A stretch of DNA of 24,000 bases from an uncultured Solirubrobacterales bacterium (GTDB taxonomy: Bacteria > Actinomycetota > Thermoleophilia > Solirubrobacterales > Thermoleophilaceae): contig CAVVQE010000001.1 of assembly GCA_963750365.1 (NCBI GenBank), forward strand, positions 463,866-487,865, in the 5' to 3' direction. A program made the translations under genes and the position numbers. Below are positions 1 to 24,000 of the stretch, piece by piece (the stretch's first letter is position 1; every line of letters starts with the position of its first letter). The notes beneath the pieces are model-generated. The model was not told the DNA's origin. It ran no database searches and was given only the letters and a program-made list of their open reading frames with translations.

Positions 1-157
1 GCAGGGCTCGAAGCCGCCGTGGCGGCTGCGCCAGAACTACCTGCACGACATCGTGGACCTGCGTCGCGGCGCCCTGGAGGACGGCGTGCTCGAGTTCAGC
101 CGCGCGCCGGCGGGCGCTCGGTCCGAGCGGACCGCCGAGCAAACCGCGGCCGCCTAG
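1..157 (+). CDS. 3' end of an unidentified CDS (start lies upstream of the window)
   Basis: The frame starting at nt 2 is open from the window edge to TAG at 155-157 and has strong G/C third-position bias. Translation: QGSKPPWRLRQNYLHDIVDLRRGALEDGVLEFSRAPAGARSERTAEQTAAA*. No family recognised. It is absent from the ORF track because it has no start codon. Confidence 0.4.
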   Translation, partial: QGSKPPWRLRQNYLHDIVDLRRGALEDGVLEFSRAPAGARSERTAEQTAAA

Positions 158-160
158 AGG

Positions 161-805
161 TCAGCGTACGTTGCCCTGCGCGGGGATGCCGTCCTTGAGC
201 ATCCCGGCCAGGTGCATCAGGTTCCAGCTCATGAACGCGGTGTTGTTGTTGGTGAACTCGTTGTCCAGGCCGACCCCGTCGTCGCCGTAGCTGGGCCCCG
301 GCCCGGCCTCGCCGATCCAGCCTGCGTCGGCCTGCGGCGGGATCGTGTAGCCCACGTGCTGGAGGCTGTACAGGACGTTGGACGCGCAGTGCTTGATGCC
401 GTCCTCGTTGCCGGTGATCAGGCAGCCGCCCACGCGTCCGTAGTAGATCGACTGACCGGCATCGTTCAGGTCGCCCGAGTTCGAGTACAGCCGCTCGATC
501 ATCAGCTTCATCTGCGAGCTGTTGTCGCCCAGCCAGATCGGCCCGCACAGGACCAGGATGTCCGCGGCCAGCACGCGCTCGAACAGCTGGGGCCACGCGT
601 CCGTGGCCCAGCCGGCCTCGGTCATGTCCGGCTGGATGCCGGTGGCGATGTCCTGGTCGACCGAGCGGAACTGGTCCACGCTCACGCCCTCGGCCGCCAT
701 GATCGCCGCGCTCTTGTCGATCAGCAGCTGCGTGTGGCTGGGCTCGGGCGAGCGCGTCAGCGTGCAGTTCACGAACAGTGCTGACAGGCGGCTGAAGTCG
801 TTCAT
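161..805 (-). CDS. NAD(P)H-dependent FMN reductase / flavodoxin-like flavoprotein
   Basis: 214-aa ORF with ATG at 805. The flavodoxin-like pattern (FVNCTLTRSP near the N-terminus, ADILVLCGPIWLGDNSSQMKLMIERLY, GGCLITGNEDG) is typical of the FMN_red / multimeric flavodoxin family. Confidence 0.8.
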   Translation of the reverse strand: MNDFSRLSALFVNCTLTRSPEPSHTQLLIDKSAAIMAAEGVSVDQFRSVDQDIATGIQPDMTEAGWATDAWPQLFERVLAADILVLCGPIWLGDNSSQMKLMIERLYSNSGDLNDAGQSIYYGRVGGCLITGNEDGIKHCASNVLYSLQHVGYTIPPQADAGWIGEAGPGPSYGDDGVGLDNEFTNNNTAFMSWNLMHLAGMLKDGIPAQGNVR

Positions 806-848
806 GCGGGCACGCTATCCGGTGCCGTGGGTCGACACCTCGCCATTA

Positions 849-873
849 GGGAACGGGCACGGTGCCCGTTCCC
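849..873 (-). terminator. Near-perfect 25-bp inverted repeat (GGGAACGGGCAC-G-GTGCCCGTTCCC) between the peroxiredoxin stop and the flavoprotein start. Candidate stem-loop terminator or protein-binding palindrome.
   Basis: The 12-nt arms at 849-860 and 862-873 are exact reverse complements. It lies 12 nt downstream of the prx stop (885) and 44 nt upstream of the flavoprotein ATG (805). No U-tract follows on the minus strand. Confidence 0.4.
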
Positions 874-884
874 CTGGCGCGGGA

Positions 885-1544
885 TCACTTGGGCTGGGGC
901 ACGATCCGCAGCCACGGCCGCGGGGCGTCCCAGCCGTCGGGGAACTTCTCCTTGGCCTGTTCGTCGGACACCGACCCGGCGATGATCACGTCGTCGCCCT
1001 GCTGCCACTGCGCGGGCGTGGCCACGGCCTCGTTGGCCGTCAGCTGCAGCGAGTCGATCACCCGCAGCACCTCGTCGAAGTTGCGCCCGGTGGTCATGGG
1101 GTACACCAGCACGAGCTTGATCTTCTTGTCGGGGCCGACCACGAAGACGTTGCGCAGCGTCTGGTTCTGGGCCGGCGTGCGCTCGGTCGGGTCGCCCTCC
1201 ACGTCCTCGGGCAGCATGCCGTAGAGCTTCGAGACCTTGAAGTCGTCGTCGGCGATGATCGGGTAGTTGGGCGCCGTGCCCTGGGTCTCGGCGATGTCCT
1301 GGGCCCACTTGTCGTGGTTCTCCAACGGGTCGACGGACAGGCCGATGATCTTCGTGTTGCGGCTGTCGAAGTCCGGCTTGATGCTGGCCATGTAGCCCAG
1401 CTCGGTGGTGCAGACCGGCGTGAAGTTGCGCGGGTGCGAGAACAGCACGGCCCAGCCGTCGCCGATCCAGTCGTGGAAGTTGATCGGGCCCTCGGTGGTC
1501 TGGGCCTCGAAGTCCGGTGCGGTGTCGCCGATTGTCAGAGCCAT
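885..1544 (-). CDS. 1-Cys peroxiredoxin (Prx6-like)
   Basis: The ORF 885..1574 contains MALTIGDTAPDFEA...FSHPRNFTPVCTTELG (peroxidatic Cys motif PVCTTE), and I see no resolving Cys. I prefer the ATG at 1544, which is preceded by AGAGGGAGAC (RBS) 7-8 nt upstream, over the track start at 1574. Confidence 0.9.
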   Translation of the reverse strand: MALTIGDTAPDFEAQTTEGPINFHDWIGDGWAVLFSHPRNFTPVCTTELGYMASIKPDFDSRNTKIIGLSVDPLENHDKWAQDIAETQGTAPNYPIIADDDFKVSKLYGMLPEDVEGDPTERTPAQNQTLRNVFVVGPDKKIKLVLVYPMTTGRNFDEVLRVIDSLQLTANEAVATPAQWQQGDDVIIAGSVSDEQAKEKFPDGWDAPRPWLRIVPQPK

Positions 1545-1695
1545 GGGTGGGTCTCCCTCTCGTTTCGTGAGCAATCGCCAATCTACTCAAACCCGACAAC
1601 GTTTGACCATTTTGATGTGCGGCCGCGCTGCATCGGGGCCGCGGAGGACGTGCAAGGCTTCCCGCCCAGATGGACCCCGGGCGAGTGAACGAGCC

Positions 1696-2391
1696 ATGAC
1701 CGCCGCGGTTGGCTGGGGCGCTCTGTCGGCCTCCTCGTTGGTGATCGGCGCCCTGTTGGGCGGGGCGCGGGACTGGCCGGACCGCGCAGTCGGTCTGGTG
1801 CTGGCGTTCGGGGCCGGGGCGCTGATCAGCGCCGTCAGCTTCGAGCTGGCCGGCGAGGGGGCCAGGATCGGCGGCGCGGTCGCGCTTGGGGTCGGGCTTG
1901 CCGCCGGGGCCCTGACCTACTGGTCGCTCAGCCGCGCGCTGGCCAGGCGGGGCGGCAAGAGCGAAGCCGGCACCGGCCTGGCCCTGGGCGCGTTCCTTGA
2001 CGGACTACCCGAGCAGGCGGTCCTGGGCATCGGGCTGGCCACCGGCGCCGGCGTCAGCGTCAGCCTGCTGGTGGCCATCTTCGTGTCCAACCTGCCCGAG
2101 GCGATCGGATCCAGCAGCGACATGGAGGACGCCGGCGCCAACCGCTCGCGCGTGCTGCGGTTGTGGCTGGTCGTGGCCACGTTGTGCGCGGGCGCCAGCG
2201 TGCTCGGCTACGGCCTGGCCGACGCGACGTCGAACGAGCTCAAGGCTGCCATCGACGGCTTCGCCGCGGGCGCGCTGCTGGTCATGCTGGCCGACTCGAT
2301 GATCCCCGAGGCCGCGCGCAAGGCCGGCTCGACCGCGGGGCTGGTGCTGGCGCTGGGGTTCGCGGTGGCGGCGGGGCTGTCCGGCGTCTGA
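1696..2391 (+). CDS. ZIP family metal (Zn/Fe) transporter
   Basis: Start at ATG 1696, in frame within track ORF 1405..2391. The 231-aa polytopic membrane protein has the ZIP-like pattern GAFLDGLPEQAVLG and SNLPEAIGSS with a central charged loop. The upstream part of the track ORF reads through the divergent intergenic region and is not credible. Confidence 0.8.
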   Translation: MTAAVGWGALSASSLVIGALLGGARDWPDRAVGLVLAFGAGALISAVSFELAGEGARIGGAVALGVGLAAGALTYWSLSRALARRGGKSEAGTGLALGAFLDGLPEQAVLGIGLATGAGVSVSLLVAIFVSNLPEAIGSSSDMEDAGANRSRVLRLWLVVATLCAGASVLGYGLADATSNELKAAIDGFAAGALLVMLADSMIPEAARKAGSTAGLVLALGFAVAAGLSGV

Positions 2392-2398
2392 GCGGGCG

Positions 2399-2581
2399 CT
2401 AGCCGGGCGACGAGCCGGCGGCGGCCGACTGGTGCTTCGGCTCACCATGCTCCAGCGCCTCGCCCTCGATGTCCACGCGGGGGAGCAGCCTGTCCAGCCA
2501 GCCCGGCAGCGACCAGGCGCGGCGGCCTACCAGCGCCAGGCTGTGCCGGCCGGGTGGCCGACGGGCCCGCCGCGAGAGAAC
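2399..2581 (-). pseudogene. Relic of the C-terminal end of an MMPL-family transporter gene (no start codon, truncated 5' side)
   Basis: The minus-strand frame is open from TGA (2582-2584) to TAG (2399-2401). It reads ...HSLALVGRRAWSLPGWLDRLLPRVDIEGEALEHGEPKHQSAAAGSSPG*. This matches the C-terminus of the intact MMPL in this window (PSLMYMFGKWSWWMPSRIEKRLPQLSVEG) and the usual MMPL tail W-x-P-x-W-L-D-x-x-L-P-x-x-x-x-E-G. G/C third-position bias is retained. There is no ATG/GTG/TTG in frame. It is not listed in the ORF track. Confidence 0.45.
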
Positions 2582-2675
2582 TCAAGCCCCGAACGCATGC
2601 TCGCCTCGCGGTTGGCGCGGGCCCGCTCGGCAGGCGCTTGGTCAGGGGGCCGCCGAGCGCTAGCATCGGTCGTTC

Positions 2676-2695
2676 TTGCCCGGGTTTCCGGGCAA
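2676..2695. other. Perfect 8-bp stem / 4-nt loop hairpin (TTGCCCGG-GTTT-CCGGGCAA) in the leader region upstream of the DUF2294 gene
   Basis: Exact inverted repeat read directly from the sequence, about 70 nt upstream of ATG 2765. Function unknown. Confidence 0.25.
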
Positions 2696-2764
2696 CGCGT
2701 GGTCAGTGCTCTCTTAGCTCTCGCCGACCCGACGCGCCTTCCAAGAGCCGGGGGAACGGACGCA

Positions 2765-3142
2765 ATGTCCGGCACCGACGCCTCGCTCGACGGCGAGGAC
2801 CTCACCGAAGCGATCTCTGCCTCGATGGTCGCCCTCTACGCCGACCACTACGGCCACGACCGCACCACCGGCACGACCTACATCAACGACAACGTCGTGG
2901 TGTGCATCCTCGAGGACATCCTCAGCGCCCACGAGGACACCCAGATCGCCAGCGGCGACGGCGGCGACGTGATCGACGGCCGCGTGGCGTTCCAGACGGG
3001 CATGCAGGACGAGTTCACGAGCGAGATCGAGCGGTTGACCGAGCGCCGCGTGACCGCCTTCATGAGCGCGAACCAGACCACCCCCGGGGTCGCCTGCGAG
3101 CTGTTCTTCCTCGAGGCGCCCACCGGGGCGGGCGAGCGGTAG
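2765..3142 (+). CDS. DUF2294 (MpsC-like) domain protein
   Basis: Start at ATG 2765, in frame within track ORF 2432..3142. The 125-aa protein has ISASMVALYADHYGHDRTTGTTYINDNVVVCILEDILSAHE...FQTGMQDEFTSEIERLTERRVTAFMS, the pattern I recognise for DUF2294. The upstream track extension is Arg/Pro/Ala-rich and non-coding-like. Confidence 0.75.
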   Translation: MSGTDASLDGEDLTEAISASMVALYADHYGHDRTTGTTYINDNVVVCILEDILSAHEDTQIASGDGGDVIDGRVAFQTGMQDEFTSEIERLTERRVTAFMSANQTTPGVACELFFLEAPTGAGER

Positions 3143-3144
3143 CC

Positions 3145-3708
3145 ATGCTCACGCCCAGCGCTGGCGTAGGCGATCGCGAGCTGATGGCTCGCGTCCAGGC
3201 GGACGATCCCGACGCGTTCGAGGCCCTTTTCGACCGGTTCGCGCTCAAGGCCTACCGCGTGGCGTACCTGATCGCGCGTGAGCCCTCACGGACCGAGGAC
3301 GTCATCCAGGACGCGTTCCTGGCCATCTGGCGCACCCGCGCCGCCTACCGCCCCGAGCGTGGCGCCGTGGGCGCATGGATCCTCACCGTGGTCCGCAACC
3401 GGGCGATCGACTCGATGCGCCGCAACGTGCGGCACGATCGCCGGCGCGCGGAGGAGGAGAGGGTCGCGGAGGGTCTGACCCCGTCGCGCAGCGTCGCGGA
3501 GCAGGTGGCCGAGCGCGACGAGGCCAGCCGTCTGCGGGCGGTGCTCTCGCGCCTGCCGGAAGCCCAGCGCGAGGTCATCGCGCTGGCCTACTTCGGTGAG
3601 TTGAGCAGCACCGAGATCGCCGACGAACTGTCGCTACCGCTGGGGACCATCAAGGGCCGCATGCGCCTGGGGCTGGACAAGCTCCGGAGCGACATCACGC
3701 CGGAGTGA
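3145..3708 (+). CDS. ECF-type RNA polymerase sigma-70 family factor
   Basis: ATG 3145 lies 2 nt after the DUF2294 stop (TAG 3140-3142). Region 2 is recognisable (FEALFDRF...VIQDAFLAIWR...GAWILTVVRNRAIDSMRR), as is the region 4 HTH (REVIALAYFGELSSTEIADELSLPLGTIKGRMRLGLDKLR). 187 aa. Confidence 0.9.
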   Translation: MLTPSAGVGDRELMARVQADDPDAFEALFDRFALKAYRVAYLIAREPSRTEDVIQDAFLAIWRTRAAYRPERGAVGAWILTVVRNRAIDSMRRNVRHDRRRAEEERVAEGLTPSRSVAEQVAERDEASRLRAVLSRLPEAQREVIALAYFGELSSTEIADELSLPLGTIKGRMRLGLDKLRSDITPE

Positions 3709-3726
3709 GCCGGGCCGGGACCATGA

Positions 3727-5865
3727 CTAGGACGCCTCGGGCGCGGGCTGCGCCGGGCCTTCGACCGACAGCTGCGGCAGCCGCTTCTCGATCCGGCTGG
3801 GCATCCACCAGCTCCACTTGCCGAACATGTACATCAGCGAGGGGACCAGGATCAGGCGGATGAAGAACGCGTCCACGAACACCGCGCTGGCCAATCCGAG
3901 CCCGAACAGCTTGATCGTGCGCTCGTCGCCGAACATGAACGAGCCGAACACGCTGACCATGATGATCGCGGCGGCCATGACCACCTTGCCGGTCAGGGCG
4001 AGGCCGTTGCGCACGGCGCGGGCCGGGTCGTTGCCCTTCTGCCATTCCTCGTGCATGCGGGTGACCAGGAATACCTCGTAATCCATCGACAACCCGAACA
4101 CGATCGCGAACATGAAGACCGGTAGGAACGCCTCGATCGGCCCGGTGGTCTGCACCCCGATCAGCGAGGCCAGGTGGCCGTCCTGGAACACGAACGTGAT
4201 CACGCCGAGCGCGGCGCCGATCGAGAGCACGTTCATGAACGCGGCTTTGATCGGGATCACCAGCGAGCGGAACACCACCGCCAGCAGGAACAGCGACAGC
4301 CCGACGACCACGGCGATGAACAGCGGCAGCTTGGAGGCCAGCACGCTGTTCAGGTCCTCGGTCGTCGCGGTCGCGCCGCCGACGCTGGCCGTGACGCCGG
4401 TGGCCTGCTCGACCGGCGGGATCACGTCGTTGCGCAGGCGGACAAGCAGGTCCTGCGTCTTGGTGGACTGCGGCTTGGTGCTCGGGAACACCGTCAACGT
4501 CGCGGTGTCCTTGGCCGGGTTCAGCGACGGAGGCGTCACGACCGCGACGCCGTCGCTGCCGCCGATGGCCGCCGACAGCTTGGCCAGCGGGGCGGTGTCG
4601 CCCTTGCTCGGCAGCTCGGTGACCACCAGGAACGGCCCGTTGAAGCCGGGACCGAACCCCTCCGAGAGCTGGTCGTAGGCGATCCGGGTGGTGGTGCCCG
4701 CGGCATCGCTGCCGGAGTCGCTCGAGCCCAGGTTCATGCCCAGCACCGGGAAGGCGATCACGGCCACGATCGCGATCGTGGCCATCGAGATCAGCCGCGG
4801 GCGTCGCTCCAGGAACTTGGCCCACTTGGCCCAGACGCCGGGATGGGCATCCGGGTCGCCCTTGCCCTTGCCGAGCTTGACGCGCGACCCGAACGTGCCA
4901 AGCAGAGCAGGCAGCAGGGTCAGCGAGCCGACCATGGTGAAGAACACCGCCAGCGCCGAGGCGATCGCCGGCCCGTTCAGGAACGAGATGCCCAGCAGCA
5001 GCATGCCCAGCAGCGCGATCACCACGGTCGTGCCGGCGAACAGCACCGAACGGCCCGCGGTATTCAGCGAGGTGATCGTGGCCTCACGGACGTCGCTGCC
5101 GCGACGACGCTCGCCGCGGAAGCGGTTCAGGATCAACAGGGCGTAGTCGATCCCCACGCCGAGGGCGATCATGACCGCCAGCGTCGGCGCGAACGTGGCG
5201 ATGTCGAACACCGCGGAGGCGGCCAGCACGATGGTCATGGCCACGGCGATCGATGCGAACGTGACGATCAGCGGCATGCTCATGGCCGCCAGCGACCCGA
5301 GCACGACCACGAGGACCACGATCGCGACCCCCACGCCGATGACCTCGGTGGCCGACTGCGCCGGCTGCTCGGCGACCTTGATCGCCTGCCCGCCGAGGTT
5401 GACCTGCAGCCCGTCGTTGGCCGCGCCCTTGGCGGTATCGATCACCCGCACGACGTCGGCCTTGTCCAGGTCGCTGGCCTGCTTGTCGAAGCCGACCGTG
5501 GCGTAGCCGATCTGGCCGTTCTTGCTGATCGCGCCCTTGCCCGCAAACGGGTCCTGCACCCCGGCGACGCCGGGTAGCGTGCCCAGCTTCTTGACCAGCG
5601 CCTGAATCTCGGGCTTGTGGGTGCCGTCGGCCAGCGTGCCGTCGTTGGCCTTGAACACCACCTGGCTGGAGTCGCCCGCCTGCTGGGGGAACTTGGTCTT
5701 CAGCAGGTCGGTGGCCTTCTGGGATTCGCTGCCGGGGAGTGAGAAGTTGTCGACGAAGGTGCCGCCCGCGCCGGCCGCCAGGGCGCCAAACCCGACGATC
5801 ATGGCGACCCAAAGGCCGATTACCAGTCGGTGCCGGTCGTGGCACCACTCTCCGATGCGTCGCAT
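3727..5865 (-). CDS. MMPL family (RND superfamily) membrane transporter
   Basis: The long minus ORF has two 6-TM bundles and large extracytoplasmic domains. It contains GVGIDYALLILNRFRGE and GLSMDYEVFLVTRMHEEW motifs and the C-terminal KWSWWMPSRIEKRLP tail. I prefer ATG 5865 (MRRIGEWCHDRHRLVIGLWVAMIV...) over the GTG at 5934. Confidence 0.9.
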   Translation of the reverse strand: MRRIGEWCHDRHRLVIGLWVAMIVGFGALAAGAGGTFVDNFSLPGSESQKATDLLKTKFPQQAGDSSQVVFKANDGTLADGTHKPEIQALVKKLGTLPGVAGVQDPFAGKGAISKNGQIGYATVGFDKQASDLDKADVVRVIDTAKGAANDGLQVNLGGQAIKVAEQPAQSATEVIGVGVAIVVLVVVLGSLAAMSMPLIVTFASIAVAMTIVLAASAVFDIATFAPTLAVMIALGVGIDYALLILNRFRGERRRGSDVREATITSLNTAGRSVLFAGTTVVIALLGMLLLGISFLNGPAIASALAVFFTMVGSLTLLPALLGTFGSRVKLGKGKGDPDAHPGVWAKWAKFLERRPRLISMATIAIVAVIAFPVLGMNLGSSDSGSDAAGTTTRIAYDQLSEGFGPGFNGPFLVVTELPSKGDTAPLAKLSAAIGGSDGVAVVTPPSLNPAKDTATLTVFPSTKPQSTKTQDLLVRLRNDVIPPVEQATGVTASVGGATATTEDLNSVLASKLPLFIAVVVGLSLFLLAVVFRSLVIPIKAAFMNVLSIGAALGVITFVFQDGHLASLIGVQTTGPIEAFLPVFMFAIVFGLSMDYEVFLVTRMHEEWQKGNDPARAVRNGLALTGKVVMAAAIIMVSVFGSFMFGDERTIKLFGLGLASAVFVDAFFIRLILVPSLMYMFGKWSWWMPSRIEKRLPQLSVEGPAQPAPEAS

Positions 5866-5938
5866 TGCAAGTTCGCTTTCTTCCGAAGCCAGGGGTCCCG
5901 ATGGTCGGGATGTCGATGAGGGCACTATACACACTCAC

Positions 5939-5950
5939 TGCAAATTTGCA
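5939..5950. promoter_or_regulatory. Perfect 12-bp AT-rich palindrome TGCAAATTTGCA in the MMPL/tetR divergent intergenic region. Candidate TetR operator.
   Basis: It is its own reverse complement and sits in the most AT-rich patch of the window, between MMPL start 5865 and tetR start 5999. The half-site-like TTGCAAG recurs at 5865-5871 and 5946-5952. Confidence 0.45.
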
Positions 5951-5998
5951 AGAACCGCATGATTGCGCTTGTTGCGAAAGGTGCTAGTGTGCAGATCG

Positions 5999-6613
5999 AT
6001 GGGTCTGAGAGAGCGAAAGAAGGAGCGGACGGCGCGAGCAATCGAGGATGCGGCGCTCTACCTGTTCGCCGAACGGGGCTTTCAGGCGACCACGGTCGCC
6101 GACATCGCCGAGGCCGCCGAGGTGGCCCCGCGGACGTTCTTCGCCTACTTCCCGTCGAAGGAGAGCGTGCTGTTCGGCGACTTCGACCAGACCGTCCAGG
6201 CACTGGCCGCGCACCTCGAGCAGCGCGAGAGCGGCCAGAGCACGCTGGACGCGGTGCGTGCGTGGATCGTCGAGATCGTCGAGCGCGACGGACTGGACGA
6301 GGAGCGCGGACGGCGGCTCCGTGAGGTCATCGAGGCCAACGAGCCGCTGCTGACCTACGAGCGCCAGCTCACGATCCGCTTCGAGGCGCTGATCGCCGCG
6401 GCCGTGGCAGAGGATCTGGGCGCCGACCCCCACGACCTGCACCCGCGGCTGATCGCCGCCGCGGCCGCGGCTTCGCTCGCCGTCCTCCGGCCGGACCCCG
6501 ACGCTCCCGCTGCCGAGCCCACGACGGACCTTCTGGCGCCGCTGGACGACGCGCTCGCCTTCCTGAGCGGCGGCATCGAGGCGCTGCGCCGGCGCGGCGC
6601 TCGAGTTGGCTGA
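5999..6613 (+). CDS. TetR/AcrR family transcriptional regulator
   Basis: MGLRERKKERTARAIEDAALYLFAERGFQATTVADIAEAAEVAPRTFFAYFPSKE is a canonical TetR N-terminal HTH. I prefer ATG 5999 to the track start at 5963. It is divergent from the MMPL gene. Confidence 0.9.
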   Translation: MGLRERKKERTARAIEDAALYLFAERGFQATTVADIAEAAEVAPRTFFAYFPSKESVLFGDFDQTVQALAAHLEQRESGQSTLDAVRAWIVEIVERDGLDEERGRRLREVIEANEPLLTYERQLTIRFEALIAAAVAEDLGADPHDLHPRLIAAAAAASLAVLRPDPDAPAAEPTTDLLAPLDDALAFLSGGIEALRRRGARVG

Positions 6614-7502
6614 GGCCCGGACCGTGCCGAGCTCCGCCGAGCGCGTAGCCACCTGGCGGGCGGCCGGTGAGTTCACCGAGGTCCACGGGCACCGGCTTTA
6701 CCTGCAGCAGCGCGAGGGCAGCGGGCCGCTGCTGGTCTTCCTGCACGGCTTCCCCTCCAGCTCCTATGACTGGCGGTCGCTGGTCGACCTGCTGCCCGGC
6801 AGGCGGATGCTGCTGCTGGACTTCCTGGGCTTCGGGCTGTCGGACAAGCCGCGTGATCACCTCTACTCGCTGGCCTGGCAGGCGGACGCCGTGGTGGAGC
6901 TGCTGCGGCGCGCCGATGCGCCGCCGGCGTTCCTGGTCGCGCACGACATGGGCACGTCGGTGGCCACCGAGCTCATGGCCCGTGATCTGCGCGATCAGCT
7001 CGGCGTCGAGCTGACCGGGGCGCTGCTGTTCAACGGCAGCATCCTTCTGGGCCGCGCCAGCCCGACTCCCGGCCAGAAGCTGTTGCGCACCCGGCTCGGG
7101 CCGCTGTTCGCCCGTCTGACCAGCCAGCGCGCCTTCCGGCTGCAGTTCGCGCGCTTGTTCTCGAGCGAGCACCCGCTCTCGCGCGAGGAGGCGGCCGATC
7201 AATGGGCACTGCTCAGCGCGGGCGGCGGGCAGCGGCTGGCGCACCGCACGATCCACTACATGGACGAGCGCGAGCTCCTGACCGAACGCTGGCACGGTGC
7301 GTTCCGCGACTGGCCGGGCGCGCTCTCGCTGGCCTGGGGGCTGCGCGATCCGGTGGCCACCAGCGCGGTGCTCGAAGGCCTGCGCGAGCTGCGCCCGGGT
7401 GTGCCCGTCCGCGAGCTGGCCGATCTGGGCCACTACCCCCAGATCGAGGACCCGCGCCGGATGGCGGACGTGGTCGCCGACGTCGCTAGGTTGACCTCGT
7501 GA
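6606..7502 (+). CDS. Alpha/beta hydrolase, MEST-like / epoxide-hydrolase-like subfamily (Asp nucleophile)
   Basis: Motifs: LVFLHGFPSSSYDW, LDFLGFGLSDKPR, the nucleophile elbow VAHDMGTS (Asp114, codon 6945-6947, in place of GxSxG) and C-terminal GHYPQIEDP. As I recall it, these strings closely resemble MEST (HGFPTSSYDW / LDFLGFGFSDKPR / SHDYG / HYPQLEDP). The start is TTG 6606, which overlaps the tetR stop by 8 nt, or GTG 6624. Confidence 0.85.
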   Translation: MAEARTVPSSAERVATWRAAGEFTEVHGHRLYLQQREGSGPLLVFLHGFPSSSYDWRSLVDLLPGRRMLLLDFLGFGLSDKPRDHLYSLAWQADAVVELLRRADAPPAFLVAHDMGTSVATELMARDLRDQLGVELTGALLFNGSILLGRASPTPGQKLLRTRLGPLFARLTSQRAFRLQFARLFSSEHPLSREEAADQWALLSAGGGQRLAHRTIHYMDERELLTERWHGAFRDWPGALSLAWGLRDPVATSAVLEGLRELRPGVPVRELADLGHYPQIEDPRRMADVVADVARLTS

Positions 7503-8269
7503 CGCCGATCACCAGCGCCGACACGTCGAGCCTGCGGCGCGGGAACCTGATCGTCGGCGGCCTTCACGCGGCGCAGGCAGTGGTGCTGCTGCTGGTGGCC
7601 AGCAGCGCCACGCTGCCGGTCAACGCGAGCTACCTGACGGGTCCGCCGGGCTCCGGCGACTTCGGCGGCCCCGCGAACCTCTTCGACCTGCGCATCGACA
7701 TCGCGATCGCGGTCTTCCTGGGCCTGGCGGCGGTCGATCACCTGGCCGTGGCAGGGCCCGCCCGTGGCTGGTACGAACGCAACGTGGCGCGCGGGATCAA
7801 CCCCGCGCGCTGGTGGGAGTACTCGCTGAGCGCGTCACTGATGATCGTCCTGATCGCGATGCTCTCCGGGATCAGCGAGGCCACCGCGCTGGTCGCGATC
7901 TTCGGCGTGAACGCGGCCATGATCCTCTTCGGACTGGCCATGGAGCGTGTGAACGTGGACCGCGCGGAGCCGGACTGGCGGCCTTTCATCTATGGCAACG
8001 TCGCCGGAGTGGTGCCCTGGTTGGCCATCACGCTTCAGCTCGTGGTCGCGGAATCCGAGGGCGGCGGCGCACCGGGGTTCGTTTACGCCATCTTCTTCTC
8101 GCTGCTGGTGCTGTTCTCCAGCTTCGCCGTGAACATGTGGCTCCAGTACCGCCGGGTCGGGCGGTGGAAGGATCCCGTCTTCGCCGAGAAGGCCTACCTG
8201 GTGCTGAGCCTGGTCTCGAAGAGCGTGCTGGCCTGGCAGGTCTACGCGGGCGCGCTGGCCGGCAGCTAG
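7499..8269 (+). CDS. Heliorhodopsin-family seven-transmembrane retinal-binding protein
   Basis: 256 aa with 7 predicted TM helices. A Lys sits in the middle of TM7 (LSLVSKSVLAWQ, K241, codon 8219-8221), a putative counterion Glu in TM3 (RWWEYSLSAS, E107), and His23/Gln26 in TM1 (GGLHAAQ). There is also a long TM1-TM2 loop (YLTGPPGS...) and FGVNAAMILFG in TM4. These match my recollection of HeR 48C12 (RWVEYSLSSS, LSLVAKSALAWQ, FGVNASMILFG). Arg/Lys cluster at the N-terminus and in loops 2-3, 4-5 and 6-7, which implies an N-in topology inverted relative to type-1 rhodopsins. The GTG start overlaps the hydrolase stop (GTGA at 7499-7502). Confidence 0.85.
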   Translation: MTPITSADTSSLRRGNLIVGGLHAAQAVVLLLVASSATLPVNASYLTGPPGSGDFGGPANLFDLRIDIAIAVFLGLAAVDHLAVAGPARGWYERNVARGINPARWWEYSLSASLMIVLIAMLSGISEATALVAIFGVNAAMILFGLAMERVNVDRAEPDWRPFIYGNVAGVVPWLAITLQLVVAESEGGGAPGFVYAIFFSLLVLFSSFAVNMWLQYRRVGRWKDPVFAEKAYLVLSLVSKSVLAWQVYAGALAGS

Positions 8270-8271
8270 CG

Positions 8272-8844
8272 CTACTCCGGCCCGACCGCCACCCGCAGCT
8301 TGCCGAGGATCGAGCGCACGCGCTCGCCGATCTCGTCCGCGCTCACGCTCAGCACGTCGGCGATCTCGGGAGCCGGGACGCGGTCCATGAGCATCCCGAA
8401 CACCGGCAGCTCACGCTCGGGATCGAGCTTGGCCGCGCTCTGTTGCAGCTGGGCGCCCGAGATCGACGGCAGCACCAGCTCACCGCGCGCCACCAGGCGA
8501 ACGGCGTCGAGCAGCTCGTCCGCGGGCACCCCCTTGCTGGCGACGCCGCTGGCGCCCGCAACGATGGCGGGGATCGCCAGCGAGGCACTGGCATAGGCGG
8601 AGTAGATCATCACCCGGGGCGGCTCGGCACGGCTGGTGATCCGGTGGCAGACCGACAGTCCGTCGTCCGCCGGCAGGTGGTAGTCCACGAGAACGACGTC
8701 CGGGTTGGCGTGCTCGACGTCCGTGACGGCGTCGGCGGCCGCCGCGGATGCGCCCACCGGCACGATCCCCGGCTCGCTGCGGAACACCACGTGGAGGCCG
8801 GCGCGCATGGCCGGGTGGTCGTCGATCAGGTAGACGCGGATCAA
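8272..8844 (-). CDS. NarL/LuxR-family two-component response regulator
   Basis: Receiver domain (RVYLIDDHPAMRAGL...DVVLVDYHLPADDG...SKG) plus a C-terminal LuxR-type HTH (PEIADVLSVSADEIGERVRSILGKLRV). The likely start is TTG 8844, overlapping the kinase stop (TTGA). The track start at 9006 would overlap the kinase by 165 nt. Confidence 0.8.
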   Translation of the reverse strand: MIRVYLIDDHPAMRAGLHVVFRSEPGIVPVGASAAAADAVTDVEHANPDVVLVDYHLPADDGLSVCHRITSRAEPPRVMIYSAYASASLAIPAIVAGASGVASKGVPADELLDAVRLVARGELVLPSISGAQLQQSAAKLDPERELPVFGMLMDRVPAPEIADVLSVSADEIGERVRSILGKLRVAVGPE

Positions 8845-9974
8845 CCCGGGACCCCATTGCCGTTCAGCGGCACCGAAAGCTCCACGCCGGTGCCCACGCC
8901 GCCGAGCCCGTGGCCGAAGTCCAGCCGTCCGCCCAGGCTCGCGACCCGCGCGTCCATCGTCCTCAGGCCCTGTGCGCCGGGCCGCGTCTGGCTGGGCATC
9001 CCGCAACCGTCGTCGGCGACGCTGATGCTCAGCTGCTCGCCGTTCGCATGCAGGGTCACCTCGATGTGGCGGGCCGAGGCGTGGCGCAGGGCGTTGGCGA
9101 TGGCCTCCGACGCCACCCGGTAGGCGTGAACCTCCACGAAGGCGGGCAGGTCACCGACGGTTCCGTTCACCGCCAGCGTGGGGCCGTCGGGCAGGGCAAG
9201 CTCGCTGGCGCGCGTGCGCAGCGCCTGGTCCAGGCTGCGGCCCTGCAGGGGGGCGTTCAGGTCGCTGACGCTGGTCTCCATGTCGGCGGCGGCGCTGGTG
9301 AGCTCGCGCATCGCCTGCGTCATCCAGCCTTGGTCCTCCTCGGGCACGCGGGGGGCCAGCGAGCTGAGCACCAGGTGCGCGGCGTGTATGCGCTGCTTGG
9401 CCGAGTCGTGCAGCTCGATGGCTATCCGGCGCCTCTCGGCCTCCACCGCCAGCCGCGCCGACCGCTCGCGCTCGCGCAACAGCGCGGCGGCGTACGCCAG
9501 CGCCATCACCGTCACCGACGGGATCAGCAGCTGCGTGGCGAAGCTCTCCAGCCGGGCGGTGTCGCGCAGCTCCGGGAAGTCGACGCCCACCAGCACCGCC
9601 ACCGCGAGGTAGGCCGCGGTGAACAAGCCTCCGGTTATCACGGCCGCCCGGTAGCCCAGCGTGACCGCCGGCAACACGAGCGCGGTCACGGCGAAGAGGT
9701 AGAACGGGCTGCGCCACTCGCCGGAGGCCACGACCAGGCCGAGCGCGATCCCGACGTCCACCAGCCACGCGCCCGGGTGCAGGACCAGCCGCGTTGAACG
9801 CGTCGCGGCCAGCACCGAGGCCAGGCCATAGACGGCTCCGATCGCGGCCAGCGAGAGGTCGTCGCTGGTCACCGTGTGCACCAGCAGGAGCGCCACGGCC
9901 AGCGCCGTGGCCCCGAGCCGCGCGGCCACGAAGAGCGCGATCCAACGATCCTCGACCGGCTGCTCGGTTCCCAT
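8841..9974 (-). CDS. Sensor histidine kinase, HisKA_3 (NarX/DesK-like) with a polytopic N-terminal membrane domain and no obvious periplasmic domain
   Basis: H-box RRRIAIELHDSAKQRIHAAHL and HATPase_c motifs (EAIANALRHA, DDGCGMP, GLRTMDARVASLGGRL). The roughly 160-aa N-terminus has about 5 hydrophobic segments joined by short loops. Confidence 0.9.
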   Translation of the reverse strand: MGTEQPVEDRWIALFVAARLGATALAVALLLVHTVTSDDLSLAAIGAVYGLASVLAATRSTRLVLHPGAWLVDVGIALGLVVASGEWRSPFYLFAVTALVLPAVTLGYRAAVITGGLFTAAYLAVAVLVGVDFPELRDTARLESFATQLLIPSVTVMALAYAAALLRERERSARLAVEAERRRIAIELHDSAKQRIHAAHLVLSSLAPRVPEEDQGWMTQAMRELTSAAADMETSVSDLNAPLQGRSLDQALRTRASELALPDGPTLAVNGTVGDLPAFVEVHAYRVASEAIANALRHASARHIEVTLHANGEQLSISVADDGCGMPSQTRPGAQGLRTMDARVASLGGRLDFGHGLGGVGTGVELSVPLNGNGVPG

Positions 9975-10030
9975 CGCGCCCCATGCTAGGCGTCCACCGC
10001 CGTCCGGACCGATGCAGTGTCCGCGCGAAT

Positions 10031-11341
10031 ATGCTTGCTGCCAGAGCCGTGAGCGACCTCGGAATCCTGGCTGCAGTCCTGTTCAGCTACAGCCTGGTCT
10101 CGCGCCGGCTGGACCGTATGGCAGTCAGCGCGCCGATGGTCTTCGTGGCCGCAGGCATGCTGCTGGGCCCCAGCGCGCTGGACGTGATCGACCTCGAGCT
10201 GACCGGGGAGACCGGCCTGCTGGTGGCAGAGGCGGCGCTGGTGATCGTGCTGTTCGCCGACGCCGCGCGGATCGACCTGCGCGCGCTGCGCGGCAACAGC
10301 AACCTGCCGGCCCGCCTGCTGGGCCTTGGTATGCCGCTGACGATCGGCCTCGGCGTCCTGGCCGGCGCCCTGCTCCTGGAGCAGATCGATTTTTGGGAGG
10401 CCGCGATCATCGCCGCCGTGCTGGCGCCGACCGACGCCGCGCTGGGCCAGGTGGTGGTCTCCAGCGAGCGCGTCCCCCAGCGCATCCGCCAGGCGCTGAA
10501 CGTGGAGAGCGGGCTCAACGACGGGCTCTCGATCCCGTTCCTGTTCCTGTTCGTCGGTCTCGCCGTCTCCGAGGCCGACGTGACCGCCGGCGGCTGGCTC
10601 AGCTTCGCCGCCCAGCAGATCGGGCTCGGCGCGCTGGTCGGGATCGGGCTCGGCCTGGTCGGTGGCTGGCTCTACCAGCGCGCAGTCGATCGGGAGCTCA
10701 TCAACGCCACCTTCAAGCAGCTGGGGCTGGTGGGGCTGGCCATCGGAGCGTGGGCGCTGGCCCAGGAGCTGGGTGGGAACGGCTTCATCGCCGCCTTCAC
10801 GGCCGGCCTGACCACGGGCCGGATAACGCCCACCTGCGGCCAGTCGATCCTGGACTTCACCGACGACGAGGGCCAGCTGCTGAACCTGGCCGTCTTCTTC
10901 ATCTTCGGGGTCAGCGCCATCGGTTTCCTGGACGCGGCCGGCTGGCAGGTGGTGGTGTTCGGGCTCTTGAGCCTGACCGTGATTCGCATGCTGCCGGTGG
11001 CGCTGGCGATGCTGGGGACCGGCCTGCGAAGGAGCTCGGTCGCCTTCATGGCCTGGTTCGGGCCGCGCGGGCTGGCCTCGATCATCCTGGCCCTGGTCGT
11101 GGTAGAGGAGGAACCCCAGCTTCCGGGCCTGGAGATCGTGCTCGCGACGATGACCGTGACCGTGCTTGCCAGCGTCTTCGCCCACGGGATCACGGCACGG
11201 CCGCTCGTCGCCGCCTACGCCCGCCGGCTGGAAGCCACGCAGGGGCCAATGGCCGAGAGCGAGCGGGTGCCCGAGATGCCGATCCGCGGTCAGTCGGCGG
11301 AGTCCGCGTCGGCCGGCCGGTTCGGGTCAGGCACCGGCTAG
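10031..11341 (+). CDS. Cation:proton antiporter (CPA1, Na+/H+ exchanger family)
   Basis: Start at ATG 10031, in frame within track ORF 9794..11341. About 12 TM segments; motifs LAPTDAALG, ESGLNDGLSIPF and FGPRGLASI are typical of Na+/H+ exchangers. The upstream track extension is Arg/Pro-rich and non-coding-like. Confidence 0.85.
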   Translation: MLAARAVSDLGILAAVLFSYSLVSRRLDRMAVSAPMVFVAAGMLLGPSALDVIDLELTGETGLLVAEAALVIVLFADAARIDLRALRGNSNLPARLLGLGMPLTIGLGVLAGALLLEQIDFWEAAIIAAVLAPTDAALGQVVVSSERVPQRIRQALNVESGLNDGLSIPFLFLFVGLAVSEADVTAGGWLSFAAQQIGLGALVGIGLGLVGGWLYQRAVDRELINATFKQLGLVGLAIGAWALAQELGGNGFIAAFTAGLTTGRITPTCGQSILDFTDDEGQLLNLAVFFIFGVSAIGFLDAAGWQVVVFGLLSLTVIRMLPVALAMLGTGLRRSSVAFMAWFGPRGLASIILALVVVEEEPQLPGLEIVLATMTVTVLASVFAHGITARPLVAAYARRLEATQGPMAESERVPEMPIRGQSAESASAGRFGSGTG

Positions 11342-11629
11342 CGCGGCTTCGATCCACCGCTCCGGCGGCACGCCGGACTGTCCTTCGTCTGAGCGGTAAA
11401 GCCGGCATTTGAGGCCGTAGTCGGCACGCTCACCCGCCCCGGGCTCGACGTCGATGCCGTCGACGCGCACGGTGGGCGAGCCCAGGAAGCGCGCCCGCTC
11501 GGCGTGCTCAGGGGAGTCGATGAGCAGCTGCTCCAGCTCGGCGCCGTGCTGCTCGGCCAGCGCGCGCAGCCGCGGCAGCAGCTGCTGGTGGCTCGGGCAG
11601 CCTTCGAAATAGAGGACCTGGAGTTTCAC
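11327..11629 (-). CDS. Small thioredoxin-fold protein with a monothiol CPSH motif
   Basis: 100 aa with a GTG start at 11629. KLQVLYFEGCPSH...FLGSPTVRVDGIDVEP resembles the glutaredoxin/thioredoxin-like small proteins found in actinobacteria. Its 3' end overlaps the antiporter 3' end by 15 nt (convergent). Confidence 0.6.
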   Translation of the reverse strand: MKLQVLYFEGCPSHQQLLPRLRALAEQHGAELEQLLIDSPEHAERARFLGSPTVRVDGIDVEPGAGERADYGLKCRLYRSDEGQSGVPPERWIEAALAGA

Positions 11630-11717
11630 GGCCGTGTCAACGGTACAGCCGCGGGTGCCTGCTTCTCATATTCGTCTCAGGAAGCCCGCCTACGCTGGGC
11701 GGCCGCGCCAGGTGAAC

Positions 11718-12314
11718 ATGGACTACTCGCTCTACAAGGCCATCAACGGACTCAGCGGCACGTCGGCGCCCGACGCCGTGTTCAAGTTCCTGGCCCTGGA
11801 CCTCCCGGCCGTCCTCGTGATCCTGGTCGCCCTGAGCTTTCTGGTCTCCTTCGGACGCGGACGTACCGGGCGCCGGCGCGGGGCCGTGCTCGCCACCGCC
11901 GCGGCGGCAGCGGCCTTGCTGGTCAATCAGCCCATCGCCCACCTGGTCGACCGGCTGCGCCCCTATCTGTCCCATCCCGACCACGCGAACCTGCTCATCT
12001 CAAGGTCGCACGACCCTTCGTTCCCGAGCGACCATGCCACCGGCGCCTTCGCGCTGGCGTTCGCGGTCTGGCTGTACGACCGGACCCTGGGCTCGATCCT
12101 GCTCGTGCTCGCGGGTCTCCTCTCCTTTGCCCGCGTGTATGTGGGCACCCACTACCCCGGCGATGTCCTGGCCGGCGCGGCCATCGGAATCCTGGTGCCC
12201 CTGGCGCTGTATTGCATCCCGCCGGTACGGCGGCTGCTCGAGAGGGTCGCCGATCTGTGCGGCGCCGCATGGGACGGCATCGGGTGGCGCCTGAAACAAC
12301 GCGCCAGGGCCTGA
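11718..12314 (+). CDS. PAP2 superfamily phosphatase (undecaprenyl-diphosphatase / lipid phosphatase-like)
   Basis: The three PAP2 motifs are present: LVDRLRP, SFPSDHA and SFARVYVGTHYPGDV. It is a multi-TM protein. I prefer ATG 11718 (MDYSLYKAINGL) to the track start at 11634. Confidence 0.85.
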   Translation: MDYSLYKAINGLSGTSAPDAVFKFLALDLPAVLVILVALSFLVSFGRGRTGRRRGAVLATAAAAAALLVNQPIAHLVDRLRPYLSHPDHANLLISRSHDPSFPSDHATGAFALAFAVWLYDRTLGSILLVLAGLLSFARVYVGTHYPGDVLAGAAIGILVPLALYCIPPVRRLLERVADLCGAAWDGIGWRLKQRARA

Positions 12315-12376
12315 GCCGCTAGGGCCCAGGCGCCGGCGGTCCGACCGTGTACTGATTCAGCGCGGCACTAGGCGCC

Positions 12377-12793
12377 TCACGCGACACGGTCGGAGTCGGG
12401 CCGGGGCTCGGGCCCGCCCAGCTCGGTGAAGGCCGGCGGCTCGTAGACGCCGCCCGGGACCCCGCCCAGCGCGAGGATCTTGACCCCCTCCGGGCCCGCA
12501 TGGATCTTGCGGTGCGTGGAGGGCCCGACCCTCACCGCGGTGTCGGGCTCGACGTGCACGCGCTCGGCCTCACCCTCGATCTCGAAGTCGGCCTCGCCCT
12601 CCAGCACCACGTAGATCTCCTCGGTGCCGGTGTCGGCATGGTCGTGATTGGGATAGAAGTCGCCGCTGCCGGGCGGCATCTGCAGGATCTGCATCCCGAA
12701 CGAGCTGGCGCCCAGTGAGGCGCGGGCGCGCAGGAACACTCCGCCCAGGATCGGCTCCATCTCGTCGAAGCGCTTTACGGTGTAGTCGGCCAT
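12377..12793 (-). CDS. Cupin domain protein
   Basis: FYPNHDHADTGTEEIYVVLEGEADFEIEGE...VRVGPSTHRKI is a cupin His-cluster pattern. ATG 12793 is preceded by a GAGGAGGA RBS. The track start at 12847 is less likely. Confidence 0.75.
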   Translation of the reverse strand: MADYTVKRFDEMEPILGGVFLRARASLGASSFGMQILQMPPGSGDFYPNHDHADTGTEEIYVVLEGEADFEIEGEAERVHVEPDTAVRVGPSTHRKIHAGPEGVKILALGGVPGGVYEPPAFTELGGPEPRPDSDRVA

Positions 12794-12972
12794 CTCGTCC
12801 TCCTCGGATTGATCGGCACCGCCCAGCGCTCGCCCATCATCGCCCATGTGGTGGTCTCACGCTGGTGCCCGAGTAATCCAGACGAGTGATTTCATGTCGA
12901 GAAGCCCCGATCGGCTCCGCTCACCAGGTGAAGGGCCACGACAGGCGCGGCCCACGACACCAGGAGGCGACC

Positions 12973-13383
12973 ATGCCGAAGTACCTACTCCTCAAGCACT
13001 ACCGTGGCGGCCCCGAGCCCCACCATCCCTTTCCCCCGATGGACCAGTGGGCCCCCGAGGACGTGGAGGCGCACATGGCCTTTCTCAGGCACGTCAACGA
13101 GATGCTGGAGGAGAGCGGCGAGCGCGTCGACGCGCAGGCGCTCGCGCCGGAGCGCACCTGGGTGCGTTACGGCGGCCCGGACGCCGCGCCGGTGACCACC
13201 GACGGCCCGCTGCCCGAGACCAGCGATCTCGTGGCGGGCTGGTACATGATCGACGTCGATTCGTACGAGCGCGCGCTCGAGCTCGCGGCCTACGTCTCCT
13301 CCGAGCCCGGCCCCGGCGGGGAGCCGCTGTACGAGTGGATCGACGTTCGGGAGATCCTGTCCCATGCGCCCTCGGGCGACTGA
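12973..13383 (+). CDS. YCII-related (DGPF-type) domain protein
   Basis: MPKYLLLKHYRGGP...DLVAGWYMIDVDSYERALELAA is a typical YCII-family pattern. ATG 12973 is preceded by AGGAGG at 12962-12967. It sits immediately upstream of a COG4941-type sigma factor, a common pairing. Confidence 0.8.
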   Translation: MPKYLLLKHYRGGPEPHHPFPPMDQWAPEDVEAHMAFLRHVNEMLEESGERVDAQALAPERTWVRYGGPDAAPVTTDGPLPETSDLVAGWYMIDVDSYERALELAAYVSSEPGPGGEPLYEWIDVREILSHAPSGD

Positions 13384-13389
13384 GCTGAC

Positions 13390-14596
13390 GTGAGCGACGA
13401 GTCCACCCGACGGCTGGACGAGGGCGCGCTGCGCGCCCTCGTCCCTCGGGTGCTCGCGGGCCTGGTCCGGCGGGGCGAGGACTTCGATGCCGCCGAGGAC
13501 GCGCTGCAGGAGGCACTGCTGGAGGCGCTGCGGGTGTGGCCCGAACACCCGCCGCTCGACCCGGGCGCGTGGCTGGCCACGGTCGCAACCCGGCGGCTCG
13601 TCGATGCGCGCCGCAGCGAGGCCGCCCGTCACCGCCGCGAGGAGGTGGAGTACGCCGAACCCCCGCAGCCCGCCTCGACCGAGGAGGGCGACGACACCCT
13701 CTTCCTGCTCTTCTGCTGCTGCCACCCCGAGCTCGCGCCCGCCTCCCAGGTGGCGCTGACCCTGCGCGCCGTCGGCGGCCTGACCACGCAGGGAGATCGC
13801 CGACGCCTTCTACGTGCCGGAGGCGACGATGGCGCAGCGGATCAGCCGCGCCAAGCGCACCGTGCGAGGGCGCAGCCTCGACCAGCCCGGCGACCTCGCC
13901 GTAGTCCTGCGCGTGCTCTACCTCGTCTACACGACCGGCCACGCGGGCCGCGTGGACCTGGCCGCCGAGGCGATCCGGCTCGCCCGCCAGCTCACCCTCG
14001 CCACCGAGGAGCCGGAGGCGCGCGGGCTGCTGGCGCTGATGCTGCTCAACCATGCGCGCGCTCCGGCGCGACTGGACTCAGAGGGACGCATCGTCCCGCT
14101 CGACCGCCAGAACCGCGATCTCTGGGACACCCGCGAGATCGCCGAGGGCGTGCGCGTCCTGCAGTCGGCGCTGGCCGCCGAGTGCCCCGGCCGCTACCAG
14201 GCCGAGGCCGCCATCGCCGCCCTGCACGACGACGCCGCGAGCGCCGAGGAGACCGACTGGCCGCAGATCCTGGCCTGGTACGACGACCTCGTCGCCCTGA
14301 CCGACGATCCGGTGCGCCAGGACCCCGCCGCGGTGCTCGGGCGCGCGGTCGCGGTCGGCCACGCCCTCGGCGCCGCCGCCGGGCTGCGCGAGACCGACCG
14401 GCTGCGCGAGGTGCTGGGCGAGCGGCACCGCTGGCACGCCGTCCGCGGCCACCTGCACGAGCTCGGCGGCGACCTCCCTGCCGCCGCCAGCGCGTACGCG
14501 GATGCAGCCCACCGGGCCACCGACGTCGCCGAGCGCGACCACCTGGTCCGGCAGGCCGCCCGCGCGCGGGTCACCGAGCTACCGTCGAGCGCATGA
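13390..14596 (+). pseudogene. Sigma-70 family factor with a long C-terminal helical/TPR-like extension (COG4941 type), interrupted by an apparent +1 frameshift near 13789-13795
   Basis: The N-terminal part (GTG 13390) is recognisably sigma-factor-like through ...LFCCCHPELAPASQVALTLRAVGGLTT. The expected continuation EIADAFYVPEATMAQRISRAKRTV... and the whole C-terminal domain are in the +1 frame (track ORF 13814..14596). That frame has a TGA at 13781-13783, so the switch must occur within 13784-13795 (CCACGCAGGGAG). Removing one G from the GGG at 13791-13793 restores TTQEIADAF. Confidence 0.8.
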
Positions 14597-15030
14597 CGGT
14601 CCAGCGCATGGACCACGTGGGCATCGTGGTCGACGACCTCGCGGCCGCGACGGCGTTCTTCGTCGAGCTCGGGCTCGAACCGGCGGGCCACGGGTCCGTC
14701 GAGGGCGATTCGGTGGACCGCATCGTGGGACTCGAGAGTGTCCGCTCGGAGTTCGCGATGATGCAGACCCCGGATGGACACGGACGGCTCGAGCTGATCA
14801 AGTTCCAGACCCCCTCGAGCCCCGGCGGTGATCCACACGCGCCGGCGAACACGCCGGGCCTGCGCCACATCACGTTCGCGGTCGACGACATCGAGGCGGT
14901 CCTCGCTCGGCTGCGGGCCCACGGTGCCGAGCTCGTCGGTCAGGTGGAGAGCTACGGAGGCAGCTATCGGCTCTGCTACCTCCGCGGCCCGGAGGGGATC
15001 ATCGTCGAGCTCGCGGAGCGGATCGGCTGA
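14593..15030 (+). CDS. VOC family protein (glyoxalase / bleomycin resistance / dioxygenase fold)
   Basis: MTVQRMDHVGIVVDDLAAATAFFVELGLE...GLRHITFAVDDIEAVLARLRAHGAELV...RLCYLRGPEGIIVELAE is the classic VOC pattern. ATG 14593 overlaps the sigma-factor stop (ATGA). Confidence 0.85.
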   Translation: MTVQRMDHVGIVVDDLAAATAFFVELGLEPAGHGSVEGDSVDRIVGLESVRSEFAMMQTPDGHGRLELIKFQTPSSPGGDPHAPANTPGLRHITFAVDDIEAVLARLRAHGAELVGQVESYGGSYRLCYLRGPEGIIVELAERIG

Positions 15031-15045
15031 GGCTCGATCGCCTGA

Positions 15046-15119
<74 letters not shown>

Positions 15120-15138
15120 AGTGCGGGGCTACAGGCTA

Positions 15139-15163
15139 GCGCCCGCCCTGCCGGGGCGAGCGC
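15139..15163 (-). terminator. GC-rich hairpin (9 bp plus one mismatch) between the DUF2945 gene stop and the tRNA. Weak terminator candidate.
   Basis: GCGCCCGCCC-TGCC-GGGGCGAGCGC, read directly from the sequence. No U-tract, and it is only about 20 nt from the tRNA 5' end. Confidence 0.2.
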
Positions 15164-15179
15164 CGCCTCGTGAGCGCGG

Positions 15180-15410
15180 TCAGCTGCGCTCGATCTCGGA
15201 GTGGAGCTTGAGCACGCGGCTGCCGTCGTCCTGCTCGATCAGGTAGGCGGGGCAGCGCTCGCTGCCGTTCTTGACGATCTTCGAGCCCTTGATGGTGCGC
15301 TGCACGCGGCGCGTGAAGCTGTCGGTCACGTGACCGTAGGCAGTGCCGTTGCCCCACGACCAGCGCACGTTGGAGCCCTTCTTGTACTTGCGCATGTCGG
15401 CGGTACGCAC
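15180..15410 (-). CDS. DUF2945 / HVA-Tudor-like small protein
   Basis: KKGSNVRWSWGNGTAYGHVTDSFTRRVQRTIKGSKIVKNGSERCPAYLIEQDDGSRVLKLHSEI matches the small DUF2945 family pattern (KKGD.V.W......G.V). The start is GTG 15410 or ATG 15395. Confidence 0.65.
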   Translation of the reverse strand: MRTADMRKYKKGSNVRWSWGNGTAYGHVTDSFTRRVQRTIKGSKIVKNGSERCPAYLIEQDDGSRVLKLHSEIERS

Positions 15411-15434
15411 GGCGGCGCCCGACCGGATTACGGC

Positions 15435-17363
15435 TCAGTACTCGCCGTCGTTGCGCGCGACCGTCTCGGGCTTTCGCCCGCAGGGGACCGGACTGACGGG
15501 GAGCCCGCTCTCGCCCGTTTCGGGCAGCCGCAGGCGGTAGCTGACCCCGCGCCGCAGGGGAGCGTGGCGGACGAACACCCCGCTCGCCGACGTGGCGAAC
15601 GCCTGCCGCGAATACGAGGCGCGCTTGCGTGCGCGTGCGCTGCTGGCGGTGGCGGCCTGGGTCCATACCGGGGCGGCGCCGACGCGCTGCTCCAGGATCA
15701 CGCGGTGAGCCGCCGACCCGGGCCGGACGTGCCCCCAGATCACGAGCCGGCGCTCGGTCCGGCTGCGTTTGGCGGACCGCCGCTTGCGCCCCTTCTTGGA
15801 CCGGCGCTTTGAGGACCGTCGCTTCGCCGCCGAGCGGCCGCGCACGCGCTTCTGCATCTTGCGGCCGCGGCGGCTCTTCGTGCGTGCTCCGCGCTTGTGC
15901 TTGCCGCTGCGGCGTTTGCCCCGGCGCTTGCCGCGGCGCTTGCGAGCCGGTCGCGCAGGACGGGTGGTCACACAGTCCACGAACAGCGCGAGCTTGAAGC
16001 TGGTGGCGGCCGGTTTGGGCGTTCCGTCCTCGAACAGCAGGCCGCTCTGGTAGTCGGCGTAGGGCCGGGCGCCGCGAGCGGCCTTCTCGGCGCTGACCAC
16101 CCCCAGGTCGCGGAGCAGGAACTGCGGCCAGCTGCGCACGCGCGGGTTCTTGTACGCCAGGTACTCGGCCCAGTTGAGAAAGCGCGCCTGCTGCTCCAGG
16201 CCGTAGGGCTTGTCGGGGTCGGGCGGGTTGGTCTCGTAGCCGAACTCGGTCAGATAGATGTTGGCCAGCCGCGGGCTTATCCGGCCCATGCCCGCGAGCC
16301 TGTCGAGCAGCTTGCTCAGGCGGTCCAGCGCGCCGATGCGGGCGGAGTCGGGGTTGCGGGGGTCCTGGAAGTCCGGGCGGTTGAGCAGCGAGTAGGGATG
16401 GTGGGCAAAGCCGTCGCCCTGGATCGGCCGGTAGCCCGCGCAGCGTGGCGCCGTGAGCGGGCGCAGCCGCTCGTCGACGCAGGCCAGCTCGCGGATGAAC
16501 TTCAGCGGCGGGATGCCGCTGGTGGTCTCCTTGGGGTTCTTGACCCCGAAGCTGGCCAGCCCGCCCACGAGCACCGTGCTGTCCGGCTGGAGCTGCTTGA
16601 TCAGGGGCTCGGATGCCTCGACCATGCGCCTGTACAGGTGGGGTGTGTTGGGCTCGAGCTGGCCGTTCGGTGCACGCGTGTACTGGGGCTGCAGGAAGCC
16701 GGGGTGGTTGGGCTCGTTCCAGATGGTCCACATGCTGACCTTGGGCAGCGGGCCGAGGGCTCCGGCCGGCGCGGGCGGCGGGGGTGCGGGCTGGCCGAGG
16801 GCTATGAGGGCGCCGAGCGGGCCCTCGAGGAGCTGTTGGTCGGGCTCACCGGCCGGCGTGGGCTCGGTATCGGCCACGGGCACGAAGTTGCCCGAGTAGC
16901 GCTTGACCACGGCCTCGGTGAACTGGGCGAAGGCGCCCGGATCGATGTCCCAGCGATGACGGCCGGGCGGGCCCTGCGGGTTGCCCGTGGTGGCCCAGCG
17001 CGGCGCCCAGAAGGCCAAGTCGATCATCACCGTCAGCCCGGCCTTGTTCGCGGCGATGACCGCGCGGTCCAGGCGACGCCAGTTCGCCCGCGGGTAGGCA
17101 TCGGGGTCGGTCAGCGCCAGCGCAGGGCGCTCGATGCTGTCGGCGTTGGGCGCGATGCTCGACCAGCCGGCGTTCAGGCGCACCCGGTCGACACCCAGCG
17201 CGCGCAGGTGCTGCATGCTCTGCGTGACCTGCTCGTCTGAGCGGAACAGCAGCTCGGCGTCGTCCTGCACGATCGTCTCGGGCGCCTCGCGCGCCTGGGC
17301 GGGCGCGGCCACGGCCAGGGACAGCAGGACAGCGGAGGTGAGGCGGAGGGCCAGCTGACGCAT
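15435..17363 (-). CDS. Secreted glycoside-hydrolase-like protein (clan GH-A TIM-barrel signatures) with a Pro-rich insert, a 72-aa polybasic insert and a C-terminal beta-rich domain
   Basis: Sec-type signal peptide MRQLALRLTSAVLLSLAVAAPAQA. Candidate acid/base motif MWTIWNEPNHP and nucleophile motif IYLTEFGYE, about 160 aa apart, as in GH5/GH39-like enzymes. G/C third-position bias holds throughout, including the basic segment. The family assignment is tentative. Confidence 0.6.
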   Translation of the reverse strand: MRQLALRLTSAVLLSLAVAAPAQAREAPETIVQDDAELLFRSDEQVTQSMQHLRALGVDRVRLNAGWSSIAPNADSIERPALALTDPDAYPRANWRRLDRAVIAANKAGLTVMIDLAFWAPRWATTGNPQGPPGRHRWDIDPGAFAQFTEAVVKRYSGNFVPVADTEPTPAGEPDQQLLEGPLGALIALGQPAPPPPAPAGALGPLPKVSMWTIWNEPNHPGFLQPQYTRAPNGQLEPNTPHLYRRMVEASEPLIKQLQPDSTVLVGGLASFGVKNPKETTSGIPPLKFIRELACVDERLRPLTAPRCAGYRPIQGDGFAHHPYSLLNRPDFQDPRNPDSARIGALDRLSKLLDRLAGMGRISPRLANIYLTEFGYETNPPDPDKPYGLEQQARFLNWAEYLAYKNPRVRSWPQFLLRDLGVVSAEKAARGARPYADYQSGLLFEDGTPKPAATSFKLALFVDCVTTRPARPARKRRGKRRGKRRSGKHKRGARTKSRRGRKMQKRVRGRSAAKRRSSKRRSKKGRKRRSAKRSRTERRLVIWGHVRPGSAAHRVILEQRVGAAPVWTQAATASSARARKRASYSRQAFATSASGVFVRHAPLRRGVSYRLRLPETGESGLPVSPVPCGRKPETVARNDGEY

Positions 17364-17443
17364 ACCCGCGTCGGTTCGCCATCGGGGGCCGGGAACTGAA
17401 ACCGCGGCCCGGATCGCGGACGCATTGTGGGGCGCCGGCTACG

Positions 17444-19087
17444 TCAGATGTCCAGATCAGGGGCCACGACGGGGAGCGTGACGGCCGTCGCGTGGGTGCC
17501 CTCGTGCAGCACCTCCATCCGCACCGCCCGCATCCGCTCGGCGGTTGCCAGCTCCTCGCCGGTGCCCAGGTTGCGCGCGTAGCGGGGATGGGCACCGCTC
17601 GAGATCTGCAGCCGGATCCGGTGCCCGGCCTTGAACCGCCGCGCCGTGGGCCAGAGGTCCAGCCCGACCGCGTGTACCCCTTCCTCGTCCGGGTCGAACG
17701 TGCCGGGCTCCACACGCGCGAGTACGTCGCAGACGTTCAGCGAGGTTCCCGAGGGCAGCACGTCGCAGAGCCGGGCGAAGACGTCGAAGTACGACCCGTC
17801 GGCGCGTACGTGCGCGACCGCCGACACCGGGCCGATCACGTCCAGGTCGCGCTCCAGCGGCTCGCTGGTGAACACCAGCACGTCGTCGCGCGCCTCTAGC
17901 TCGCGATTGTCGGCGACCGGCTGGCGCGCCAGCAGCGTCGGCCCGCCCAGCGACGGCGTCGGGTGGGCTGGGTCGTAGGTGTAGGCGCGGCCGCCCTCGT
18001 CAGGTCCCGGTCGCTCAGCCGTGAGCTGCCCTCCGGCGCGCGCATGAAGCACACGCGCCTGGGCCGGCGGCGGCCAGCTGTCCATGCTGAGCCACTCGCG
18101 CGCCCCGGCCAGCCAGATCCGTACGGGCGCAGAGTCGACCAGGCGGTGGTCGTCGAGCAGATGGGCGCGCAGCCACGCGATGCCCTCGCGGGCGCTGACC
18201 CGTGCCAGCTCGGGAGAGGTATGCGCCCACGGGCCGACCACCAGCTGAGGCGAGCGCCCCGCGCCCTGGAGCGCGACGAAGTCCTCGAGCATCCACGGCA
18301 GGAAGATGTCCGACCAGCCCCCCACGAGCTGCACCGGCGCGGTCACGTCGGCCACACCGGCGGAGTGGTCGCGGGCTGTCCAGTAGGGATCGTCGGCGGT
18401 CGTGTGGGCGAGCCAGTCGGCGTAGAAGGGCACCGAGTCGCCCGCCGCCAGCGCGTCCAGGCCGCCGACCGGGAGCTGGTCGATCACGCCGGGCAGCGCC
18501 CGCAGCCGTCGCACCATGTGCAGCGGCGCCCCGCGGCGCTCCTGCACCGCCATCATCGTGACCCACGACAGCCCCGTCTCGAGCGAGATGGCGCCGCTGC
18601 CCATGGCCTGGCCGTGGAAGTTGGACGCCGTGACAGACGGCGCCAGCGCGGCCAGCGCGTCCCCGGCGCCGCGGGCCACCGCCCACTGGGTCAGGCCCAG
18701 GTAGCTGGGGCCGGTCATGCCGATGCCGCCCTGATGCCACGGCTGCCCGGACAGCCACTCGATCGTGGCCAGCCCGTCGTCGCGCTCGTCGAAGGGGTCG
18801 AACGAGCCGCCCGAGCCGAACGTGCCGCGGACGCTCTGGACCACGGTCTGGAGCCCGCGCTCGGCCAGCAGTCGCCCGAACAGGAGTCCCACGGGGCCGC
18901 GCCGGCCGTACGGCGAGCGCACCAGCACCGTCGGCGAGGGCGCCTCGGGCTTGGGCGCGTAGCGGTCGGCCAGGAGCATCGCGCCATCGGGCATCGGCAC
19001 CTCCAGGTCGCGCTGGACCACCACGTCGCGGCTGAGCGGGCGCGGCAGGCCCATCGCGCGCCCTGCCGCTTCGCTGGCGATGGTCAT
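17444..19087 (-). CDS. CocE/NonD family hydrolase (S15 X-Pro dipeptidyl-peptidase-like)
   Basis: VPMPDGAMLLADRYAP...VLVRSPYGR..., the nucleophile motif IGMTGPSYLGLTQW (GxSYxG) and a C-terminal beta-sandwich region (RIRLQISSGAHPRYARN) are typical of the family. I prefer ATG 19087 to the track start at 19168. Confidence 0.85.
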   Translation of the reverse strand: MTIASEAAGRAMGLPRPLSRDVVVQRDLEVPMPDGAMLLADRYAPKPEAPSPTVLVRSPYGRRGPVGLLFGRLLAERGLQTVVQSVRGTFGSGGSFDPFDERDDGLATIEWLSGQPWHQGGIGMTGPSYLGLTQWAVARGAGDALAALAPSVTASNFHGQAMGSGAISLETGLSWVTMMAVQERRGAPLHMVRRLRALPGVIDQLPVGGLDALAAGDSVPFYADWLAHTTADDPYWTARDHSAGVADVTAPVQLVGGWSDIFLPWMLEDFVALQGAGRSPQLVVGPWAHTSPELARVSAREGIAWLRAHLLDDHRLVDSAPVRIWLAGAREWLSMDSWPPPAQARVLHARAGGQLTAERPGPDEGGRAYTYDPAHPTPSLGGPTLLARQPVADNRELEARDDVLVFTSEPLERDLDVIGPVSAVAHVRADGSYFDVFARLCDVLPSGTSLNVCDVLARVEPGTFDPDEEGVHAVGLDLWPTARRFKAGHRIRLQISSGAHPRYARNLGTGEELATAERMRAVRMEVLHEGTHATAVTLPVVAPDLDI

Positions 19088-19139
19088 CGCTCGTGATTGT
19101 GGCGGAGCGGGCGGAGGTGCACGGCGTAGAGTCGCTGCG

Positions 19140-19748
19140 ATGGGCCTGCTGGACGACCACGCCGCCATCCTCTGCGACCTGGACGGCGTCCTGGTGGACT
19201 CGGACGCCGCGATCGAGCGCGGCTACGACCAGTGGGCCGACGGCCACGGCCTGGACCGCGCGCTGGTGCGCTCGCTGTACCCCGGCACACCGGCCCGCCA
19301 GGTGGCCGAACAGGCCGCGCCGTGGCTGGACGCGGACGCCGAGGCCGAGCGCATCGACCGCATCCACCTGGCTCACGGCGACCACGTGCGGGCATTGGCC
19401 GGGGCCGCCGACCTGCTGGACGAGCCGCCCCTGCCGCTGGCCGTGGTGACCTCGTGCAGCCGGCAGCTGGCGGCCGCGCGCTTTCAGGCCTCGGGCCTGA
19501 GCGCTCCCGAGGTGGTCGTGACCGCCGACGACGTGGCGGTGGGAAAGCCCGATCCGGCCGCCTACCTGGCCGCGGCCCGCCGGCTCGGCGCCGGGCCCGG
19601 CGCCTGCATGGTCATCGAGGACGCGCCGGCCGGGGTGGCGGCCGGCAAGGCAGCCGGCATGACGGTGCTGGCGCTGACCACCACCCACGGCGCGGAGGAG
19701 CTGTCCGCGGCCGACCATCTGGCCGCCGACCTGACCGTGCTGGGCTAG
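19140..19748 (+). CDS. HAD-IA family hydrolase (phosphatase / beta-phosphoglucomutase-like)
   Basis: HAD motif I is ILCDLDGVLVDS, motif II VVTS, motif III GKPDP and motif IV VIEDAPAGVAAGKAAGM. Start at ATG 19140, in frame within track ORF 19080..19748. Confidence 0.85.
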   Translation: MGLLDDHAAILCDLDGVLVDSDAAIERGYDQWADGHGLDRALVRSLYPGTPARQVAEQAAPWLDADAEAERIDRIHLAHGDHVRALAGAADLLDEPPLPLAVVTSCSRQLAAARFQASGLSAPEVVVTADDVAVGKPDPAAYLAAARRLGAGPGACMVIEDAPAGVAAGKAAGMTVLALTTTHGAEELSAADHLAADLTVLG

Positions 19749-20683
19749 CCCTCCTGCTCCTTGGCCTCCTGCGCTGCCGCGCGCTTGGCCTCCCGGCGCG
19801 CCCGGCGGCCGCCCGGCATGCGCCCCGCCATGCTGCTCAGCGGGGCGGCGGCGGTGCTCAGCTCCTCCGCCGACTCCTGCAGGCTTGTCACGCTCTGGCT
19901 GAGCGTGTCCAGCGCCGGCTCCAGGCGGCCGAGCTGGCTGCCGATGGACTCCACCTGGTTCTCCACGGCCTGGACGCGACCCGGCAGCTGGGGCAGCCCG
20001 CGGGTGGACTCGGCCAGGCTCTCCAGCGCGCTGGCCACCGTGGCCAGGCGCGTCAGGGAGTCGCCGAGGGCGCCCAGGGTCCGCAGCGTCTCCTCGAGCG
20101 CGCCGAGGCGCTGCAGCGTCACGTCCAGGTCGGCCAGGCGCGAGAGCGTCTCGGACAGGTCACCCAGGTGTGCCACGGGGCCGTCCTCGGCCAGCAGCTG
20201 TTCGATGCTGCCTCCGGGCTCCAGCAGCAGGTGCAGCGTGCCGTCGGGCCTGACCAGCCGGTCGATCGTGCCGTCCACGACAAGCATCTGGTCGATCAGC
20301 CCGCCCTCCACGAACAGGCGCTCCAGCACACCCTGCTCCTCGAGCACGCGGTCCAGCGTTCCGCCCTCGGCGGTCAGACGGTCCAGCGCACCACCTTCGG
20401 CCAGCAGCCGGTCCAAGGCGCCCCCCCTCGCCAGGAGGCGATCCAGCGGACCGCCTTCGGCGAGCAGCCGGTCGGCCACGCCATCCTCGGCCAGCAACCG
20501 GTCAAGCGGGCCGCCGTTGGCCAGGGCGCGGCCCAGCGGCTGGTCGTCGGCGGTGAGCATGGACAGCTGCTCGAGCCGTGCCAGCGGGCCGTCGGGATCG
20601 CCGAGGCGGCTCAGGCCGACCACCGCGTCGGCGGTTGCGGTCGCGGCGCGGAGCGGCAACAGCGCGTACGACATCAGCCCCAT
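19745..20683 (-). CDS. Hypothetical protein built from tandem decapeptide repeats (consensus D-R-L-L-A-E-G-G-x-L) with a helical Leu-periodic C-terminal half and a basic tail
   Basis: The ATG at 20683 lies 11 nt after the oxidoreductase stop (20695). The longer track ORF (to 21034) would overlap that gene by 340 nt. The 312-aa protein has strong G/C third-position bias, and I recognise no family, signal peptide or TM segment. Confidence 0.65.
   Translation of the reverse strand: MGLMSYALLPLRAATATADAVVGLSRLGDPDGPLARLEQLSMLTADDQPLGRALANGGPLDRLLAEDGVADRLLAEGGPLDRLLARGGALDRLLAEGGALDRLTAEGGTLDRVLEEQGVLERLFVEGGLIDQMLVVDGTIDRLVRPDGTLHLLLEPGGSIEQLLAEDGPVAHLGDLSETLSRLADLDVTLQRLGALEETLRTLGALGDSLTRLATVASALESLAESTRGLPQLPGRVQAVENQVESIGSQLGRLEPALDTLSQSVTSLQESAEELSTAAAPLSSMAGRMPGGRRARREAKRAAAQEAKEQEG
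20174..20533 (-). repeat. Twelve tandem 30-nt coding repeats (10-aa units) inside the repeat-protein gene
   Basis: Units, residues 51-170: GRALANGGPL / DRLLAEDGVA / DRLLAEGGPL / DRLLARGGAL / DRLLAEGGAL / DRLTAEGGTL / DRVLEEQGVL / ERLFVEGGLI / DQMLVVDGTI / DRLVRPDGTL / HLLLEPGGSI / EQLLAEDGPV. The DNA copies differ by many synonymous changes. Degenerate units of the same period continue on both sides, roughly 19994-20593. Confidence 0.85.
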
Positions 20684-20694
20684 GAGGGCCGAGC

Positions 20695-21714
20695 CTATCC
20701 GGGCTGCAGCGAAACCACCTGGCCCGTTCGCGCGCTGCGCCGGGCTGCTGCGATCACCCGCACCACCGCGGCCCCCTCGCTGGCGGACACCGGCATCGGC
20801 CCGCCGTCGCGCAGCGCGTCGCGCACGCCCGCGTAGAAGTCGGCGTAGTCGCCGGCCGGGGTGGGGATCAGCTGCTCGCCGCCGGCCTCGGTGACCAGCC
20901 GCAGCGCCGGATCGGGCGCGTCCTCCCCGCGCAGGCGCAGCTCCTGCGGGTCCAGGCCGTGTGACTCCAGCAGGCCGCCCAGGCCGGTCACGCGAAAGCG
21001 CGGGCCGGGCTCGATGGCCACGAGGCTCATCCACAGCTGCACGGTCGGCCCGTCGCCGAAGCCCAGCTGCACGTAGCTGTCGTCGTCAACGCGGGCGCCC
21101 TGGCGGCGGGTGTCCAGCCTGGCGAACACGGTGTCCGGAGCACCGAACAGCACCAGCGCCTGGTCGATCAGGTGGCTGCCGAGGTCCCACAGCAGCCCGC
21201 CGCCGTCGTCATCGGCCGCGGACTCACGCCAGCGCTCGGCCTGGACCGCGGGCCGCCAGCGCTCCCAGCGCGCCTCCAGCCGCAGCACGGGCGCGATCCG
21301 CTCGGCCAGCTCGCGCACGGCCAGGAAGTCGCCGTCCCAGCGGCGGTTGTGGAACACGGCCAGCGCCACGCCCGTCTCGGCGCTGAGCGCCACCAGCCGT
21401 TCGGCGTCCTGCTCGGCCACCGCCAGCGGCTTGTCGACCACCACCGGCAGGCCCGCCCGCAGCGAGCGCTCGGCCAGCTCGGCGTGGGCGCGGTTGGGAG
21501 CGGCCACCACCACCAGGTCGAAGCCGGCGGGGTCGGCCCAGATGGCGTCGGCGCCGTCCAGCACCGCGGCGCCCGGATGGTCGCGCGCCACGGCCGCGCG
21601 CCGGGTCGGGTCGGAGGTGACCACGGCGGCCAGCTCCATGCCCTCGGTGAGGGCGACCAGCGGGGCGTGCAGCCCGGCGCCGGCCGGGCCGTAGCCCACC
21701 AGCGCCGTGCGCAC
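20695..21714 (-). CDS. Gfo/Idh/MocA family NAD(P)-dependent oxidoreductase
   Basis: N-terminal Rossmann motif (V/M)RTALVGYGPAGAGLHAPLV, then AAPNRAHAELAERSLRAGLPVVVDKPLA, FHNRRWDGDF and the C-terminal alpha/beta domain. GTG 21714 is the likely start. In the track it is fused in frame to the permease N-terminus as a 753-aa ORF. Confidence 0.85.
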   Translation of the reverse strand: MRTALVGYGPAGAGLHAPLVALTEGMELAAVVTSDPTRRAAVARDHPGAAVLDGADAIWADPAGFDLVVVAAPNRAHAELAERSLRAGLPVVVDKPLAVAEQDAERLVALSAETGVALAVFHNRRWDGDFLAVRELAERIAPVLRLEARWERWRPAVQAERWRESAADDDGGGLLWDLGSHLIDQALVLFGAPDTVFARLDTRRQGARVDDDSYVQLGFGDGPTVQLWMSLVAIEPGPRFRVTGLGGLLESHGLDPQELRLRGEDAPDPALRLVTEAGGEQLIPTPAGDYADFYAGVRDALRDGGPMPVSASEGAAVVRVIAAARRSARTGQVVSLQPG

Positions 21715-21743
21715 GCCGCCGTGCTCGGCCCCTTGTGGTGTGG

Positions 21744-22956
21744 TCAGATTCTGCCTTCCGCCTGCCGTTGCCGGCGGGCCAGGGCGTCGACCACGACCGC
21801 GGCCAGCAGCACGCCGCCGGTGACCATGAACTTGACCGACGACTCCAGCGCCAGCAGGTCCATGCCGTTCGAGATCGAGCCGATGACCAGCGCGCCCAGC
21901 AGCGCCGACCACACCGAGCCGCGGCCGCCGAACAGGCTGGTGCCCGCGATGACGGGCCCGGCGATGGACAGCAGCAGCAGGTCCGAGCCGCCCGACGACT
22001 GGTTGACCGCCAGCAGCCGCGACGCGGCCAGGATGCCGCCGATGGCGGCCATGGCCCCTGCGATCGAGAACACGATCACGCGGATGCGGTTCACGTTGAT
22101 GCCCGCACGGCGGGCTGCCTCGGCGTTGCCGCCGACCGCGAACACGTGGCGGCCGAAGCGGGTGCGCGAGACCAGGTATTGCATTCCCAGCACGAAGCCC
22201 ATCAGGATCAGCACCGCCAGCGGCAGCCCGCGGTCGGAGTTGAAGATGGACACGGCCGCAAGCAGCGCCGCCGCCAGCACCACGATGCGAACCACCACGG
22301 GCGCGATCGCCTGGTCGGCCAGTCCCGCCTTCATGCGCGAGCGCAGGCCCCATAACGCGATCCCCGCGTAGCCCAGGATGGCCAGCACCGCCAGGCCCCA
22401 GCCGGTGGCGTCGTCGTAGAACGTGCCCGCCAGCCCGGTGATCTTGCCGTTGTTGATGTTCAGCGTGCCCGTGTCGCCCAGCACGTAGAGCAGCGCGCCC
22501 TGCCACGCCAGCAGGCCCGCCAGCGTGACCACGAACGAGGGCACGCCGAAGCCCGAGAAGAACATGCCCTGGACCACGCCCGACCGCAGCTCCGGCCGCC
22601 ACGCCGGCGGCGATGGCCAGGTACGGGTCCCAGCCGTGCTTGACGTTCAGCACGCCCATGATGGCCGCGCACAGGCCGCTGACCGCGCCGACCGACAGGT
22701 CGATCTCGCCAAGCAGCAGCACGTACACGATGCCCACGCTGATCAGGCCCACCGCCGTGATCTGCAGCATCAGGTTGGTCAGGTTGGCGGCGGTCAGGAA
22801 GTTGCTGTCCTGGGACTGGAAGATGGCCCAGATGACCACCAGCCCGAAGATCACCCGCACCGAGGCCAGGTCGCCCTGGACGACGCGCCGCAGGTAGCCC
22901 TCGCGGGCCTTGCCCTCGGTCTCCTCGCTCGTGGCTGTCGCACCCGCGGCGCTCAT
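21744..22956 (-). pseudogene. Sugar ABC transporter permease (CUT2, XylH-like), interrupted by an apparent +1 frameshift near 22575-22584
   Basis: The N-terminal 126 aa (ATG 22956) form a typical CUT2 permease start, ending ...NLTNLMLQITAVGLISVGIVYVLLLGEIDLSVGAVSGLCAAIMGVLN...LAIAAGVAAGAAVG. The continuation VVQGMFFSGFGVPSFVVTLAGLLAWQG... through to the stop at 21744 lies in the +1 frame (track ORF 21744..22577). Together they give about 404 aa, the normal size. Removing one nucleotide from GTCGGGCGTGGTC would restore AAVGVVQGMFF. Confidence 0.8.
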
Positions 22957-23732
22957 GACTTCGCCCCCTTCCCGTTCTCGTCACCGATGCCGGTGATGGC
23001 CCCGACCACCTGCTCACGGGTCACGTCGGCGACCTTGTAGTCGGCCGCCTCGCGGCCCAGGCGAAGGACCACGATCCGGTCCGCCACCTCGAACACGTCG
23101 GCCAGGTTGTGGCTGATCACGATCACCCCGAGCCCGCGCTCGCGCAATCGCTTGATCAGCGCCAGCACCTGGGCCGTCTGGGGCACGCCCAGCGCGGCTG
23201 TCGGCTCGTCGAGCATGACCAGCTTCGGGTCGCCGAGCAGCGACCGGGCCACCGCCACCTGCTGGCGCTGGCCGCCGGACATGGAGCCCACCTCCGAGCG
23301 CACGCTGGGAATCGTGACCGCCAGGTTCTCCAGCAGCTGGTGGGAGCGATGCTCCATGTTGACCTCGTCCAGGCGGTGGGTGGCCCGCCCGATCCCCGAG
23401 GACATCTCCTCGCGGCCGAGGAACAGGTTGGCCACCACGTCCAGGTTGTCGCACAGCGCCAGGTCCTGGTAGACGGTCGCGATGCCCAGGGCGCTTGCCT
23501 GCTGGGGGCTCGTGATCGAGACCTTCTGGCCGTCGACCGAGAACTCCCCCCCGTCGGGCGAGTGGATGCCGGCGATGGTCTTGACCAGCGTGGACTTGCC
23601 GGCGCCGTTGTCGCCCACCAGGGCGACGACCTCGCCCCGGTGCACGTCCAGGTCGACTCCGGCGAGTGCCTGCACCGCGCCAAACCGCTTCGTCACCCCC
23701 TTCAGCGAGAGCAGTGCACTGTCGGAACTCAT
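22953..23732 (-). CDS. Sugar ABC transporter ATP-binding protein (single NBD)
   Basis: Walker A GDNGAGKST, Q-loop VYQD, signature MSGGQRQQV, Walker B LVMLDEPTAAL and H-loop ISHN. Its stop overlaps the permease start (ATGA at 22953-22956). Confidence 0.9.
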   Translation of the reverse strand: MSSDSALLSLKGVTKRFGAVQALAGVDLDVHRGEVVALVGDNGAGKSTLVKTIAGIHSPDGGEFSVDGQKVSITSPQQASALGIATVYQDLALCDNLDVVANLFLGREEMSSGIGRATHRLDEVNMEHRSHQLLENLAVTIPSVRSEVGSMSGGQRQQVAVARSLLGDPKLVMLDEPTAALGVPQTAQVLALIKRLRERGLGVIVISHNLADVFEVADRIVVLRLGREAADYKVADVTREQVVGAITGIGDENGKGAKS

Positions 23733-23756
23733 CTCAGTCCTTTCCGCCGTGGGCGA

Positions 23757-23784
23757 GCGGGGAGGGCGCGCACGCCCTCCCCGC
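23757..23784 (-). promoter_or_regulatory. Perfect 12-bp GC-rich stem-loop (GCGGGGAGGGCG-CGCA-CGCCCTCCCCGC) between the binding-protein gene and the ATPase gene
   Basis: The arms at 23757-23768 and 23773-23784 are exact reverse complements. It lies 9 nt after the binding-protein stop (23793) and about 25 nt before the ATPase ATG (23732), which has a GGAAAGGA RBS. The position is typical of intercistronic hairpins that raise binding-protein mRNA levels relative to the membrane components. Confidence 0.5.
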
Positions 23785-23792
23785 TACGGCCA

Positions 23793-24000
23793 CTACTTGA
23801 TCCCGGCCTCGCTACAGGCCGCCGCGTACTTCTTGGTGCAGATCTCCGACGCCTTCCAGAAACCGTCCTTGATCACCGTGTCGGCGATGTTGTCCTTGGT
23901 CACCGCGACCGGGGTCAGCAGCACCGATGGCACGTCCTTCTGCTCGTTGTTGACCTTGTCCTTGACCAGCGATGCGTCGGGCTTCTTGCCCTGGACCACG
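23793..24000 (-). CDS. Sugar ABC transporter periplasmic/lipoprotein substrate-binding protein, C-terminal part (gene continues beyond the window)
   Basis: The frame is open to the window edge. ...VQGKKPDASLVKDKVNNEQKDVPSVLLTPVAVTKDNIADTVIKDGFWKASEICTKKYAAACSEAGIK* resembles the C-terminus of ChvE/XylF-type binding proteins. Operon context: ATPase and permease follow directly downstream. Confidence 0.7.
   Translation of the reverse strand, partial: VVQGKKPDASLVKDKVNNEQKDVPSVLLTPVAVTKDNIADTVIKDGFWKASEICTKKYAAACSEAGIK

Follow-up and report, generated by a model that had tools for sequence, protein, structure and literature searches.

The heliorhodopsin (HeR) gene identified in this study is located at positions 7499–8269 on the forward strand of the window, which is the whole stretch of 24,000 nucleotides that was analyzed. 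It starts with GTG and encodes a polypeptide of 256 amino acid residues that has seven transmembrane (TM) helices and a β-hairpin in the AB loop. Upstream of it on the same strand are the genes for a TetR-family regulator with an MftR-like C-terminal domain (5999–6613) and an α/β hydrolase (6606–7502). Downstream of it on the reverse strand are the genes for a NarL/LuxR-type response regulator (8272–8844) and a HisKA_3 histidine kinase (8841–9974). The start of the HeR gene is unambiguous, because an in-frame stop codon is found at 7487–7489 and no further start codon is present upstream. The GC contents at the three codon positions were 0.66, 0.47, and 0.93, respectively, which are typical for the true genes of this window (71% GC), and the codon-usage log-likelihood was comparable to those of the adjoining genes. 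This open reading frame (ORF) is a real coding gene and not a chance frame, and the identical protein has already been deposited in NCBI/ENA. The first-pass annotation of this DNA had reported the same ORF. The strings that it quoted, SLRRGN, ARGWYERNVARGINPAR, RWWEYSLSAS, ERVNVDRAEPDWR, AESEGGG, QYRRVGRWKD, and LSLVSKSVLAWQ, were all found in the ORF at the residue numbers given, with K241 in LSLVSKSVLAWQ, E107 in RWWEYSLSAS, and H23 and Q26 likewise present; every detail that was checked was correct. Finally, no terminator was found 3′ of the HeR gene in a promoter/terminator scan, and a tRNA was the sole match in an Rfam scan.

The membership of this protein in the HeR family, also claimed in the first-pass annotation, was confirmed by two profile models. 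The Pfam model PF18761 (Heliorhodopsin) matched over its full length (positions 1–242 of 242) with 307.5 bits against a cutoff of 26.7 (E = 7.6e-92), and the NCBIfam equivalog model NF038020 (HeR) matched with 291.1 bits against a cutoff of 100. Phmmer searches of the PDB sequences recovered HeR 48C12 with an E-value of 6e-58 and TaHeR, the second reference protein named in that annotation, with an E-value of 2e-51. The alignment to 48C12 was in register (residues 5–253 to residues 5–253). Thus, K241, E107, H23, and Q26 are homologous positions in the two proteins, as their shared residue numbers had implied. Assignment to the type-1 rhodopsins was rejected, as the model PF01036 (Bac_rhodopsin) gave 11.7 bits against a cutoff of 24.6 (E = 0.18). 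These results also bear on whether this HeR is a light-driven ion transporter, like the type-1 pumps or the viral V2HeR3. The overall 7TM retinal fold is common to all of them, and a viral HeR transports protons (PMC9448325). However, the sequence studied here groups with the bacterial HeRs of the 48C12 type, with 42% identity and the same set of residues, and falls well below the cutoff of the type-1 model. 48C12 itself was reportedly found by Pushkarev and colleagues in 2018 to be without ion transport. Ion transport by this HeR is highly improbable.

The residues of functional importance in 48C12 were conserved in this HeR. K241, which aligned to the Schiff-base K241 of 48C12, lies within a predicted helix of residues 226–255. 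E107 and S237 aligned to E107 and S237 of 48C12, of which the former is the helix C Glu counterion and the latter is the Ser at the position of Asp212 of bR (PMC7049168). Among the structurally important residues of 48C12 listed by Kovalev et al. (2020; PMC7049168), 26 were kept in addition to K241. They are N16, H23, Q26, H81 (80 in 48C12), Y92, N101, R104, W105, E107, Y108, S111, S113, M115, N138, M141, I142, E149, P173, W174, F206, Q216, E230, S237, S242, W246, and Q247. The His pair (H23 and H81) and the Arg104-Glu149-Glu230 polar network, which in HeRs are found around the Schiff-base cavity, are included, together with N16, Y92, N101, and Y108. Searches identified 4012 HeR homologs at E ≤ 1e-10. 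The key residues were invariant in the closest 119 of them, and K241 was found in 119/119.

The AlphaFold (AF2) model of this HeR (pLDDT 89.4, pTM 0.86) contained seven helices and a β-hairpin, whose predicted strands in the AB loop comprise residues 38–46 and 55–65. The top Foldseek matches of this model were 6su3, 6su4, 7u55, and 6is6, with TM-scores of 0.88–0.91 and rmsd of about 2 Å, whereas the TM-scores against type-1 rhodopsins were about 0.55–0.69 at 8–17% identity. Thus, the predicted fold is that of a seven-TM protein with an AB-loop β-hairpin that can be superposed on the solved HeR structures. 48C12 (PDB 6su3, 6su4, 6uh3, and 9ljj) was 42% identical to this HeR, and its structure superposed on the AF2 model with a TM-score of 0.90 and rmsd of 1.8–2.0 Å, including the β-hairpin. 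The numbering of the two proteins is almost identical, except for one-residue indels by which His80 and Trp173 of 48C12 correspond to H81 and W174. TaHeR (PDB 6is6, 7u55, and 7clj), whose host is a Thermoplasmatales archaeon, was more distant than 48C12. Its identity to this HeR was 38–39%, its TM-scores were 0.89–0.91, and its residue numbers differ from those of this HeR by 3 to 6 (residues 13–253 of the query to residues 19–256 of the chain).

Different from 48C12, this HeR and its clade carry the changes S76A (here A77), S112A, Q213M, and Y226P at positions that are conserved in the 48C12 subfamily, so the photochemical details may differ accordingly. In addition, three differences from 48C12 are private to this HeR, in which C166 is replaced by N167, N207 by S207, and A240 by S240. 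These are fenestration and color-tuning positions. N167 and S207 line the lateral fenestration, and S240 adjoins the Schiff-base lysine. In 48C12, A240S shifted the absorption to the blue by 5 nm (PMC7807009).

This HeR has 13 Lys and Arg residues in its N-terminus and in loops BC, DE, and FG, while loops AB, CD, and EF and the C-terminus contain none; R65, located where helix B ends on the outer side, was left out of these loop counts. By the positive-inside rule, this distribution predicts that the N-terminus is cytoplasmic, i.e., the inverted topology. Both the clustering of Arg and Lys residues and the inverted topology had been put forward in the first-pass annotation; the clustering was confirmed, and the topology is predicted here as well.

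The host of this HeR is probably a soil actinobacterium of the Solirubrobacterales. The 80 best genomic relatives of the HeR were from metagenome-assembled genomes (MAGs) of Solirubrobacterales/Thermoleophilia or other Actinomycetota, with the sole exception of one MAG labeled as delta proteobacterium, and the orthologs of the neighboring hydrolase were named Solirubrobacteraceae, Conexibacter, and Baekduia. HeRs were reported to be restricted to monoderms (PMC8612252), and, judging from these relatives, the host of this HeR would be a monoderm. Our literature search found no paper that ties HeR specifically to Solirubrobacterales, and HeRs from MAGs are noted in general terms by one soil-crust study. 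Public MAGs of Solirubrobacterales contain HeRs of the same clade, for instance that of CAVUFN010000019.1, which was 77% identical to the HeR of this study. Their key residues are the same, but their gene neighborhoods differ, and neither the hydrolase nor the two-component system of the window was a recurrent neighbor.

The TetR, α/β-hydrolase, and HeR genes probably form an operon, in which the HeR gene is the last. The hydrolase matched the Pfam families Abhydrolase_1 and Abhydrolase_6 and is of the epoxide-hydrolase/haloalkane-dehalogenase-like type. It contains the motifs HGFPSS and AHDMG, of which the Asp in the latter is the putative nucleophile. The public annotation places its start at 6624 instead, which gives 292 amino acid residues. 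The TGA stop codon of the hydrolase gene overlaps the GTG start codon of the HeR gene by 4 nucleotides (GTGA at 7499–7502), which argues for their co-expression. The hydrolase-HeR junction was reproduced at 99.94% identity on a 1.7 kb contig of L088, an independent assembly of run ERR11523665. The start of the TetR gene, probably the first gene of the operon, is uncertain and is either the TTG at 5963 or 5999. A perfect 12-bp palindrome, TGCAAATTTGCA, is found at 5941–5952 in the intergenic region between the divergent MMPL and TetR genes, where it overlaps a promoter-like minus-strand site, and it is a candidate TetR operator.

An α/β hydrolase is among the ten recurrent operon neighbors of HeRs (PMC11109279). 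Similar to the HeR operons described by Cho et al. (2024), the HeR gene of this study shares its strand with an enzyme gene at a spacing inside the operon range of −20 to +30 bp, and the cytoplasmic loops of its product likewise abound in Arg/Lys and Trp. Different from the α/β-hydrolase group of Cho et al. (2024), which co-occurs with DUF2177, the operon of this study is headed by a TetR gene, and Pfam scans of the genes called in the 24 kb window did not find DUF2177. Moreover, the pairing of HeR with this hydrolase did not recur among the relatives. Tblastn searches of the 80 related HeR loci with 16 and then 27 proteins of the window found neither an ortholog of the neighboring hydrolase nor of TetR. 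α/β hydrolases of any kind accounted for 2 of the 150 immediate (±1) neighbors in the related loci and were not listed at ±2. In view of this lack of conservation, the case for the hydrolase as the partner of HeR is weak. Three orthologs of the hydrolase from other Solirubrobacterales genomes (70–76% identity) were adjoined by neither HeR nor TetR. The possibility that HeR was added to a pre-existing TetR-hydrolase operon was thus rejected, and the whole arrangement is specific to this lineage.

The response regulator gene is convergent with the HeR gene, and the stop codons of the two genes are 2 nucleotides apart. The regulator comprises about 190 amino acid residues when translated from the TTG at 8844, and its start overlaps the stop codon of the kinase gene (TTGA). 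The kinase comprises 377 amino acid residues and is of the intramembrane type, as its first 166 residues contain about 6 hydrophobic segments and no extracytoplasmic domain. HtrII reads sensory rhodopsin II by helix-helix contacts. By a similar mechanism, this HeR could pass light information to the adjacent kinase through contacts between membrane helices, after which the NarL-type regulator would alter transcription. The direct adjacency of the kinase/regulator pair and a sensor part that consists of membrane helices only fit such a role, as does the reported statistical enrichment, across phyla, of genes for histidine kinases and response regulators at distances of up to 10 kb from HeRs (Bulzu et al., 2021; PMC8612252). 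However, the genes are convergent with HeR and are not co-transcribed with it, and homologs of the kinase and the regulator were each found in only 1 of the 80 related loci. HisKA, HATPase, and Response_reg were absent from the 25 Pfam families listed as the most frequent for 294 neighbors of the related HeR genes (150 at ±1 and 144 at ±2). Furthermore, the best NCBIfam similarities of the pair were to LiaS, MadS/MadR, and NarX/NarL, i.e., envelope-stress and nitrate-type systems, all of which were far below the cutoff. Signaling from this HeR to the kinase is, therefore, quite unlikely.

The gene neighborhoods of the related HeRs varied substantially. The window and the 80 related loci together contributed 440 neighbor genes, which fell into 255 clusters; the largest spanned only 15 loci, and no dominant partner emerged. 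In the tblastn searches, the one gene that recurred at a conserved distance was that of an FMN reductase, which lies about 6 kb upstream of HeR and was common to five to six relatives. Conserved synteny was thus rejected as evidence for a partner. Such turnover of gene order would be expected if this HeR acted on its own as a photoreceptor or harvested light through a carotenoid antenna, with accidental neighbors and with a partner or role whose genes lie elsewhere. In support of an antenna function, a preprint from 2025 proposes that a conserved lateral fenestration of HeRs binds exogenous xanthophylls (10.1101/2025.11.27.691015), and this HeR contains F163, G170, F206, and A210 of that fenestration. 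However, two of the positions that line the fenestration are altered (N167 and S207), so binding of an antenna should not be presumed, and the 4-nucleotide overlap with the hydrolase gene, which argues for co-expression, speaks against accidental neighbors. A stand-alone or antenna role is a real possibility that falls short of an even chance. Pfam scans found no crt/blh genes for retinal synthesis within the 24 kb window.

Taken with the operon geometry, the features described above make it very probable that this protein is a canonical retinal-binding HeR with a cytoplasmic N-terminus that functions as a non-pumping light switch and modulates a partner protein, for which the hydrolase is the first candidate. 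All-trans retinal would be bound to K241 as a protonated Schiff base that E107, as the single counterion, stabilizes together with S237. The H23/H81 pair and the polar network of R104-E149-E230 would lie toward the cytoplasm. Judging from the characterized bacterial HeRs, this HeR most likely pumps no ions and may act as a switch with a slow photocycle; a partner would be bound by its positively charged cytoplasmic loops and modulated depending on light. The charges of cytoplasmic loops mediate the binding of HeRs to glutamine synthetase, photolyase, and an ABC transporter (PMC11109279, PMC9529153, PMC9769723), as in the regulatory pairs AbHeR-glutamine synthetase, TfHeR-photolyase, and OcHeR-OmrDE. 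In the HeR of this study, R89/R94/R98, D159/W160, and R218/R219/R222/W223/K224 could serve this purpose. The hydrolase comes first as the candidate partner because its gene would be co-transcribed, and probably translationally coupled, with the HeR gene behind the TetR regulator.

The physiology of HeRs is only partly understood, and their characterized partners include the glutamine synthetase, photolyase, and ABC transporter mentioned above. Hence, every clear operon supplies a partner that can be tested, which in this soil Solirubrobacterales genome is an epoxide-hydrolase/dehalogenase-like α/β hydrolase under probable TetR control. It could also be imagined that HeR was recruited in this lineage as the light input of a small membrane module with either the hydrolase or the kinase, and that N167, S207, and S240 adapt the handling of chromophore or carotenoid. 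If true, this would reveal a new class of HeR effectors or, for the first time, a pair of HeR and kinase whose interface is defined, but such recruitment is unlikely. The HeR gene is a genuine, intact, and ordinary addition to a well-described family. Its family, fold, residues, and topology as well as both categories of its neighbors have already been published, and the relatives do not share the pairing. The first-pass annotation had considered the genomic context informative, which was an overestimate. As the hydrolase and the two-component system are not conserved next to HeR in the relatives, they tell little new about HeR function, and this HeR is one more data point without a new principle.

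The survey of the related HeR loci is a modest by-product of this analysis. The recurrent neighbors in these loci included fasciclin, SDR, SRPBCC, MerR-B12, TerC, and photolyase-related genes. Across the 80 loci, the turnover of neighborhoods was extreme, and the MerR-B12 neighbor that recurred was CarH/LitR-like.

The open reading frame at 7499–8269 (+) comprises 256 codons and starts with GTG, and an in-frame TAG at 7487–7489 leaves the GTG at 7499 as its sole possible upstream start. The GC content of the window is about 71%. Given its GC contents at the three codon positions (0.66/0.47/0.93) and its codon-usage log-likelihood under a model trained on long open reading frames, this frame is a real gene. 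The first-pass annotation had proposed that its product was a heliorhodopsin (HeR), and every peptide string it quoted was found in the translation, at the residue number given. The Pfam Heliorhodopsin model PF18761 matched the product over its full length (1–242 of 242; E-value 7.6e-92; 307.5 bits, cutoff 26.7), and the NCBIfam equivalog "heliorhodopsin HeR" scored 291 bits (cutoff 100). An identity as type-1 rhodopsin was rejected, as the Bac_rhodopsin model scored 11.7 bits versus a cutoff of 24.6. The top matches among PDB sequences were the 48C12 entries 6su3, 6uh3, and 9ljj (E ~6e-58), followed by TaHeR of a Thermoplasmatales archaeon (6is6, 7clj; E ~2e-51) and the eukaryotic HeR 9vfc. 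Thus, the profile and the alignments to 48C12 and TaHeR both supported the family assignment. Moreover, residues 5–253 were paired with residues 5–253 of the 48C12 chain, so the shared numbering with 48C12 noted in the first-pass annotation is genuine; two compensating one-residue indels produce a +1 offset only in stretches 53–86 and 154–187. The finding is real and its first reading is correct. HeR belongs to an already known family, and its genomic context is idiosyncratic.

The AlphaFold2 model of HeR, built from 24 homologues, had a mean pLDDT of 89.4, a pTM of 0.86, seven long helices and, in the AB loop, two strands (38–46 and 55–65) forming the hallmark HeR hairpin. When the model was compared with the PDB by Foldseek, the top ten matches were all heliorhodopsins (TM 0.88–0.91, rmsd 1.8–2.2 Å, 38–42% identity), and type-1 rhodopsins ranked behind them (TM ~0.55–0.69). 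The N-terminus and loops BC, DE, and FG contained 2, 4, 2, and 5 Lys and Arg residues, respectively, or 13 in total, versus none in loops AB, CD, and EF and the C-terminus; the sole basic residue on that opposite side was R65, at the outward-facing end of helix B. By the positive-inside rule, this distribution predicts an inverted orientation, in agreement with the cytoplasmic N-terminus predicted previously.

HeR was aligned with its 119 closest database proteins and 48C12, and residue roles were taken from work on 48C12 (PMC7049168). Residues kept with 48C12 (48C12 numbering in brackets where different) were N16, H23, Q26, F73(72), H81(80), Y92, N101, R104, W105, E107, Y108, S111, S113, M115, N138, M141, I142, E149, P173(172), W174(173), S201, F206, A210, Q216, E230, S237, K241, S242, W246, and Q247. 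Different from 48C12, HeR and all 119 relatives shared S76A, S112A, Q213M, and Y226P, which are clade traits; Q213M is a frequent variant (PMC7049168). Other differences were rare or private: N167 in place of Cys166 (Asn in 0 and Cys in 95% of the 119 relatives), S207 in place of Asn207 (Ser in 7, Asn in 90%), S240 in place of Ala240 (Ser in 1, Ala in 99%), and likewise P158. Cys166 and Asn207 line the lateral fenestration, at which carotenoids have been proposed to bind (bioRxiv 10.1101/2025.11.27.691015). Residue 240 adjoins the Schiff-base lysine and is a known color-tuning site, at which A240S of 48C12 is reported to cause a 5 nm blue shift (PMC7807009). These differences are minor variation within the family and no departure from heliorhodopsins.

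The identical protein was already present in NCBI/ENA with a precomputed PF18761 match, and a search at E ≤ 1e-10 yielded 4012 homologues. When one genome per species was scanned, 215 relatives were identified, of which the best 80 were nearly all from Solirubrobacterales/Thermoleophilia MAGs, with a top identity of 77%. Orthologues of the adjacent alpha/beta hydrolase carried the names Solirubrobacteraceae, Conexibacter, and Baekduia. Thus, the host is a monoderm actinobacterium, which fits the reported limitation of HeRs to monoderms (PMC8612252).

HeR follows genes for a TetR regulator (5999–6613, +) and the alpha/beta hydrolase (6606–7502, +). The hydrolase stop and the HeR start overlap in GTGA, and TetR and the hydrolase overlap or are separated by 10 nt, depending on the start chosen. 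An independent assembly of run ERR11523665 reproduced 6158–7836 at 99.94% identity, so the junction is not an assembly artefact. Between TetR and the divergent MMPL transporter gene (3730–5865, −), a perfect 12-bp palindrome, TGCAAATTTGCA, at 5941–5952 overlaps a minus-strand, sigma-70-like promoter match; it is a candidate TetR operator. The hydrolase reached no NCBIfam equivalog cutoff; it resembled soluble epoxide hydrolases and haloalkane dehalogenases most closely, and it has an AHDMG motif whose Asp may be the nucleophile. Downstream and convergent with HeR are a NarL-type response regulator (8272–8844, −) and a HisKA_3 kinase (8841–9974, −). The kinase lacks an external domain, and its first 166 residues include about six hydrophobic segments. 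It is translationally coupled to the regulator through a TTGA overlap at 8841–8844. The stops of the regulator and HeR are 2 nt apart, and no terminator-like hairpin was found between them. Other genes encode an NADPH-dependent FMN reductase (164–805, −), 1-Cys peroxiredoxin (888–1544, −), ZIP transporter (1696–2388, +), an MpsC-like protein (2765–3139, +), and a cation/proton antiporter (10031–11338, +), followed by unrelated genes together with a tRNA-Arg. Genes for carotenoids or retinal were not found among those of the 24-kb window.

The context of HeR is not conserved in its relatives. When the 80 related loci, with 10 kb on each side, were searched by tblastn with the window proteins, no hydrolase or TetR homologues were found, and homologues of the kinase, regulator, and antiporter were found once each and of MMPL twice. 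Only FMN reductase recurred, with 61–73% identity in five loci (L023, L040, L043, L055, and L070, at about 3400–4900, −), where, as in the window, it lies ~6 kb upstream of HeR in the same orientation. A sixth (L029:5492–6130, +; 51% identity) lies ~4 kb upstream in the opposite orientation. FMN reductase alone remains of a shared synteny; the intervening genes differ. The 440 neighbors within ±3 genes, called with a home-made codon-usage gene caller, fell into 255 similarity clusters, the biggest of which spanned 15 loci. Pfam families at ±1 and ±2 included fasciclin, SDR/epimerase, acyltransferase, TerC, MFS, and TrpB-like, as well as photolyase-related, SRPBCC, MerR with B12-binding, RDD, and DUF2254. 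Among the three closest HeR contigs, that of an 80% identical relative had ABC ATPases as neighbors, and that of a 77% identical relative had a transposase remnant beside HeR and two-component systems further off. In the third, of a 75% identical relative (L083:5869–8774), an upstream NAD synthetase gene overlaps the HeR start by 4 nt, as in the published NAD+ synthetase operon group, and both an unrelated alpha/beta hydrolase gene and one for a PAS-SpoIIE phosphatase lie downstream.

Cho et al. (2024; PMC11109279) sorted HeR operons into ten neighbor groups, including alpha/beta hydrolase, NAD+ synthetase, MerR, SDR, TerC, photolyase, and ABC transporter, and Bulzu et al. (2021; PMC8612252) found histidine kinases, response regulators, and redox enzymes enriched near HeRs. 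Thus, the context in the window falls into already described categories. Partners were shown to be bound through Arg residues of the cytoplasmic loops (Cho et al., 2024), and those loops of HeR carry Arg, Trp, and Asp residues of the same kind. By analogy, HeR is very probably a retinal-binding, N-in, non-pumping photoreceptor whose cytoplasmic face would modulate a partner. As to this partner, the co-translated hydrolase is a weak candidate: alpha/beta hydrolases accounted for 2 of the 150 flanking neighbors, and, in other genomes, three orthologous hydrolase genes adjoined neither TetR nor HeR. That the convergent kinase is the partner is improbable; it belongs to a class enriched near HeRs, and no two-component families were among the most frequent Pfam families listed for the ±1 and ±2 neighbors. 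The remaining, larger share of the probability falls to an unlinked partner or to a stand-alone or antenna role of HeR.

In addition, genes whose products join a MerR HTH to B12-binding domains, as light-responsive regulators of the CarH/LitR architecture do, were found within ±3 genes of HeR in 11 of the 80 Solirubrobacterales loci (e.g., L014:7814–8674, −; L083:16181–16774, −). They are the most recurrent regulatory neighbor, and the window contains none. Elsewhere in the window, a 642-aa frame and two frames of ~310–340 aa at 15438–17363 (−) and 19748–21714 (−) had no Pfam match at E ≤ 0.001 and good coding statistics. The window has a single tRNA-Arg (anticodon ACG; 15044–15120, −), its only Rfam match. 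Finally, a SigK-like ECF sigma factor (3145–3705, +) lies directly 3′ of the MpsC-domain gene, and a second sigma-like protein with DUF6596 (13394–14593) adjoins a YCII-domain gene.

Follow-up and report, generated by a model that had tools for sequence, protein, structure and literature searches.

A decapeptide-repeat protein from a Solirubrobacterales genome, its actinobacterial homologues and a possible role as a helical scaffold

Introduction

In a 24,000-nucleotide stretch of DNA from an uncultured Solirubrobacterales bacterium (GCA_963750365.1, CAVVQE010000001.1:463866-487865; hereafter the window), a gene lying directly behind an ABC sugar-uptake cluster encodes a protein with a long run of ten-residue repeats. 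The locus raises the question of what kind of protein this is and whether it has anything to do with the sugar-uptake genes that precede it. A reading made earlier from the sequence alone (the original prediction) had treated the product as an unrecognised repeat protein, possibly a new solenoid or scaffold, and as an odd partner for the operon. We followed this reading through the gene and its repeat, the homologues, the predicted structure and the gene neighbourhood.

The repeat gene is protein-coding

The gene (P0001; 19745..20683, minus strand) translates to 312 aa plus a stop, and its ATG start at 20683 agrees with the 'MGL...LLPxR' N-termini of its homologues. The DNA here has a GC content of 71%, several frames contain long ORFs, and apparent frame breaks occur at other places of the assembly within the window, all of which would fit the alternative that the ORF is non-coding, either as a shadow of the opposite strand, which was raised with the original prediction, or as an artefact of assembly. 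We give this alternative almost no credence, because it is refuted by conservation and selection: the codon-position GC values of the ORF (GC1/2/3 = 0.81/0.49/0.93) follow the pattern of a coding frame at 71% GC, dN/dS is far below 1 (0.02-0.13 across eight close orthologue pairs of the family), members with conserved non-repeat termini are present in two classes of Actinomycetota, and ORFs on the opposite strand of the gene gave no family matches. The coding bias, the homologues and the low dN/dS, together with the detection by proteomics of the homologous Rv0756c protein of Mycobacterium tuberculosis (PMC13090312), establish ORF 19745-20683 as a genuine gene that is conserved and under purifying selection. 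The product is composed of 20% Leu and 12% Gly (17% Gly within the decapeptide array), lacks Cys and Trp, and has a pI of 4.5. No catalytic motif was seen in the sequence, which is also without a signal peptide, and the gene has no secretion context.

A ten-residue period kept at the protein level

Residues 51-170 (20174..20533, minus strand) are twelve consecutive decapeptides of the canonical form DRLLAEGGxL, as first proposed, and the array is supported by a unit table, autocorrelation, Tandem Repeats Finder and AlphaFold2. Gly stands at unit position 8 in all 12 units, accompanied by D/E at position 1, R/Q at position 2, L at positions 3 and 4 and L/I/V at position 10, and each turn is bordered by acidic residues (E-G-G-x-L-D). 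Identity autocorrelation across residues 41-175 was 0.49 at lags of 10, 20 and 30, compared to 0.01-0.15 at other lags. In the interval 20301-20539, Tandem Repeats Finder reported periods of 30, 60 and 90 nt whose matches reached only 65-75%, and among residues shared between units 51% are encoded by different codons; these codon differences argue that the period is an old one, maintained at the protein level, which agrees with the original prediction. The same prediction had extended a degenerate form of the period over residues 31-230, and this was borne out towards the C terminus, where residues 171-230 (19994..20173, minus strand) hold six decads of degenerate form that lack Gly-Gly (with Leu at unit positions 3, 6 and 10; lag-10 identity of 0.22; placed by register and by a predicted helix at 173-227), but is weaker back to residue 31, where the extension consists of only two loose units.

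The array is preceded by an N-terminal hydrophobic helix (residues 1-25; 20609..20683, minus strand), delimited from the alignment, AlphaFold2 (predicted helices at 3-7 and 9-25) and Kyte-Doolittle hydropathy, and by a lead-in with a conserved 'DDxPLGRAL' motif in the alignment (residues 26-50; 20534..20608, minus strand). Pro10 and Arg12 of the helix (LPxR) are kept in at least 90% of 53 aligned members, including the window protein, and the helix is the peak of hydrophobicity in every member checked except P0036. In P0036, the hydrophobic helix comes after a longer N-terminal extension. Its 19-residue Kyte-Doolittle mean of 1.0-1.8 across members is borderline for a membrane helix and Arg12 lies inside it, so that anchoring in the membrane through this helix is uncertain.

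Behind the degenerate decads, a second long helix (residues 231-290; 19814..19993, minus strand) is supported by invariant alignment columns and by a predicted helix at 234-288, and it ends in PLxxxAxRxP, the most conserved motif of the family (Pro281 and Pro290 invariant and R288 in at least 90% of the 53 aligned members). The protein closes with a basic tail, GGRRARREAKRAAAQEAKEQEG (residues 291-312; 19748..19813, minus strand; from translation and alignment), present after the helical segment as originally described. Its GGRRR portion is kept across the family and the remainder is lineage-specific; with a pI of 10.8, compared to 4.3-4.5 elsewhere in the protein, the tail is the only basic part.

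The window protein has a large family of homologues

A word-indexed search with the window protein returned 59 proteins (E from 4e-71 to 1e-15), all labelled 'hypothetical', and an exhaustive profile search returned 584 cluster representatives, defined at 50% identity, at E <= 1e-3, with 223 of them at E <= 1e-10. Judged by these similarities, the window gene is no orphan and is a divergent member of a large existing family of actinobacterial proteins that carries no name and includes Rv0756c. Giant proteins of 1000-3463 aa that topped the profile search were rejected as unrelated matches by period and composition alone; they are eukaryote-type proteins with mucin, VWD, Ig, ankyrin and EPTP domains and other 10-residue repeats.

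True members are mostly 200-330 aa long and share one architecture, which runs from the LPxR helix through, usually, a GPxRRPGGYxER segment, a DDRPLGRAL lead-in and a variable number of decapeptides to a C-terminal helical module ending in PLxxxAxRxPGGRRR. Most members have only this C-terminal module of about 50 aa, without a long helical insertion; the insertion of about 70 aa that holds the degenerate decads (alignment columns 310-385) is specific to the subfamily of the window protein, which in turn lacks the 33-aa 'GPxRRPGGYxER...' segment found in most members. Among the named hosts are Nocardioides, Marmoricola, Solicola, Tomitella, Speluncibacter, Rhodococcus, Hoyosella, Gordonia, Mycolicibacterium, Mycobacteroides and Mycobacterium. 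A match was present in 111 of the 151 sampled genomes of Mycobacteriales (the GTDB family containing a Mycobacteriaceae MAG), and the family is also common in Nocardioidaceae. It is rare in the class to which the window belongs (5 of 301 genomes at E <= 1e-10; 4 of 24 in the window's genus). This family of 584 cluster representatives, present in roughly three of every four Mycobacteriales genomes sampled and under strong purifying selection, has neither a domain model nor a structure.

The ten-residue spacing extends across the family: among 1508 units from 145 proteins, 992 successive spacings were exactly 10. Residue bias in these proteins was also clear at unit positions outside the search pattern, namely position 1 (D 55%, E 25%), position 2 (R 58%, within R/Q/K), position 5 (A 45%) and position 7 (G 42%, D 25%), and Pro was frequent at position 9 in both the window array and the family-wide units. 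The window array fits the resulting family consensus, [DE]-[RQK]-L-[LT]-A-[EP]-[GD]-G-x-[LVI]. A homologue from another genome of the same genus (G012) is 62% identical to the window protein and differs from it by gaps of 33, 10, 10 and 13 aa, both internal gaps being exactly 10. These exact gaps, along with unit counts of 3 to 17 across members (a crude count), suggest that array length is modular and changes by whole ten-residue steps.

The repeat fits no described class

The original prediction had found no characterised repeat class to fit a strict ten-residue period, and searches of Pfam, NCBIfam, PDB sequences and, with models, Foldseek gave the same answer: the decapeptide matches no described repeat type. 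The window protein had no Pfam, NCBIfam, PHROGs, PADLOC or PDB-sequence match reaching significance, and its sole sub-threshold matches were of coiled-coil type over residues 175-290 (SpiroCoCo, SMC and designed antiparallel coiled coils). Pfam searches with all 53 aligned members gave no family at E <= 0.01; weak Zn_ribbon_Com matches in 14 members fell on the repeat, far below the cut-off, and were dismissed. Pentapeptide, hexapeptide, RTX, TPR, HEAT and LEA families were absent both from the Pfam matches of the window protein at E <= 1 and from those of the 53 members at E <= 0.01. Literature searches for a decapeptide repeat in Actinobacteria or Mycobacterium found nothing, and those for orthologues in M. 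smegmatis, M. abscessus, M. marinum and M. leprae, made with guessed locus tags, found nothing relevant.

Several known repeats resemble the array in part. TPR, HEAT, PPR, Sel1 and ankyrin proteins likewise consist of tandem helical repeats, form an elongated, non-enzymatic stack of the kind predicted here and vary in repeat number between orthologues, but their units comprise 33-42 residues and at least two helices, compared to ten residues and one predicted 6-residue helix in the window protein, and none of these alpha-helical solenoid families matched it by sequence or Foldseek. Pentapeptide repeats (A(D/N)LXX), the hexapeptide left-handed beta-helix and RTX repeats (GGxGxDxUx) share a very short period, an invariant turn Gly and a hydrophobic ladder, to which the RTX nonapeptide adds a Gly-Gly turn with an acidic residue nearby. 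These are, however, beta structures with their own Pfam models, none of which the window protein matched, whereas the i, i+3, i+4 spacing of its Leu, like both AlphaFold2 models, points to helices, and it lacks a context of secretion genes. Pfam PF25296 ('Decapeptide repeat region') shares the ten-residue tandem period but was not matched at E <= 0.01 by the window protein or by any of the 53 members. PF25296 was seen only as a sub-threshold match in an unrelated 1399-aa protein.

Predicted structure and a possible scaffold role

AlphaFold2, run on the window protein with the 53-sequence alignment, gave a mean pLDDT of 79, exceeding 90 for residues 40-110, and modelled each decapeptide as a 6-residue helix followed by a 4-residue turn, with helices at 173-227 and 234-288 and then a basic helix at 292-311 in the C-terminal half. 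A second run on a Rhodococcus aerolatus member (P0032) with a different alignment returned an identical unit structure (pLDDT 73). Both models thus give the short helices broken at Gly-Gly that had been anticipated from the sequence, and neither matched any PDB chain in Foldseek, even at E <= 10. The pTM values of 0.34 (window protein) and 0.26 (P0032) are low, and the global shape of the models is consequently not defined.

We caution against reading too much into the confident helices, because structure predictors are reported in a preprint to assign pLDDT >90 to about 17% of random 10-residue repeats (bioRxiv 10.64898/2025.12.04.691947) and such helices are therefore weak evidence in themselves. 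However, the helix prediction gains weight from the Leu at i, i+3 and i+4, the frequent Pro at the helix start and the invariant Gly of the turn.

The reading that we favour, with a probability of about 0.5, is that the window protein has no enzymatic role and is a scaffold of helical repeats, variable in length and with a distinct module at each end. Most likely, each decapeptide would fold as a single short amphipathic helix (x-L-D-R-L-L-A) that ends in an E-G-G turn, and the Leu residues of unit positions 10, 3 and 4 would form a ladder through which neighbouring helices stack into an elongated helical solenoid. The hydrophobic LPxR helix would tether or bury one end of this solenoid, and the C-terminal helical module (PLxxLAxRxPGGRRR) could bind a partner or an anionic surface, giving a scaffold, spacer or adaptor that probably acts near the membrane. 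Once defined, such a fold would add a new short-period class of helical repeat.

An alternative interpretation, which we regard as doubtful, is a homo-oligomeric fibre in which several chains are wound around a shared core of Leu 10/3/4 that is interrupted at each Gly-Gly, with the degenerate decads forming an overwound coiled coil, comparable to cytoskeletal or polar scaffold proteins or to regularly interrupted coiled coils. The 3-4-3 Leu spacing of those decads can be read from the sequence, residues 171-288 are predicted as two helices of about 55 residues each, it is these long helices that draw the weak coiled-coil matches, and a low pTM would be expected if the chain folded only upon assembly; but most members lack the long insertion and retain just the short C-terminal module, and the helix is broken every ten residues by Gly-Gly and, frequently, by Pro at unit position 9. 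The coiled-coil scaffold proteins DivIVA/Wag31, FilP and Scy of Actinobacteria and HbhA-like proteins with a basic tail may resemble the window protein in having a long helical C-terminal part, a basic tail and possibly an assembly near the membrane. They are, however, without decapeptides interrupted by Gly-Gly, and no sequence similarity between them and the window protein was detected.

The composition of the protein also invites comparison with conditionally folded proteins, either a stress protectant of the LEA/hydrophilin type or an RTX-like cation-binding repeat, whose units would lack order in solution and turn into helices when the protein dries out or binds to a membrane or metal. 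Short tandem amphipathic repeats, the Gly content, the low pI, soil-dwelling hosts, acidic residues beside every turn and the over-prediction of folds for short repeats would all accommodate this interpretation. We nevertheless consider it highly unlikely, since 20% Leu makes the protein far more hydrophobic than hydrophilins, strong purifying selection acts at specific positions, and neither a LEA or RTX family match nor a signal peptide or secretion context was found.

The sugar-uptake operon is probably an incidental neighbour

The scaffold reading includes no functional tie of the repeat protein to the upstream sugar-uptake genes, and comparison of loci is consistent with this. The last recognisable gene of the CUT2-type ABC sugar-uptake cluster encodes a GFO/IDH/MocA oxidoreductase (20695..21762, minus strand; PF01408, PF02894, PF22725), and its stop lies 11 nt from the ATG of the repeat gene, confirming the spacing first reported. 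Farther upstream are a BPD_transp_2 permease, whose reading frame is split near 22577, and an ABC ATPase (22953-23732, by Pfam). On the other side, a convergent HAD-family hydrolase (19080..19748, plus strand; PF13419, PF00702) overlaps the stop of the repeat gene by 4 nt at its end, and an S15 peptidase (17444-19168, by Pfam) lies beyond it. A consensus scan found no terminator-like or promoter-like site around the repeat gene, which, with the 11-nt gap, suggests that it is probably co-transcribed with the sugar-uptake genes in this genome.

The context is not conserved. G012 retains the HAD and S15 genes downstream of the homologue, but upstream of it are a tRNA-Ser and a serine recombinase, and a sugar transporter was beside none of the homologues at about 90 loci inspected. 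Adjacency to the sugar-uptake genes is therefore best read as incidental, and the 'odd partner' of the original prediction did not hold up, which removes a misleading operon inference from the window. The 11-nt gap and the missing terminator mean that a local link may exist in this one genome. Elsewhere, neighbours differ between lineages, and two large clades of the family have different ones. In Mycobacteriales, the gene adjoins phoP or a HIT gene of the same block; in Nocardioidaceae, it has rpsA with a kinase-like gene on one side and a SAM methyltransferase on the other, and the envelope genes PorA, acyltransferase-3 and AftD are near it. A link to methyltransferases, suggested by the latter adjacency and by a chimera of a methyltransferase and a family member (P0244), was rejected because the chimera occurs in a single record; its junction falls on a shared 'PGG' motif, and it is probably an artefact or a deletion.

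Rv0756c and the PhoPR locus

One family member, which has been detected as a protein, is encoded next to phoPR, and phoPR is the principal virulence regulator in M. tuberculosis. In M. tuberculosis CAS/NITR204, this 238-aa member, which we take to be Rv0756c from the gene order of H37Rv, is divergent from an OmpR-type response regulator that is followed by a sensor kinase, the HIT gene, adh, a ferredoxin and a P450, while a tRNA-Thr, a transposase fragment and a PPE-sized gene lie on its other side. The arrangement is the same as the rv0755A-thrV-rv0756c order described previously (PMC4895118). None of the papers found assigns a function to Rv0756c.

These surroundings permit the interpretation that the family supplies an accessory or regulatory partner of PhoPR or of cell-envelope biogenesis, with the window copy a displaced orthologue in the same role. 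At no fewer than nine Mycobacteriales loci, the gene adjoins a PhoP orthologue that shares 73-93% identity with the M. tuberculosis protein, at further loci it adjoins the HIT gene, ChIP-seq places PhoP on the intergenic region shared by Rv0756c and phoP (PMC4038636), and the Nocardioidaceae envelope genes would agree with an envelope role. We consider this interpretation unlikely because a phoP mutant shows only a 1.24-fold change in the Rv0756c transcript (PMC4038636), synteny within related lineages may be simple inheritance, the two large clades differ, and there are loci, that of the window genome among them, with neither neighbourhood. The window gene is not divergent from phoP. Such a position holds only for Mycobacteriales members and does not define the family.

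A bolder proposal, which we offer tentatively and think more likely wrong than right, is that the family represents a type of helical solenoid not described before, with a helical repeat unit shorter than any known, and an actinobacterial scaffold family tuned in steps of ten residues, whose mycobacterial members such as Rv0756c would work with PhoPR or at the envelope. If a phenotype were established in M. smegmatis or Nocardioides, thousands of 'hypothetical proteins' would gain an annotation.

Similarity between the window protein and the mycobacterial members covers both repeat and non-repeat parts: BLASTP against the Mycobacterium uberis orthologue gave E = 2e-23 over the repeats and E = 6e-14 over the non-repeat C terminus. 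Rv0756c and its orthologues have the LPxR helix, a DDxPLGRA lead-in, a GGxLDRLL array, PLxxxAxRxP and a basic tail, and they too belong to no Pfam family. The window protein differs in its length (312 aa compared to about 240), its additional degenerate decads, its lack of the GPxRRPGGY segment and its tail, and its gene is not beside phoPR and resides in a host from another class of Actinomycetota.

Genomic neighbourhood of the repeat family in Nocardioidaceae

Homologues of the repeat gene in Nocardioidaceae lie near genes for PorA, an unknown protein of 600-800 aa, an acyltransferase-3 protein and AftD, and because of these neighbours we regard the surroundings of the repeat gene in this family as a cell-envelope neighbourhood. 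A class I SAM methyltransferase gene begins 5 nt after the repeat gene in the Nocardioidaceae loci L010/L011 (6767-7564), and in 31 other loci from the same family a methyltransferase of this class directly adjoins the repeat gene, again on its downstream side.

Repeats and methyltransferases in single chains

In one database record (P0244; Mycolicibacterium poriferae, 350 aa), and in that record only, a truncated cyclopropane-fatty-acid-synthase-like methyltransferase is fused to the last repeats and C terminus of the repeat family. The junction sits at a 'KPGG/VVDRL' motif common to both parts, which argues that the fusion is probably the product of a deletion or an assembly artefact. A 1,014-aa protein (P0118) combines, in one chain, a C-terminal FkbM methyltransferase domain and degenerate repeats of ~10-11 residues ('V-[LF]-[DE]-[RK]-[IL]-[LVF]-x-D') extending over hundreds of residues; these are possibly distant analogues of the decapeptide repeat.

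Second copies and a possible local rearrangement

In some Mycobacteriales genomes the repeat family is present in a second copy (locus L098, G042:C1:811634-811978; also G044:C15 and G077:C164); this copy is short (183 aa) in one genome, and in two others ~4 kb lies between the two copies. In the same-genus genome G012, the homologue is immediately preceded by tRNA-Ser(GCT) and by the 3' end of a gene for a large serine recombinase (locus L002, 1-909, G012:C90). The region upstream of this homologue may have been displaced by an integrative element, or replaced by one.

In the window, a 642-aa ORF on the minus strand (15438-17363) had no Pfam match at E ≤ 1e-5. The gene for the BPD_transp_2 sugar permease (21744-22956, minus strand) is split between two frames at 22572-22584: the N-terminal 126 aa are read in the frame of a 753-aa ORF, and a different frame encodes the C-terminal 277 aa. 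The split stems either from a frameshift or from an error in long-read sequencing.
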